The notes beneath the pieces were generated by a model. It did not search any database, was not told the origin of the DNA, and was given only the letters and a program-made list of their open reading frames with translations. Of a DNA stretch of 64,000 nt, positions 1-64,000 are shown in pieces. The translations under genes and the position numbers were made by a program. Where the stretch lies: assembly GCA_965115855.1 (NCBI GenBank), contig OZ220470.1, positions 1,335,376 to 1,399,375 of the forward strand, in the 5' to 3' direction. The DNA is from Vicinamibacteria bacterium (GTDB lineage Bacteria > Acidobacteriota > Vicinamibacteria > Marinacidobacterales > Marinacidobacteraceae). How positions within the stretch are numbered: position 1 is the stretch's first letter; the number at the start of each line of letters is the position of its first letter.

Positions 1-85
1 GACCGGGAGCGCGACCGCGTTCAGGCAGAACAGCACCAGAAGCCAGAAACGCCAGCGGCGGAAGCCGCGACGAGCGGCCGCCGGC

Positions 86-1567
86 TCAGAAGCGCCGGGA
101 GGCATCGCGGGGCCAGCGCTCCACCACGACCTTGGTCTGGGTGTAGAACTCCACCGCGTGCGCGCCCTGGGCGTGCAGATCGCCGAAGAAACTGCCGCGC
201 CAGCCGCTGAACGGGAAAAACGCCATCGGGGCCGCCACCCCGACGTTGATGCCGACATTTCCGGTGAGCACTTCGTGCCGAAACCGCCGGGCCGTGCGTC
301 CGTCACCGGTGAACACCGAGGCCATGTTCCCGTAGTCGCCACCGTTCACGAAGGCAAGGGCCTCGTCCACGGTGCGGACCTGGATGAGCCCGAGCACCGG
401 ACCGAAGATCTCGGTGCCCGCCACCTCTCCCCCGGCGGGCAGATCGTCGAGAACGGTGGGACCGACGAAGGTTCCGCCCTCGAAACCGGACACGCGGAAG
501 CCGCGCCCGTCGACCACCGCCCGGGCCCCTTCCCCGTCCACCGCGGTCCCGATGAGCGACTCGATCCGGTCGCGGCTTTCGCCGCGGATCACCGGACCCA
601 TCTCGACCGCCTCATCGAGGCCGGAACCCACTACCCGGGTCCGGGCCGCTTCCGCAATCCCCTCGCGGAACGGGACGTGGGCGTCGCCCACCGTCACCGC
701 GAGCGAGGCCGCGAGGCAACGCTGCCCGGCGCAACCGAAGGCGCTCTCGGCGACCGCACCCACCGCGGCATCGACTTCGGCGTCGGGGAGCACCACCACC
801 GGATTCTTGGCGCCGCCCTGGCACTGCACCCGCTTCCCGCTCGCCGCCGCCCGCGCATACACCGCCCGCGCCACCGGTGAGGATCCCACGAAACTCACCG
901 CCGCGATCCCCGGATGGTCCAGCAGGGATTCCACCGCCTCCCGGCCGCCGTGGACCAGCTGGACCACCCCGACCGGAAACTCCGCCTCCTCCAGCAGCCG
1001 CGCCACCCGCTCCATCGTGAGGGGCGTCTTCTCCGAAGGCTTGAGCACCACGGTGTTCCCGCACGCGAGGGCGTAGGGCAGGAACCAGAACGGGATCATT
1101 GCCGGGAAATTGAAGGGTGCGATCACCGCCACCACTCCCACCGGCTGGCGCACCATGAACTCGTCGATCCCGCGGGCGATTTCCTCGAGCATCCGGCCCT
1201 GCATGAGGCTGGGAATGCCGCAGGCGACCTCGACGTTCTCGATCGCGCGGCGGATCTCGCCCCGCGACTCGGCGAGCGTCTTGCCGCATTCCCGGGTCAC
1301 CGTGCGCGAGAGTTCCTCGAACTCCCGCTCCAGCAACATCTTCAACCGGAACAACGGCTGGACCCGGTCCGCCGGCGGCGTCTCGCGCCACCCGTCAAGC
1401 GCCTTCGATGCCCCGTCGACCGCCAGCCCGACGTCCTCCGGGCCGGAGAGCGGCGTACGCGCAAGTATTTGACCGGATGCGGGATCCGGGACATCCAGCC
1501 ACGCCGTCGCGCGCGACGGAATCCACGCCCCGGAGATATGGTTGGAAAGCGTCGGAATCGGACTCAT
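86..1567 (-). CDS. mmsA: CoA-acylating methylmalonate-semialdehyde dehydrogenase (ALDH family)
   Basis: ALDH motifs PFNFP, LKPSE, VSFVGSS, GGAKN, CAGQRC, EIFGPV, FFPFSGW. Start placed at MSPIPT (ATG 1567) so the gene does not overlap the divergent neighbour. Confidence 0.88.
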
Positions 1568-1592
1568 GGCCCCGCATAGGATACGCGCCAGC

Positions 1593-3875
1593 ATGCGACT
1601 GCCGAACCCTGCCCTGGCGCTGCTGGTTGCCGGCCCATCCTTCGCCCTTGCCTCCGCTCCCGAGGTCGGCGTCCTGGCCGAGGGCGCGAACGCCCCGATC
1701 GTGGACGGCCTGGTGGACGACGCCGCGTGGTCCAATCTCGAACCCTTCACCGGCTTCACCCAGCAGGAGCCGAACAACGGGGCGCCCGCTTCGGAACGCA
1801 CCGAGGTACGGATGGTGCTTTCGGACAGCACCCTCTATGTCGGGATCATCGCCTTCGACAGCGATCCCGGGGGAGTGCTGGTCTCGGAGAGCCGGCGGGA
1901 CGGCGACCTGAACGAGTCGGACTCGGTCCAGATCGTGCTCGACACCTTCAACGACAGCCAGAACGCGTTCCTCTTCGGCACGAACCCGGAGGGCATCGAG
2001 TATGACGGCCAGATCGCCGGCGAGGGAGCGACCGGCGGCTACAACCCGCGCGCGGGCCAGCGCGGCTCGCAGCGGGGCGGCGTCACCGGGTTCAACGCCA
2101 ACTGGGACGGGGACTGGACGGTTCGCTCCCGCACCACGGCGCGTGGCTGGGAGACCGAGTTCGCGATTCCGCTGCGCACCCTCCGCTACCAGCCGGGGAG
2201 CGACCGCACCTGGGGGCTGAACGTGATGCGCAACATCCGGCGCAAGAACGAGCAGTCCTTTCTCGCGCCGATCCCGCGCGGTTCCAGCATCTACCGCGTC
2301 TCGCTGGCACAGAAGGTCCACGGGCTTCGCTTGCCGGGCCGCCGGGACGTCAAGATCATCCCGTTCGCGCTCGGCGAGGCCGCCCGGAACGCGCTCGCCG
2401 TCAGCGACGAAGCCCGGGAAACCGGGCAGATCGACGCCGGGCTGGACCTCAAGTGGGGGGTCACCCCCAACCTGACCGTGGACCTCACCGCCAACACCGA
2501 CTTCGCCCAGGTGGAGGCCGACGACCAACAGGTCAACCTGACCCGCTTCCCGCTGTTCTTCCCCGAAAAGCGTCCCTTCTTTCTCGAGAACGCCTCGACG
2601 TTCCAGTTCGGGGCGCCGCAGGAGGTGGACCTGTTCTTCAGCCGGCGCATCGGACTGTACGCCGGCCAACCGGTCCCGATCCTCGGCGGCGCGCGGCTGT
2701 CGGGAAAGGTGGGCGCCTGGAATATCGGCATGATGAACATGCAGACCGGCTCGGCCTTCGACGCCGAAACCGGGGCGCTCGCGCTCGCCGCCAACAACTA
2801 CACGGTGGCCCGCGTTCAGCGGGAGGTGCGCCGCTCCAATTTCGGCGGCATCGTGGTGAACCGGCAGGCGAACGGCGACTGGGCCGCGGCCGACGACTGG
2901 AATCGGGCCTTCGGAGCCGATGCCGCAGTCCAGCTTGCCGAAAACACCCGATTCTTCGGTTTTCTGGCCAAGACCAGTTCGCCCTTCAACGAGGAAGGCG
3001 ACGACCTGGCCGGGCGGGTGTTCCTGAACCACACCGGGCCGCTCCACCAGGGTCACATCGGATACACCCAGGTGGGCGGGAACTTCGATCCGGAAGTCGG
3101 CTTCGTCCCGCGCCGGGGGTACCGGAAGATCCAGGGGCGCTATTTCTTCGACTACCAGCCCACCGGAATCGAGGCGCTCTCCTGGGTGCGGCGCTTCTCT
3201 CCCCACATCACCTGGAACGCCTACTACGGCTTCGACGGCGAGATCCAGTCCGGCCGCGGGCACTACCACCTGGTGGAGTTCCAGCCGAACGCGGGAGGCC
3301 GGTTCGGTTACTGGATCGACGCCATGGTGGACGCCCCCAACAGTGTCTTCACGGTGTATTCCGGCGCGGACGACCATCAGGTGCTGATCCCGCCCGGCGA
3401 GTACCGGTGGCTCATCCACAACCTCAACTACATCGGAAACGCCAGCGCCACCTTCTATCCCACCATCTACTGCCAGACCGGCGGGTTCTACGACGGCGCC
3501 CAGCGGGGCTGCAATGCGAGCATCAACGGGCGGATCGGCGCGGTTTTCCAGGCGAGCATCGGTTGGCGCCGGGACATCGTGGAACTGCCGTACGGCGACT
3601 TCACGAGCGACCTGGTACCGGTCCGGCTGAACTACTCCTTCACCCCGCTCCGCCGACTGGAGGCACTGATCCAGTACAACAGCCAGACCGCATCCCTCTC
3701 TTCGAACATCCGGCTGGTCTTGCTGGACCGCAGTGGCACGGGCCTCTTTCTCGTCTACAACGACCTGCGGAACACCGCCAGCTTCGACCGATTCGACCAG
3801 GAAACCGGCATCCTCCATCCGGATGTGCTCGGTCGCTCGTTCATCGTCAAGTACACGCGACTGTTCGATTTCTGA
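1593..3875 (+). CDS. Secreted/outer-membrane CBM9-like + DUF5916 protein
   Basis: Signal peptide; [52 protein letters not shown] motifs; C-terminal Phe. Confidence 0.8.
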
Positions 3876-4170
3876 CCGGCGCGGCGGCCGGATCGCGAGT
3901 CGGGCGGGACTTCGTCCCTTGACCGCGCGGTGCCCCCCGGACGCCTATCCGGTGCGGAAGCGGGATTCCGGGAGGCGGCCGCGCCGCGGTCGTGGCTGCG
4001 AACGGATTGCGAACCGGGAACAGCGCCCGATCGCGGTCGCGGGGGAGACACCCCGCCCGGAGCCGCGATGCCGCAGCCAACACCGAACCGGCGCCGCTCC
4101 CGGGGTCCTCCGGGAAAACCGAGCGCCGCCGCAACCGGGCGTCGGGCTTCCGGCGCCCGGAGACGGTTCC

Positions 4171-4395
4171 TCAGGAACCCTCGGGGATCTTCGTGAGAAC
4201 CTCGGCGGACTCCGGGAACCGGCCGGTCTCGTACTTGGAATAGATGAGCTTCCCGTCGACCCGGACGTCGAAGACGCCCTTGCCCCCTTCGATCAGCTCC
4301 GCCTCGATGCCACGGGACTCCTTGATGGAGGCCGCCAGACCGGCGGCCTTCGGAAGGTAGTTTCAAACAACGCAGTAGGTTATGGAAACCTGCAT
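4171..4395 (-). CDS. SelT/SelW/SelH (Rdx family) selenoprotein, Sec at codon 11
   Basis: Translated by hand: GGAGG RBS then MQVSITYCVV(TGA)NYLPKAAGLAASIKESRGIEAELIEGGKGVFDVRVDGKLIYSKYETGRFPESAEVLTKIPEGS*. CxxU motif and GxFxVxVDGxLIYSK...GRFP Rdx signature. Missing from the ORF track. Confidence 0.88.
4329..4349 (-). promoter_or_regulatory. Putative bacterial SECIS element
   Basis: On the minus strand AGGCCGCC-GGTCT-GGCGGCCT forms an 8-bp stem with a GGUCU loop beginning 22 nt after the in-frame TGA (4363-4365). The loop resembles that of the E. coli fdhF SECIS. Confidence 0.75.
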
Positions 4396-4451
4396 GATGC
4401 CTCCTCCGGTCCCGCTTCGGAACCGCGAATACCGCTCCGCGACCTCGGGGA

Positions 4452-4530
4452 TGGCGGGGCCGACGGGGCTCGAACCCGCGACCTCCGGCGTGACAGGCCG
4501 GCGCTCTGGACCAAACTGAGCTACGACCCC
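4452..4530 (-). tRNA. tRNA-Asp(GTC)
   Basis: Reverse complement GGGGTCGTAGCTCAGTTTGG...CCTGTCACGCCGG...GGTTCGAGCCCC...GCCCCGCCA: cloverleaf, GTC anticodon, encoded CCA. Confidence 0.96.
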
Positions 4531-4645
4531 GGATTCTCCGGCGCGGAGCGGCCGGACATTCTATCAGCGCGGAGCGATTGCGCCACGCCAAATGTGTGCC
4601 AGGTGCGGAAACCGTCCGGATCGTGGTATTCTGTCCGGTCGAATC

Positions 4646-4924
4646 ATGCGTCTCACCCGGAGCCAGATCCAATTCCTCGGATACCGGATCACCGACGACC
4701 TGCAGGTCGCGGGGATGATCGACCCGGAGGATCCCAACGCGCTGATGGACTCCATCGTGGAACTCATTACCGACAATTTACGCCAGGAGGACGAGTTGAA
4801 CGAGGAGGTGCGGAAGCTTCTCGACAAGTACGGCGAGCAGATCCGCACCGGCGGCGCCGAGTACCGGGAGATGTTCAAACTGGTCAAGAAGCGCATGGCC
4901 CGGGAGCAGGGAATCATCCTCTGA
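4646..4924 (+). CDS. DUF507 family protein
   Basis: MRLTRSQIQFLG...EDELNEEVRKLL...YREMFKLVKKRMARE pattern. Confidence 0.75.
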   Translation: MRLTRSQIQFLGYRITDDLQVAGMIDPEDPNALMDSIVELITDNLRQEDELNEEVRKLLDKYGEQIRTGGAEYREMFKLVKKRMAREQGIIL

Positions 4925-4932
4925 GGGATTCG

Positions 4933-5235
4933 ATGCGGCTTACCAACGGGAAGATCAACCACCTCGCCAATCAGGTGCTGGACTTGCTGCGGGCCGACGA
5001 TACCGTCGAATTCTTCGCCGAAGACCGGGAAATCCGACGGATGATCACCCGGGTGATCAACTCGGAACTCGAGGACGACGAGCGCATCGACCAGATCGTC
5101 CGGCGCAAGATCGACAGCCACGGCCGTACCGTCCAGCAGGGCACCGAGAACTGGGAGATCCTCTACCGCCGCTACTACGACGAGGAAATGGTCAAGCGGC
5201 GGCGGCTCGTGCCAGGCGAGGAACGGGAAGAGTAA
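4933..5235 (+). CDS. DUF507 family protein (tandem paralogue)
   Basis: MRLTNGKINHLA...VRRKIDS...GTENWEILYRRYYDEE pattern; corresponds to the 3' end of the 3733..5235 ORF. Confidence 0.75.
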   Translation: MRLTNGKINHLANQVLDLLRADDTVEFFAEDREIRRMITRVINSELEDDERIDQIVRRKIDSHGRTVQQGTENWEILYRRYYDEEMVKRRRLVPGEEREE

Positions 5236-5267
5236 CCACCCGGCCCCGGCGACCCGCAGGCAAACGG

Positions 5268-5299
5268 AAAAGGGGCGCCGGCCTTCCGACCGGCGCCCC
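5268..5299 (-). terminator. Rho-independent terminator between the convergent DUF507 and hsp20 genes
   Basis: 10-bp stem GGGGCGCCGG/CCGGCGCCCC with an adjacent A-run (U-tract on the minus strand). Confidence 0.7.
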
Positions 5300-5316
5300 C
5301 GCGGGCATCCGCGCGA

Positions 5317-5781
5317 TCAGTTGACGCTCACCTCGATCTGACGCGGCTGCGCCCTCTCCAGCTTGGGGAGGACCAGGGTCAGCACTCCATCCCGGGAATC
5401 GGCCCGGATGCCGGACACATCCACCACTTCCGGGATGCGGAAAGACCGGCGGTACGGCCCCGCGACCCGCTCGCGACGGCTCCAGCGCGCTTCACTGTCC
5501 TTGCCGGCCAGGAGCTCCGGCTTGGCGCTCCGCTGCGCCTCGACTGTCAGGTATCCGTTGTGGAATTCCACCTTGACAGAATCCTTCGGCACGCCCGGGA
5601 GATCCACTTCGATCACGAATTCGTTGCCGGCGTCGCGGATATCGGCCGCCGGGCGGTAGGTGAACTCGGTGGACTCCGAGGAATCGGCGCTGGTGGACTC
5701 GCCCGGGAAAAGCGGCCAGCCGAACACCGGATCGGCGAAGAAGCGGCGCATCGGGTGGTTGAGAAGACTCAGATCATTCAT
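5317..5781 (-). CDS. Hsp20/alpha-crystallin small heat-shock protein
   Basis: PAADI...DLPGV...LTV...RRER..G.Y.RSF.IP...DGVLTLVLPK...IEV; AGGAGG RBS before MNDLSL. Confidence 0.92.
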   Translation of the reverse strand: MNDLSLLNHPMRRFFADPVFGWPLFPGESTSADSSESTEFTYRPAADIRDAGNEFVIEVDLPGVPKDSVKVEFHNGYLTVEAQRSAKPELLAGKDSEARWSRRERVAGPYRRSFRIPEVVDVSGIRADSRDGVLTLVLPKLERAQPRQIEVSVN

Positions 5782-5833
5782 GGGTTGTTTCCTCCTGATG
5801 GTTGTTCCTGGTCGGCACCGTGCCGACACAAGA

Positions 5834-5862
5834 ATACTAACCCCGTACAGATATATTGTCAA
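5834..5862 (-). promoter_or_regulatory. Sigma70-type promoter of hsp20
   Basis: Minus strand TTGACA-N17-TAGTAT in an AT-rich patch. Confidence 0.6.
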
Positions 5863-5910
5863 ATAATAGATGGCAGATTATCTGATTGGTTTTTGCTCAT
5901 ATTCAATCCA

Positions 5911-5939
5911 TTGATCCGGGAACGCCCGCTTCCTATACT
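5911..5939 (+). promoter_or_regulatory. Sigma70-type promoter of gap
   Basis: TTGATC-N17-TATACT about 120 bp upstream of gap. Confidence 0.55.
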
Positions 5940-6058
5940 CCGCGCCGGGCGCGGGCCTTCCTGTCGGATCGTCCCCTCCCGGCCGGCTCCCGCGATTTGC
6001 CGCTCCGCCGGATTCTTCGCAGGTGCGCCGGCCAGCGCCCTGCCGCCAGGAGGCTCGA

Positions 6059-7063
6059 GTGCGCATCGGCATCAACGGATTCGGACGCATCGGACGCAAC
6101 ATCTTTCGCGTCGCCCTCGGCGACCCGGGCATCGAGACCGTCGCCGTCAACGATCTGACCGATCCCCGGACGCTCGCCCACCTGTTGCAGCACGATTCGG
6201 TCGCTGGTCCCCTTGAGGGCGCCGTCCGCGCCGACGGGGACGCCCTGGTGGTCCGGCATGACAACGGCGAGACCCGCCTCCGGGTGCTGAGCGAACGCGA
6301 TCCGGCCCGTCTTCCCTGGAAGGACCTCGGGGTGGAGGTGGTGGTCGAGTCCACTGGAATCTTCACGAAGCGCGCGGACGCCGAAAAGCACCTGCAGGCC
6401 GGCGCCCGCAAGGTCATCATCTCGGCCCCCGCGAAGGGCGAGGACCTGACGATCGTGATGGGAGTGAACGACGAAAGCTACGACCCCGACGCCCACCACG
6501 TGCTGTCCAACGCTTCCTGCACCACCAACTGCCTCGCGCCGGTGGTCAAGGTGCTCGACGAGAAATTCGGCCTGCGGAAGGGAGTGATGACCACCGTCCA
6601 CTCCTACACCAACGACCAGCGGCTGCTGGACCTGCCGCATTCCGATCTCCGCCGCGCCCGCGCCGCCGGCGTGAACATGATCCCCACCTCCACCGGCGCG
6701 GCGAAGGCAGTCGCCAAGGTGTTGCCCGAGCTGGAGGGTCGGCTCGACGGGATTGCGGTCCGGGTCCCCACCCCGAACGTCTCCCTCACCGACCTGACCG
6801 CCGTCCTCGAACGTCCGGCATCGGCAGCGGAAGTGAACCGCACCCTCGAGGAGGCCGCCGACGGGCCGCTCTCCGGAATCCTCCAGGTCTCCCACGAACC
6901 GCTGGTCTCGGTCGATTTTCTGGGGAATCCCCATTCCTCCATCGTCGACGCCCCGTTCACCAAGGTGGTCGATGGCGATGCGGTCAAGGTCCTCGCCTGG
7001 TACGACAACGAGTGGGGATTCTCGTGCCGGGTGGTGGACCTGATCCGCAAGATTGCCGCCTGA
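6059..7063 (+). CDS. gap: Type I glyceraldehyde-3-phosphate dehydrogenase
   Basis: GINGFGRIGR, SNASCTTNCL, WYDNEWGFS; GTG start after AGGAGG. Confidence 0.97.
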   Translation: MRIGINGFGRIGRNIFRVALGDPGIETVAVNDLTDPRTLAHLLQHDSVAGPLEGAVRADGDALVVRHDNGETRLRVLSERDPARLPWKDLGVEVVVESTGIFTKRADAEKHLQAGARKVIISAPAKGEDLTIVMGVNDESYDPDAHHVLSNASCTTNCLAPVVKVLDEKFGLRKGVMTTVHSYTNDQRLLDLPHSDLRRARAAGVNMIPTSTGAAKAVAKVLPELEGRLDGIAVRVPTPNVSLTDLTAVLERPASAAEVNRTLEEAADGPLSGILQVSHEPLVSVDFLGNPHSSIVDAPFTKVVDGDAVKVLAWYDNEWGFSCRVVDLIRKIAA

Positions 7064-7088
7064 ACCCCGAGTCCACTAATTTGCGCGG

Positions 7089-9275
7089 GTGAGACGCTGC
7101 GCCCCCCTTCCCGCCCTGCTGTTCGCCGCCTCGGCCGCGGCACAGACCGAGCCGCTCGAGATCAGTCATGTCTACGGCCCGGACGCGCTCGAGTTCTCGC
7201 CCGAGCTCCCGGACATCCGTTGGCTTCCCGGCGGGACCCACTATCTCGAAGGGTCCGGTGACGCGACCAGATCCTGGATGGTGGTGGAAGCCGCCACCGG
7301 CACATCGCGGCCGCTCCACGACACAGACGCCCTCGAGGCAGCGCTTCGGGACACCCTCGCGCTGCCCCCGGAGGACGCGGCCCGCGAGGCGCGCCCCGCC
7401 AGCCTGGTCATGTCTCCCGGCGGCGACAGGCTGCTGCTCGACCTCGCATCCGACTTCTTCGTGTGGGACGCCGGGGCGAACAAACTCATCCGCCTCACCC
7501 GCGGCCCGGAAATCGAGGAGATCCCGCGCTTCGCACCGGACGGCGGGCGGGTCGCCTTCGTCCGGGATCACGACCTGTGGGTAGTGGACCTCGAGGGCGC
7601 CGAACTCCGGCTCACCACCGGCGGCGGCCCCGACCTGCTGAACGGCAAGCTGGACTGGGTTTACCAGGAGGAAATCTACGGCCGCGGCAATTTCCACGCC
7701 CACTGGTGGAGTCCCGACGGCAGCCGGATCGCCTTCCTCCAGAGCGACGAGAGCGACGTCCCCCGGTTCACGGTGGTGGACCACCTCCCGTACCACCCGG
7801 ACCTCCAGACCTACCCGTACCCGAAGGCCGGCGACCCGAATCCGAAGGTGCGGGTGGGTGTGGTTCCGGCGGCGGGCGGGGAGATCGTCTGGATGCGGCC
7901 GCTCGGGTACGGGAACGCGGAAACCCTGATCGTGAACGTGAGCTTCTCGCCGGACGGCGATCTCTGGTACCAGGTGCAGGACCGCACCCAGACCTTCCTC
8001 GACCTCCACCGGGGCGACCCCCGGACCGGGGAGTCGGAGCGGGTGCTGCGCGAGAACGCCGGTCGCTGGGTGAACGTGCACGGACCGCCCCGTTTCCTCG
8101 ATGACGGCGGTTTCCTGTGGTTCAGCGAACGCACCGGCTTCAAGCACCTGTACCGCTACAACGCCGAGGGAGTGCTTGCCGGCCCGCTCACCGAGGGCCG
8201 GTACGAAGTGCGCCGGCTCCACGCGGTGGACGAGGAGGCGGGCGTCGCCTTCGCCTCCGGAACCCACCGTTCCTCGCGGGAATCGGACATTCTCCGGATC
8301 GCCCTCGACGGTTCCGGGGTCACTCGATTGAGCGTCGAACCCGGAACCCACCAGGGCAACTTCCCGGAGGAGGGGCCGGTCACCCACTACGTGTCGGTAT
8401 TCCACAACCTCGAGACGCCGCAGCGGATGACCCTCCGCGGCGCCGACGGCGCGCTCGTCCGGGAACTCGGCGGCGGCGAGGTCCCCGCGCTCGCCCGCTT
8501 TGCCACATCCCCGCCGGAACTGCTGCGGGTTCCCGCCCGCGACGGCGTGGAACTGGAGGCGATGATGATCCGCCCGCCCGGATTCGACCCGGAAGCGGTC
8601 TATCCCGCCTGGGTTCATGTGTACGGCGGCCCGCACGCTCCCCAGGTCCGGAACGGCTGGCTCGGCGCCCGGGGGATGTGGTTCCAGTATCTCGCCGCCA
8701 AGGGCATCGTGGTCTTCGTGGTGGACAACCGGATCGCTTCCGGCAAGGGCGTCGAGTCCACCTGGCCGGTGCATGGCAACTTCGGCGAACAGGAACTGGC
8801 CGACCTGGTGGACGCGGTCGACTGGCTCGGCGCCCGCGACTTCGTGGACCGGGCGCGCATCGGCGTGGACGGCTGGAGCTTCGGCGGATACATGACACTC
8901 GTCGCGCTTACCCGGTCGGACCGCTTCCGCGCCGGAATCGCCGGAGGCAGCGTGGTGGACTGGCGCGACTACGACTCGATCTACACCGAGCGCTACATGA
9001 GTACACCCGACGAAAACCCCGCCGGATACCGCAAGTCCTCGGTCCGGGAGTCCGCCGCCGACCTCACCGGCGACCTTCTCCTGATCCACGGCACGATGGA
9101 CGACAACGTCCACATGCAGAACACCATCCAGTTCACCCACGACCTCCAGAAGGCCGGCAAGCCGTTCGAACTGATGCTCTACCCGAGGTCCCGCCACGGC
9201 GTCCGCGACGACGACCTGGTGCTCCACCTGCGCCAGACCATGGCCGCATTCATCCTGAAAACCATCACCCCGTAG
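7089..9275 (+). CDS. S9B family dipeptidyl peptidase IV-like protein, secreted
   Basis: Signal peptide; DWVYQEE, YPYPKAG, VYGGP, GWSFGG nucleophile, HGTMDDNVH, catalytic His near the C-terminus. Confidence 0.92.
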   Translation: MRRCAPLPALLFAASAAAQTEPLEISHVYGPDALEFSPELPDIRWLPGGTHYLEGSGDATRSWMVVEAATGTSRPLHDTDALEAALRDTLALPPEDAAREARPASLVMSPGGDRLLLDLASDFFVWDAGANKLIRLTRGPEIEEIPRFAPDGGRVAFVRDHDLWVVDLEGAELRLTTGGGPDLLNGKLDWVYQEEIYGRGNFHAHWWSPDGSRIAFLQSDESDVPRFTVVDHLPYHPDLQTYPYPKAGDPNPKVRVGVVPAAGGEIVWMRPLGYGNAETLIVNVSFSPDGDLWYQVQDRTQTFLDLHRGDPRTGESERVLRENAGRWVNVHGPPRFLDDGGFLWFSERTGFKHLYRYNAEGVLAGPLTEGRYEVRRLHAVDEEAGVAFASGTHRSSRESDILRIALDGSGVTRLSVEPGTHQGNFPEEGPVTHYVSVFHNLETPQRMTLRGADGALVRELGGGEVPALARFATSPPELLRVPARDGVELEAMMIRPPGFDPEAVYPAWVHVYGGPHAPQVRNGWLGARGMWFQYLAAKGIVVFVVDNRIASGKGVESTWPVHGNFGEQELADLVDAVDWLGARDFVDRARIGVDGWSFGGYMTLVALTRSDRFRAGIAGGSVVDWRDYDSIYTERYMSTPDENPAGYRKSSVRESAADLTGDLLLIHGTMDDNVHMQNTIQFTHDLQKAGKPFELMLYPRSRHGVRDDDLVLHLRQTMAAFILKTITP

Positions 9276-9308
9276 CCCGCCGCCCCGAAATGTCCGAGCA
9301 ATCCCGCC

Positions 9309-9614
9309 ATGTCAAGATCGCCGTCGGCGACCCGGAAACCCGTTCCCTGGATGTTCGGGTCCAAACGGACCATGGGAAAGAAGGCGGTGCACGCCGTTGG
9401 CGGCGGATCGTTGATTGCTTGTCTGGACGCCGACATTCGCTCTGACGATGTAGAATCACTGGCGCTCGGGATTGCCAATTGGCATAAATATCTCGCTCCC
9501 ATGGTCGAATCCACCGTCGTTTTCGTCGATAACGCCTTCGAGAATGACGTTGCGAAGATCAATCTGGTCGAAACGCTCAAACAGAGCGGAATCGGCAACG
9601 TCCGAAGTCTGTAG
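9309..9614 (+). pseudogene. C-terminal remnant of a type III R-M methyltransferase (Mod)
   Basis: VHAVGGGSLIACL...VVFVDNAFENDVAKINL...LKQSGI.NVRSL matches the C-terminus of Mod subunits; the catalytic N-terminal part is absent. Confidence 0.7.
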
Positions 9615-9744
9615 TGTGGACGAATTGAAGACTCCATGCCATGAACCGACATGAACGACTTCTGCTGACCATCCTTCGCGGAAATTCGGACGCAAACATT
9701 CGCTCCTCGGATCTTTGGGCCTTGCTGTCATATCTCGGTTTCAA

Positions 9745-11749
9745 CGGAACTTCACCAGGCATCAGGCGCAGATTTTGCTCTCAACACATTGATATTCATG
9801 GCTTTTCAGAACGGATTGCTGGCTTTCAACCTGTCTCCGTCATGGGAACAGCCTGGTCCGGTTTGACATCCAGGAGGCTCAACGCTCGGTCTTGTAGCGT
9901 TGTGGGTCGGGTCACGATGGCCACCCTTGCCTGCTCTGTTCCCGGCAGGCGCACCGTGTTCAACACGATGGTGGAGAGATCATCAAGCAGCGTCCGGAAG
10001 CTGTGAACCGGCATCCCGTCGGAGGTGCGCCTGGTCGCGGCCTTGCCTTGGGCGCCGGGCGACGGCATGGCTCTCTCGACCGGTGTGGCGCGGCGGCGGC
10101 GAGCGGCGACTCGATCGTCGTCTTCGAACAACAGCGGCGCCAACCGCCGCCGCATGTGCCACTCGAGGTAGTAGCTCAGCACGCACAGGAACACATGGCC
10201 CCGCACATGCTCCTCGGTGTAGACGTGGACCGGTCGTAGCCGCAGGTCGGACTTGGCGATACGGAACGCCCGTTCCACGGTGGACAGGCTCTTGTAGGCT
10301 TCCACGACGGCGTTCGGCGCCATGCCCTCGAGGCTGGTCCGGACGATGAAGATGCCGTCGAAGCGGGCCTCGTCCTCGATCCGCTCCTTGCGGCGTCTCC
10401 AGGTGAGGATGTTGTCCGCGATGGTGATGTCGAACAGTTTCTCGACTTGGTGGCGGTTGGCGTGGCGCCCGACGCGGCGCCCGATCTCCACCCGGTCGGA
10501 GAGGGCGCCGGAACGAACGGAAGTTGCGATGCGGTCCAGCGCCTGTTCGGTGGCCTTGAGCAGGGCCTCCCGCTTGCGGCGGCGTTCTTCGCGCAGACGC
10601 GGGTTCAGACACACCATGAGTCGTTCGCCGGGGAAGTCGGGACTCGTGATCTCGGCTACTGCATCGGGCGTCAACTCGTCGGGGGCAAGCGTTGTCCGGG
10701 CCAGCTTGCGCAGATCGACGGCCTTCAGCGCCGAGACCCAGGCAAGGCCTGCGGGTTTGAGGTCGCCCTGGATGCGGGCGGAGGTGATCATCCCGCGGTC
10801 GCCCACCAGGGCGATGCGAGTAATGCCGAAGCGCTTTTGGATCTTGTTGACCTGGGAGGCCAGAGTGGTCGGGTCGGCGGTGTTGCCGGCAAACAGTTCG
10901 ACCGCGATCGGACAGCCTTCGGAGTTGCAGAGCAGGCCGAAGACGATCTGCTTCTTGCCCTTCTTGCCGTCGCGGTTGTAGCCGAAGGCGGCCAGCGGGC
11001 AACAGCGGCCTTCGAGGAAGGAACTCGACACGTCGTAGAGGACCAGGGTCGCATCGCGCAGATGACGGCGGGCCAACGAGCGCTCGATCCAAGGCTGGCG
11101 CTTGAGCAACCAGTCGAGCATGCCGAGCAACTCGTTGCCGGTGACCGGCCCGAGTTCCAGCAGGGGGCCGAGGCTGTTGGTGGCGGTCTCCGGCGACAGG
11201 CGCCGGGCAGTGGCGAGCTTGGAGTCAGGGGCGAGGACGCGGGAGACGATCGCGGCCAGCGCCAACTGACGCTCGCGGGTGCGGGTTCGGTGCAGGAGGC
11301 GATCCAGTCCCAGTCGGCGGGCGGTGCCGAGCACGGCAAGGACATTGCCGTGATGGAGCGAACGCTCGACGTCGAAGAGTTCGGCGGCGTCGCGAACGGC
11401 AATGCCGCCCTTGAGAACGGTGCGGAAGCCCTCGACGATGTGGGGAGGGAGCTTGGAGAGGTTGGCAAGGGTCTTCTTGCGAACGGACTTGCCCTCGCGC
11501 CAAGCGTGCCGGAGTAGGACGGCGGGTTTTCCGGCTTGGTTGGGGATGCGTTCGATGTTGAGAGCCACGACGGATTATGGGAACAACAGGTCGAAGCATA
11601 CGTAATCATATTCCTGCTGTCAACTGGCACACAAGCTGCTGTGGGTGTTTCGTGTTATGGGAACATATATCCAGTTTTCAACTCGCAAAATGCACTGAAA
11701 ATACAGTCAAATCAACACGTTAGGGTGCTGATACGCCCGTGAAGTTCCG
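9745..11749 (-). mobile_element. IS1634-family insertion sequence, apparently complete
   Basis: Terminal inverted repeats CGGAACTTCAC.../...GTGAAGTTCCG flanked by a duplicated target (G)TTTCAA(C); exact ends are ambiguous by 1-2 bp. Confidence 0.88.
9826..11568 (-). CDS. IS1634 family DDE transposase
   Basis: TLANLSKLP, LYDVSS.FLEG, FGYNRDGK, LVGDRGM, YKSL..VERAFR..K...RPVH, HVFLC.LSYYL. Confidence 0.93.
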   Translation of the reverse strand: MALNIERIPNQAGKPAVLLRHAWREGKSVRKKTLANLSKLPPHIVEGFRTVLKGGIAVRDAAELFDVERSLHHGNVLAVLGTARRLGLDRLLHRTRTRERQLALAAIVSRVLAPDSKLATARRLSPETATNSLGPLLELGPVTGNELLGMLDWLLKRQPWIERSLARRHLRDATLVLYDVSSSFLEGRCCPLAAFGYNRDGKKGKKQIVFGLLCNSEGCPIAVELFAGNTADPTTLASQVNKIQKRFGITRIALVGDRGMITSARIQGDLKPAGLAWVSALKAVDLRKLARTTLAPDELTPDAVAEITSPDFPGERLMVCLNPRLREERRRKREALLKATEQALDRIATSVRSGALSDRVEIGRRVGRHANRHQVEKLFDITIADNILTWRRRKERIEDEARFDGIFIVRTSLEGMAPNAVVEAYKSLSTVERAFRIAKSDLRLRPVHVYTEEHVRGHVFLCVLSYYLEWHMRRRLAPLLFEDDDRVAARRRRATPVERAMPSPGAQGKAATRRTSDGMPVHSFRTLLDDLSTIVLNTVRLPGTEQARVAIVTRPTTLQDRALSLLDVKPDQAVPMTETG

Positions 11750-11905
11750 TTTCAACGAACGGGTACGCGGGAGTCATCACATTTTTTCCCGGGAGGGCAT
11801 TTTCGATATCGTGAATCTGCAAGATTTCAGCGGATGCGCGAAGCCTTATCAGGTCCGCCAGGTACGGCGCTTAATTTTGAAATACAAACTGGGAGTGGAA
11901 AACTA

Positions 11906-12118
11906 ATGCACAAGTACGAGATTATTCTTTATTGGAGCAACGAAGACCAAGCGTTCATTGCCGAGGTCCCCGAATTGCCGGGCTGCATGGCACACGGTGA
12001 CGATCAGGAGGCCGCTCTGCGCAATATCAGGGACGCCATGGAGTTCTGGATCGACACGGCGCGTGAGTTGGGACGTCAGATTCCGGAGCCGAAGGGCGAG
12101 CGGCTGATGCTTGCCTGA
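11906..12118 (+). CDS. hicB: HicB family antitoxin
   Basis: YEIILYWSNEDQAFIAEVPELPGCMAHG...IPEP; the ATG overlaps the hicA stop (TAATG). Confidence 0.9.
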   Translation: MHKYEIILYWSNEDQAFIAEVPELPGCMAHGDDQEAALRNIRDAMEFWIDTARELGRQIPEPKGERLMLA

Positions 12119-12165
12119 ACACGTGCACAACTACGCGGATACGGACTTGCCGACACCATGAAATT

Positions 12166-12507
12166 GCCTCAACTCAATTTCGAGTGGATACGGGCGGGAA
12201 GCCCGTCGGGGGGCCGGGTGTCAAGGGCGGGCGTAGCCCGGCGGAGTGGACCCTTGACGCACGGACCCACGAGGGGCATGCTTGGTTCGGGTCGAAGGCA
12301 GCAGAATGCTGTTTTCGGCCCATCACTGCCTGGGAAACTCCATCATGGAGAACCAGATATTCGGAACCGCGCTCGGCTTGACGGGACCTTGGTTTCGTCG
12401 AGGTTCCTTCCGCACCATCCGCACCGTTTTCTTCCTCATCTCCGGGAAATTCGACTTCCCAGGCTCAGCACCCATTTCGCCTAACCCACTCGAAATTCAA
12501 TAGAGCC
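12166..12507 (+). mobile_element. Internally deleted ISL3-family element (MITE-like, ~342 bp)
   Basis: Imperfect TIRs GCCTCAACTCAATTTCGAGTGG / CCACTCGAAATTCAATAGAGCC. Inside, an ISL3 transposase N-terminus (MENQIFGTALGLTGPWF) is joined directly to its C-terminus (FRTIRTVFFLISGKFDF). Confidence 0.65.
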
Positions 12508-12510
12508 AAA

Positions 12511-12921
12511 AATGAGAAACTTGCCGGATACCTGCGGCGGAACATGATCGAGGCCAAGAAATCGGTTCACCACCACGTGGTCTATGAGTCAGACACCGAA
12601 GCCCGATTTGCGGAAGACTTGGAAAAGAACGAAGCCATCAAGGTCTACGCCAAACTTCCCGACAAGTTCACGGTTCCGACACCGCTCGGGAGCTACAATC
12701 CCGACTGGGCAGTTCTGGCCAACACCGCCGAAGGCGAACGGCTCTATTTTGTCGTGGAGACGAAAGGCAGCACGTTGTCTGACGATTTGCGCCTCGTGGA
12801 AAGGGCCAGGATCGAGTGCGGCAAGGCGCACTTCAAGGCCTTGGAGGTGGGCGAGGAGCCCGTGCAGTACGAGGTTGCCAAGAGCGTGGACGATCTGCTT
12901 GCGGGCCCCGCGGTGACCTGA
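12511..12921 (+). pseudogene. C-terminal endonuclease remnant of a type III restriction enzyme (Res)
   Basis: YESDTEARFA, VYAKLP..F.VPTPLGSYNPDWA, LYFVVETKG (PD-(D/E)XK), ARIECGKAHF; helicase domains absent. Confidence 0.8.
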
Positions 12922-13049
12922 CCCGATTTCGACGCCGTCACCGGTGCGGCCGGCACGAGCGAAACGCGACCGGCGTCCTTCGGCCAAACCACCGGGTGGC
13001 CACCCGCTCCGGGACGAGTCCCGCCGTTGCGAATCGTGCGTCCGGAACG

Positions 13050-13292
13050 CTACAGCAGCTTGATCAACGCGATAACAAGGCCCCCCTGGGCAATCAATGC
13101 TCCGATCATCCACTTCGGGAGATCGGCCTTGAGCTCAGCCAAACCCCGTGCGAGGTCGGTCTTCGTTGCGAGATTGGCGTTGAGCAACGCGACTTGCTCT
13201 TCGGCGAGGGTCTCGGCCTGCTCCTCGGTGAAGCCGCTCGCCGTCAGCCGCTTGACATAGCGGTGGGTATCGAACGCGATGGCTTCGGACAT
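13050..13292 (-). CDS. DUF1640/CCDC90-like small coiled-coil membrane protein
   Basis: FDTHRYVKRL..SGFTEEQAE, LATKTDL, C-terminal hydrophobic helix. Confidence 0.78.
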   Translation of the reverse strand: MSEAIAFDTHRYVKRLTASGFTEEQAETLAEEQVALLNANLATKTDLARGLAELKADLPKWMIGALIAQGGLVIALIKLL

Positions 13293-13378
13293 GACCCGAT
13301 TATAGGCCGGTTCGGGAACGGGCGCGGACCAGCGCCGAGGGCCGGAACCGCGGGCCGGCGGCCGGCGTTTCTCAAGTC

Positions 13379-14032
13379 ATGCGCATCACTCGAGCCTTCC
13401 TGGTAGCCGGGTCGCTGTCCGTGGTTTCGACCGCGGTCGCGGCTCTTTCCGAATCCGGCAGCGGGCGCCGGCGGCTGGCCGCCGTGACGCCCGAGCAACC
13501 CGTCCGCGTCCGGCTCTACGATCCGTACCGGCTGCTCGGCCGGGAGACGCGGGGGTGGGTGGAACGGGAGGTGAAACTCGCCTTTCGCCGCAGCGGGCTG
13601 GAGGTCCGCTTCGTGACCGGCGGAGGCGGGCTGGTGGTGCCGGCAACCCTCTATCCGGCAATTCCGGACCGCTGGGGCGTCTCGCCCGATGCCATCGGGG
13701 TCGCCATCGGGTCGCCTGGCGAGCGCCGCTCGGTCTTCTTGTCGGTCGAGACCGCGAAGCGAGCCATCGGATGGTCCGGGATCGATGTGGACGGTGACGG
13801 CGGCGCCCAGCGCCCTGGCGAGAGACGGCGGCTCGGCGTAGCCATCGGGCGCGTCCTCGCCCACGAGATCACCCACACCATCGCCCCCGACTGTCCCCAC
13901 ACCGAGACCGGCTTGATGGCGAAACAGCTGAACCGGAAAATGCTCACCGCGCCCGGAGTGGGGTTCGATGAAACGGCCACCCGCCACCTCCAGCGCAGCG
14001 CCGAGACATTCGGAGCGCCACAGAACGGCTGA
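13379..14032 (+). CDS. Secreted hypothetical protein with HExxH zincin motif
   Basis: Signal peptide; GRVLAHEITH....H..TGLM. Confidence 0.65.
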   Translation: MRITRAFLVAGSLSVVSTAVAALSESGSGRRRLAAVTPEQPVRVRLYDPYRLLGRETRGWVEREVKLAFRRSGLEVRFVTGGGGLVVPATLYPAIPDRWGVSPDAIGVAIGSPGERRSVFLSVETAKRAIGWSGIDVDGDGGAQRPGERRRLGVAIGRVLAHEITHTIAPDCPHTETGLMAKQLNRKMLTAPGVGFDETATRHLQRSAETFGAPQNG

Positions 14033-14160
14033 CACCACCTTCCAAGCCGGCCACGCACCGGCACGGCACGGAATGCACCCGGGAAGACCGGCCAGCCAGC
14101 AGACACTGAACCGGGGCGGCTTGCCGGTCGCTCCGACGAGCCGACCCCGTTCCCGAGCCG

Positions 14161-14598
14161 TTACCGGCTTCCTTCCCCGCCCCCCGGACCTTGCCCTTCG
14201 CCGCTGCCCTCGCCCCGGCGGTCATCGTCATCATCGTACCAATCGTCATCATCCGAATCGCCGTACCAAGGCACGAAGACGAAGCCGAAGCTCACCCCAT
14301 CCCCGGTTGCGGCAGGAACCACGGTCGGCTCGTTCACGATGGCCAAGCCCGATCGCAGCAGGGCCGAAACCGTCGCCGCGCACTTGTCCCCCCGCCGAAC
14401 CCGTACCGGAACGGCGCTGGTCAAGCTTGCATTGCCGACCACGATTCCCCCGGACTTGTCGGTCTCGCATCGGAGCAACGCCACCCGCCGGTAGTCGCAT
14501 CCGCGCTCGGCGGAGCAGTACTCCCCGGGGGACGCCACTGCGGGAGGCGCCTGGTACCCGGGCAGGAGGCCGATCACGAACGCTGTCAACATGAGCAT
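14161..14598 (-). CDS. Hypothetical exported protein with acidic tail
   Basis: Hydrophobic N-terminus and 4 Cys; fills the gap between two confident genes. Confidence 0.45.
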   Translation of the reverse strand: MLMLTAFVIGLLPGYQAPPAVASPGEYCSAERGCDYRRVALLRCETDKSGGIVVGNASLTSAVPVRVRRGDKCAATVSALLRSGLAIVNEPTVVPAATGDGVSFGFVFVPWYGDSDDDDWYDDDDDRRGEGSGEGQGPGGGEGSR

Positions 14599-14685
14599 GG
14601 GCGTCTTATATCACACGTCCTATTGTCGTCACCAAACGCCCCTCCACGGCGACCCGCAGCGCGGAACGGGGACGCCCGGCGCGGG

Positions 14686-17262
14686 CTACTCCCCCATCAG
14701 GGCGTTGAAGAACAGCTTGAAGGTGCCGTGGGTCTGCGCCCGGTGCTGGGCCCGGAACCCGATCATCACGATCGTGCCGTCGCCGTGCTCCACCGACACC
14801 ATCGCCGCCTTGCCGGCGATGGCTTCCTCGCCCAGCAGCCATCCACTCTGGAGAATGTCCCGGTCGACATAGGTCAGCACGCGGCGTACATCCGCACTCC
14901 GCGGTCCGGGGATCGTCTCGTACACCTGCCCGCCGGCGAGATAGGCGGCGAGCGCCTCCTCCGGCATGCCCCAGGCATACCGGCTCCCCGTGTCCACCTT
15001 CACCCGGAGCGTGGAGCCGGGCGCCCAGAACTCGTTCCCCCAGGTGCCGGCCACCGCATCCCGCACCGGGACGTCGAACTCGTCGAGCACCAGCTGTCCG
15101 GCCTGGGCAAAGGTCACCAGCGTGCCGCCATTGCGAACGAACGCCTCGAGCGCCGCCGCCCCTTCCGGTCCGAAACCGCTCCGGTAGTCCGGAGGAACCC
15201 CGTCGGGGTCGGGACCGCCGCCGGGTTCCCCGGTCGGGCCGAGCATCATCTGCTTCGAGTCGGCGGGAAGGATGATCACATCCCAGCGTTGATGGAGATT
15301 GCCGGCGCGGATCGCGTCGTCGAAAAGGCTCCGGTATGTGAAACCGAAGTCCTCGAGCAGCCAGCGGGTCCAACCCTCGTCCATGTTGCCCCCGTAGTAG
15401 CGCTGGTACATCCCGATGCGCTGGGGCGAAAGGGGCCGCGACACTCCCGACGCATCCCCGGAGAGGGCGGTGAAGTCGACCCCGGTCGCCGTCGCCACCT
15501 CGGTGAGCGTCGCCGCGGCGGCGTTCCCCGGAACCAGAAAGTCCCCGGGCTCCGCGCCGCCCGCCTGCCCGGTCGCGCGGCGCACCGGAACTTCGGCGGC
15601 GCGGAGCATGTTGGTCGCCCGGAACGCATCGTTCAGCGCGCCGTCGATCCGGTACCCGTTCGGGGCGGCGGCGTCCACCGCGCCGGGGACCAGCGTCCGC
15701 TCGGTGACAACCTCCAGCTCCGCCGTCACCGGAGTGCGCGCCTCGTCCACCCGCACGCCCATGAACTCGGCGAGCACGTCGCCCGACATGTCATAGGGAC
15801 GGATCGGATCGCCGTCGGCGGTCCGGGTGTAGGTGTTGTCCGGATAGAAGGTTCGGCCCAGCAGCCACCGGATGACCCCGCGCTTCGGCTGCGCCAGCGA
15901 GACCACCCAGCTTCCCGGCCCGTACACCCGGCCTTCGTGGGTGAACCCGGCGTTGGAGCGCTCCATGGTGATCCCCTGGAGGAGCAGCTTGTCCACCATC
16001 TTGCCCATGGTCAGCGGGTCGTGCTGGTCCGCCGGCACGATGTAGGCCTTCACCTCGTCCTCGGCGCCGCGCTGGATCTGCCGACTGGACTTGAGCCAGG
16101 CGTTCCGCAGGACGATCTCGCGGTTGCGCGCGGCAATCTCCAGCGGGGAGAAGGTGGCCACGATCTGCCGGTCCACGATGTCGCGCACCCGCCACCAGCC
16201 CCCCTTCCACGGGTTGGGGAAGGTGGTCTGCGCCTCGTACTCGGGAAGCTGGCGGGAGCCGCGGAGCTGGTCCGGATGGACATGAAGCGGCGTCGCCAGC
16301 CGGGCACTGGCGGACTCGGTAAGCATCCCGGCGATGTTGTGGAAGGGGGTGATCCAGTGGAAGCCGAAGTGTCCCCAACCGGAGTAGATGGCGGCATTCA
16401 CCGTCCCCTCGAAGCCCCTCTCCTCCATGCGATAGGCCATGTGCGCGCCGTACCAGGACATCTCGCGCCAGACGAGGGGATCACCGCCCGGACGGATGGG
16501 TTCGGCGTAGGGCGGCAGGTAGATCCGCGCGGTATAGGCGCCCATCTGGTGATGGTCGATGTACGCCTGCGGAATCCACTCGCGGAACAGGATCCGGGCG
16601 CCGTAGCGCGACTCCACGGTGTTCTGCATGAAGGCGTCGCGGTTGTTGTCGTGCCCGATGTAGTGGTGGTAGAGACTGGGCGGGCCCGCCCCCTCGTACT
16701 CGGTGCCCACCCAGCGGTCGTACCACTCGTTCACCAGGTCCACCCCGTCCGGGTTGAACGCCGGAATCAGGATGGAGATGGTGTTGTCCAGGATCTCCTG
16801 AATCCCCGGATCCTCGCGGGTGGCGAACAGCCAGACGATCTCGGCCGCCGACTGGGAGGCGGCGACTTCCGTCGAATGAAGCGCGTAGGTCTGGACGAAG
16901 ACGACCTTCCCCTCGGCGACGGCGCGGTCCACCTCCTCCTGGGAGTGTCCACGCGGATCCTGCAATATGGCGTTCATCCGCTGATATTCGTCGAGCCGCA
17001 CCAGGTTCTCCGGGGAGGAGATGAAGATCGAGAGGAAGGGCCGGCCGAGTGTCGAGCGCCCCATGTCCACCACCTGCACCCGGTCGCTTCGCTCGTCGAT
17101 GAGCTGGTAGTACTCGACGAGCTTGTTCCATTGGGCCAGCTTGCGATCCGCGCCCATGCGGTGCCCGAAGAACTCCTCCGGATCGGGAATCTGCGCCGCG
17201 GCCGGAGCCGCCAGCAACAGGGGGACAGCGAGAGCGAGGGAAAGAATGTTGGTGGTCTTCAT
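14686..17262 (-). CDS. M14 family zinc carboxypeptidase-like protein with C-terminal class I GATase-like domain
   Basis: Signal peptide MKTTNILSLAL; LHSTE, NPDG, HDNNRD, DHHQM; MDEGWTRWLLE, F.AFVRNGGTLV, FRAQHRAQTHGTFKL. Confidence 0.85.
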   Translation of the reverse strand: MKTTNILSLALAVPLLLAAPAAAQIPDPEEFFGHRMGADRKLAQWNKLVEYYQLIDERSDRVQVVDMGRSTLGRPFLSIFISSPENLVRLDEYQRMNAILQDPRGHSQEEVDRAVAEGKVVFVQTYALHSTEVAASQSAAEIVWLFATREDPGIQEILDNTISILIPAFNPDGVDLVNEWYDRWVGTEYEGAGPPSLYHHYIGHDNNRDAFMQNTVESRYGARILFREWIPQAYIDHHQMGAYTARIYLPPYAEPIRPGGDPLVWREMSWYGAHMAYRMEERGFEGTVNAAIYSGWGHFGFHWITPFHNIAGMLTESASARLATPLHVHPDQLRGSRQLPEYEAQTTFPNPWKGGWWRVRDIVDRQIVATFSPLEIAARNREIVLRNAWLKSSRQIQRGAEDEVKAYIVPADQHDPLTMGKMVDKLLLQGITMERSNAGFTHEGRVYGPGSWVVSLAQPKRGVIRWLLGRTFYPDNTYTRTADGDPIRPYDMSGDVLAEFMGVRVDEARTPVTAELEVVTERTLVPGAVDAAAPNGYRIDGALNDAFRATNMLRAAEVPVRRATGQAGGAEPGDFLVPGNAAAATLTEVATATGVDFTALSGDASGVSRPLSPQRIGMYQRYYGGNMDEGWTRWLLEDFGFTYRSLFDDAIRAGNLHQRWDVIILPADSKQMMLGPTGEPGGGPDPDGVPPDYRSGFGPEGAAALEAFVRNGGTLVTFAQAGQLVLDEFDVPVRDAVAGTWGNEFWAPGSTLRVKVDTGSRYAWGMPEEALAAYLAGGQVYETIPGPRSADVRRVLTYVDRDILQSGWLLGEEAIAGKAAMVSVEHGDGTIVMIGFRAQHRAQTHGTFKLFFNALMGE

Positions 17263-17342
17263 GACGGAAACCGGCCGCCCGCAGCCGAAGGGAAGAGGGC
17301 GCGGAAACCGGCCCGCGCGCCCGGAAGAATACCCGCAAGCAC

Positions 17343-17867
17343 TTACCGCAGGCTCTCCGCGGCTCCCGCCTCGATCTCGACCAGCCGCCCGCAGAGCCAG
17401 AGCAGGTCGGACACCCGGTTCACCCACGCGAGCACCTCGGGGGCGACTTCGCCGCCGGCTTCGGCAAAGCGAACGAGGATGCGCTCGGCGCGCCGGCACC
17501 TGGTGCGGGCCTGATCGAACGCCGCTCCCCCGGCGTGCTTTCCGGGGAGCGCCCAGTCGAAGGTGATCCGCTCGTCCTTCTCCCGTTCGCGGACCTCGGC
17601 AGTCACCGCCGCCAACTGCGCGGGAGTGATCCCCGGAGGCGACCCGGGCGGCCCCCCGATGCCGGCCGCAACCCGGAACAGGTCGCGCTGGATGGCCTCC
17701 GCGCGGGTTGCGATCGGCCCCGGTCCGCTGAGCGCGCGGGCGAGGGCGATCGCCGAGCCGAGTTCGTCGAGAACCCCGAGCACCTCCACCGCGAGCGATC
17801 CCTTGGACTCCCGGCGATCGCGGAACTGCGTCGTTCCGCCGTCACCCCGGGTCGTGGCGATGCTCAT
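17343..17867 (-). CDS. PduO-type cob(I)alamin adenosyltransferase
   Basis: IATTRGDGGTT, G.LDEL, ARTRCRRAER, VNRVSDLLW. Confidence 0.88.
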   Translation of the reverse strand: MSIATTRGDGGTTQFRDRRESKGSLAVEVLGVLDELGSAIALARALSGPGPIATRAEAIQRDLFRVAAGIGGPPGSPPGITPAQLAAVTAEVREREKDERITFDWALPGKHAGGAAFDQARTRCRRAERILVRFAEAGGEVAPEVLAWVNRVSDLLWLCGRLVEIEAGAAESLR

Positions 17868-17872
17868 CGCGA

Positions 17873-20248
17873 TCAGCGAAAGACGCAGCGGATCCCGGCT
17901 TCGATCACCCGGCCCAGCGGACGGAAACCTCCGCTCTCGAAGGCGCGGTCGTCCAGCGCGTCACGCACCCGCAGCCGTACCCGGAGACCTTGGACCACCT
18001 CCCAGCCGGCGACCCCGTCGATCCGGCGCATGCCGCGGAACCGGAACACCCGGCTCGAGAACGTGCCGGGATCGAACATCGGCGCGTGGAAGGCCGAGGT
18101 GAGGTGCAGGTCGAGGGACCAAGAGAATCGGCCCTGCCGCCCGGAGAGGAGCAGGCTCCCCTCCTGCTCCGGTAGCAACCACGCCGAAGGGAGCTCGTTC
18201 GGGGCGTTGTCGGACGGGTCGGCGTCGGTCCAGGTGAAGGAACCCCGCGCCCGCAGCGAGCCGGGCAACGCCAGCCGGACTCCCGCCTCGAGTCCGCGGG
18301 CGCTCCCGGCGCCGGTGTTCGCGTAGCCCGAGGAGCGCCCGAACGGGTCGTCTGCCATGTCCAGCGGGCTGAACGCGATGACCTGCGGGCGTTCGGCCTG
18401 GAACCAGGCGACCTCAGCGTCAAACCGGCCGTCGGCCGGGGCGACCGTGGCCCCCACATCCCGCACATGGGTGAACTCCGGCGCGAGGCGCGGGTCGCCA
18501 TACACCGAATAGCCGAAAGAGGAATAGGAGCTCCCGAATCGTTCGTAGAGCGATGGCGCCCGGAAGCCCCGGGCCCACGAACCCCGGAAACGCACGGCGT
18601 CGGTGACCGCAACCCCGCCGGAGATGTCGCCGCTCCAGCCGAGGCCGCCCTCCGGGTCCGGGACATCGGCAAACGGGCTTCCCTCTCGCGGCCAGAGAAC
18701 GGGACTCCCGGTCGCAAAGCGCTGCAGCCGGAGCGCGCCGCGAAGACGGGCGCGGTCCCCGGCCCATCGCACCTCGTCCTGAACGAACGCCGCGAAGATC
18801 GACTGACGCGCCTCGGTGTCCGAGATCGGATTTTCGACGAGCATCCGCTCCCATTCCCCATCGCCGCCGAGGGTCAGGTCGTGCGCCCCGGCGCGGGTGG
18901 ACAGGCGGCCCGACACGCCACGAACCCCGCCTTCGTAGCGGGTGGTTTCGAGGATCGGCGGGTCGTAGAGGCTGGTTCCGAGCGGGCCGTCCTCCACCTC
19001 GCGCAGGGTGGTGAGGTCGTTCCCCCGGAGGGACCACGCGCCGTCGGTTCCCAGCGCCCCGGAAAGCGCGACCTGGGCGGCGAGATAGCGGGTCCGGTGG
19101 AATCCGTCGGGGTCCACCGCGTCCGGAAGGAAATTGGCGCCTCCCGTATCCAGTTCCGCAGCGGGGGTTCCCTCCTCGAAGCGTTCGAGCACGGCCGTTG
19201 GCGCCGCCTTCGCTTCCACCACTCCGGCTGGAAGCGGACCCACCGGAAACGGACTCTCGGTGAGTCCGAAGCCGGCCGTCGCCGCAAATATCCGGCCACC
19301 GATGCGAATTCCGCCCGCCTCCAGCGAGAGGCGGCCGACACCGCCGAGGTTCGTAAACCGATCGTCGCCGGTGGCGCCCCCGGAGAACCCGGTCCGGGTC
19401 ACTCCGCCGGAAAACGCCGCTCCGTCTCCATCGGCGCCGAACGAGCCACCGGCTCGGGTCCGGCCCCGGGTCCCCAACCCGAGATCGGCGGCGAACCGGG
19501 GTCCGGCGTCGGCCCCGCGGGTGATGATGTGGATGACCCCGCCCATTCCGTTGGTGCCGTAGAGTGACGAACCGCCCCCGCGGCGAATCTCCACACGGGA
19601 AATGCCGAGCGTCGCCACCGACGGCAACAGGGCTGAGGCGTCCGCCTGGGTTCCCGACACATCGCGCAGCGGGGCGCCATCCACCACCACTGCGGTGCCC
19701 GGCCCGGGAACGCCGCGCACCGACGCGGTCACCAGGTGGCCCGGTCCCCCGTTTTGCCGGATGCTCACTCCCGGAACGCCACGAAGTGCGTCGGCAACCA
19801 ACCACTCGCCGCGGTCGTCCAGCTCTTCGGACGGGATCGCGGTGACCAGCACGTCCGCGACTCCTCCCGGCCGCGGGGCCCCGGCGGCGGAGACCACGAC
19901 CTCCTCACGGACTGCCCGGAAATAGAGGACAAGATCGACCGGCGGCGATCCGGCGGTGACTTCGACCGGTGCCGCCGACCGGTCGGCGCCGGCTGCCGTC
20001 GCCAGGTAACGGCGCTCGGGGAGCCCGGAGAACACCACCGTCCCCTCGGGACCGGCGGTCCGGTGCGCCACCTGGCCGGTGAGCGGGGACTCGAGGCGGA
20101 CGATGCTGCCGGCCGCCGGAGTTCCGTCCTCGTTGCGGACGTTGACGGTGAGGATCCGGTCCTGGCCGACGACCGGAGGACCGGCAGCAAGCGCAAGAAG
20201 AAACAGGACATTCCGAACCCGGCGGCCGAAAAAAAACAGGAGGGACAT
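17873..20248 (-). CDS. TonB-dependent receptor, probably for cobalamin (BtuB-like)
   Basis: N-terminal carboxypeptidase-regulatory-like domain, plug (ALRGVPGV, GGGSSLYG..GMGGVIHIIT), GFRAPSLYER; lies downstream of a B12 riboswitch. Start uncertain. Confidence 0.85.
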   Translation of the reverse strand: MSLLFFFGRRVRNVLFLLALAAGPPVVGQDRILTVNVRNEDGTPAAGSIVRLESPLTGQVAHRTAGPEGTVVFSGLPERRYLATAAGADRSAAPVEVTAGSPPVDLVLYFRAVREEVVVSAAGAPRPGGVADVLVTAIPSEELDDRGEWLVADALRGVPGVSIRQNGGPGHLVTASVRGVPGPGTAVVVDGAPLRDVSGTQADASALLPSVATLGISRVEIRRGGGSSLYGTNGMGGVIHIITRGADAGPRFAADLGLGTRGRTRAGGSFGADGDGAAFSGGVTRTGFSGGATGDDRFTNLGGVGRLSLEAGGIRIGGRIFAATAGFGLTESPFPVGPLPAGVVEAKAAPTAVLERFEEGTPAAELDTGGANFLPDAVDPDGFHRTRYLAAQVALSGALGTDGAWSLRGNDLTTLREVEDGPLGTSLYDPPILETTRYEGGVRGVSGRLSTRAGAHDLTLGGDGEWERMLVENPISDTEARQSIFAAFVQDEVRWAGDRARLRGALRLQRFATGSPVLWPREGSPFADVPDPEGGLGWSGDISGGVAVTDAVRFRGSWARGFRAPSLYERFGSSYSSFGYSVYGDPRLAPEFTHVRDVGATVAPADGRFDAEVAWFQAERPQVIAFSPLDMADDPFGRSSGYANTGAGSARGLEAGVRLALPGSLRARGSFTWTDADPSDNAPNELPSAWLLPEQEGSLLLSGRQGRFSWSLDLHLTSAFHAPMFDPGTFSSRVFRFRGMRRIDGVAGWEVVQGLRVRLRVRDALDDRAFESGGFRPLGRVIEAGIRCVFR

Positions 20249-20404
20249 GAAGGGACTCCGCGGTTGGCGAGAGCGTCCTCCGGCACGGATTGCGGTCCTT
20301 CCCGGTCGCACACCTTCCCCTGTACATCATCTCCCTGTATGGGCGCGTTGTTGTGGGGCGGTGTTGACGCAAGAGGGGTTCTTCCCGGCGAAGAAGCTCC
20401 CGAT

Positions 20405-20620
20405 TCCAGCTTCCGGCAGGTCTCCTGACTTACGGAGCGACGCTCCGGCTGCCGCCGGGGCGCCCACCCGGCCCCCCTTCCCACCGGCCGAAGCCGGCAG
20501 TGGGCGCCGGATCGAAATCCGGCTCGGGCTGGGCATTCCGATTCACAGTGGCGCGGACCGTCCGGGATTCACACCCGGGTTCCCTCTTCGTCGGCGGCGA
20601 ACGCCGCCAAAACCTGAAGC
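20405..20620 (-). ncRNA. Cobalamin (AdoCbl) riboswitch
   Basis: Minus strand AAGAGGGAA..GGTGTGAATCCC..CGCCACTGTGA...CCCACTG...TGGGAAGG...AAGTCAGGAGACCTGCC (B12 box), upstream of the TonB receptor and PduO genes. Confidence 0.92.
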
Positions 20621-20674
20621 CGTGTGAGGAAAGCAGACCCAGTATAACCGGGCGGGACGGCTAAGGTTCCCGCC

Positions 20675-21850
20675 GTGACACGCCTCGAGGACCTTCGGCT
20701 CTCGGGGCGGAGACTGCTGCTGCGCGCCGACCTGAACGTCCCGCTCGCGCACGGCGCAAGCGCCGACGACAGCCGCATCCGGGCGGCGGAAGCGGGCATC
20801 CGCATGGCGCTCGAGGCCGGTGCCGCAGTGGTGCTTGCCTCCCACCTGGGACGACCGAAGGGACCGATGCCGAAACTCGGCCTTGACCCGGTGGCGGCGC
20901 GTCTTTCCGAACTCCTCGGGATTCCGGTCGCCCTTGCACCGGACGTCGCGGGGCCGCGTTCCGCCGAACTCGCGGCGGCGCTTCGTCCCGGCGAGGTGCT
21001 GCTGCTGGAGAACCTCCGTTTCGATCCGGGCGAGACGGCAAACGACCCGGACTTCGCAAGCCGCCTGGCATCCCTCGCCGACGCCTACGCGAACGACGCC
21101 TTCGGGGCTGTGCACCGGGCCCACGCTTCGGTGGACGCCTGCCCGCGGCTCTTCGCGCGCCCCGCCGCCGGTCCGCTTCTGGTTCGGGAGCTCGAAACGC
21201 TCGGGATGCTGCTGGACGCCCCGCCCCGCCCGTTCGTGGTCATCCTGGGCGGCGCCAAGGTCTCCGACAAATTTCCGGTACTGGATGCGATGCTCCATCA
21301 CGCCGACCGGGTGCTGGTCGGGGGCGCGATGCAGTACACGTTTTTTGCAGCGCAGGGTCTTCCGGTCGGGGACTCGCTGAGGGAGCCGAACCAGATCCGG
21401 CGGGCGCGGCGACTCCTCGCTTCCGCCGGGGACCGGCTGTTGCTTCCGGAGGATCAGGTGGTGGCGGCGGCTCCCGGAGCCGGGGAAGCCAGCGAGATCC
21501 CGCTGGGACGGGAGGCGCCCGCGCCGTGGATGGGCCTCGACATCGGGAGCAGGACCGTCAGCACCTGGAACGAGGTGATCGCCGGCGCCCGGACAGTCGT
21601 CTGGAACGGGCCGCTCGGCCTCTTCGAAAATCCGCGCTTCGCCCGGGGAACCATCGGCATCGCCGAAGCGGTGGCCGCGGCGACCGACCGGGGGGCGCTC
21701 ACGATGGTCGGAGGTGGCGATTCGCTCGCCGCGATCCGCGCGGCCGGTGCGGCAGACCGTATCGGGCACCTTTCCACCGGCGGCGGCGCGACCCTTGCCT
21801 TTCTCGCCGGGGATCCGTTGCCGGGAGTGGAGGCACTTTCCCATGCCTGA
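20675..21850 (+). CDS. pgk: Phosphoglycerate kinase
   Basis: RADLNVP, SHLGRPKG, LLENLRF, NDAFGAVHRAHAS, GGAKVSDK, WNGPLG.FE, HLSTGGGA. Confidence 0.96.
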   Translation: MTRLEDLRLSGRRLLLRADLNVPLAHGASADDSRIRAAEAGIRMALEAGAAVVLASHLGRPKGPMPKLGLDPVAARLSELLGIPVALAPDVAGPRSAELAAALRPGEVLLLENLRFDPGETANDPDFASRLASLADAYANDAFGAVHRAHASVDACPRLFARPAAGPLLVRELETLGMLLDAPPRPFVVILGGAKVSDKFPVLDAMLHHADRVLVGGAMQYTFFAAQGLPVGDSLREPNQIRRARRLLASAGDRLLLPEDQVVAAAPGAGEASEIPLGREAPAPWMGLDIGSRTVSTWNEVIAGARTVVWNGPLGLFENPRFARGTIGIAEAVAAATDRGALTMVGGGDSLAAIRAAGAADRIGHLSTGGGATLAFLAGDPLPGVEALSHA

Positions 21851-22622
21851 GACGCGCCGCCCGCTCGTGATCGGGAACTGGAAGATGCACTGCGCCCCCG
21901 GCGAGGCGCGCCGGCTCGCCGGGGAAATCGCCGACCGATTCGACCCGGCTGGAGTGGATGCGGGGATCGCCCCTCCCTTCGTCGCCATCCCGGCGGCGGC
22001 CGAGGCACTCGGCGGCGGGCCGATCCGGCTGGGAGCGCAGGATGTCCACTTCGAATCCGAGGGTCCGTTCACCGGGGCGGTCTCGGCGTCCATGCTGGCG
22101 GCCGCCGGCTGTTCGTTCGTGCTCGTCGGCCATTCCGAGCGGCGCACGCTGTTCGGGGAGACCGACGGCGACGTGGAGCGCAAGACCCGCGCCGCCCTCG
22201 CCGCCGGCCTGACCCCGGTGGTGTGCGTGGGCGAGAACGCGACGGAACGCGACCGGGGCGAAGCCGAGGCGGTGGTGGCGCGCCAGCTCGGGGCGCTCCG
22301 GAGCCTGGCGGATCGGCGCCGGGAGATCGTGATCGCCTACGAACCGGTATGGGCGATCGGCAGCGGGAAGACGGCCACCCCGGAAATCGCCCAGGGGATG
22401 CATGCGGCGATCCGGTCCCGGCTCGCCGAAATCGCCGGGGACGCCGCCGCCGCAATGCGTCTTCTTTACGGAGGCTCGGTGAAAGGCGATAATGCCCGGA
22501 GCATGACCCGGGGCGTCGATGTGGATGGCGTCCTCGTCGGAGGCGCCAGCCTCCGCGCCGATTCCTTCCTCGCGATCGTTTCCGAGGTTCGGGAGTCCTT
22601 TTCCACCGGAACGAACCCATGA
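21843..22622 (+). CDS. tpiA: Triosephosphate isomerase
   Basis: GNWKM, VGHSERR, AYEPVWAIG, YGGSVK, LVGGASL. Confidence 0.96.
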   Translation: MPETRRPLVIGNWKMHCAPGEARRLAGEIADRFDPAGVDAGIAPPFVAIPAAAEALGGGPIRLGAQDVHFESEGPFTGAVSASMLAAAGCSFVLVGHSERRTLFGETDGDVERKTRAALAAGLTPVVCVGENATERDRGEAEAVVARQLGALRSLADRRREIVIAYEPVWAIGSGKTATPEIAQGMHAAIRSRLAEIAGDAAAAMRLLYGGSVKGDNARSMTRGVDVDGVLVGGASLRADSFLAIVSEVRESFSTGTNP

Positions 22623-22978
22623 CGATTCTCGTGACCATCCTGCATGTGCTGGTCTCCCTCTTCCTCGTGCTGGTAGTCCTGACCCAGCAGGGCAAGGGCC
22701 AGGATCTCGCCAGCGCCTTCGGCGGCGCCGGCAGCCAGGCCGCCTTCGGGGCCCGCGGGACCGCGACCCTGCTGACCCGGATCACGACCGTGACCGCGGC
22801 GCTGTTCATGGTCACCTCGCTGGCGCTCGGCTATCTGAGTCCCGGAACCTCGGAAATCACGGTACTCGGTGACGACCCGGCGAGCGCGCCGGCGGAGCCG
22901 GAACCGAACGAGCCCGGTGCGGCGCCGGAAGCGGCGGGAGAAGAGCCGGGGGAAGAGCCGCCGGAAGAGCCTTCCTGA
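22619..22978 (+). CDS. secG: Preprotein translocase subunit SecG
   Basis: Two TM helices, QQGKGQDLASAFGG; follows tpiA. Confidence 0.92.
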   Translation: MTILVTILHVLVSLFLVLVVLTQQGKGQDLASAFGGAGSQAAFGARGTATLLTRITTVTAALFMVTSLALGYLSPGTSEITVLGDDPASAPAEPEPNEPGAAPEAAGEEPGEEPPEEPS

Positions 22979-23100
22979 TTCCGATCCGGAACACGCCGGA
23001 CTCGCCAGGCTCGCGCAGGGCGGAGAAAGGGCCTTCCCGACCCGGCTGAAGTAGAATTCCCTGCCCCGCCAGGCCGTTTCGGCTGGCGAGGCATGCCGCC

Positions 23101-23188
23101 GCCGAAGTGGTGGAATCAGGTAGACACGTGCGCTTGAGGGGCGTATGGGCTTACGCCCGTGGGGGTTCGAATCCCCCCTTCGGCACCA
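23101..23188 (+). tRNA. tRNA-Leu(GAG)
   Basis: GCCGAAGTGGTGGAATCAGGTAGACAC...TTGAGGG...long variable arm...GGTTCGAATCCC...CGGCACCA; usual position after secG. Confidence 0.95.
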
Positions 23189-23213
23189 GGCCGGCGACGT
23201 CCGTCGGGAGCGC

Positions 23214-23861
23214 TCAGTCGCCGCGAACGGCGGTGCGGACATGGTGGAAGACGCCATCCCCGTCTTCCACCCGCTCCAGCCGGATCTCCCCGAACCCCAG
23301 GTCCTCGAGCCAGCCCTCCACCTCCGGGCTTCCGGCATGGACCGGCTTTTCGGTGGCGACTTCCCGATGGAAGCGGGTGTGCTGGTGATCCTCGGCGAAG
23401 TCCTCGTCCGCCAGCATCACCCGGCCCCCCGGCGCCAGCACCCGGCGGACTTCGGCAAGCCCGGCCCTGGGGTCCGCCCAGTGGTGGAACGCCTTGATCG
23501 AAAGAACCAGGGTCGCCCAGCCATCGGAAACCGGAAGATCCTCGGCGCCGGCCCGATGCACCCGGACCCGGCGCAGCAGGGAAAGCGTGCGCACGCGGGT
23601 GGCGAGGCAGCATGGCCACGCCGGGTCCACCGCCCGCACCCGGACCCGGAGCGCGCTTCGGGCGGCGAGCGCCACCGATTCCCCCGGACCGCAGCCGATA
23701 TCGACCACCCGGTCCCCGTCCCGGATTCCGGCGCAGGACACCAGTTTCCGGTTCCAGATCCCGGTAAACCGGCGGAGCACATAGCCGATCGCCGCCGTGG
23801 TGCGGTACCGCTTCCACCAGGGCCGCCGCCCGGCGTGATGTCCGTGACGATGCGGCGCCAT
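23214..23861 (-). CDS. Class I SAM-dependent methyltransferase
   Basis: VVDIGCGPG, AEDLP, FHHW.DP..GLAEV.RVL.PGG. Start uncertain. Confidence 0.8.
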   Translation of the reverse strand: MAPHRHGHHAGRRPWWKRYRTTAAIGYVLRRFTGIWNRKLVSCAGIRDGDRVVDIGCGPGESVALAARSALRVRVRAVDPAWPCCLATRVRTLSLLRRVRVHRAGAEDLPVSDGWATLVLSIKAFHHWADPRAGLAEVRRVLAPGGRVMLADEDFAEDHQHTRFHREVATEKPVHAGSPEVEGWLEDLGFGEIRLERVEDGDGVFHHVRTAVRGD

Positions 23862-24105
23862 GGCGGAGACCCTACCAACGTCCCGGCCCCCCCGGCCCGC
23901 GCCCGGAGCCGACCCGTCGGCCCCTCGGGACACCCGACCGGAGACGGCCCACCTGCCCTCGAACCCGCAAACCTGATTCCCGATGCACCGTTCCGGCGGC
24001 TCGCCAACCGCTCCCGGGGGGGCACGGTCGACATCCCGGCGCGACGATCCGATCGACGCATCGTCCGCACGCCGGGCCCGATGATCCGGTATCTTCGGGG
24101 GTGTC

Positions 24106-25014
24106 ATGGCACCCTCCCCCACCGGCACCGGTCTCGTCTACCACGAGGCCTTCCTCCGTCACCAGATCCGCCCGGGCCACCCGGAATCGCCGCTGCGCCT
24201 GATCCGCATGATCGAGGCCTTTCGGGCCGCCGGCCTCATGGAGACGGTGGTCCCGGTCGAGAACCGGCCCGACGCCTACCCCTTCCTGCGCGCCCGGCAC
24301 GAGGCTGCCCACGTGGATCGCATCCGGCGCATCCCGCGGACCGGCGAGATCGCCGAAATGGCCGTGGCGGGTGCGCTCGCCGCCGTGGGCCAGGTCTCGG
24401 CGGGCAGGATCCGCAACGCCTTCTGCGCCATCCGCCCCCCGGGGCACCACGCGAACAACACCGGCGCCGAGGAGGGATTCTGCTACTACTCGAACGCTGC
24501 CATCGCCGCCGACTACGCGCGGCGCGAGTGCGGCCACGACCGGGTGCTGATCGTGGACTGGGACTACCACCACGGGAACGCGACCCAGAACGCCTTCTAC
24601 CGGGATCCCTCGGTGCTCTTCTTCTCGACTCACAACTGGCATGACTATCCGGGCACCGGCGACCCGGGCCTCACCGGGCGGGACGAGGGCTCCGGAACCA
24701 ACTGCAACATCCACCTCGGGCCGGGCGCCACCGACCGGGACATGCTCTCCGCCTGGGACCGGACCCTGCTGCCGGCGGTGGAGCGCTTCCGTCCCGACTT
24801 CGTGATCGTTTCCGCGGGCTTCGACAGCCGCAGGGACGACCTCCTCGGGTCCTTCGACCTGACCGATGACGCCTTCGGGCGGATGACCCGCACCCTGATG
24901 GAAGTGGCCGACCATTACTGTGGGGGCCGCCTCGTTTCGTTGCTGGAGGGGGGGTACAACGTCGACGGTTCGGCACGCGCCGCCGCCACCCACCTCGCCA
25001 CCCTTGCCGATTGA
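24106..25014 (+). CDS. Histone deacetylase-family (class II/AcuC-like) deacetylase
   Basis: HPESP.RL, RPPGHHA, GFC, DWDYHHGN.TQ, SAGFD, LEGGY. Confidence 0.92.
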   Translation: MAPSPTGTGLVYHEAFLRHQIRPGHPESPLRLIRMIEAFRAAGLMETVVPVENRPDAYPFLRARHEAAHVDRIRRIPRTGEIAEMAVAGALAAVGQVSAGRIRNAFCAIRPPGHHANNTGAEEGFCYYSNAAIAADYARRECGHDRVLIVDWDYHHGNATQNAFYRDPSVLFFSTHNWHDYPGTGDPGLTGRDEGSGTNCNIHLGPGATDRDMLSAWDRTLLPAVERFRPDFVIVSAGFDSRRDDLLGSFDLTDDAFGRMTRTLMEVADHYCGGRLVSLLEGGYNVDGSARAAATHLATLAD

Positions 25015-25061
25015 CCTTGCCGACCGACCTTGCCGACTGACTCCCCCGAAGGAGACCCCTC

Positions 25062-28000
25062 ATGCTCCCGAACCCGCTCGCCCGATGGACGCTCGCCGTC
25101 ACCCTTGCCACCACGGCGGCAGGCGCCCAGGAAACCGCCACGATCGACGAGAGCCTGCTGTCCGGACTGAAGCTCCGGGGGATCGGACCGGCGGTGCGTT
25201 CCGGCCGCGTCGCCGACGTGGCCATCGACCCCACCGACCGCGCCACCTGGTACGTCGCGGTGGCATCCGGCAACGCCTTCCGGACCACCAACCGGGGAAC
25301 CACCTGGGAACCCATCTTCGACAACTACCCGGTCTATTCGGTGGCGACGATCGTGGTGGACCCCAGGAACCCCGCGGTGCTCTGGCTCGGCAGCGGCGAG
25401 AACAACGGCCAGCGCTCGGTGGGTTGGGGAAACGGGGTCTGGAAGAGCCGCGACCGGGGGGGTTCCTTCGAACACATGGGGCTCCCCGAATCGGAGCACA
25501 TCGGCAGGATCGTCATCGACCCGCGCGACAGCGACACCGTCTGGGTCGCCGCACAAGGTCCGCTGTGGCGCTCGGGAGTCGACCGCGGGCTGTACAAGAC
25601 CACCGATGGCGGCGTCACCTGGGAGCGGACGCTTCACATCTCCGACGACACCGGGATCAGCGACGTGGCGCTGGACCCCCGGAACCCCGACATCGTCTAT
25701 GCCACCTCGTGGCAGCGCCGCCGCCACGTCGGGCTGCTGGTATCCGGCGGGCCCGAGGGCGGCATCCACAAGTCGGAGGACGGCGGCGCCACCTGGCGGC
25801 AGCTGACCCGCGGCCTGCCCGCGGCCGAACGCCACGACATCGGCCGGATCGGCATCGCCATCGCGCCGCACGACCCGGACATCCTCTATGCGCTGATCGC
25901 CGCCTCCGACGACGCGAGCGGCTTCTACCGATCCACCGACCGGGGCGAAAGCTGGGAGAAGCGCAGCGACTACATCTGCGTGGACCCCCAGTACTACATG
26001 GAGATCTTTCCCGACCCCCACCGTCCCGGACGGGTGTACTCGATGGACGTGGTCACCCAGGTCACCGATGACGGGGGGAAGACCTTCCGCGGCCTGAACA
26101 CCCGCTGGAGGCACGTGGACACCCACGACCTCGAGTTCGACCCCGACGACCCGGACTACCTGATGGTGGCCTCCGATGGCGGCATCTACGAGAGCTGGGA
26201 CCTCGGCGAGCACTGGAAATTCCACGCCAACCAGTCCCTCACCCAGTTCTACCGGGTGGGGATCGACAATGACTTTCCCTTCTGGAACCTGTACGGCGGC
26301 ACCCAGGACAACGCCACCCTCGGCGGGCCGTCCCGGACCACCCACGTCCACGGGATCCGCAACAGCGACTGGCTGAACGTGATCGGGGGCGACGGGTTTC
26401 AGGCACGGGTGGACCCCGACGACCCGAACATCATCTACGCCGAGTTCCAGTATGCCGGCATCGCCCGCTTCGACAAGCGCACCGGTGAGCGGGTGGACAT
26501 CCAGCCCCAGCCCGAACCGGACGACTTCCCCCTCAAGTGGAACTGGGACGCGCCGCTGATCATTTCCCCGCACAACGGCCAGCGCCTCTACTTCGGAGCC
26601 AACCGCCTCTACCGCAGCGACGACCGGGCCAACACCTGGATCCCGATCAGCGAGGACCTTACCCGCGGCATCGACCGCGCCGAGCGCCCGGTCATGGGCC
26701 GCAGCTGGAGCGTGGACGCCGTCTGGCGCAATGTCTTCACGTCCACCTACGGCAACATGGTCGCACTCGACGAGTCCCCGCTGGTGGAGGGCCTGCTCTA
26801 CACCGGGATGGACGACGGACGCATCCAGGTCAGCGGCGACGCCGGCATCGAATGGCGCGCGGTGGACACCGTGCCCGGAGTCCCGCCGCGAACGTATGTG
26901 GCCGATCTTCACGCTTCCCGCCACCACGAAAACCGGGTGTACGCGGTCTTCAACAACCACAAGGAAGGCGACTTCGCTCCCTATGTGATGCGCAGCGACG
27001 ACCAGGGCGTCAGCTGGACGAGCATCAGCGGCAACCTCCCCGGCGACCAGCCCGCGTGGGTGATCATGGAGGACCACGAACGGGAGGGTCTGCTCTTCCT
27101 CGGCGCCGAGTTCGGCCTGTTCGTCACTCTCGACGGGGGAGAGCGCTGGGTTGAACTCACCGGCGGCATGCCCACCATCGCCGTCCGTGACCTGGAGATC
27201 CAGCGCCGCGAGAACGACCTGGTGGCGGCGACCTTCGGACGCGGCTTCTTCCTCCTGGACGACTACTCCCCGCTGCGCCACCTCGACGCGGAAGCCCTCG
27301 CCGCCGAAGCGGTGATCTTCCCGGTGAAGGATCCGTGGATGTACGTGGAATCGAACCCGATGGGCGGTGGCGAGAAGGCGTCGCAGGGGGACGCCTTCTT
27401 CACCGCTCCGAACCCGCCCTTCGGCGCGGTGGTCACCTATCACCTCAAGGAAAGCCTCCTTTCGCTCCGGGAGGCGCGGCGGGCACGCGAGCGGGCGCTT
27501 TCCGCCGCCGGGGAGCCGCTCCCCTACCCGGCGTGGGATGCATTGCGGGCCGAGGACCGCGCCGAGGATCCGGCGCTGTTCCTCGTGATCCGCGACGGCA
27601 GCGGCGGGATGGTCCGCCGGATTCCGGCGCCGGGGACGGCGGGGATCCATCGGGTCGCCTGGGACCTCCGCTATCCGGATGCAGCGGGCGGAGGGCGCGG
27701 GGGCCCGCTGGCGATGCCCGGGACGTACACCGCCGAACTGGTCCGGCGCGACGGGAACGGGACCGAGCGCCTCGGCGAGCCGCAGTCATTCACGCCGAAG
27801 GTGCTGGCGGCGGAGGGCGTCCCGCCGGTGGATGTCGAAGCGCGGCACGCCTTCCAGCGCGAGGTCTCGGCACTGCAGCGGCGGGTGTTCGGCGCGCTGG
27901 CGGCGCTCGAAGCCTCCCTCGAGCGGGTCGAGGCACTTGTCGAAGCGCTCGACGCATCGGGTGCGGAAGGCGACCTCCGGGAGCGGGCGTCCGCGATCCG

Positions 28001-28292
28001 GATGGAACTTGCCGACCTCCGGGATCGTTTCCGCGGCGACGCCACGGTGCGTTCGCGCCGGGAGGCCGTCCTGCCCGGCATCCGGGACCGCTTGCAGCGG
28101 GTGGTTGGCGCGTTCTGGTCCACCGCCGATCCCACGGGCACCCATCGCCGCCAGATCGAGATCGTGCGGGAGGAATTCGGCCCGGCGCACCGGGAACTGG
28201 TGCGCCTCGTCGAAACCCGGCTGACCGCGCTCGAAGCCGACGCCGACGCCGCGGGGGTCCCGTGGACTCCCGGCCGCCGCATCCCGCGCTGA
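25062..28292 (+). CDS. Secreted BNR/Asp-box repeat (VPS10-like) glycosyl hydrolase-related protein
   Basis: Signal peptide; many S/T-x-D-G-G-x-T-W boxes; GGTQDN, GGDG, ATFGRG; C-terminal coiled coil. Confidence 0.85.
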   Translation: MLPNPLARWTLAVTLATTAAGAQETATIDESLLSGLKLRGIGPAVRSGRVADVAIDPTDRATWYVAVASGNAFRTTNRGTTWEPIFDNYPVYSVATIVVDPRNPAVLWLGSGENNGQRSVGWGNGVWKSRDRGGSFEHMGLPESEHIGRIVIDPRDSDTVWVAAQGPLWRSGVDRGLYKTTDGGVTWERTLHISDDTGISDVALDPRNPDIVYATSWQRRRHVGLLVSGGPEGGIHKSEDGGATWRQLTRGLPAAERHDIGRIGIAIAPHDPDILYALIAASDDASGFYRSTDRGESWEKRSDYICVDPQYYMEIFPDPHRPGRVYSMDVVTQVTDDGGKTFRGLNTRWRHVDTHDLEFDPDDPDYLMVASDGGIYESWDLGEHWKFHANQSLTQFYRVGIDNDFPFWNLYGGTQDNATLGGPSRTTHVHGIRNSDWLNVIGGDGFQARVDPDDPNIIYAEFQYAGIARFDKRTGERVDIQPQPEPDDFPLKWNWDAPLIISPHNGQRLYFGANRLYRSDDRANTWIPISEDLTRGIDRAERPVMGRSWSVDAVWRNVFTSTYGNMVALDESPLVEGLLYTGMDDGRIQVSGDAGIEWRAVDTVPGVPPRTYVADLHASRHHENRVYAVFNNHKEGDFAPYVMRSDDQGVSWTSISGNLPGDQPAWVIMEDHEREGLLFLGAEFGLFVTLDGGERWVELTGGMPTIAVRDLEIQRRENDLVAATFGRGFFLLDDYSPLRHLDAEALAAEAVIFPVKDPWMYVESNPMGGGEKASQGDAFFTAPNPPFGAVVTYHLKESLLSLREARRARERALSAAGEPLPYPAWDALRAEDRAEDPALFLVIRDGSGGMVRRIPAPGTAGIHRVAWDLRYPDAAGGGRGGPLAMPGTYTAELVRRDGNGTERLGEPQSFTPKVLAAEGVPPVDVEARHAFQREVSALQRRVFGALAALEASLERVEALVEALDASGAEGDLRERASAIRMELADLRDRFRGDATVRSRREAVLPGIRDRLQRVVGAFWSTADPTGTHRRQIEIVREEFGPAHRELVRLVETRLTALEADADAAGVPWTPGRRIPR

Positions 28293-28358
28293 CAACACCG
28301 CGAACGGAACCGGCGGGCGCGCGAATGCCGGGGCGGGCGCCGAGATCGCGCCCGGGGA

Positions 28359-29792
28359 TCAGGAAGGGAGGCGGCGCGCCGTCTCCCGGATCCGGTCCCA
28401 GGCGCCCAGCACATGCTCCTCGCGGGTGTGGGTCTGGGCGACCACCATCCGCAGGGCGATGCCCGCCGCGGTGCGGGTATGGGTCAGGTGGAGCGCCCCC
28501 GAGCGGTTCAGCTCCTCGCAGAGCTCGAGATTCCGGGCATCCGCATCGTCGGTCCGGTACCGGAACGTGACGTGGTTCAACGGCGCCGGCGCCAGGATCT
28601 CGAAGTCCGGTGATTCCTCGACCAATTCGCGGAAGCGCTGTCCCAGCCGGATGTGCTCGCGGATGTGGCGACGGAGTCCCTCGGCGCCGTAATGGCGCAA
28701 CACCATCCACAGCTTCAGCGCCCGGAACCGCCGGCCCAGGGGGATGTGCCAGTCGCGGTAGTCCCACACTTCCCCCGCTTCCGAGGCTCGATTGCGCAGG
28801 TACTCCGGGGTCACCGAGAGCGTGTCCACCACCGCCCGCCGGTCGCGCACGAAGAAGACGTCGCAGTCGAAATTGGTGAACATCCACTTGTGCGGGTTGA
28901 AGCACCACGAGTCCGCCAGCTCGATTCCGTCCTGGAGGCGCCGGTACTCGGGACACAGGAACGCGGTTCCCGACATCGCTGCGTCCCCATGGACCCAGAT
29001 GCCATGCTCGCGGGCCACCTCCGCCAGCGCGCGCATCGGATCGAAGGCGCCGGTGGACGTGGTTCCGAGAGTCACCAGCAGAAAGCAGGGCTTCCGGCCG
29101 GCGGCGATGTCTTCCCGGACCATGCGGGCAAACGCGTCGGGACGCGCGGCAGCGGTCACCGGATCGACCGGGATGTCGCGGAGGAAATCGCTTCCGATCC
29201 CGGCGATCCGGACCCCCTTGAGCAGGGAGGAGTGGGATTCCGATGATCCATAGGCGACGAGCGGCATGCGAACCCCGCGCCGGTTGGACTCGAAACCGGT
29301 GGCCCGCTCGCGGGCGGCAAGAAGCGCGGTGAGCGTCGCCGAGGACGCGGTGTCCTGGATGACGCCGCCACCCGGCCCGTCCGAGCGGAAGGAGCGGGGC
29401 AAACCGAGCAGCTCCACCAGCCAGTCGAGCACGTGGGTCTCGAGTTCGGTGCAGGCCGGGCTGGTGGCCCAGAGCATCCCCTGCACGCCGAGCCCGGCCG
29501 AGACCAGTTCACCGAGAACCGAGGGACCGGAATTGTTCGACGGGAAGTAAGCGAAGAAGTTCGGGGATTGCCAGTGGGTGATTCCCGGCAGCACCACCCG
29601 GTCGAGATCCGCGAGGACGGCATCGAAGGGTTCGCCCTGCTCCGGAGGGTGTGCGGGCAGGCGGGAGCGGATCTGTCCCGGGCGCACCTCGGAACGAACC
29701 GGAAACTCCCCGACCCGACGCCAGTATGCGGCGATCCAGTCGAGAACCGCGGTTCCGTTGCGGACAAACTCCTCCGGCGACAGATGGTCCAT
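28359..29792 (-). CDS. Group II PLP-dependent aromatic-L-amino-acid decarboxylase (DDC-like)
   Basis: PGITHWQSPNFFAYFP, SPACTELE, GGGVIQ, NPHKW (PLP Lys), DYRDWHIPLGRRFRALKLW. Confidence 0.9.
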   Translation of the reverse strand: MDHLSPEEFVRNGTAVLDWIAAYWRRVGEFPVRSEVRPGQIRSRLPAHPPEQGEPFDAVLADLDRVVLPGITHWQSPNFFAYFPSNNSGPSVLGELVSAGLGVQGMLWATSPACTELETHVLDWLVELLGLPRSFRSDGPGGGVIQDTASSATLTALLAARERATGFESNRRGVRMPLVAYGSSESHSSLLKGVRIAGIGSDFLRDIPVDPVTAAARPDAFARMVREDIAAGRKPCFLLVTLGTTSTGAFDPMRALAEVAREHGIWVHGDAAMSGTAFLCPEYRRLQDGIELADSWCFNPHKWMFTNFDCDVFFVRDRRAVVDTLSVTPEYLRNRASEAGEVWDYRDWHIPLGRRFRALKLWMVLRHYGAEGLRRHIREHIRLGQRFRELVEESPDFEILAPAPLNHVTFRYRTDDADARNLELCEELNRSGALHLTHTRTAAGIALRMVVAQTHTREEHVLGAWDRIRETARRLPS

Positions 29793-29801
29793 GCGGCGCG
29801 G

Positions 29802-30131
29802 TCAGGACCGGGGCAGTTCGTCGATCCGGGCGGCGAGGACGAAATCGCTTTCCGTCAGTCCGTTGATCTTGTGGGTCCAGATGGTCACGCCCACCTTGCC
29901 CCACGCGACCAGCAGGTCGGGATGGTGTCCTTCGCTCTCGGCCACCTCCCCGATCCGGTTGGCGAATCGGAGCGCGCTCGCGAAATCGGGAAACGTGAAC
30001 GTCTTGCCGATGTCGTGATGCTCCCGGTGGGACCAGCCTTTGACCTGGTCGAGGTAGCCCTCGACCTCCGCCGGGGAAAGCGGCGGAATTCCGCCGCGGC
30101 ACGGAACGCAGTGTTTTTCGGACAGTTTCAT
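29802..30131 (-). CDS. phhB: Pterin-4-alpha-carbinolamine dehydratase
   Basis: CVPCRGG, F.FPDF, GHHPDL...WGKV, WTHKINGL.ESDF.LAARID. Confidence 0.9.
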   Translation of the reverse strand: MKLSEKHCVPCRGGIPPLSPAEVEGYLDQVKGWSHREHHDIGKTFTFPDFASALRFANRIGEVAESEGHHPDLLVAWGKVGVTIWTHKINGLTESDFVLAARIDELPRS

Positions 30132-31011
30132 GGCCGGAAGTATCCCGCAACTGCCGGGACGACGCCGCTCCCCGGACACGGGATCGAGGATGCCGGACCG
30201 GCGCGGCCCGGTCGGCGGTGCGCCGGAGCGGTCCGGCGGCGCCCGGTCAACAGGACCGGCGCCCCGACGCCGCAGATGCGGAAGTCCGGGGGCGCCCCTC
30301 CCCGGGGGAGGCGTCGGTCCCTCGCTCCCCCCAGGACACGCCGCCCGTCGAGACGGCCGGTAGCGGACGCCGAGCCGCATGCCCGGCCCGGATCCGCCGC
30401 CACGCGACGGCCCGGACCGGGTGCCTCCACCGGGTCCCTCCCCGGTAAGGCGCCGTCCCGACCGAAACCCCGCCAACGGGCTGGAGCGCACCGGGTTCCG
30501 GTCGAACATCCGCTGCACTCCGGTTCCCTCCCCCCTGCCACGGCGCCGCCTCGGGCCCCTCGGCGCCGGGGTCGGCGCCATCGCCCCCACTCCCGCCGAT
30601 GACGGGAGCGCGCGGCTCCGCAACTCCACCGTCAGTCCCGGATCCGGCCATCCGCTCCCGCCGACCTCCACCGCGTCGCCCCGGTCGTCCAGCGCCCCGT
30701 CCCGCCCGCACCGGCAGCGGCATCCCCGCTCGTGCGAGCCCTCCCCATCACCGGCAGCCGGTGCCCATCAAGGCCCGACTCCGATGCCGCGGCAAGGCGT
30801 GCACGGGAACCCTCGCCCTTCACTGCCAGCCGGGTCATCCCGCCCGCGCTCCCCGAACGTCCCGCTCGACATCCCCCCTGCCCAACCGCTCCCCGCTCCT
30901 ATGGTGGCCGCTCGCCCACCGGTTCGATCCGTCCGTCGCCAGCCTCGCGGAGCCCCGTGCCCGACGCCGCGGATTCCCGGGGCCGGAGGGAGCGCTCGCG
31001 GCGGTTCCGGG

Positions 31012-32316
31012 CTATTCCCGCCGGGCCGGGCGCGAGCGGTACTTCTCGTAGAGCTCCTGATGGCGGTTGTCGAGCGAGACCGGAACGCCGTCGATGAACA
31101 CGTGGTGGATGCCGGTGCGGATCTCCAGCGGGTCGCCATCCACGAGGATCAGGTTCGCCACCTTGCCCTCCTCGATGGTCCCGTAATCCTCGTCGAGACC
31201 GAAGAGCCGCGCCGGGGTCACGGTGAGGGCCCGGATCGCCTCCTCCCGGGGAAGCCCGTACCCGACGGCGTGACCCGCCTCGTAGGGAAGAAGTCGTGCG
31301 TTCGACGATCCGAAAGTCGCAAAGGCAATCGCAACCCCGGCGGCGTGGAGGACGCCGGGAGTGGTGAACGGACGGTCGTAGGGAGCATCCTCGTCGGAGG
31401 GAAGCCGCTGGACCGGACCGAGGATGACCGGGATCCCCTTCCCGGCCAGCAACTCCTTCACTTCCCAGGCTCCGTTCCCGCCCAGGAGCATCATTCGAAC
31501 CTTCTGCTCCTCCGAGAACTCGACCGCTTCCCGAATCTCGCGGGCGCGATGTGCGATCACCAGCAGCGGCATCCGGCCGTCGATCACCGGGCGGAGCGCT
31601 TCGAGTCGCTGGTTCCGCCTCGCGGTCCCGGCGTCCCTTTCCGCGGCGTGCCGCCGCGCCGCCGCGAACACCTCGCCGAGTTCGGCCACCTCGCGCCGGT
31701 AGGCCTCGTCGGCTTCGCGGAAGGGCCGCCGTTGCTGCCCGGATGTCGGGCCCGGCCGGGTGTTCCGGACGGGCCAGAGCACCACCATTCCCGCGGAAGG
31801 CCGGATCCCCATCTCCTCCACTGTCCAGCCGTCCAGATTGACGATGGACGCCTGCCCGGTGATTCCGGGGCTGCCGCCCCGCCCGCCGAGACTCCCCGGC
31901 GCGACCACCGCGTGGGTGATTCCGTTGGCTCGCGCCACCGGCAGGTGTTCACTCGCGGGATGGATGGCGGTGGCGGCGCGAAGGTGCGGATTCATGGTTC
32001 CGAGTTCGGTGGTGTCCACCGTGGCGCTGACAGCGCCGATCTCGGTCAGCCCGAGCTGGCTCACCGAATCCATCATCCCGGGATAGACCTCGAGGCCCGC
32101 GGCGTCGAGCCTCCGCGCCCCCTCGGGCGCCGCAATATCCCCGATCGCGACGATGCGGCCGTCGCGGATCAGGATCGAAGCGTCCTCGAGCGGCGCCTCG
32201 CCCTCCACCAGGGTGTGCACCCGCGCCCCGGTGATCAGCCAGTACGTTTCCTCCTGCGCTCCCACCCCGACCGGAAGCAGGGACACCGCAATCGCGGTGG
32301 CGGCATGACGATTCAT
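31012..32316 (-). CDS. Secreted amidohydrolase-family protein (no HxH metal motif)
   Basis: Signal peptide; VYPGMMD, ARANGIT, GTIEEGKVANL...GDPL. Confidence 0.82.
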   Translation of the reverse strand: MNRHAATAIAVSLLPVGVGAQEETYWLITGARVHTLVEGEAPLEDASILIRDGRIVAIGDIAAPEGARRLDAAGLEVYPGMMDSVSQLGLTEIGAVSATVDTTELGTMNPHLRAATAIHPASEHLPVARANGITHAVVAPGSLGGRGGSPGITGQASIVNLDGWTVEEMGIRPSAGMVVLWPVRNTRPGPTSGQQRRPFREADEAYRREVAELGEVFAAARRHAAERDAGTARRNQRLEALRPVIDGRMPLLVIAHRAREIREAVEFSEEQKVRMMLLGGNGAWEVKELLAGKGIPVILGPVQRLPSDEDAPYDRPFTTPGVLHAAGVAIAFATFGSSNARLLPYEAGHAVGYGLPREEAIRALTVTPARLFGLDEDYGTIEEGKVANLILVDGDPLEIRTGIHHVFIDGVPVSLDNRHQELYEKYRSRPARRE

Positions 32317-33617
32317 CGCCGTTCCTCCCTTCCGGCCTTCAAGCGCCCTTCCCGTTCCGCTCGCTCGGCGGCCATCGCCTTGCGCATGGCGGCGTCCTTC
32401 TCGATACTGAAGACCAGCTCGCCGTCGAGCACCGTCATCCGGTTGACCGCGTAGGTGCTCAGCGGGTGCTTGTCGAAGATCGCGAGGTCGGCGTCCTTCC
32501 CCACCTCGAGGGATCCGACCCATGCGTCGATGCCCAGCTGGATGGCCGGGTTGATGGTGATCATGGCAAGGGCCTGCTCCCCGGTCATCCCGCCCCACTT
32601 GACCGTCTTCGCAGCCTCCTGATTGAGGTGCCGGGCCTCTTCGGCGCTGTCCGAATTGATCGAGACGAGGATGCCCCGCTCGGTCATGAGCGCGGCGTTG
32701 TGGGGGATCGCGTCCCAGGCCTCGACCTTGTACGCCCACCAGTCGGAGAAGGTGGAGGCGCCGGCCCCGTGCTCCGCAATCTCGTTCGCCACCTTGTAGC
32801 CCTCGAGTACATGCTGGAGGGTGGCGATCCGGAAACCGAACTCCTCGGCCAGCCGCAGCAGCTGCAGAATCTCGTCCTGGCGGTAGCAGTGGGCGTGCAC
32901 GAGCCGCGTGCCCTCCAGAATCTCCACCAGCGGCTCGAGAGCGAGGTTCCGCCGAGGAGGAAGCGCCCGTTCGCCGCGCGCCGACGCTTCCTCAAACGCG
33001 CGGCGCCGTTCCCGATACGCCTCGGCGTCGATGAAGGCCTGCCGGATCACATCCTGCACCCCCATCCGCGTTGCCGGATAGCGTCGTTCCACTCCGGGAG
33101 GCATGCCGCGTGATCGCTTGGGGTTTTCCCCCAGCGCGAATTTGATGCCCGGAGGCGCCCCGGCGAAGACCAGGCCAGCGGCGTCGGCGCCCCAACGGTG
33201 CTTGATCACCACATTCAGGCCGCCGATCGGATTCGCGCTGCCGTGGAGGATGTTGGAGGTGGTGACTCCACCGGCCAGCTCGCGATAGATGTTGATGTCG
33301 TCCGGATCGACCACGTCGCCGGTACCGGTCATCGAGGAAACGGCGACGCTCCCCTCGTTGATGGACTCGGCGGCGATATGGGAATGGGCGTCGATGATGC
33401 CGGGCATCACGAACATGCCCCGGGCGTCGACAACCTCCACCCCGTCGGGCAGGGACACCGTCTCCCCGATCTCGGCGATCTTGCCGTCACGAACGAGGAT
33501 CGAGCCCGGCGCGAGGGTTCCGCCGGTGACCGTGAGGATCGTGCCTCCCTGGACCACCAGATCCTGCGAGACCGCGGGAGCGGCGAGCAGCAGGAGGGAA
33601 AGGAGCCTCAATTGCAT
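32313..33617 (-). CDS. Secreted amidohydrolase-family protein (metal motifs intact)
   Basis: PGIIDAHSH, GSANPIGG, KFALGENPK, HAHCY, QHVLEGYK, INSDS, GSLEVGKDAD. Confidence 0.88.
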   Translation of the reverse strand: MQLRLLSLLLLAAPAVSQDLVVQGGTILTVTGGTLAPGSILVRDGKIAEIGETVSLPDGVEVVDARGMFVMPGIIDAHSHIAAESINEGSVAVSSMTGTGDVVDPDDINIYRELAGGVTTSNILHGSANPIGGLNVVIKHRWGADAAGLVFAGAPPGIKFALGENPKRSRGMPPGVERRYPATRMGVQDVIRQAFIDAEAYRERRRAFEEASARGERALPPRRNLALEPLVEILEGTRLVHAHCYRQDEILQLLRLAEEFGFRIATLQHVLEGYKVANEIAEHGAGASTFSDWWAYKVEAWDAIPHNAALMTERGILVSINSDSAEEARHLNQEAAKTVKWGGMTGEQALAMITINPAIQLGIDAWVGSLEVGKDADLAIFDKHPLSTYAVNRMTVLDGELVFSIEKDAAMRKAMAAERAEREGRLKAGREERR

Positions 33618-34954
33618 CGGTTTTCTCCCCGATCCGCGTCGGTTTCCCGGTCATTCGGAACCGGGCGATGGAGTACCCCGTCCACGAAGACCGCCTCGAG
33701 GACGGCGCCCTCGTCGAGGGGGTGCCGGTCGACAACCAGCACGTTGGCGATCCGCCCGGGAGCGAGCGAACCGATCCGGTCATCCAGTCCGAAGATCTGC
33801 GCCGGCGCCAGCGTGAGCGCGGTGAGCGCGGCTTCCCGGTCGAGTCCCCGGTCCACCGCGGTGCGGACCGCATCGAGGGCGTCCTTCCCGCCGCCGTGGA
33901 ACCCGAACCGGACACCGGCGGCTGCCAGCGCCGCCGGCCCGGCCGGAGCGCGATCCCGCAACCGGAGTTCCCGGAGCGGCACGACGGCCTCCGGATCGGC
34001 GTTCCGGTCGGCTTTCGGCCAGCGGAGGTCCACCAGCACCGAAGCCCTGTGTTCGGCGAGGAACGAGGCGGCGGATTCCGCTTCGTGGCCACCGTAAAGC
34101 ACCGGACGGATGCCGAGATCGGCGGCGAGCCGGACCATCCGCCGCATCTCCTTGTCCCGATTCCCGGGCAGGAGGACGGGCTGGCTGCCGGCCGCCGCGC
34201 GGGCGAGCGGAGCGAGCATCCGGTCGTAGCGGGGTCGCGGCAGCCCGGTGGGATCCTCCTCGTAGATGCGCCGGACCTCGCCGTAGTGCCGGACGTCGAG
34301 AAACAGCTGCCGGAGATAGGCGATCACCCCCATGATCGCGCTCGGAAAGGACCGGTTTCGCTGGGTCTCGAGGCGCACCATGAGGGCTGCCTCGGCGGAA
34401 AGGACGAGATCTCCCGGATCCTCGCCGAGGAGATTCCACCAGGCCGCGTGGCCGGAGATGATGCCGCCTTCGGGCGCCGAGACCGCGGAGGTGAACCCGG
34501 CGTTCCGGTACGCGGCAATCCGGTCATCGCCCAGGTCCAGAAGATCGGCGGCGCGGCGGTCCGCATGGGTGGCCGGGCGATCTCCCGGCCCTCGCGCCGG
34601 GTCGCCTTCCGGCGCCTTGTCCCCCGGGAGCCCGAGGTTTCCGAGGGCGTCCACCAGACCCGGAGCCACATGCTTCCCCGCCGCGTCCATGACGGCGGCT
34701 CCCGGCGGCGGGGTCGCATCGATGCCGACGGCGACGATGAGGCCGTCGCGCATCACCAGGTTGGCGCCCTCGAGGACGGCGCCATCTCCGACATGGACCG
34801 TGCCACCGACGATGGCGTGGGTTCGAGGCCCGCGATCGGCAACCTGACGCGACGAGAGCTGCGCGGCAGGCAGCGACTCGACGGAGACGGCCAGCAAGGA
34901 CACCGCGAGCGACGCGAGTACGCGGCCGCGAAGCCGCCAAGTGTGCCGCTTCAT
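33608..34954 (-). CDS. Secreted amidohydrolase-family protein (no HxH metal motif)
   Basis: Signal peptide; APGLVD, FP.AIMGVIAYLRQ, GSLAPGRIANVLV. Confidence 0.82.
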   Translation of the reverse strand: MKRHTWRLRGRVLASLAVSLLAVSVESLPAAQLSSRQVADRGPRTHAIVGGTVHVGDGAVLEGANLVMRDGLIVAVGIDATPPPGAAVMDAAGKHVAPGLVDALGNLGLPGDKAPEGDPARGPGDRPATHADRRAADLLDLGDDRIAAYRNAGFTSAVSAPEGGIISGHAAWWNLLGEDPGDLVLSAEAALMVRLETQRNRSFPSAIMGVIAYLRQLFLDVRHYGEVRRIYEEDPTGLPRPRYDRMLAPLARAAAGSQPVLLPGNRDKEMRRMVRLAADLGIRPVLYGGHEAESAASFLAEHRASVLVDLRWPKADRNADPEAVVPLRELRLRDRAPAGPAALAAAGVRFGFHGGGKDALDAVRTAVDRGLDREAALTALTLAPAQIFGLDDRIGSLAPGRIANVLVVDRHPLDEGAVLEAVFVDGVLHRPVPNDRETDADRGENRCN

Positions 34955-35462
34955 GATGCCGAGTCTGTCCGAGTCGGTGGCGGCGGTCAAGCGCCGCCGT
35001 CCCAGCCCCGTCCCCACGGGCCAGGGTCTTCCAGGGCGCGCAGGGGATCGACGGCTGGAGTCCCGGCCCCGTTCCCACGGGCCGGGGGCCTCCCGCTGGC
35101 GCAAACTGGAGCACGCGGTCCGGTTCGCCCCGTCCCGACGAGCCGGAGGCCTCCGCATGCCGGCATGCAACGCCCGCCGGACAGGACCGGGACGGTCGCG
35201 GGGCGGGGCGAGCGCCCGGGTGCCGGCCCCGTCCGGGAAGGCGCACGGCCCATGGCGGCCAACCCGGGACCGGGCGCCGCATCGGGTCAGGGTCCCGGGA
35301 GGCGTAGTCCCCAAGTACTTTCAGGATAGGGATCATCGCAGTCTCGGGCCACATCGGGTCGGGGTCCCGCGATACGTGGTCCCCTCGGGGCCACCGCCGC
35401 CTCCCCGCTGGTCACGTCCCGTTCCGCGCCCGCCGGCGGAGGCGCCGGCGACCGCGCGAACC

Positions 35463-35573
35463 GTCCCGGTGGAAGACGAAGACTCCCTGCCGCCGCATCC
35501 AGGCGCGAGGCCACCTCGCCGTGGATGTGCCGGCAAGTCCCGGTGGAAGACGAAGACTCCCTGCCGTCGCATC
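35463..35573. repeat. Pair of 37-bp direct repeats separated by 37 bp
   Basis: GTCCCGGTGGAAGACGAAGACTCCCTGCCG(C/T)CGCATC at 35463-35499 and 35537-35573. Confidence 0.8.
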
Positions 35574-35667
35574 TCCCCGGCGCACGGCCGCCTGCCGGCA
35601 AATGGAACCGGGGGACGGCTCCGACCCCATCTCCATCAAGCAGAATGCGCACCCGGCGCCTCTCCCG

Positions 35668-37980
35668 ATGACAGGAACAAGACACGCCCGGCCAACCGGC
35701 AGGGGCGCACGACTCGGAGCGCTGGGGGTGCTGGCCGCGGCGGTACTGGTGGCGATCCGGGGAGGCATCGGTGGCGGGACGCCCGGACCGGAGCCGACGG
35801 AGGGTGGCGCACCGGAGGCCGCCCGCGGCTTCGTTGAAGATCGACTCTGCGCTTCCTGTCACCCGCAGCAATACCGGGAATGGCGCGATTCGCACCACGA
35901 CCTCGCCATGCAGGAGGCCACCGAAGCCACCGTTCGGGGCGATTTCGAGGACGCCGTCTTCCGCCATTTCGGCGTGCAAACCCGCTTCTTCCGCCGGGAC
36001 GGGCGATTCCTCGTCAACACCGAAGGCCCGGACGGGACCCCGGAGGACTTCGAGGTCCGCTACCCGTTCGGCGTCGAACCCCTCCAGCAATACCTGCTCG
36101 CCCTGCCCGGCGGACGATTTCAGGCCCTCGGAATCGCCTGGGACACGGAACGGAATGAGTGGTTCCCCCTGTACCCCGACGAAGCGATCCCGGCCGGGGA
36201 TGCGCTCCACTGGACCGGGTGGCGCCAGAACGCCAACTCCGGCTGCATCGAATGCCACGTGACCGGTTTCCGCCGGGGCCACGATGCCACCCACAACCGG
36301 TTCCGCTCGACCTGGACCGCCGGGCATGTCGGCTGCCAGGCGTGTCACGGACCCGGCGGCGACCACGTCGCGTGGGCGGACGGACGGACATCGCGTGGCG
36401 GCGGGGCCGCCGACACCGGCTTGCGCGTGGAGTTTTCGAACAGCGTCGCCGAGGTCGAGGCCTGTGCCGCCTGCCACGCGCTGCGTACCGCGCTCGTTCC
36501 CGATCCATCCCCGGAGGCATCGTTCCCCGACAGCTTTCGCCCGGCGCTGCTCACCCCCGATGCCTACTACGCCGATGGCCAGATCCTGGGTGAGGTCTTC
36601 GAGTACGGCTCGTTCATCCAGAGCCGCATGTTCGCCGCCGGGGTCCGGTGCAGCGACTGCCATCACCCGCACACCCTCGAGCTACGGGCGTCGGGCAACG
36701 CGGTTTGCACGCAATGCCACCGTCCGGATCCGCCGCTCGACCGCTTCCCGACGCTCCCCGCAAAGGACTACGACTCCCCGGCCCATCACTTCCATCCGGA
36801 AGCGAGCGAGGGCGCCCGCTGCGCGAACTGCCACCTGCCGGAACGCGCGTACATGATCGTGGATCCGCGCCGGGACCACAGCTTCCGCATCCCGCGTCCG
36901 GACGTGTCCGCGGCAACGGGCAGCCCGGACGCCTGCACCACCTGCCATTCCGGGCAGGACCAGGAGTGGGCCGCGACCACCATCGCCGCCTGGTACGGAC
37001 CAGAACGCCGGCGCGAGTCCCACTACGGACCGGCGCTCGCCGGCGGGCGCCGGGGACGCCCGGCGGCGCGGACCGAACTGATCCGCCTCATCCGGGACCG
37101 GGAACAGCCCGCCATTGTCCGGGCCACGGCCACGCAACTCCTCATCCGGTACGGAAGCGGCGGCCTGCCGGTGGTACCCGAGGTCTTCGAGGATTCGGAA
37201 CCGCTGGTCCGGGCCGCAGCGGCCGCCGGCCTCGAGACACTGGCCGCCGGGGAACGCTTCCGTCTCGGCACGCTTCTCCTCGAGGATCCGGTTCGGCTGG
37301 TCCGGGTGGAGGCCGCGCGCGCCATGGCGCCCCGGTCGGGGGACCTTCGGGGACGCCACCGCGACGTGTTCCTGGCGGCAGCTTCCGAGGTCCGGATCGC
37401 GGCCGGCGTGCGCTCCGGCACGCCGGAGTCGGCCTTCAACCTCGGCAACTTCCACATCGCCACCGGAGACCACCAACGGGCGGTCCGCGACTATCGGAGC
37501 GCGCTGGCGCTCGATCCTGCCTTCGTTCCGGCGAGTCTGAACCTCGCGACGCTGCTCAGCCGGCTCGGGCGGAACACCGACGCCGAGGACACGCTCCAAA
37601 ACGCCCTCGCCGCCGATCGGGACTCGGGAGACACTCATTACGCGCTCGCGCTCCTGATGGCCGAGGATGGTCGGCTCCGGGAGGCGCTCCCCCGGTTCGA
37701 GCGCGCCACCGAACTCCTGCCGGACCAGGCGCGCGTCCACTACAACCACGGGCTCGCGCTCCAGCGCCTCGATCGGCGCGGGGAAGCCGAAGCCGCCCTC
37801 AGGCGGGCCCATGCCCTCGAACCGGACACCTCCCGGTTCCTCCATGCGCTCGCCGTCCTGCATGCGCAGGAGGGGCGGTGGGCCGAAGCCCTGCCCTGGG
37901 CCGAACGGGCAACGGAAACGGGCGGAGGCCCCGACGCCGGCGCCCTGCTGGCGCGCATCCGTCGCGAGCTCTCCCGCTGA
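35668..37980 (+). CDS. Multiheme c-type cytochrome with HEAT and TPR repeats
   Basis: N-terminal TM/signal; 8 CxxCH motifs (CASCH, CIECH, CQACH, CAACH, CSDCH, CTQCH, CANCH, CTTCH); RDHSFRIPRP; C-terminal TPRs. Start uncertain. Confidence 0.88.
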   Translation: MTGTRHARPTGRGARLGALGVLAAAVLVAIRGGIGGGTPGPEPTEGGAPEAARGFVEDRLCASCHPQQYREWRDSHHDLAMQEATEATVRGDFEDAVFRHFGVQTRFFRRDGRFLVNTEGPDGTPEDFEVRYPFGVEPLQQYLLALPGGRFQALGIAWDTERNEWFPLYPDEAIPAGDALHWTGWRQNANSGCIECHVTGFRRGHDATHNRFRSTWTAGHVGCQACHGPGGDHVAWADGRTSRGGGAADTGLRVEFSNSVAEVEACAACHALRTALVPDPSPEASFPDSFRPALLTPDAYYADGQILGEVFEYGSFIQSRMFAAGVRCSDCHHPHTLELRASGNAVCTQCHRPDPPLDRFPTLPAKDYDSPAHHFHPEASEGARCANCHLPERAYMIVDPRRDHSFRIPRPDVSAATGSPDACTTCHSGQDQEWAATTIAAWYGPERRRESHYGPALAGGRRGRPAARTELIRLIRDREQPAIVRATATQLLIRYGSGGLPVVPEVFEDSEPLVRAAAAAGLETLAAGERFRLGTLLLEDPVRLVRVEAARAMAPRSGDLRGRHRDVFLAAASEVRIAAGVRSGTPESAFNLGNFHIATGDHQRAVRDYRSALALDPAFVPASLNLATLLSRLGRNTDAEDTLQNALAADRDSGDTHYALALLMAEDGRLREALPRFERATELLPDQARVHYNHGLALQRLDRRGEAEAALRRAHALEPDTSRFLHALAVLHAQEGRWAEALPWAERATETGGGPDAGALLARIRRELSR

Positions 37981-37989
37981 CCGTCCGGA

Positions 37990-38919
37990 TCAGTCCGGAA
38001 TCCGCAGGCGGCGGAGCTTCCGCCACAGCCCCTGCCGGGTGATTCCGAGTTCCCGGGCCGCCCGGCCCCGATGCCCGGCGGCCCGGGCGAGCGCCCGTAG
38101 AACAAGGAGCCGCTCGAACGCGTCACGGGCATCCGCGAGCCGGCGGAGCGCGAGCAGCGTCTCCAGCTTGTCGGACCGGGCCGCCTCCGGAGGTCGAAGA
38201 AACGGCCTCACCGCCGCGCGGGAAACCTCCCGGCCGGCATGGGTGGTCAGAAGGGCCAGCACCACCGACTCGAGTTCCCGGACGTTGCCGGGCCAGGGAT
38301 GGGCGGCCAGTCGGTCCAGCGCCTCCGCGGAAAATCGGACCCGATCCACCCGGTGGCGGCTGGCGAGACGGCGCGCGAGCGCGTCGGCGAGGAGCGGAAT
38401 ATCCGTCCGGCGGTCCCGCAGCGGAGGAACGCGGAGCCGGAACATGCCGAGCCGATGGAACAGGTCGGACCGGAATCCGCCCTCGAGGTTGCGGTTCGTC
38501 GCCGAAAGAAGACGGAAGTCGCTGGTCCGCAAACGGGTCTCGCCCACGCGCCGGTATTCGCGTTCCTGAAGGACCCGGAGCAGGACTGCCTGCCCCCGGG
38601 GAGGAAGCTCCCCCACCTCGTCGAGGAAAAGTGTCCCGCCGTCCGCCGCCTCGAAGAGGCCCGGGCGGGCAACCTCGGCTCCGGTGAACGCGCCCCGGGC
38701 GTGCCCGAAGAACTCGGACTCCAGCAGCGCTTCGGAAATCGCGGCGCAGTTGACCGCGACCAGCGGCCGACGCCGGCGGGGCCCCAGGCGGTGGACATGA
38801 CGGGCCAGCAGCTCCTTGCCGGTCCCGGTTTCGCCCTGGATGAGCACCGGCACATCGAAGGGTGCGATCCGGGCCGCTTCGGCCAGCAGCCCGCGCATGG
38901 CCGGCGAACCGGCCACCAT
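37990..38919 (-). CDS. Sigma-54 enhancer-binding protein (AAA+ and Fis HTH, no sensor domain)
   Basis: [40 protein letters not shown]. Start uncertain. Confidence 0.85.
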
Positions 38920-38929
38920 CCCCGCGGGA

Positions 38930-41332
38930 TCAGCCGCGCTCGCGGACAACGGCGCCGTGCCCTGCCCGGAGCCGCTTGAGCAGCGAGCGCCGGATCCTGG
39001 CGATGTCCTTTTCTCCCAAGGTCCGATCGGGAGCCTGGTATCGAACCGAGACTCCGAGCGACCGCTTTCCCCCGTCGAGGGGCCAATCGTCGAATACCCG
39101 CGCGGACGCCACCAGCGGATGGCTGCGGATCTCCCTCGTGATGTCTCCGGCGCCGGTCCCCGGTTCGATGACAAGCGCGAAGTCCTCGACCGCCGAAGGG
39201 TGCCGCGACACCGGGTGCGTCGTCACCGGGGCGGTGATTCCGGGGTGGATGGCGAGCAACCCGGTCAGGTCCACTTCCCAGAGAAACACCGCCGGCTCGA
39301 TGCCGAACCGTTCCGCGAGTTCGGGATGGACCTGACCGATCAACCCGATGGCGCTGTCCCCGGTCCGCACCGAAGCCACTCGTCCGGGCACCCAGCCGAA
39401 CCCATCCTCCGGCAGGTACTCGGCCTCGACGCCGAGACCGGTGAGCAGCCGCTCCAGGGTCGCCTTGGCGTCGAAGAAATCGAGTGCCTCCGGCCCGGGG
39501 CCGCCCCAGCGGTCCTCCCGTGCTCCGGCGAGAACACCGGCCGCGATTTCGACTTCCCGGGGGCCGACATCGTCCTGCGGCGTCCAGACCCGGGAAACCT
39601 CGAAGAGACGGAGGCTCCGCAACCCGAAGTCCAGGTTCCGCGCCAGCGTCCGGAAGAGGCCCGGTCCGAGCGAGAGGCGGAGGCAGTCACGACCGGTGTT
39701 CAGCGGATTGCGCACCGTGTACGGCGGATTCCGGTCGAGCTCGCCCTCGGGAAGCACCGCAGCGAGGTCCTCCCGCGAAACCAGCGTATAGGTCTGCACT
39801 TCCCGCAGGCCCGCTGCCGCAAGCAGGTCCCGCACCCGTTCCCGCAGCGCCCGGGCCGGGAGCGGGGGCCGAGGGGGGACGGACCCGACGAGGGGCGTCG
39901 CCGGCAGGTCGTCATACCCGGTGACCCGGGCCACTTCCTCGACCAGATCGTCGGGCGCCCGCACATCGGCGCGCCAGCAAGGAACCTCGACCTCCAGCTC
40001 CTCGCCGGCATCCCGCACTCCGAAACCCAGACCGGCGAGTGCGTTCTCCACTGTCTCCGCCGGCGGATTCATGCCGAGAACCTGCGGCACCCGGGAGCGC
40101 CGGAGGCGGATGCGCACCGGTTCCGGCGGAACGGGGAAGACATCCACCAGTCCGGAAGCCACCCGGCCTCCGGCATGCTCCTCAAGCAGGCGGCACACCC
40201 GGGCGGAAGCGACCGGCGCCATCTCCGGCGGAAGCCCCCAGGCAAAACGGCGGGCGGCATCGGACATGAGATCGAACTCCCGGGCCGTCCGGCGCACGTT
40301 CGTCGGATGGAAATTGGCAACTTCCAGCAGCACGTTCCGGGTGGACTCGGTGATCTCGCTGTCCCGACCGCCCATGACCCCGGCGAGGGCGAGGGGACCG
40401 CTGGCGTCGGCGATCACCAGGTGCTCCGGGGCGAGCGGGCGTTCCACCCCGTCGAGCGTGGTGAGCCGCTCTCCGGGATCGGCCCGGCGCACCAGGATGT
40501 GCCGGTCCCGCACCTTGTCGGCATCGAAGGCATGCACCGGCTGCCCGAGCTCGAGCATGACGTAGTTGGTGACATCCACCAGGTTGTTGATCGGACGCAT
40601 GCCGGCCGCCGCCAGCCGCTCCGCCATCCAGCCCGGCGAGGGGCCGGGAGTCACGTCCTCGATGAGCGCGAGGGTGAAGCGGGGGCAGAGGTCCGGCGCC
40701 AGGATCTCGGCGGTGGCCCGGCCGGCGACCGGCGGCCCCAGGCTCTCCCTCTCGAGCGGCGGCATGCCGAACGTCGACCCGGTGAGCGCAGCGATCTCGC
40801 GAGCCACGCCGGCGACGGAGAGCGCATCGGCCCGATTGGGCGTGAGATCGAAGACGAGAACCCGATCACCGAGCACGTCGGCGAGCGGAGTTCCGGGGGG
40901 GCGATCCGTGTCGAGAACCAGGATGCCCTCGTGTTCGGCGGAGAGGCCGAGTTCCGCCTCGGAACAGACCATGCCTCCCGAGACCACTCCCCGGATGCGG
41001 GATTTCTTCAGGCGGCGCGGTTTTCCGGTGCGCGGATCCGCCAGCAGAGCACCCTCACCGGCGAAGGCAATGGCCTGTCCCCCGGCCACGTTCGAGGCGC
41101 CGCAAACGACGGTCTGTTCGCCGCCCCGCTCCACGGTGACCAGCCGAAGCCGGTCGGCATTCGGGTGCGGGCGCACCGCGAGCACCCGCCCCACCACGAC
41201 TCCGGGCCACGCGGCTCCCACCCGGTCGATCGAGGTGACCTCGAGGCCGGCGAAGGTGAGGCGGCGTGCGAGCCCCTCCACATCACCGGGAAGATCCACC
41301 AGTTCCCCGAGCCAGCCAAGCGGAACGCGCAT
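38930..41332 (-). CDS. pheT: Phenylalanine-tRNA ligase beta subunit
   Basis: HPNADRL, VVCGA.N, TPNRAD, INN.VD.TNY, B5 DLVEEVAR..GY, C-terminal FDX-ACB domain. Confidence 0.95.
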   Translation of the reverse strand: MRVPLGWLGELVDLPGDVEGLARRLTFAGLEVTSIDRVGAAWPGVVVGRVLAVRPHPNADRLRLVTVERGGEQTVVCGASNVAGGQAIAFAGEGALLADPRTGKPRRLKKSRIRGVVSGGMVCSEAELGLSAEHEGILVLDTDRPPGTPLADVLGDRVLVFDLTPNRADALSVAGVAREIAALTGSTFGMPPLERESLGPPVAGRATAEILAPDLCPRFTLALIEDVTPGPSPGWMAERLAAAGMRPINNLVDVTNYVMLELGQPVHAFDADKVRDRHILVRRADPGERLTTLDGVERPLAPEHLVIADASGPLALAGVMGGRDSEITESTRNVLLEVANFHPTNVRRTAREFDLMSDAARRFAWGLPPEMAPVASARVCRLLEEHAGGRVASGLVDVFPVPPEPVRIRLRRSRVPQVLGMNPPAETVENALAGLGFGVRDAGEELEVEVPCWRADVRAPDDLVEEVARVTGYDDLPATPLVGSVPPRPPLPARALRERVRDLLAAAGLREVQTYTLVSREDLAAVLPEGELDRNPPYTVRNPLNTGRDCLRLSLGPGLFRTLARNLDFGLRSLRLFEVSRVWTPQDDVGPREVEIAAGVLAGAREDRWGGPGPEALDFFDAKATLERLLTGLGVEAEYLPEDGFGWVPGRVASVRTGDSAIGLIGQVHPELAERFGIEPAVFLWEVDLTGLLAIHPGITAPVTTHPVSRHPSAVEDFALVIEPGTGAGDITREIRSHPLVASARVFDDWPLDGGKRSLGVSVRYQAPDRTLGEKDIARIRRSLLKRLRAGHGAVVRERG

Positions 41333-41333
41333 C

Positions 41334-42335
41334 TCAGAACTGGCGGAGAAACCGCACGTCGTTTTCGTAGAACCGGCGGATGTCGCGGATCCCGTGGCGC
41401 AGCATGGCGATCCGCTCCACGCCGAGGCCAGCGGCGAATCCGGTATGGATCTCCGGGTCGTACCCCATGTTGGCGAGGATCCCGGGATGCACCATTCCGG
41501 CTCCCAGAATCTCGATCCACCCGTCGGGGCTGCTGATCGAGACCTCCACGCCGGGTTCCACGAAGGGGAAGTAATCGCAGCGGAAGCGGATCTCCCGCTC
41601 ACCGAACAGTTGGCGAACGAACTGGAGCAAGGTCCCCTTGAGATGGGACATCGCAAGTCCCCGGTCCACCGCGAGCACCTCGGTCTGGGTGATCATCCAT
41701 TCGTGGGTGGCGTCGGTCGCTTCGTTCCGATAGGTGCGCCCCGGGGCGATGACCCGGACCGGGGGTTCGCGGGTCTCCATGAACCGGATCTGGTTGGGAG
41801 AGGTGTGGGTGCGGAGCAGGAGCGGGCGCTCCCCTTCCCCGGTCTCCAGGTAGAAGGTGTCCATGGAATCGCGCGCCGGATGGTCTGCCGGGATCCGCAG
41901 CGCGTCGAAGTTGTAGTACTCGGTCTCGACTTCGGGCCCCTCGATCACATGGAACCCCATGCCGGCGAACGCCTCCACGATCGCCCGCTCGGTCAGGGTG
42001 ATCGGGTGCAGACTGCCCTCGGGCGACGGGCGGCCGGGCAGGCTGACGTCGAGCGGGGCAAGCGCCTCGGTGCGCCGCGCCTTGAGTGCCGCAACCCGCT
42101 GCCGGTGCGCCTTCTGGAGCTCCTCCTTGAAGCGGTTCAGCGCCAGGCCGGCGGCGGCCCGCTCCCCCGGGGGGAGTTTGCCCACAAGGCGAAGGCTCAG
42201 CGACAGCCGCGACTTGCGGCCAAGGTGGGTGATGCGCCAGTCCTCGACGGCGGACTCGTCCCGGAGGCCGGCGAGTTCCTCGAGGGCGCGGGAGACTTCG
42301 GGCCCGGAGAGCGGACCATCTTCGGAATCGGGCAC
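41334..42335 (-). CDS. pheS: Phenylalanine-tRNA ligase alpha subunit
   Basis: HPARD..DTF, LRTHTS, DATH, FPFVEP, WIEILGAGMVHP, GVERIAML. GTG start inferred. Confidence 0.95.
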   Translation of the reverse strand: MPDSEDGPLSGPEVSRALEELAGLRDESAVEDWRITHLGRKSRLSLSLRLVGKLPPGERAAAGLALNRFKEELQKAHRQRVAALKARRTEALAPLDVSLPGRPSPEGSLHPITLTERAIVEAFAGMGFHVIEGPEVETEYYNFDALRIPADHPARDSMDTFYLETGEGERPLLLRTHTSPNQIRFMETREPPVRVIAPGRTYRNEATDATHEWMITQTEVLAVDRGLAMSHLKGTLLQFVRQLFGEREIRFRCDYFPFVEPGVEVSISSPDGWIEILGAGMVHPGILANMGYDPEIHTGFAAGLGVERIAMLRHGIRDIRRFYENDVRFLRQF

Positions 42336-42421
42336 GGACAGATCCCGGCCCCTCGGAGACCGGGTGGCGGAGTATAGGGCCCGACGCGGGCCGGTCCGAA
42401 GCTCCATACTTCGGGCTTCCC

Positions 42422-43564
42422 GTGCCCCGATTCCGCTATCCCAGGTCCCTGATCGCCGACGAGGAGTGGGAGTACGCGCAGGCAGTGCGCGAATTCGCAG
42501 CCGGGGAAATCGCCCCCGAAAGCGGCGCCATGGAGCGCGCCGGCCGCATTCCGGCGCCCCTGACGGAACGGCTTGCCGATTTCGGCCTCTTCGGCGTCAC
42601 CGTTCCGGAGAAGTTCGGCGGAACCGGGTTCGATTTCTTCCACCTGGTGCTCACCGTGGAGGAACTGGCGCGTGCCGACGCGGCGGTGTCGCTGCTGGTG
42701 GATGTCCACGGCACCCTGATCGTCAATGCGGTGAGCCAGTTCGGAACGAAGGCGCAGCGCGACGAACTTCTCCCGCAGCTCGCCGGAGGCCGGATCGGGG
42801 CGTTTTCGCTTTCCGAGGCGGAAGCCGGAAGCGACGCCTTCGCGCTCCGGGCAACCGCCAGGGAAACCGAAGGCGGATTCGTCCTGAACGGCGCCAAGGC
42901 GTGGGTTTCCGGCGGGCGGGAAGCAGGGCTCTTCCTGATCTTCGCCCGTGCCCGGGAAGGCGTGACCGGTTTTCTGGTGGACGCCGCAACCCCCGGACTC
43001 CGGGTGGGGCCGCCGGAGGACAAGGTCGGCCTCCGCGCTTCCTCGACCACCCCCCTCTACCTCGAGGACTGCCTTGTTCCCCGGGACCGGATGCTCGGAC
43101 GGCCGGGACAGGGCCGCCGCATTGCGCTCGCCCTCCTGAACGAAGGGCGGATCGGAATCGCCGCCCAGCTCGTCGGTATCGGACAGGCGGCCCTCGACCT
43201 GGCGCTCGCCCACGCCGGGGAACGCCGGGCTTTCGGGGAGCCGATCTTCAGTTTCCAGGGAGTCTCGTTCGGGCTCGCCGACGCCGCCACCCGCCTCGAA
43301 AGCGCCCGGGTGCTCACCTGGAACGCCGCCCGGCTGGTGGATGAGGGCGGCGACCCGCACCGGGCGGCGGCGATGGCCAAGCTCACTGCCCAGCGGATGG
43401 CGGAGTGGGTGACTTCGCTCGCAGTGGAAGTGCTCGGCGGCATCGGATACACCAACGCCTCCCCCGCCGGAAAACTCTGGCGCGACGCCAAGGCGGGCAC
43501 CATCTACGAAGGAACCGCCAACATGCAGCTCCTGACGATCGCCCACACCCTGAAACGAAGCTGA
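42422..43564 (+). CDS. Acyl-CoA dehydrogenase (short/branched-chain type)
   Basis: FSLSEAEAGSD, LNGAKAW, EDKVGLRAS, GRIGIAAQ, IYEGT.NMQ. Confidence 0.92.
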   Translation: MPRFRYPRSLIADEEWEYAQAVREFAAGEIAPESGAMERAGRIPAPLTERLADFGLFGVTVPEKFGGTGFDFFHLVLTVEELARADAAVSLLVDVHGTLIVNAVSQFGTKAQRDELLPQLAGGRIGAFSLSEAEAGSDAFALRATARETEGGFVLNGAKAWVSGGREAGLFLIFARAREGVTGFLVDAATPGLRVGPPEDKVGLRASSTTPLYLEDCLVPRDRMLGRPGQGRRIALALLNEGRIGIAAQLVGIGQAALDLALAHAGERRAFGEPIFSFQGVSFGLADAATRLESARVLTWNAARLVDEGGDPHRAAAMAKLTAQRMAEWVTSLAVEVLGGIGYTNASPAGKLWRDAKAGTIYEGTANMQLLTIAHTLKRS

Positions 43565-43594
43565 AGGTCCGGTCCCACGGCGACGCAGTGTCCC

Positions 43595-45857
43595 GGATCC
43601 GCGCGCTCCCCGCCGAACAACCTGACCGGGCGGAAGTGTCGAACGCTCCCGACGGGAACGTGACTCCGGATCCCCTCTCTTCCCTTCGGGCGGGATCCGC
43701 GCCGACGCATCCTTCGGACCAACGGACGGGTCCGCGCGCTCCACGCCGAACAACCTGACCAGGCGGAAGTGCGAACGCTCCCGACGGAAACGAGACTCCG
43801 GATCCCCCCTCACTGCCTTCCGGTGGAGACTTGCGCCGACGCATCCTTCGGGCCGACCGACGGATCCGCGCGCTCCACGCGAACAACCTGACCGGGCGAA
43901 GGTGCGAACGCTCCCGACGGGAACGAGACTCCGGGTCACCTCTCTTCCCTTCGGGCGTGATCCGCGCCGACGCATCCTTCGGACCAACGGACGGGTCCGC
44001 GCGCTCCCCGCCGAACAACCTGACCAGGCGGAAGTGCGAACGCTCCCGACGGGAACGAGACTCCGGATCCCCCTCACCTCCCTCCGGTGGGGACTTGCGC
44101 CGACGCATCCTTCGGAACGACGGACGGATCCGTGCGCTCCATGCGAACAACCTGACCGGGCGGAGGTGCAAACGCTCCCGACGGAAACGAGACTCCGGGG
44201 CCCCTCTCTTCCCTTCGGTGGGAATCCGCGCCGGCGCATCCGCCGGACCGACGGTCGGATCCGCACGCTCCCCGCGAACAACCTGACCGGGCGGAGGTGT
44301 CGAACGCTCCCGACGGAAACGAGACTCCGGGTCACCCTCTCTTCCCTTCGGTGGGAATCCGCGCCGGCGCATCCGCCGGGCCGACGGTCGGATCCGCGCG
44401 CTCCACGCGAACAACCTGACCGGGCGGAGGTGCAAACGCTCCCGACGGAAACGAGACTCCGGGGCCCCTCTCTTCCCTTCGGTCGGGATCCGCGCCGGCG
44501 CATCCGCCGGACCGACGGTCGGATCCACGCGCTCCACGCGAACAACCTGACCGGGCGGAGGTGCAAACGCTCCCGACGGAAACGAGACTCCGGGGCCCCT
44601 CTCTTCCCTTCGGTCGGGATCCGCGCCAGCGCATCCTTCGGAACGACGGTCGGATTCGCACGCTCCACGCGAACAACGTGACCGGGCGGAAGTGCGAACG
44701 CTCCCGACGGAAACGAGACTCCGGGTCACCTCTCTTCCCTTCAGTCGGGATCCGCGCCGACGCATCCTTCGGACCAACGGTCGGATCCGCACGCTCCCCG
44801 CGAACAACCTGACCGGGCGGAGGTGTCGAACGCTCCCGACGGAAACGAGACTCCGGGTCACCCGCACTTCCCTTCGGTCGGGGTCCGCGCCGGCGCATCC
44901 GCCGGACCGACGGTCGGATCCGCGCGCTCCACGCGAACAACCTGACCGGGCGAAGGTGCGAACGCTCGCTCCACGCGAACAACCGACGGGAACAAGACTC
45001 CGGGTCACCCGCACTTCCCTTCGGTCGGGATCCGCGCCGGCGCATCCGCCGGACCGACGGACGGATCCGCGCGCTCCACGCGAGCAAACTGACCGGGCGG
45101 AGGTGCGAACGCTCCCGACGGAAACGAGACTCCGGGTCACCCTCTCTTCCCTTTGGTGGGAATCCGCGCCAGCGCATCCTTCGGACCGACGGTCGGATCC
45201 GCACGCTCCACGCGAACAACCTGACCGGGCGGAGGTGTCGAACGCTCCCGACGGAAACGAGACTCCGGGTCACCCTCTCTTCCCTTCGGTGGGAATCCGC
45301 GCCGACGCATCCGCCGGACCGACGGTCGGATCCACGCGCTCCCCGCGAACAACCTGACCGGGCGGAGGTGCAAACGCTCCCGACGGGAACGAGACTCCGG
45401 GTCACCCGCACTTCCCTTCGGTCGGGATCCGCGCCGACGCATCCTTCGGACCGACGGTCGGATCCGCGCGCTCCCCGCGAACAACCTGACCGGGCGGAGG
45501 TGTCGAACGCTCCCGACGGGAACGAGACTCCGGGTCACCCTCTCTTCCCTTCGGTGGGAATCCGCGCCGGCTCATCCGTCGGACCGACGGACGGATCCGC
45601 GCGCTCCCCGCGAACAACCTGACCGGGCGAAGGTGCGAACGCTCCCGACGGGAACGAGACTCCGGATCCCCCTCTCTTCCCTCCGGTGGGGACTTGCGCC
45701 GACGCATCCGTCGGGCCGACCGACGGATCCGTGCGCTCCCCGCGAACAACCTGACCGGGCGAAGGTGCGAACGCTCCCGACGGGAACGAGACTCCGGATC
45801 CCCCCTCTCTTCCCTCCGGTGGGGACTTGCGCCGACGCATCCTTCGGGCCGACGGAC
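43595..45857. repeat. Intergenic tandem array of 17 imperfect ~131-133-bp units
   Basis: Marker GAACAACCTGACC (with variants) recurs at about 43615, 43748, 43881, 44014, 44146, 44277, 44409, 44540, 44671, 44802, 44935, 45082, 45214, 45347, 45479, 45612 and 45744. Confidence 0.95.
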
Positions 45858-45959
45858 CCGCCTGCCCCGCGGGTTCGCCAGAACCATCCGTTCCCGACGC
45901 CCGGTGTCCCGCCATGTTATCCGCAGCAGGACGGCTCGTGCCAGAGTAAGCTCTGCTCC

Positions 45960-46535
45960 ATGAACGTCAGACTCCCGCGGCTCCGTCCACTCGGTTTTCT
46001 CCTTTTTCTCATGGCCGGGGGGACCGCAGTTGCCCAGCACGGGCCCGACCGCCAGGAGCGAATGAGCCATCCGTACGCCTGGCCGGCGGCCGGCGAGCTT
46101 GTCGAGAAATCGCACACGATCGTCGCCGGCGAGGTGACCGACACCCATTCGGCCTGGAACGGGGATCGCAGCGAGATCTTCACCACGGTGACGCTCCGGG
46201 TCGAGCAGACCCTCCGGGGCAGCGCGCGCCCCGACGTCCGGTTCCGGGTTCCCGGCGGGACCGTGGGCGACACCAGATTGACGGTGACCCATACCCCCCG
46301 GTTCGCGGTGGGCGAACGGGCCCTGGTGTTCCTGTCCGGAAATCCCGGTCGCTTGCCGCAGGTGACCGCCGGGGAAGCCGGCAAGCGCATCCTGCACAGG
46401 GACGAGGCCGGGAAGGAACACATCCTCCCGCCCCTCGCCGTCTCGGCTTCCCCGTCCGGGACGCCGGCGCTCCACACGCTGGACGAGTTCGCCGAATCCC
46501 TTCGGGATCCGGTGCTCCTCCACCAGCAGCGGTGA
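45960..46535 (+). CDS. Secreted hypothetical protein
   Basis: Signal peptide (..AVAQ); ELV..S..IV.GEV...IFT.VT..VE..L.G...PGGTVG...P.F..GER..VFL pattern. Confidence 0.65.
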   Translation: MNVRLPRLRPLGFLLFLMAGGTAVAQHGPDRQERMSHPYAWPAAGELVEKSHTIVAGEVTDTHSAWNGDRSEIFTTVTLRVEQTLRGSARPDVRFRVPGGTVGDTRLTVTHTPRFAVGERALVFLSGNPGRLPQVTAGEAGKRILHRDEAGKEHILPPLAVSASPSGTPALHTLDEFAESLRDPVLLHQQR

Positions 46536-46584
46536 CATCGACGCGGCGCGAAGGACCCTCCCTCCCCACCGCAGGAAATCGCAC

Positions 46585-47436
46585 ATGAAAAAGCTCGGCA
46601 TTGCCTTTCAGGGCCTGCCCGGCTCCTACTCCGACCTCGCCTGCCGCGATCTCTATCCGGGCCATGAGCCCCTTGCGTGCAGCACGCTGGTCGAGGCGTG
46701 CGCAGCGGTCACCGGGCACCGCGCCGAGATGGCCATGGTCCCGGTGGACAATTCGGTGGCCGGACCGGTGGCGGATGTCCATCGCCTCCTCCCCGGGTCC
46801 GGGCTCCATGTGGTCGCCGAGACCTTTCAGCGGGTACGACACCAGTTGCTGGGACTCCCCGGCGCCACCCTCGAGGGTCTTTCGACCGTTCACAGCCACG
46901 TGCACGCATTGGCGCAATGTCGCAAGCTGATCCAGCGGCTGAAACTCTCGTCCGTGATCGAGGCCGACACGGCGGGCGCCGCGGCGCGGGTTGCCACCGA
47001 CGGCGATCCGAGCCAGGCAGCCATCGCGTCGGCGCTGGCAGCGGAGATTCACGGACTCACGATTCTCGAGGCGGATGTCGAGGATTCCCCGCGCAACACC
47101 ACCCGCTTCCTGGTGATGGCGAGGGATCCCCGGGAGTCCTCGCCCGGCGAAGCGATGATCACCAGCCTGTTCTTCGAGGTGAAGAACATTCCGGCTGCGC
47201 TCTACAAGGCGCTCGGGGGATTCGCGACGAACGGAGTCAACCTGTTGCGGCTCGAGAGCACGATGCTGGATCGCTCGTTCACCTCCACCCGGTTCTTCTG
47301 CGATATCGACGGCCATCCGGAGGATCCGGGGGTGGAGCGGGCGCTGGACGAGCTCTGGTATTTCTCCAGTTCGGTCACGATCATCGGCTCCTACCCCGCC
47401 GACCCGATCCGTAGCCGGGCCGGACGTCCGGCCTGA
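46585..47436 (+). CDS. pheA: Prephenate dehydratase
   Basis: AFQG.PGSYS, PVDNS..G, SHVHALAQC, DTAGAA, NTTRFLV, ACT domain (PAALYKALGGFATNGVN..RLES). Confidence 0.92.
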   Translation: MKKLGIAFQGLPGSYSDLACRDLYPGHEPLACSTLVEACAAVTGHRAEMAMVPVDNSVAGPVADVHRLLPGSGLHVVAETFQRVRHQLLGLPGATLEGLSTVHSHVHALAQCRKLIQRLKLSSVIEADTAGAAARVATDGDPSQAAIASALAAEIHGLTILEADVEDSPRNTTRFLVMARDPRESSPGEAMITSLFFEVKNIPAALYKALGGFATNGVNLLRLESTMLDRSFTSTRFFCDIDGHPEDPGVERALDELWYFSSSVTIIGSYPADPIRSRAGRPA

Positions 47437-47448
47437 CCCGGGGGCGGA

Positions 47449-48819
47449 CTACCCGACCCGGCGGTCCAGGTCCGCGACCGGAATTCCGAGGCTCTCGGCA
47501 GCGCGCTCGCGGTCGCCCCCGAGCTCGGCCAGCCGCTGCTCCACAAGCGCCTTCCCGGCGCGCGCCAGGTAGGCATCCAGGCGCTCTCCGGGTCTGGCCG
47601 GCGGGCCGGACCGCAGGTCCAGGTGTTCCCGCACATCCTCTTCGGACACTTCCTCGCCGGCAGCGAGAATGAGGAGGCGCTCCACCAGATTCCGCAGCTC
47701 GCGGACATTGCCGGGGAAGGCATGACCGGCGAGCCGTTGCAGTGCTGCCGCCGTGAAGCGGCGCAACGGCTCGCCCTCGGGGGTGAGAAGCTCGGTGAAG
47801 TGCGCCACCAGGAGCGGGACATCGCCCGGCCGTTCCCGGAGAGCGGGCATCCGGATGGGCACCACTTCCAGCCGGTGCAACAGGTCATTGCGGAACGCGC
47901 CACTGCTCAGATCCTGGTTGGTGGCGGAAAGTACGCGGACATCCACCTCGACGCTGCGTGACCCTCCCACCCGGTTGATGCTGCTTTCCTCGAGGGCGCG
48001 CAGCACCTTCGCCTGGGTGCGGGGACTCATGTCACCGACTTCGTCGAGGAAAAGCGTGCCGCCGTTCGCCTGCTCGAACTTGCCGATTCGCTGGCGATGG
48101 GCGCCGGTATAGGAACCCCGCTCGGCGCCGAAGAGTTCGCTCTCGATCAGTTCCTCCGGGATCGCCGCACAGTTGACCTCCACGAAGGGGGCGGCGGCGC
48201 GGGGGCTGGCATCGTGGATCAGGCGGGCCACCACCTCCTTGCCGGTCCCCGACTCCCCCGTGATCAGGACCCGCACATCGGTGGGCGCAACCCGGTCGAT
48301 CCGCTCACGGACCGCGTCCATCACCGCGGACGTGCCGACGAGGCGTCGGCGCGCTCCCTCGCGGTTCCGATGGGCATCCAGCTCGCGGGCGAGTTCGCGA
48401 TTCTCCTCGGCCAGCCGCTTGCGCTCCAGGACGGCTGCCTTGTCCAGCGCCACCCGAAGCCGGGCGCCGATGTCACCGCTGCCACCCTTTTCGAAGAAGT
48501 GGGCGGCACCGGCGTCGATCGCCCGCACGGCGGTCTCGATATCCCCGTGAGCCGTATGCATCGCGACGGCAATGGACGGGTCCCGCTCGCGAATGCGCCG
48601 AAGTACCTCCATCCCGTCCATCCCCGGCATCTTGATGTCGAGCACGACCAGGTCGGGCGTCTCGCGCTCGAGGGAAGCGAGGGCCTCGGGGCCGGACGCG
48701 GCCTCGGTCACCCGCCAGCCCTCGTAGCGAAGCCGGCGGCGGAGCGACCGGCGAATCATCGCCTCGTCATCGACGACGAGAACCGAGATGTCCTCGTCGG
48801 GTCTGGTCTGTTCGGTCAC
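47449..48819 (-). CDS. Sigma-54-dependent response regulator (NtrC/NtrX-like)
   Basis: Receiver (VLVVDDE, LDIKMPGMDG), AAA+ (GESGTGKE, GSYTGA, FLDEVGD), HTH. GTG start inferred. Confidence 0.9.
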   Translation of the reverse strand: MTEQTRPDEDISVLVVDDEAMIRRSLRRRLRYEGWRVTEAASGPEALASLERETPDLVVLDIKMPGMDGMEVLRRIRERDPSIAVAMHTAHGDIETAVRAIDAGAAHFFEKGGSGDIGARLRVALDKAAVLERKRLAEENRELARELDAHRNREGARRRLVGTSAVMDAVRERIDRVAPTDVRVLITGESGTGKEVVARLIHDASPRAAAPFVEVNCAAIPEELIESELFGAERGSYTGAHRQRIGKFEQANGGTLFLDEVGDMSPRTQAKVLRALEESSINRVGGSRSVEVDVRVLSATNQDLSSGAFRNDLLHRLEVVPIRMPALRERPGDVPLLVAHFTELLTPEGEPLRRFTAAALQRLAGHAFPGNVRELRNLVERLLILAAGEEVSEEDVREHLDLRSGPPARPGERLDAYLARAGKALVEQRLAELGGDRERAAESLGIPVADLDRRVG

Positions 48820-49030
48820 CGGGCCCAAATGGTATGCGCACGAGCCTCGCGCGCCCGGCAAGACACAATCCGGGCGGATCGATTCTCCCTCCCGCCCGTC
48901 CGGTCCCGCGAAGCCGCACCGGCTGGTCCTCAACGTCCCGGCCGTACCCCGGAAGGAACGACCGGAACTCCGGACGCTGGAGGTTCCCGAAAACAAGGCC
49001 CCTCCCTGCTCCCGTCCCACCACAACGCGG

Positions 49031-49566
49031 CGGCTACGAGCCCCAGCGAAACCCCGGCCACCACGGCACCGGGTCATCCCGTATCCAGGAGGGAGCGACC
49101 CGGGACTCCGGACGCCACGGTTCCTCAAGCGAGGCCCCCGTGACCGCCTTGCCGCGACGCACCGGCTACGAGCCCCAACGAAACCCCGGACGCCACGGCA
49201 CCGGGTCATCCCGTATCCAGGAGGGAGCGACCCGGGACTCCGGACGCCACGGTTCCTCAAGCGAGGCCCCCGTGACCGCCTTGCCGCGACGCACCGGCTA
49301 CGAGCCCCAACGAAACCCCGGACGCCACGGCACCGGGTCATCCCGTATCCAGGAGGGAGCGACCCGGGACTCCGGACGCCACGGTTCCTCAAGCGAGGCC
49401 CCCGTGACCGCCTTGCCGCGACGCGCCGGCTACGAGCCCCAACGAAACCCCGGCCGCCACGGCACCGGGTCATCCCGCATCCAGGAGGGAGCGACCCGGG
49501 ACTCCGGACGCCACGGTTCCTCAAGCGAGGCCCCCGTGACCGCCTTGCCGCGACGCACCGGCTACG
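49031..49566. repeat. Intergenic tandem array of four nearly identical 132-bp units with degenerate flanking copies
   Basis: CGGCTACG recurs at 49031, 49163, 49295, 49427 and 49559. Decayed related sequence extends to about 48900 and about 49740. Confidence 0.95.
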
Positions 49567-50137
49567 GTCTTCAACGGACACGGAGAACTCGAAGCGGGCC
49601 CCGTCAGCCCCGCCGCGACGCGCCGGCTACGGGCCCCATCGAACCCCGGCTGTCCCGGCGCCGGGCCATCCCATCCCCCGGAAGGAACGAAATCGGAACT
49701 GCCGGACGCCACGAATCCGTCAAGCGGGGCCCCGTCAACGCCGAATTCTCACCAGCAGGCGCCGGAGCCGGCCGGAGCCGGACTGTCCGATGCGTTCCGC
49801 CGCCCCCGGAGCGTCCCGACCGCCGGCAACACGGCTCGTCGCGCGGGCGTGGCAGGTAACGATCCGGCGGAACGCCGCGATCGGTTCCCGCGAGCCCGAA
49901 ACCGGCTCGGCCTTCACCATCCACCGGCTGGCAGCCGGAGCCGCCGACCGGGGAGTGCACCGCGATCATCCGGTCGCCAGACAACACGGCGCCTGCGATG
50001 CCCGCCGGGGCGGTCAGGATGACAAGAATCGTCGGCGCCACCGGTTTTCAGGCATTTGCTCAGCGAAACCGGACGCGGCGAAGCACAATACCCGCCGACC
50101 ACACCACGGCCACCCCGCCGTGGAAGGAGGAGATCGC

Positions 50138-52465
50138 GTGCGTTTCCCGGCCTTGTTTCCGATCCTTCTCTGCCTGGCTCCCGCCTCGACACTCGCCGCC
50201 GCTTCCGAAGTCGTGGGGGAGATCGAGGGGCCGGACGGGACCGGGATCGCCGGGGCAAGCGTGGTGCTGACGCTTGCGGACGGGGAGATCCGGGAGACGG
50301 TGAGTGACGGAGCGGGGTCGTTCCGCTTCGGCTCGCTGCCCGAGGGACGGCATCGGCTCACGGTGATGCGGCAGGGATTCGGGGCCCGCACGGTGCACAT
50401 CACGGTGGAATCCGATGGCGAGGTCCGCATCAGCATCCCGCTCGCCCTCGCGTTCGCCGAGAGCGTCAACGTCACCGGACAAAACGTGGAACGCAGCCGG
50501 TTCGAAGAGAGCGCCAGCGTGGTGGTGGTGGACGGAGCGCGGCTCGACGGCGGGACCGACACCGACCTCTACAAGCTGATCGCCATGACCCCGAACGTGG
50601 ACTCCGACTCCGACCGCCGCGGCTTTTCGATCCGCGGTGTCCGACAGAGGGGCTTCGGAAACGACGGTGGCCTGCTGGTGAGCGTCCGGGTGGACGGCGC
50701 CCCGGTGGAGGGGTATCAGGCTGCCTATTTCGGACCCTTCAGCACTTGGGATCTGGATCGGGTGGAGGTCTTCCGCGGGCCGCAGTCCACCCAGCAGGGG
50801 CGGAACTCGCTCGCCGGCGCCATCGTGATGCGAAGCGCCGATCCGGTTTATCGCACCGAGGTACGCGGGCGGGTTCGTTACGGCAACAACCGCCAGGCTT
50901 CGGCGGTGGTGAATGTGCCCTTCGGCGGGAAGGCGGCGGTCCGCATATCGACCGACCTCCAGGCCAGCAGTGGTTTCGTCACCAACCCGACCCGGAATGG
51001 GGAACACTACGATGAGCACGACGCGCGGAACCTGCGAGCCAAGTTCCGCTTCGATCCCACCAACCGGTTCCGCGCGCTGGTCACCCTGGCGACCACCGTG
51101 AACCGGGGCGGCGACAGCACGATCGTGGCCTCCCGTTTCCCGGACGAGCGGGTGAACCTCTCCGAACAGGAAGCCGAAGACGGATCGACCCACCGGAGCG
51201 CGACGGTGGAATTGGGATACGACCTCGGCGCGGTTCGCCTCGAGTCCACCACCAGCATCTACACCCACGAATATCACCGGCGGGAGGATGTGGACCAGAC
51301 CCCGAATCCGGGCAGCCTGCTCGACTATTTCACCGATGACCGCTGGCTGAGCCAAGAACTGCTGGCACGGTATCGCGGCAACCGCCTCCACGGGGTGTTC
51401 GGCCTCTACCTCGCCGACCTCAATGATTTCCTGCAGGCGGACGCTTCCGGGCCCGGCGAACTGGCCGGGCTTCCCCCGGGGTTCACCCTGACCTCCTGGT
51501 TCCGGACCGACGAGCTCACCCGCAACGCCGCGCTGTTCGGCGAGTTCGACCTGGGCCTGGCGCCGGACTGGTCGCTGACGCTCGGCGGCCGCCTCGACCG
51601 GGAGACCCGGACCACGAGCAACGCCCAGGGCCTCCGATCGGATCCCCCGGCCCCCTCCCTGCCGGGAGGGGATCAGGGGCCGGAGAACCTGGATGCGGAG
51701 TACCTTGCGTTCCTGCCCAAGGTGGGACTCCGCCGGGAATGGAGCGACGCCCTGTCCACCTCGGTCTCCTGGCAACGCGGGTACCGCGCCGGGGGCCAGT
51801 CGATCGCGGTGCTGAGCCGGCAGGTGGGCAACTACGATCCGGAATTCACCGAGAACTACGAGTTTGCGGTCCGTGCCCGGACGTCCGACCGGCGCTGGTT
51901 CCTCGGCGCCAACCTGTTCTACACGGACTGGAACGATCAGCAGGTGCGGGTCCGGACGGAACTCGGGCTTCCGGTGGACACCCTGACCGTGAATGCCGGC
52001 GAGTCCACGGTGTATGGCGCGGAGGCCGAGACCTCGTATTGGATCAACCGCGAAATCCAGCTCTTCGGCTCGCTCGGCGTGCTGCGCACCCGCTTCGACG
52101 ACTTCGTGGACGAGGACCGGGACTTCACCGGCAACGAGTTCCCGGGCGCCCCGCGCTGGTCGGCGATGGCCGGCGTTTCCTGGCGGCCCACCGAGTGGCT
52201 CTCCGGTACCGTGGAACTTGCCTCGCAGGACGGGTTCTTCTCCGATGCCGAAAACAATCCGGATCTCATGCTCGCCGGACGCACCCTGGTAAACACCCGA
52301 TTCGGAATCGAGCGGGACGGCCTCGGCGCCTGGTTCTACGGGCGCAACCTGCTGGACAAGCAGTACCTGCTGTCGATCTGGCGCTCCGAAATTCCCGGAT
52401 CCGGAAATCTCGCCCGGGCCGGCGAACCGCGGACGATCGGCGTCGAGATCAGCTACCGGTACTGA
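50138..52465 (+). CDS. TonB-dependent receptor
   Basis: AGGAGG RBS, signal peptide, carboxypeptidase-regulatory-like domain, plug (VEVFRGPQST.QGRNSLAGAI), C-terminal PRTIGVEISYRY. Confidence 0.9.
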   Translation: MRFPALFPILLCLAPASTLAAASEVVGEIEGPDGTGIAGASVVLTLADGEIRETVSDGAGSFRFGSLPEGRHRLTVMRQGFGARTVHITVESDGEVRISIPLALAFAESVNVTGQNVERSRFEESASVVVVDGARLDGGTDTDLYKLIAMTPNVDSDSDRRGFSIRGVRQRGFGNDGGLLVSVRVDGAPVEGYQAAYFGPFSTWDLDRVEVFRGPQSTQQGRNSLAGAIVMRSADPVYRTEVRGRVRYGNNRQASAVVNVPFGGKAAVRISTDLQASSGFVTNPTRNGEHYDEHDARNLRAKFRFDPTNRFRALVTLATTVNRGGDSTIVASRFPDERVNLSEQEAEDGSTHRSATVELGYDLGAVRLESTTSIYTHEYHRREDVDQTPNPGSLLDYFTDDRWLSQELLARYRGNRLHGVFGLYLADLNDFLQADASGPGELAGLPPGFTLTSWFRTDELTRNAALFGEFDLGLAPDWSLTLGGRLDRETRTTSNAQGLRSDPPAPSLPGGDQGPENLDAEYLAFLPKVGLRREWSDALSTSVSWQRGYRAGGQSIAVLSRQVGNYDPEFTENYEFAVRARTSDRRWFLGANLFYTDWNDQQVRVRTELGLPVDTLTVNAGESTVYGAEAETSYWINREIQLFGSLGVLRTRFDDFVDEDRDFTGNEFPGAPRWSAMAGVSWRPTEWLSGTVELASQDGFFSDAENNPDLMLAGRTLVNTRFGIERDGLGAWFYGRNLLDKQYLLSIWRSEIPGSGNLARAGEPRTIGVEISYRY

Positions 52466-53517
52466 AGCGATCGGCGCGGCCCCTTCTCGCCCAGCCGGAG
52501 TTCGGTGTCGGCGGTGAGGTCGGGGGAAGCCCGCTCGCCACGGAGCAGCGCGAGGTGGCCGGCGGCGGCAATCATGGCCGCGTTGTCGGTCGAGAGCGCG
52601 ACGCTCGGATAGACCACCGGGAGGCCGGTCTCCTCCCCCAATCGCCGGAATCGCTCGCGGAGCGCCGAATTCGCGGCCACTCCGCCCGAAAGAAGGATGG
52701 CGCGGGCACCGGTTTCGGGAAGGGCCCGGACCACCGAACGGGTCAACGCCCGCACCACCGCCGACTGGAAGCTGGCGGCGAGGTCGACAATGTCCGTCCG
52801 CCCGAAGGGGTCCCCACCCGCCGCCAGCGGTTCGATGCGCTCGATCTCGATCAGACGCAGCACCTGCGTCTTGAGACCGGAGAAGCTGAAGTCACAGCGC
52901 GCCCCGTCCGAGAAGAACGGCAACGAGAAGGTGTGCCGCTTCGGGTTGCCGCGCCGGGCCAGGCGGTCGAGGATCGGCCCCCCGGGGTACCCGAGGCCGA
53001 GCCGCTTGGCGACCTTGTCATAGGCTTCGCCGGCGGCGTCGTCGCGTGTCTTTCCGAGAAGCTGGTACATGCCCTCGGCCTCCATCAGAAACAGACTGGT
53101 GTGGCCACCCGAGACGACCAGCGCCAGCGCCGGGTGCGGGATTTTCTCCGGAGCTTCCAGGTAACAGGCGCGGATATGCCCCTCGATGTGGTCCACGCCG
53201 ACCAGGGGAATGCGGCGGGCAAAGGCGAATGCCTTGGCAAACGAGACTCCGGCAAGGAGCGCGCCCATGAGCCCGGGGCCCCGGGTCACCGCCACCGCCT
53301 CGAGTTCGCCGATGTCCACGCTGGCGGCGTCAAGCGCCCGTCGCACCACCGGCGCCAGGTGGACGAGGTGCTGGCGCGACGCGATCTCCGGAACCACGCC
53401 GCCGAAGGGCGCATGCTGCTCCTGGGAGGAAACCACATTGGAGAGGATCCGGCGGCCGTCCTTCACCACCGCCGCCGAAGTCTCGTCGCAGGAGGTCTCG
53501 ATTCCGAGGATCAGCAC
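52453..53517 (-). CDS. tsaD: tRNA threonylcarbamoyltransferase TsaD
   Basis: LGIETSCDET, GGVVPE.ASR.H, HIEGH, VSGGHT, DDAAGEA.DK, GGVAAN, TDNAAMIA. Confidence 0.96.
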   Translation of the reverse strand: MLILGIETSCDETSAAVVKDGRRILSNVVSSQEQHAPFGGVVPEIASRQHLVHLAPVVRRALDAASVDIGELEAVAVTRGPGLMGALLAGVSFAKAFAFARRIPLVGVDHIEGHIRACYLEAPEKIPHPALALVVSGGHTSLFLMEAEGMYQLLGKTRDDAAGEAYDKVAKRLGLGYPGGPILDRLARRGNPKRHTFSLPFFSDGARCDFSFSGLKTQVLRLIEIERIEPLAAGGDPFGRTDIVDLAASFQSAVVRALTRSVVRALPETGARAILLSGGVAANSALRERFRRLGEETGLPVVYPSVALSTDNAAMIAAAGHLALLRGERASPDLTADTELRLGEKGPRRSLQYR

Positions 53518-53594
53518 GGGGCCGGAAGACGGTAACGCAACGGAACCGGGAAGCCCGGACGGGAAGCCCGGACCTGCTACCTTGTGCGCCACCA

Positions 53595-54608
53595 ATGGTA
53601 ACCCCGATGCGCTGGGACGCTCGGGCACGGGTGCTGCACCTGCTGGATCAGCGCCGCCTGCCCCTCGAAGAGGCGTGGCTCGCCTGCCGGCGGCCCGGCG
53701 AGGTGGCGGAAGCCATCCGGAGCATGGTGGTCCGGGGAGCGCCGGCCATCGGCATTGCCGCCGCCTGGGGAACGGTCCTCGGGTTCCGGCCCGGCCAGCC
53801 GGTCGCGCCGGCCCGGTTCGAGGCCATCGCGGCGGAGTTCATGGCCACCCGGCCCACCGCGTACAACCTCGAGGCCGCGCTCCTGCAGATGCGGGCGGCC
53901 GTTGCCGGTGGCGCCTCCGGCCTCGAGGAAACCGCCGGCCGGATCCACCGGGAAGACCTCGCCGCCAACCGGGCGATGGGCGGGCACGGCGCCGCCCTTC
54001 TTCCCGAAGGCGCACACCCGATCCGGATCCTGACCCATTGCAACGCCGGCGCGCTCGCGACCGCGGGCTACGGCACGGCGCTCGGCGTGGTGCGCGCGCT
54101 CGCGGAAACCGGCCGCCGGGTGGAGGTCTTCGCCCCGGAGACCCGACCCTTCCTTCAGGGGGCGCGGCTGACCGCGTGGGAGCTCCGCCGGGACCGGATC
54201 CCGGTCACCCTGATCACCGACGGCATGGTGGGATCCCTGCTCGCCAGCGGTCAGGTGGACGCGACCGTGGTGGGCGCCGACCGGATCGCGGGCAACGGGG
54301 ACATCGCAAACAAGATCGGAACCTACCAGACGGCCGTCCTCGCCAGGGAACACGGCGTCCCGTTCCACGTGGTCGCGCCGTGCTCCACCGTGGACCGGAG
54401 CACACCGGACGGCGCATCGATCCCGATCGAGGAGCGGCGCCCGGAGGAGGTGACCCGCTTCCAGGGGACCGAGATCGCCCCGGCAGGGATCGCTGTCTGG
54501 AACCCGGCGTTCGATGTGACCCCGGCGAAACTCATCACCGCGATCATCACCGAAGCCGGGGTGGCGAGGCCCCCCTTCCGGGAGTCGCTCGCCGGGCTGG
54601 TGGAATGA
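53595..54608 (+). CDS. mtnA: S-methyl-5-thioribose-1-phosphate isomerase
   Basis: LDQRRLP, VRGAPAIG, RPTA.NL, THCNAGALAT, ETRP.LQGARLT, NPAFDVTP. Confidence 0.94.
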   Translation: MVTPMRWDARARVLHLLDQRRLPLEEAWLACRRPGEVAEAIRSMVVRGAPAIGIAAAWGTVLGFRPGQPVAPARFEAIAAEFMATRPTAYNLEAALLQMRAAVAGGASGLEETAGRIHREDLAANRAMGGHGAALLPEGAHPIRILTHCNAGALATAGYGTALGVVRALAETGRRVEVFAPETRPFLQGARLTAWELRRDRIPVTLITDGMVGSLLASGQVDATVVGADRIAGNGDIANKIGTYQTAVLAREHGVPFHVVAPCSTVDRSTPDGASIPIEERRPEEVTRFQGTEIAPAGIAVWNPAFDVTPAKLITAIITEAGVARPPFRESLAGLVE

Positions 54609-54614
54609 ATCCCC

Positions 54615-54932
54615 TCAGCCGTTCCAGCGGACGAAGAAGATGATCAGCGACGTCACGAAGGCGTAGATGACCAGGCTCTCGATCAGCACCAGGCCGAGCA
54701 GCAGCGAGAACCGGATCTGAGGCGCCGCCCCGGGATTCCGGGCGAGGCTCTCGCAGGCGCCGACAACCGCCCGGCCCTGGGAAAAGGCGCCCATCGATCC
54801 GGTAAGGGCAATCGCACCCGCGCCGGCAATCAGGGCCCACTTGGTGACAACCGGGTCCCAGGAACCCTGGGCCCACGCCGGGGAAGCAAAAACGACACCG
54901 GCGGCGACAAGAATGGCGGTCCGCAATTTCAT
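54615..54932 (-). CDS. atpE: ATP synthase F0 subunit c
   Basis: ARNPGA loop and IESLVIY ion-binding helix; N-terminal signal-like extension. Confidence 0.9.
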   Translation of the reverse strand: MKLRTAILVAAGVVFASPAWAQGSWDPVVTKWALIAGAGAIALTGSMGAFSQGRAVVGACESLARNPGAAPQIRFSLLLGLVLIESLVIYAFVTSLIIFFVRWNG

Positions 54933-54994
54933 GGACACTTTCGTTGTTCTCCTTGGTTGAATGATCGAAGTCCGCCGAGTTGCGGCGAGACCGG

Positions 54995-55684
54995 TCAGTG
55001 CTCTTCCGCGACGACCGCGCCGCCGAGATAGATGACGGTGAGCATGGTGAAGACGAAGGCCTGGAGGAAGCTCCCGAACACGCCGAAGAGCATCATCGGC
55101 ACCGGGACCACGAACGGGGCGATCAACATCAGGACGATCACCACCAGCTCCTCTCCGAAGATGTTGCCGAAGAGCCGCACCGAGAGCGACAGCATCCGAC
55201 TGAGGTGGCTGATGATTTCGATGGGGAGCATGATCACCGCCAGCGCGAGACTCGGTCCGAGGAAATGGGCGAAGTATCGGCCCGCCCCCTGCGCCCGGAT
55301 CCCTTGGTAGTTGTAGTAGAGGAATGCCAACAGCGCGCACCCGACCGGCATGTTGATGTTCACGGTCGGCGAAGACAGGAAAGGCACGAGTCCGGACAGG
55401 TTGCTGACCAGGATGAACAGACCGATGGTGCCCACCAAGCCCAGGAACGGACGCCCCTTCGGTCCGACGTTCTCCTTCAACAGCGCGAGCAGCCCGGTCA
55501 CCAGCAACTCGATCACCAGCTGGAACCGCCCCGGCTGGTCCACCGAGAGCCGACGGCGAAACCACAGCGAGAACGCCACCAGGCCGACCGCCGCCACCAC
55601 TGCCATCACCACATGGTCGGGCGGATGAACGTGCGCCCACAGCTCGATGAGCTGGGAAAAGATCGAGGGATGATGGAGTTCCAT
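54995..55684 (-). CDS. atpB: ATP synthase F0 subunit a
   Basis: SNL.GLVP...PT.N, SLSVRLFGN, LQAFVF..L..IY. Confidence 0.94.
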   Translation of the reverse strand: MELHHPSIFSQLIELWAHVHPPDHVVMAVVAAVGLVAFSLWFRRRLSVDQPGRFQLVIELLVTGLLALLKENVGPKGRPFLGLVGTIGLFILVSNLSGLVPFLSSPTVNINMPVGCALLAFLYYNYQGIRAQGAGRYFAHFLGPSLALAVIMLPIEIISHLSRMLSLSVRLFGNIFGEELVVIVLMLIAPFVVPVPMMLFGVFGSFLQAFVFTMLTVIYLGGAVVAEEH

Positions 55685-55714
55685 GGACGAGGGGCCGGGA
55701 GGAGGGCGAAGGCG

Positions 55715-56164
55715 TCAGTCTTCAGCCGGATCGGAGTGGTCGGCGTCCGTCCCGGGTGCGCCGGGAGCCGGATTCGACTCCCGTCGGGTTCGGGAAATAT
55801 CCCGACTTTCGCCGATCAGCTCCAGGGCCACAGCCCCGAGGGGCGCCCCCAAGCCGAGGATCACGCCGAGGACGCTCGCCTTCCAGACCGCAATTATGAC
55901 GAACAGGAGCGCCCCGAGCAAGAGATAGCGAAGCCCGGTGAGGGCGGCAGCGATCAGCGCGCCCCGACTTCCCACCACTCCGGTCGCGCCCTCGGCGATG
56001 GACTTCAGGACCCGAAGGTTCGCAACCGAAATTCCGGCGCCGGCGAGCACCGAGAGCCCTTCCCGGGGGCCGAACAGGAACGCGACCAGGGACGCGACCA
56101 GACCGATCGCTATCCCCTGCCGGACCAGACGGGATTCCCGCGGGGTGGGAGGGGATGCGGTCAT
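55715..56164 (-). CDS. ATP synthase subunit I-like membrane protein
   Basis: Four TM helices, G..IS..N, LRY motif; position upstream of atpB. Confidence 0.75.
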   Translation of the reverse strand: MTASPPTPRESRLVRQGIAIGLVASLVAFLFGPREGLSVLAGAGISVANLRVLKSIAEGATGVVGSRGALIAAALTGLRYLLLGALLFVIIAVWKASVLGVILGLGAPLGAVALELIGESRDISRTRRESNPAPGAPGTDADHSDPAED

Positions 56165-56382
56165 TCCTCCTCAACGGACGCGGACACGGCCCGCAGCAGG
56201 TTGCGGAACCCGGCCGCAACCCCGCAGATCAGGCCGACGGCGGCGAGCCACGGGCCGGTTCCGAGCCACCCGTCGAGGAACCAGCCCGCTCCCGCACCGA
56301 TCAGGATGGCAATGGGAAACGCAAAACCGACGCCGACCAGGCTCAGCAACCGGGCGGCAGGGGGCGGCCCCCCTTCCCTCAC
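56161..56382 (-). CDS. AtpZ/AtpI family protein
   Basis: IG...GW.LD.WLGT.PW....GL..G..AGF.NL. GTG start inferred. Confidence 0.8.
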   Translation of the reverse strand: MREGGPPPAARLLSLVGVGFAFPIAILIGAGAGWFLDGWLGTGPWLAAVGLICGVAAGFRNLLRAVSASVEEE

Positions 56383-56384
56383 GA

Positions 56385-57962
56385 TCAGTCGTCGCTTGCG
56401 GACTCCCGCGCCGCTTCGGATTCCCCGCCGCCGGGTGGCAGCAGGTTCGCTGCGGTGGATTCCGGCGAGAGCCGCTCCACGATGGCCGCCACCGGAACCG
56501 CCAGCTTGTCCAGGAAGGGCTTGGGATACACGCCGATGAAAACGCACAGCACCACGATCGGAATGAGCGTCGCGCTCTCGCGCGGAGTGACATCGAGGAG
56601 TTTCCGGTTCTCCTCCTTGTCCAGCTTGCCGAACATCAGCCGCTGGTACAGCCACAGCAGGTAGGCGGCGCCCAACACGATACCGGAGACCGCGAAGGCG
56701 GCATACACCCAGTTGACTTGGAAGATACCTTGCAGGATCAGGAATTCGCCGATGAATCCGTTGAGCATCGGAAGCCCCATCGAGGCCAGAGCGATCACCA
56801 GGAACATCGCGGCGTACACCGGGACCACCTTGGCGATCCCGCCGTAGGCGGCGATCTCGCGGGTGTGGCGCTGCTCGTACATGATTCCGACCAGCAGGAA
56901 GAGACCGCCGGTCGAAAGGCCGTGGTTGATCATCTGCAGGATGCCGCCTTCGAGCCCCAGGGTGTTCAGGGCGAAGATCCCGAGCATCACGAAGCCGAGA
57001 TGGCTGACTGAGCTATAGGCCACCAGGCTCTTCCAGTCCTTCTGGACCAGGGCGACGAGCGCCCCGTAAATGATGCCGATGATGGCGAGGGTGGCGACCC
57101 ACCAGACGGCCTCGCGGCTCGCGTCCGGGAGCAGCGGGATCGAGAACCGGACGAATCCATAGGTTCCCATCTTCAGAAGGACGCCGGCCAGGATGACCGA
57201 TCCGGCGGTCGGAGCCTGAACGTGGGCGTCCGGCAGCCAAGTGTGGAAGGGGAACATCGGCACCTTGATGGCAAAGCCGATGAAGAACGCGAGGAAGACC
57301 CAGAACTGGAGCCCGGCTCCGTAGTCGGTTCCGAGCAGCCGGATCAGATCGAAGGTGTACTCGCCGGTGGCGCCGTGGTGCGCAAAATAGATCGCCAGGA
57401 TCCCGAGCAGCATCAGGACGCTGCCCACCAGGGTATACAGGAAGAACTTGATCGCGGCGTAGAGCTTCCGGGCGCCGCCCCAGATGCCGATGAGGAAGTA
57501 CATCGGCACCAGCATCACTTCCCAGAACACATAGAACAGGAAGAAGTCGAGGGCGACGAAGACCCCCAGCATCCCGGTCTGGAGCAGCAACAGGAAGACG
57601 TAGTACTGCTTCACCCGGTCGGTGATCGACCGCCACGAGGAGAGGATTGCGATGAAGCCGAGCAGCGTGGTCATCAGGATCAGCAGCAGGCTGATCCCGT
57701 CCATGGCGATGTTGTATTCCACTCCGATGCTGGGAATCCACTCGTAACGCTCTCCGAACTGGAACTGCGGTCCGGCGGCGTCGAAGCTGAACCACAGCGG
57801 CAGCGAAATCAGGAAGCCGATGAAGGCAGCGATGTTCGCCAGCCAGCGGATCCGGTTTTCCTGCGTCTTGTCCACGAAGAAGAGGATGGCCAGAGCCGCC
57901 AGTGCCGGAAAGAACACGACCAGCGAGAGGATCGGAAAGTTGAAGGGGTTGTTCTCGAACAT
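56385..57962 (-). CDS. nuoM: NADH-quinone oxidoreductase subunit M
   Basis: FYVFWE, AIKFFLYT, KVPMFPFHTWLPDAH, LLKMG.YG, AYSSVSH, GLP..NGF.GEF. Confidence 0.94.
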   Translation of the reverse strand: MFENNPFNFPILSLVVFFPALAALAILFFVDKTQENRIRWLANIAAFIGFLISLPLWFSFDAAGPQFQFGERYEWIPSIGVEYNIAMDGISLLLILMTTLLGFIAILSSWRSITDRVKQYYVFLLLLQTGMLGVFVALDFFLFYVFWEVMLVPMYFLIGIWGGARKLYAAIKFFLYTLVGSVLMLLGILAIYFAHHGATGEYTFDLIRLLGTDYGAGLQFWVFLAFFIGFAIKVPMFPFHTWLPDAHVQAPTAGSVILAGVLLKMGTYGFVRFSIPLLPDASREAVWWVATLAIIGIIYGALVALVQKDWKSLVAYSSVSHLGFVMLGIFALNTLGLEGGILQMINHGLSTGGLFLLVGIMYEQRHTREIAAYGGIAKVVPVYAAMFLVIALASMGLPMLNGFIGEFLILQGIFQVNWVYAAFAVSGIVLGAAYLLWLYQRLMFGKLDKEENRKLLDVTPRESATLIPIVVLCVFIGVYPKPFLDKLAVPVAAIVERLSPESTAANLLPPGGGESEAARESASDD

Positions 57963-58009
57963 CCTGGATTTCCTGGTTCACCAGGTGGTGGAAAGAGTCA
58001 CCGGCGGTC

Positions 58010-60034
58010 TTATCCCCACAGAAAGAAGGCCCCGGAGAGCACTACCAGGGCCAGCAGCATGAGAAGGGCGTAGTTCTGGAAAAGGCCGGTCTGCATCGCG
58101 CGGGCGCGCCCCGAGAGGCCATCCAGGATCTCGGCGACCAGATTCACTGCCCGGTCCACCAGATGCTGGTCGGAAAGGTCCGAGAGGTCGCCGCCGAGCC
58201 GCGTCACCGAGGCGGCGCCATTCACCGCTCCGTCCACCACCCGGTCGTCGAAGCGATTGAGCCCCTCCGCGCCCCGCAGAGTACCCTTGACCGCGGTCGC
58301 GTCGTAGATCTCGTCCACGTAGTACTTGTTGGACAACAATCGATACGCGCCGCTACCGGCGAGCGCGGCATCCCGGGTCGGAGCCGTGAGATACCGCCGC
58401 CAGGCGAACCGGATGCCGGCGAGCGCAAGCGCCACGGAGAGTCCCATCAGGGCGTATTCCACGGCGTAGGATGCGTGGTGCGGGGCGGCGGGCGCATGGC
58501 CGCCGGCGTAGATGGCCGGCTCCAGGAAGTGCTCGATGCGGTTGGCGCCACCGAGCGCCGCCGGAATCCCCACCCAGCCGGCCACGACCGACCCGGCAGC
58601 AAGGATGACCAGCGGAATCGTCATGGAGGGCGCCGACTCGTGGAGATGCTTCTCCATGGCCGCCCCACCACGAAAGTCGCCCCAGAAGGTCATGATCACC
58701 TGCCGGCTCATGTAGAACGCGGTCATCGCCGCAGCCGCGGCGGCGAGCGCCCAGAGCACGAAGTGCCCGCCCTCGAAGGTTTTCCAAAGGATTTCGTCCT
58801 TGCTGAAGAACCCGGCGAGCGGCGGGATGCCGGCGATCGCCACGGTGGCGATCATGAAGGTCCAGGCGGTGCGGGGCAGGTGGCGGACGAGGCCGCCCAT
58901 GTTCCGCATGTCCTGCATTTCGGTGTAGTGCCGCTTGCCGCCGGCCGCGTGTTCGGCGTGCTCCATCGCGTGGATCACGCTTCCCGAACCGAGGAACAGG
59001 CACGCCTTGAAGAAGGCGTGGGTCATCAGGTGGAAGACCGCCGCACCGAAGGCGCCGACCCCGGCGCCGAGGAACATGTAGCCGAGCTGCGAGACGGTGG
59101 AATAGGCGAGGACCTTCTTGATGTCGTTCTGGAAGAGCGCGATCGAAGCGGCAAGGATGGCGGTCAGCGCGCCCACGGTGGCAACCACCGCCAGCGCCGC
59201 CGGGGCGTGGGAGAACAGGACCCCGGTGCGGGCGACCATGTACACGCCGGCGGTCACCATGGTCGCGGCGTGGATGAGCGCCGAGACCGGAGTCGGCCCC
59301 TCCATCGCGTCGGGCAGCCAGACATAGAGCGGAATCTGCGCCGACTTTCCGGCGGCCCCGACAAACAGCAGAATCCCGATCGCGGTCAGCGCCCCCCCGG
59401 TGGCCCCTGCCTCGCTGATCTGTCCCATGACCCCGTAGAAGTCGAGGGTCCCGAAGGTGACGAAGGTGAGCAATACCGCGAGAATGAAACCCGCATCCCC
59501 GATCCGGTTGACCACGAAGGCCTTCTTGCCCGCCTGCGCCGCCGCGCGCCGGTCGAACCAGAACCCGATCAGCAAGTAGGAGCACAACCCCACGCCCTCC
59601 CAGCCGATGAACATCATCAGGAAGTTGGCGCCCAGCACCAGGTTCAGCATGAAGAAAGTGAACAGGTTCAGGTAGGCGAAGAAGCGGGCGAACCCGGCGT
59701 CGTGGCTCATGTACCCGAGCGAGTACACGTGGATCAGGAAGCCGATCCCGGTGACGACCAAGGTCATCACCATCGAGAGCGAATCCAGCCGGTACCCCCA
59801 GTCCACCCCCATGCCTGGAATCCAGGGGAACAGCGACTGCTCGACCCGCGCCGAGGCGCCACCCTCGACGAGGAAGGTGGTGAGGAAGAAAAAGGCCGCC
59901 AGCAGGAACGACGCGCCCACGGTGGCGCACGCGAGATACCCGGCGAGGGGCTTGCCGAGGCGCTTGCCGAACAGGCCATTGACCAGCGCACCGACGCCGG
60001 GAAGGACCGGGAGCAGCCAGAGAAGCGAGTTCAA
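58010..60034 (-). CDS. nuoL: NADH-quinone oxidoreductase subunit L
   Basis: GWEGVG.CSY.LIGF, NRIGD, GKSAQ.PL.VWLPDAMEGPTPVSALIHAATMV, HAFFKA, SKDEIL. Confidence 0.95.
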   Translation of the reverse strand: MNSLLWLLPVLPGVGALVNGLFGKRLGKPLAGYLACATVGASFLLAAFFFLTTFLVEGGASARVEQSLFPWIPGMGVDWGYRLDSLSMVMTLVVTGIGFLIHVYSLGYMSHDAGFARFFAYLNLFTFFMLNLVLGANFLMMFIGWEGVGLCSYLLIGFWFDRRAAAQAGKKAFVVNRIGDAGFILAVLLTFVTFGTLDFYGVMGQISEAGATGGALTAIGILLFVGAAGKSAQIPLYVWLPDAMEGPTPVSALIHAATMVTAGVYMVARTGVLFSHAPAALAVVATVGALTAILAASIALFQNDIKKVLAYSTVSQLGYMFLGAGVGAFGAAVFHLMTHAFFKACLFLGSGSVIHAMEHAEHAAGGKRHYTEMQDMRNMGGLVRHLPRTAWTFMIATVAIAGIPPLAGFFSKDEILWKTFEGGHFVLWALAAAAAAMTAFYMSRQVIMTFWGDFRGGAAMEKHLHESAPSMTIPLVILAAGSVVAGWVGIPAALGGANRIEHFLEPAIYAGGHAPAAPHHASYAVEYALMGLSVALALAGIRFAWRRYLTAPTRDAALAGSGAYRLLSNKYYVDEIYDATAVKGTLRGAEGLNRFDDRVVDGAVNGAASVTRLGGDLSDLSDQHLVDRAVNLVAEILDGLSGRARAMQTGLFQNYALLMLLALVVLSGAFFLWG

Positions 60035-60613
60035 TACGATGACGGTTGGGTTGCCGGGACGGATCGATTCGAGTCGGGATGGCGTCCCTTCCCGACTCCG
60101 CCGTCGGACCGGGACACCTGAGGGGCGGCCCGGGGAGAAACCCGGCCCGACGCCCCGCCGGAAAGCGGGGACGGTAACGGATCGGGGCCTCCGAAGTCAA
60201 CGCGAAAGGCCGGCAACGGTTCGACCCGCGAGAAGGGTCTTACCAATGCATATCATTTCCAATCAATGATTTATGACAAGAAACGTGCCCCGATGGACGC
60301 ACCAGCCGGATAGGGAAGGCGCCGCGCCGATGCACCCTCCCGGTCGAGCTCCCGCATCGCTCCGAAAGACCAATGTGACCGCCGGGGCCGACCCTCGCCG
60401 GCGCGCCGAGCCGCGCCTTCAGACGCTCGTCGCGGCTGGCGCCGGTCCGGCCTGCCCTCCGATAGTCGGGCCATGGCCCATGGTCCCGCGTCCTCCGGCG
60501 CCGAACCGCGACCGCAAGCCGGTTTTTCCACGGGATTCGAGGCCTTTTCGGACGTGACGCAATGAAATCCCCAGTCGTGCGTCCTGATTCTGCATGGCAG
60601 GAGGTACCGCGCC

Positions 60614-61222
60614 ATGCCCAACGAAATCGACAACCCCATCACGGGCGCCCAGCCGCCGGATCGCCGGATGTTCAACAGAAGGGGTACGCTTTTCGGCGTG
60701 CTGCTCCGCGTGACCCGCGATCCGGAGCTGGCCTATACTGCGTACACCGAGGTGATGGACATGGCGGGCGCTCACGTTCTGGCGGAGGTCCGGATCCTTG
60801 CGGTCAAGCTGGAAGCGCTGACCGGGTTGGTTCGCGGTTTGGCCGCGCGCCTGAGGGAGCTCGAAGAGCGCGTGACAGCGATCGAAAAGCGACTCGATAT
60901 ACGCATGACGGAATCCGAAAAGCGACTCGATATACGCATGACGGAATCCGAAAAGCGACTCGATATACGCATGACGGAATCCGAAAAGCGACTCGACGAA
61001 CGAATCAAGGCGTCCGAGGCGGCAACCACCGCGCGCCTCGACAAGGTTGACGCGCGCCTCGACAAGGTTGACGCGCGCCTCGACCGAATCGGGGATCAGG
61101 TGAAGGAAACCAGGGACGTGCTCTTGGCAAAGATCGACGCCGACAACGCATCGCATCGCCGGATGCTGTACGGCATGATCGTCATGTTGATGGCGGTGGT
61201 TCTCGGAACGGTCCTCCGATGA
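60614..61222 (+). CDS. Coiled-coil repeat protein with C-terminal membrane anchor
   Basis: AGGAGG RBS; (EKRLDIRMTES)x3 and (ARLDKVD)x2+ repeats; terminal TM helix. Confidence 0.7.
   Translation: MPNEIDNPITGAQPPDRRMFNRRGTLFGVLLRVTRDPELAYTAYTEVMDMAGAHVLAEVRILAVKLEALTGLVRGLAARLRELEERVTAIEKRLDIRMTESEKRLDIRMTESEKRLDIRMTESEKRLDERIKASEAATTARLDKVDARLDKVDARLDRIGDQVKETRDVLLAKIDADNASHRRMLYGMIVMLMAVVLGTVLR
60884..61084 (+). repeat. Intragenic VNTRs: 33 bp x3+ and 21 bp x2+
   Basis: GAAAAGCGACTCGATATACGCATGACGGAATCC at 60884, 60917 and 60950 (partial at 60983); CGCGCGCCTCGACAAGGTTGA from 61030. Confidence 0.9.
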
Positions 61223-61650
61223 CGCCTCAGCGCTGATCGCGACCCGCCTGGCGCATGCGCTTCGGGGCATCCGTGGGGCGCCGTCCCGTTGCATCGGGCG
61301 CGTCCGCACGCGCAGTCCGGCGCACCCGGAGGCGCCCCCATCCGGTGGAAGCCTGTTTCCGGCCAACGGTTGCGGTCTCCCCCGAACTCGATGGCGACGC
61401 TGCCACGCGGTTCCGGCGTGGGTGCGCCGGGCACGCGGTAGCCCCGGAAGCCCGATGCCGCTCGTTCGTTCGTCGACGACGGTGATCGGCACGGAGGGAG
61501 GCCGAGGGTCACCACCTCGCGCCCGCCAGGGACACGGGGGCTCCCATCGCCGCGATGCCCCTCCGGGAGATACGCCTCCGGTCGCCCCGGCGGTCGAGGC
61601 GCGGATGTCCCGGGAAGGGGGGCGAGTGCTCGCCGAGACCCCGCCGCGGA

Positions 61651-63780
61651 ATGTTCCGGTTGTCTTCGACGCCTGCCCGTTGGCGCAGCCGGGTTCTCTC
61701 AGACGCCCTGGTCGGCGGCTTCGTCCTGATTGCCACCGGCTGTGGCGACGACGACGATCCCGTTGCCCCCACCCCACCCCCGCCCGAGGCTCCTGACGCC
61801 CCCTCCAACTTCAAAGCAACCAGCGGCAAAGGCTTCGTCGAATGGTCCTGGGAACCCGTCGCCGGAGCACGAGGCTACTACATCCAAATCAGTGCCGACA
61901 ACAAATCCTTCGACCCGCCAGACTCCTTCTCACTCGTCTCCAAAAACTCTTACCGATTCCAAACCTCAAAACCTACCACCCTCTTCGCTCGAGTCAGAAC
62001 CGCCGCCGGTACACTCACCAAACCACTCTACAGCTCTTACACCGACCCCGTCAGCGCAAAATCAGACGAAACCCCACCCCCCCCAGCCGTCAAACTCGAT
62101 ACCCCAGACAACGTCTCCGCCCGAACACCAACCATAAACTCCGCCATCATCTCATGGGACGAAGTCGATGACGCCGATACTTACGAAATACAACTACGCG
62201 CCGGATCCGCAGCATGGTCCAAAGCAACCTGCACCGGTACTACAAACCCCACTTCCAATACCCAGTGCACCGCCTCCGGACTCACTCACTCCACACAATA
62301 CGACTTCCGTGTCCGCGCTATACCAGATGACGACGATAAAACTCACTCCACCAGCAACTGGTCCGATACCGCAGAATCCACCACCCTCGTCAAACCCACT
62401 ACCCCAGCAACCACCACCACCACAACCGGCGCCGGCAAGTTGAATTTGACCTGGCTCAGCAGGGGAGACGGATCCACTAAACGAACCATCACTTGGAACT
62501 GGCACCATCAGGGCGTCGGAGTGAGGTACCAGACCAAGGTGCTGGACGCTGTGCTCGACACCAAAAAACCATGCGAGGACCGCTCCAAGGCTTGGGCAGA
62601 TAATGACCGGGATCCCACCTCCTACACTTTACCTGACGACCACCCCACCATATCTACGGTCACGTCAAATATGACCAGGTTGTTGTGCGTACGCTCCGTT
62701 CGGACTACTACTGCCGGCAAGAAGGAATATGTGGAAGACTGGGCGTGGGCCGCGGCAACGCCCAGTGACGGCTCCAAAGACGACGAGGATCCCGAACATA
62801 AAGACGGCGTGACCAAATCCTTGAAATGGAAGAACATTTCGCTTGCCGCAAATGGCGAGATCGATTACGACTTCCGCTACCTTGTCGACCGCCAAGACAT
62901 ATCGACAGACGATATCAAGACCACCGCCACCAAAGCCGATCTCCAAGCGAAGTGCCAGTCCGCGAGAAATGCCGAAACACTGACGCCCGAAGGCAGTGGG
63001 ACAGATCCCGGAAGCCTCAAATACACCACCAAAGGAGACTTGGTCCCATATGCCTCCTACCGCCTATGTTATCGTGCAAGCAACGAAAAAGGCCAGTCCG
63101 AATGGGCCGTGTCGCCTTTATCAGAAAACGTCTTGTACACCGCGCCAGCAAAGGTTAGACGCGTCTCCACGATCAGCAACGTGAGAGGTACGGGAACCCT
63201 CACTTCAGGATCAAGAATATCCGACGATACTATGGCCAGTGATACGCCCCCCAATTATCACATTATCCAATGGACCGTGGACATTCCGGCCAACGCTCCC
63301 AAAATCTCCGCCACTAAAAATATCCTTACCTACTTCGACGTTGTTCTAGTGGGTAGTGGAGGCAAGGGAGCTACAGGTTCAGGTACGCCAAAAACCGACA
63401 AGCCCATTTCCAAGAGCGACCTTGACACACTCAGCAACAAAGCGGTCGAGGAGACGGGCTATCACTACTTGGTATCTTCCGGTGATACGACGACTACTGC
63501 TACGGGACCAGACAATCGTCTTTATGTTGGTGTGAGCATTGCCTATAGCGTTGCTGTTCCTCCTAACCCAGTCAACCCCAACGACGACGCTGCTTTCGCT
63601 TCCCTGAAGAGGACATCCGATACTGCTTTTGTAGCCAAAAGCGTGACTCAGGGCCAAGACGGATTCAGGCAATACAACTATATATGCGTTCGCGCCAAAT
63701 ACGACGGTACCGGTGCCGGAAAGGACCCCGGTCCCTGGGTATGCAGCGCCGGCGTCCGCAAGGAAGCAAACAAGAAGTAA
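61651..63780 (+). CDS. Fibronectin type III domain-containing surface lipoprotein
   Basis: Lipobox IATG-C; FN3 signatures (P.AP.NF...W.W.PV.GA.GY.IQ; L.TP.NV...ISW..V.DA..YEIQ...GL...TQYDFRVRA); Thr-rich linkers; lower GC than the rest of the window. Confidence 0.8.
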   Translation: MFRLSSTPARWRSRVLSDALVGGFVLIATGCGDDDDPVAPTPPPPEAPDAPSNFKATSGKGFVEWSWEPVAGARGYYIQISADNKSFDPPDSFSLVSKNSYRFQTSKPTTLFARVRTAAGTLTKPLYSSYTDPVSAKSDETPPPPAVKLDTPDNVSARTPTINSAIISWDEVDDADTYEIQLRAGSAAWSKATCTGTTNPTSNTQCTASGLTHSTQYDFRVRAIPDDDDKTHSTSNWSDTAESTTLVKPTTPATTTTTTGAGKLNLTWLSRGDGSTKRTITWNWHHQGVGVRYQTKVLDAVLDTKKPCEDRSKAWADNDRDPTSYTLPDDHPTISTVTSNMTRLLCVRSVRTTTAGKKEYVEDWAWAAATPSDGSKDDEDPEHKDGVTKSLKWKNISLAANGEIDYDFRYLVDRQDISTDDIKTTATKADLQAKCQSARNAETLTPEGSGTDPGSLKYTTKGDLVPYASYRLCYRASNEKGQSEWAVSPLSENVLYTAPAKVRRVSTISNVRGTGTLTSGSRISDDTMASDTPPNYHIIQWTVDIPANAPKISATKNILTYFDVVLVGSGGKGATGSGTPKTDKPISKSDLDTLSNKAVEETGYHYLVSSGDTTTTATGPDNRLYVGVSIAYSVAVPPNPVNPNDDAAFASLKRTSDTAFVAKSVTQGQDGFRQYNYICVRAKYDGTGAGKDPGPWVCSAGVRKEANKK

Positions 63781-63814
63781 TCAGGAACAAAAACCCGCCC
63801 AGTTTGCCAAGGCG

Positions 63815-63848
63815 AACCCCCGGTGTCCGGTTCGGTGCCGGGGGTTTT
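63815..63848 (+). terminator. Rho-independent terminator after the FN3 gene
   Basis: Stem AACCCCCGG/CCGGGGGTT running into TTTT. Confidence 0.6.
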
Positions 63849-64000
63849 CCTCCATTCCGTTACAAGTCCCTCTCGGCCGTGCCTTGCCGTATGGTTTCCT
63901 TTCGATGGCCCTGCAAGCGCAGGTTGAGGGGGTCCTGGCCTGGATGCATACTTCGGGTGGGCTGTCTGCTGATCATGTGCGTGCGGCCCGACGCGATCGA

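Follow-up and report, generated by a model that had tools for sequence, protein, structure and literature searches.

The array described here lies in a 64,000-nt stretch of DNA from a Vicinamibacteria bacterium (the window), where it separates an acyl-CoA dehydrogenase gene (42422..43564, + strand) from a small gene of unassigned family (45960..46535, + strand). The dehydrogenase was identified by Pfam matches (Acyl-CoA_dh_1/N/M, E values of 3e-42 to 1.4e-21) and by comparison with the sister species. The small gene, taken from the gene call and the first one past the array, encodes a 191-aa protein with a hydrophobic N-terminus and is a putative secreted-protein gene; its product matches no Pfam family and is 59% identical to that of the syntenic gene in the sister species (L021). 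Downstream of it, on the same strand, is a prephenate dehydratase gene (46585..47436, + strand; Pfam PDT, E value of 9.1e-50). The neighbours of the array are housekeeping genes with no mobile-element genes among them, and two sigma-54 activator genes are located within 6 kb. The array itself occupies positions 43594..45856 (no strand is assigned to it or to the non-coding features below), as delimited by TRF, unit starts, alignments and composition (A 17, C 39, G 31, T 13% on the + strand). A unique 29-bp left flank (43565..43593) connects the dehydrogenase stop codon to the first unit, and a unique 103-bp right flank (45857..45959), recognized by sequence comparison with the sister species, follows the last. 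Neither flank resembles the unit above chance, as the alignment scores were reached by 148/300 shuffles for the left flank and 157/300 for the right, and the idea that the flanks are decayed partial units was dropped for this reason.

TRF, the unit starts and the alignment all agree with the initial annotation that 17 units are arranged head to tail. TRF reports 17.0 copies of a 133-bp period (43594-45855/45857; 88% matches, 2% indels, score 3143), and also scores the array as 8.5 copies of a 265-bp dimer (score 3208). The units, which span 17 x 132 bp = 2.26 kb, are 131 (n = 5), 132 (n = 3), 133 (n = 7), 134 (n = 1) or 147 bp (n = 1) long, exhibit pairwise identities of 74-98%, and contain ~86 columns per unit that are invariant in the alignment of all 17. 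The longest of them, unit 11, had been singled out for an internal duplication, and sequence reading and alignment locate it precisely: a 15-bp insertion at 44968..44982 copies the unit’s own 5’ part (GCTCCACGCGAACAA). The nucleotides GCTC before the insertion and CC after it are common to both contexts, and the copy may have arisen by a template switch. The ABAB order noticed in units 1-4 is also real, as u1/u3 and u2/u4 are each 93% alike, compared with 84-85% for u1/u2 and u3/u4. The edge units u2, u4, u16 and u17 carry common variants and are 90-93% alike, whereas they are just 81-87% alike to the five core units u5-u9; the closest pairs of core units reach 97-98%. Among the 32 informative sites of the array, all four haplotypes occur at 219 of 496 site pairs, which identifies the units as recombinant mosaics, in keeping with the earlier suggestion that recombination had shaped them. 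Since the repetition extends over the entire 132-bp unit and leaves no unique spacers, the array is not a CRISPR, as the annotation had also stated. CRISPR-type arrays do occur in the same genome, at 2.538-2.550 Mb, and their repeat differs from the 132-bp unit.

The array is non-coding, as was first proposed from its shifting frame. All six frames contain stops, their codon log-odds range from -0.24 to -0.27 (+0.20 to +0.33 for the neighbouring genes), and the unequal unit lengths shift the frame between units. We considered a hidden repeat protein, which is ruled out by this lack of a coding signal and by a Pfam search in which the four ORFs over the array matched no family.

The array is also of recent origin. 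Gene order is kept in the sister species (L021 = G001), with 90% amino acid identity between the dehydrogenases, but the distance from the dehydrogenase stop codon to the next ATG is 11 bp in that species and 2395 bp here, indicating that ~2.39 kb of the DNA at this site is new. The old junction, TAAGCTC...ATG, is still visible at 45947-45962; its first part, TAAGCTC (45947-45953), agrees with the stop codon and spacer found in the sister species and shows where the dehydrogenase gene used to end. The last codons of this gene now read LKRS*, as against LKRGASG* in the sister species. Short-read contigs from run X1 reach into the array from either side and show 0 differences. A different strain is represented in run X2, with 15 differences over 1239 nt and 29 over 1572 nt of flanking sequence (1.2-1.8%), and the flank contigs of this run also continue into the array, at 43638 and 45829. 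Persistence of the array in two strains that are 1.2-1.8% apart counts against the young minisatellite that we favour below. In run X3, one contig connects 43934 directly with 45801 and leaves out 1866 nt (14 units), which is perhaps a short-read collapse; as contigs break inside the array, they cannot count its unit copies or show a change in copy number between strains. The X3 joint, together with the error-prone assembly of repeats in general, might suggest that the array is an artefact of the long-read metagenome assembly. However, its units, which follow one another in a fixed order, are 2-26% different, and the contigs of two further runs, one from a different strain, enter it from both flanks; we regard an artefact as extremely unlikely.

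The initial annotation described the units as a structured repeat family with covarying hairpins. Inverted repeats capable of forming hairpins are indeed present, as 88% of cells pair in the proposed stems and 40-63% do so when the partners are slid by 1-3 columns, although this control favours any structure read off the same sequences. The variant counts given for the second stem (5, 7, 1 and 4 units) are exact in the alignment. The covariation itself did not hold up: a single stem pair (columns 122-131) changes on both sides in the 17-unit alignment, and the adjoining pair 123-130 is unpaired in 9/17 units, which leaves the seven-unit variant CCGACG/CTTCGG with a C-T mismatch. The score for covariation did not rise above its controls, as it was reached by 54/500 and 58/500 shuffles, and the RNAalifold covariation term amounts to -0.32 kcal/mol on the + strand and -0.92 kcal/mol on the - strand. 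Nor is there a sign of a structured family in the fold z-scores of four of the 17 units on both strands (-1.57 to +1.82, energies no better than those of shuffles), or in the Rfam search that had been recommended, which gave 0 matches to the array at E<=1.

These results bear directly on the proposal that the array is transcribed and processed into ~17 structured RNAs of ~130 nt. Each unit does have two possible hairpins, and read-through transcription is plausible, as no terminator-like site is found between the upstream gene and the array. Against it stand the folding, covariation and Rfam results, as well as the prediction of no promoter-like or terminator-like sites in 43300-46200, so that there are none per unit. 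In addition, a structure-aware covariance model of the unit (R1, E<=0.01) finds 17 matches in its own genome and none in 100 relatives, and the sister species lacks the array. Tandem small-RNA arrays such as NsiR1 of the Nostocales are described as having a promoter and a terminator of their own in every unit and as being conserved across species. The array studied here is similar to them in that units of ~100+ bp are repeated within one intergenic region, but it differs in lacking both the promoter-like and terminator-like sites and the conservation in relatives. Judged from sequence, the structured-RNA reading is not supported, and we consider it very improbable that ~130-nt RNAs are the product of this array. 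The inverted repeats are probably properties of the seed sequence that was amplified, with no selected RNA fold behind them. Their retention in 88% of cells, which counts against this interpretation, leaves room for a role that they may have as DNA or RNA hairpins. Units in a young array that can form hairpins and seem to covary are no evidence of an RNA gene.

Searches for copies of the unit outside the array bear on a second proposal, that it is a REP/BIME/REPIN-like mobile element cluster. REP, BIME and REPIN sequences are ~20-40 bp hairpins or doublets that occur in tens to hundreds of dispersed copies and are linked to RAYT genes. The array resembles them as GC-rich intergenic sequence with palindromic segments, but its unit is neither short nor dispersed: in a BLAST search of its own genome all 17 of 17 matches fall inside the array, and in 60 relatives the search returned merely matches of 19-44 nt with E >= 2.1e-4. 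Moreover, no Y1/RAYT transposase gene (PF01797) was found in this genome, which is 93.5% complete. The BIME/REPIN-like identity entertained by the annotation is therefore abandoned, and we assign it a negligible probability. Neither genome_contigs nor metagenome_contigs contained a match to a 28-nt core pattern (0 in each), and a distant-mode search of plasmids and phages gave no match to the unit. The annotation had listed the absence of significant covariation and of homologous arrays elsewhere among the signs of a neutral local minisatellite; both were borne out, the latter in this genome, in the 60 relatives searched with BLAST and in the 100 searched with the covariance model.

It could also be supposed that the array is a scaffold of repeated putative sites to which a nucleoid or regulatory protein would bind, acting, for example, as a decoy or insulator between two genes. 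Such a scaffold would fit the 17 near-identical, regularly spaced sites, the ~86 invariant columns in each unit and the two nearby sigma-54 activator genes. This degree of invariance is, however, expected of any young array, no motif was found to be common to the 17-unit array and the other 44 arrays of this genome (see below), and relatives that keep the same genes lack the array. A binding scaffold appears very unlikely.

We favour a young non-coding minisatellite, probably made by replication slippage and recombination, as the explanation of the array. Minisatellites consist of direct repeats of ~10-200 bp, and the array has 17 such units of 131-147 bp with 88% matches; the exchange between units that belongs to this class is seen in the 219/496 four-haplotype site pairs, the ABAB pattern at the edge and the 97-98% identity of core pairs. 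Bacterial minisatellites and VNTR loci have reportedly been reviewed by Zhou, Aertsen and Michiels in 2014. The mycobacterial MIRU-VNTR loci are minisatellites in intergenic spacers of operons. Like these, the array consists of non-coding units of tens to 100+ bp, arranged head to tail in a spacer of a GC-rich bacterium that is intergenic and probably intra-operon, and it has evolved fast and in a lineage-specific manner, presumably via slippage and recombination. It differs in that MIRUs form one dispersed sequence family, whereas the 132-bp unit is confined to a single locus and unrelated to the other 44 arrays, and the array is large (2.26 kb).

In the scenario that we envisage, ~2.39 kb of new DNA appeared, after the split from the sister species, at the former 11-bp junction between the dehydrogenase and the next gene. 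A ~132-bp unit would then have multiplied to 17 copies, and these probably continue to be rearranged, by replication slippage and template switching as well as by unequal recombination or gene conversion between units. The array would be read through as an untranslated 2.4-kb spacer within the former operon, where Rho, whose gene is present in this genome, could end transcription and uncouple the downstream genes. On this view, the organism tends to develop unrelated tandem arrays in short spacers all over its genome, and the 17-unit array is one of them. One point against the minisatellite explanation is the 132-bp seed, as it is too long for an 11-bp spacer, has no match in the searches and is not accounted for by the flanks, which are not decayed units. 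Viewed in isolation, the array is a large but otherwise ordinary bacterial minisatellite, and it illustrates that genes at a tight operon junction can come to lie 2.4 kb apart with the downstream genes kept.

The genomic context of the array is less ordinary. The 3.0-Mb genome contains 45 arrays outside gene calls, of which the 17-unit array is the largest. Their units measure 30-171 bp with 72-98% matches, and the arrays are mutually unrelated (0 related pairs). They number 4-12 per 400 kb over seven blocks, versus 0-3 per 400-kb block in relatives, where counts that rest on 14-42% of each genome gave four arrays in 1.2 Mb of the sister species (G001) and two, two and one in 400 kb each of G002, G003 and G007, respectively; four of these nine have a TRF profile resembling that of CRISPR arrays. 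Five further arrays were examined, and each of them is lacking in the corresponding syntenic spacer of one or more congeners; the spacers concerned measure 6-347 bp in congeners as compared to 780-1670 bp here. With ori and ter placed from the cumulative skew (dnaA is at 2.037 Mb), the leading strand has T>A in 42/45 arrays, equivalent to A>T on the lagging strand, and G>C in 36/45. The median T>A skew is 0.37 in the arrays as compared to 0.053 in 747 other intergenic regions. This polarity is seen in 31/34 arrays that lack an in-frame connection with coding-like flanks, as well as in 9/10 arrays with stops in all six frames; it shows no link to the direction of flanking genes (9/18), and the gene strand bias of the genome is merely 1128/2125. 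The 17-unit array itself shares the sign of the polarity weakly (TA 0.13, GC 0.12; A 17, T 13%). Since the polarity is far stronger than ordinary mutational skew, the 42/45 arrays and median skew of 0.37 point to a directed process or selection, unlike what neutral slippage predicts, and count against the minisatellite explanation.

These observations raise the possibility of a dedicated replication-coupled process that introduces new sequence into short spacers and multiplies it, always in the same strand orientation, as a bacterial counterpart of Borg repeats. We hold this view tentatively, as the less probable one; it overlaps with the minisatellite explanation and adds a specific generator in place of ordinary slippage. 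Put in terms of the lineage, it is conceivable, if rather doubtful, that this lineage has or recently had a process writing unrelated arrays into spacers with the T-/G-rich strand always leading, the 17-unit array being its largest product and one that turned an 11-bp operon junction into an untranslated 2.4-kb spacer. In its favour are the 45 unrelated arrays, their polarity irrespective of flanking gene direction, and their density relative to that in relatives. Weighing against it, ordinary skew runs in the same direction as the polarity, the counts in relatives cover 14-42% of each genome, and no candidate generator was found: MutS, MutL and the PolA 5’ nuclease occur intact in this genome and four relatives, and neither PolB nor reverse transcriptase was found in any of these five genomes.

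The comparison with Borgs cuts both ways. Borgs are archaeal extrachromosomal elements with all genes on one strand and, according to the passage that deals with their repeats, they carry many genome-specific, independently arisen, A-enriched tandem repeats, which are perfect and flanked by partial repeats, with examples of 18-21-nt units (PMC9879509). As far as that passage goes, the arrays studied here are like Borg repeats in being many per genome, each with its own sequence, recently formed and (virtually) absent from related or host genomes; they too are found both within genes and between them and show an A/T bias that is strand-specific, although the A-rich strand of Borgs is not assigned there to a replication strand. 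Unlike the perfect Borg units described in it, however, the units here are imperfect (88% matches in the 17-unit array, 72-98% over the 45 arrays) and long (30-171 bp), they reside on a bacterial chromosome with mixed gene strands, and the 17-unit array has no detectable partial-repeat flanks. In long-read MAGs of Planctomycetota, intergenic tandem repeats have been called hot spots of structural variation and attributed to polymerase slippage (PMC9426551). Those repeats are likewise non-coding and intergenic and vary between close genotypes of uncultured bacteria; they are mentioned in passing, in a passage that gives no census, polarity or unit anatomy. In open-access papers and preprints, we encountered no description of minisatellite bursts in bacterial chromosomes that are polarised with respect to replication, nor any report on tandem arrays of Vicinamibacteria. 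The context is worth keeping in mind, as 45 unrelated arrays share a near-uniform replication orientation and those examined are absent from sister-species spacers; if a specific mechanism were true, this organism would offer a tractable bacterial case for the birth of tandem repeats, a question shared with Borg elements. A second array is present in the window, and synteny with the sister species stops there after an NtrC-like gene.

The focal array lies at 43594-45855/45857, between an acyl-CoA dehydrogenase gene and a small 191-aa gene, and was resolved by TRF into 17.0 copies of a 133-bp period (88% matches, 2% indels), with a 265-bp dimer as a second solution. Anchored on the unit start, the units measure 131 bp (n=5), 132 bp (n=3), 133 bp (n=7), 134 bp (n=1) and 147 bp (n=1), and their pairwise identities range from 74 to 98%. 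TRF and the unit alignment confirm that the initial annotation described the sequence accurately, including its 5/7/1/4 split of the units among variants of stem (b), the second hairpin it proposed per unit. The ABAB pattern that it noted in units 1-4 is upheld by pairwise identities, which are 93% for u1/u3 and u2/u4 as compared to 84-85% across the two types, and the units are indeed mosaics shaped by recombination, as all four haplotypes occur at 219 of 496 site pairs among them. Variants are common to the edge units u2, u4, u16 and u17, and the best-matching pairs of central units reach 97-98% identity. The extra length of unit 11 consists of 15 bp (44968-44982) that duplicate the unit's own 5' part; GCTC precedes and CC follows this segment in both contexts, and we interpret the copy as the result of template switching at these short homologies.

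Contigs from further sequencing runs bear on whether the array is genuine. Those of run X1 run into it from both flanks with 0 differences, and the flank contigs of run X2, a different strain whose flanks diverge by 1.2% and 1.8%, reach its first and last units; it follows that the array is genuine and predates the split from the X2 strain. In run X3, one short-read contig joins 43934 (unit 3) to 45801 (unit 17) with 2 other letters between them, skipping 1866 nt, or 14 units. This joint may be a shorter allele or an assembly collapse, and the contigs do not give copy number.

The array is non-coding, as originally proposed. Stop codons interrupt all six frames, and a codon model trained on the source genome itself (G000) yields per-codon log-odds of -0.24 to -0.27 in every frame, as compared to +0.20 to +0.33 for the neighbouring genes. 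Pfam assigns no family to four long ORFs running across the array, and gene calling places no gene between 43565 and 45959, using a crude caller that finds 2125 genes and 84% coding sequence in G000. The initial annotation had further suggested a structured repeat family, possibly an RNA array, with covarying hairpins. An Rfam search of both strands at E ≤ 1 returned zero matches, and fold z-scores for four of the 17 units, on both strands, range from -1.57 to +1.82 relative to dinucleotide shuffles. Covariation contributes only -0.32 of -25.55 kcal/mol to the RNAalifold energy on the plus strand and -0.92 of -34.13 kcal/mol on the minus strand. The proposed hairpins pair in 88% of alignment cells, a value explained by column composition alone because shuffles reach 87.3-87.5%; sliding the partners along the alignment lowers pairing to 40-63%, but this control is biased towards a structure derived from the very sequences under test. 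Columns 122-131 form the only pair with changes on both sides; the neighbouring pair is unpaired in 9 of 17 units, and the covariation score is equalled by 54/500 and 58/500 shuffles. What looks like a switch from G-C to A-T is a single linked haplotype, G to A plus GC to TT, that also adds a C-T mismatch. With no signal in the Rfam search, the fold z-scores or the covariation controls, the structured-RNA interpretation is unsupported.

A dispersed BIME/REPIN-like element, also suggested at first, is contradicted by the distribution of the unit and by its genomic company: all 17 BLAST matches in the 3.017-Mb genome, a single contig, fall inside the array, and no Y1/RAYT transposase gene was found in G000, which is 93.5% complete. 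BLAST against 60 relatives gave only chance-level matches of 19-44 nt, and a covariance model built on the units retrieved 17 matches in G000 and 0 in 100 relatives. The 28-nt core pattern of the unit is absent from genome_contigs and metagenome_contigs, and the plasmid and phage collections hold no match to the unit. Four weak matches to unit positions 91-114, each the same 24 nt, recur every 2.5-5 kb at G000:C1:1745742-1756015 and suggest a repeated gene or element family there; their resemblance to the unit is no better than chance. The array's neighbours are housekeeping genes, encoding PheRS alpha, PheRS beta, acyl-CoA dehydrogenase, prephenate dehydratase, an NtrC-type regulator, a TonB-dependent receptor, TsaD, and ATP synthase and Nuo subunits.

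Comparison with the closest sister species, G001 (L021), indicates how the array arose. Gene order is the same there and the dehydrogenase protein is 90% identical, with 11 bp separating its stop codon from the next ATG. Homology to G001 ends at 43557 and restarts at TAAGCTC (45947), the old stop codon and spacer of the dehydrogenase gene; since the junction spans only 11 bp in G001, ~2.39 kb of DNA is new in G000. The dehydrogenase is three residues shorter in G000, ending in LKRS* (43550-43564) as compared to LKRGASG* in G001. The insertion thereby left the former stop and spacer, TAAGCTC...ATG (45947-45962), stranded right before the next gene. The unique flanks of the array (29 bp and 103 bp) contain no detectable decayed units.

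We think it probable that the array is a young, non-coding minisatellite. New DNA would have been seeded at a tight gene junction, and slippage, template switching and inter-unit recombination would have multiplied and reshuffled it, a mechanism that fits the mosaic units, the difference between those at the edges and in the core, and the 15-bp copy with its flanking microhomology. Neither promoter-like nor terminator-like sites were found within 43300-46200. Given an ancestral junction of 11 bp and no intervening terminator-like site, transcription of the operon probably continues through the array, yielding untranslated RNA. G000 carries a rho gene and the plus strand of the array is C-rich (C 39, G 31%), making polarity on the downstream genes a reasonable predicted consequence. 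Bacterial VNTR/minisatellite loci such as MIRU and the tandem repeats of Borg elements are the closest known kinds. Like the G000 arrays, Borg repeats are genome-specific and arose independently, and they may be comparable in their strand-specific A/T bias, but they are perfect, the examples described are short (18-21 nt), and they reside on an archaeal element (PMC9879509). Long-read Planctomycetota genomes also contain intergenic tandem repeats, mentioned in passing as hot spots of variation (PMC9426551).

A genome-wide TRF census of G000, whose stretch C1:1335376-1399375 is the window, identified 58 arrays (≥250 bp, ≥3 copies, period ≥25): 2 of CRISPR type, 11 inside gene calls and 45 outside them, the focal array being the largest of the last group. 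At E ≤ 1e-3, no consensus unit of these 45 matches another. A second array in the window (49031-49566; 132 bp x 4.1 copies, 98% matches by TRF), unrelated to the focal one, sits in a 1.29-kb divergent spacer between an NtrC-like gene and a TonB-dependent receptor gene, where it spuriously lengthens the NtrC ORF by a repeat peptide. Judged by cumulative GC and TA skew, the origin lies at ~2.01 Mb and the terminus at ~0.36 Mb, and dnaA maps to 2.037 Mb. On the leading strand, T exceeds A in 42/45 arrays and G exceeds C in 36/45, and median TA skew is 0.37 as compared to 0.053 in 747 other intergenic regions (Mann-Whitney p = 5.5e-16). This polarity is independent of flanking gene direction (9/18), and only 53% of G000 genes are co-oriented with replication; it persists in 31/34 arrays without an in-frame link to coding-like flanks and in 9/10 arrays with stops in all frames; the focal array shares its sign weakly (0.13 and 0.12). 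Among the 45 arrays, multiples of three are over-represented as periods (25/45, p = 0.0018), with 72 bp and 144 bp occurring four and three times, respectively. Because the excess lies mainly in open-frame arrays (8/11 possibly genic arrays vs 3/10 of the all-stops set), the 45 may include coding repeats that went unrecognised. The genome-wide, replication-polarised burst of unrelated repeat arrays is not accounted for by the minisatellite reading, and that a dedicated, replication-coupled process of this lineage produced it is a tentative and rather unlikely proposition.

With the thresholds used for G000, which carries 4-12 arrays per 400-kb block (7 blocks), we found 4 arrays in 1.2 Mb of G001, and 2, 2 and 1 in the first 400 kb of the further relatives G002, G003 and G007, respectively; four of these nine have the long, low-identity profile typical of CRISPR arrays. 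All five further G000 arrays compared are absent from the syntenic spacer in at least one congener, the spacers measuring 780-1670 bp in G000 vs 6-347 bp in the congener. In the five genomes compared, mismatch repair genes and the PolA 5' nuclease occur throughout, and neither PolB nor reverse transcriptase was detected in any. One of the five spacers is occupied by a 57-bp x 22 array in G000 (G000:C1:2157236-2158504) and by a 138-bp x 5.9 array in G001 (G001:C1:1838831-1839639), which are unrelated (best E 0.061) and both have periods that are multiples of 3; the locus may be a hot spot at which repeats are born, or it may encode a disordered protein segment that evolves fast. The two CRISPR-type arrays of G000 (G000:C1:2537837-2540471 and 2542218-2550002; TRF period 74, ~33 and ~104 copies) have one conserved ~37-nt repeat in common. 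Coding repeats of 318/321 bp and 276 bp occur in very long G000 genes at more than 12 loci on both strands (for example G000:C1 783282-785077, 790349-792099 and 2868385-2870739), and look like large repeat-domain surface proteins.
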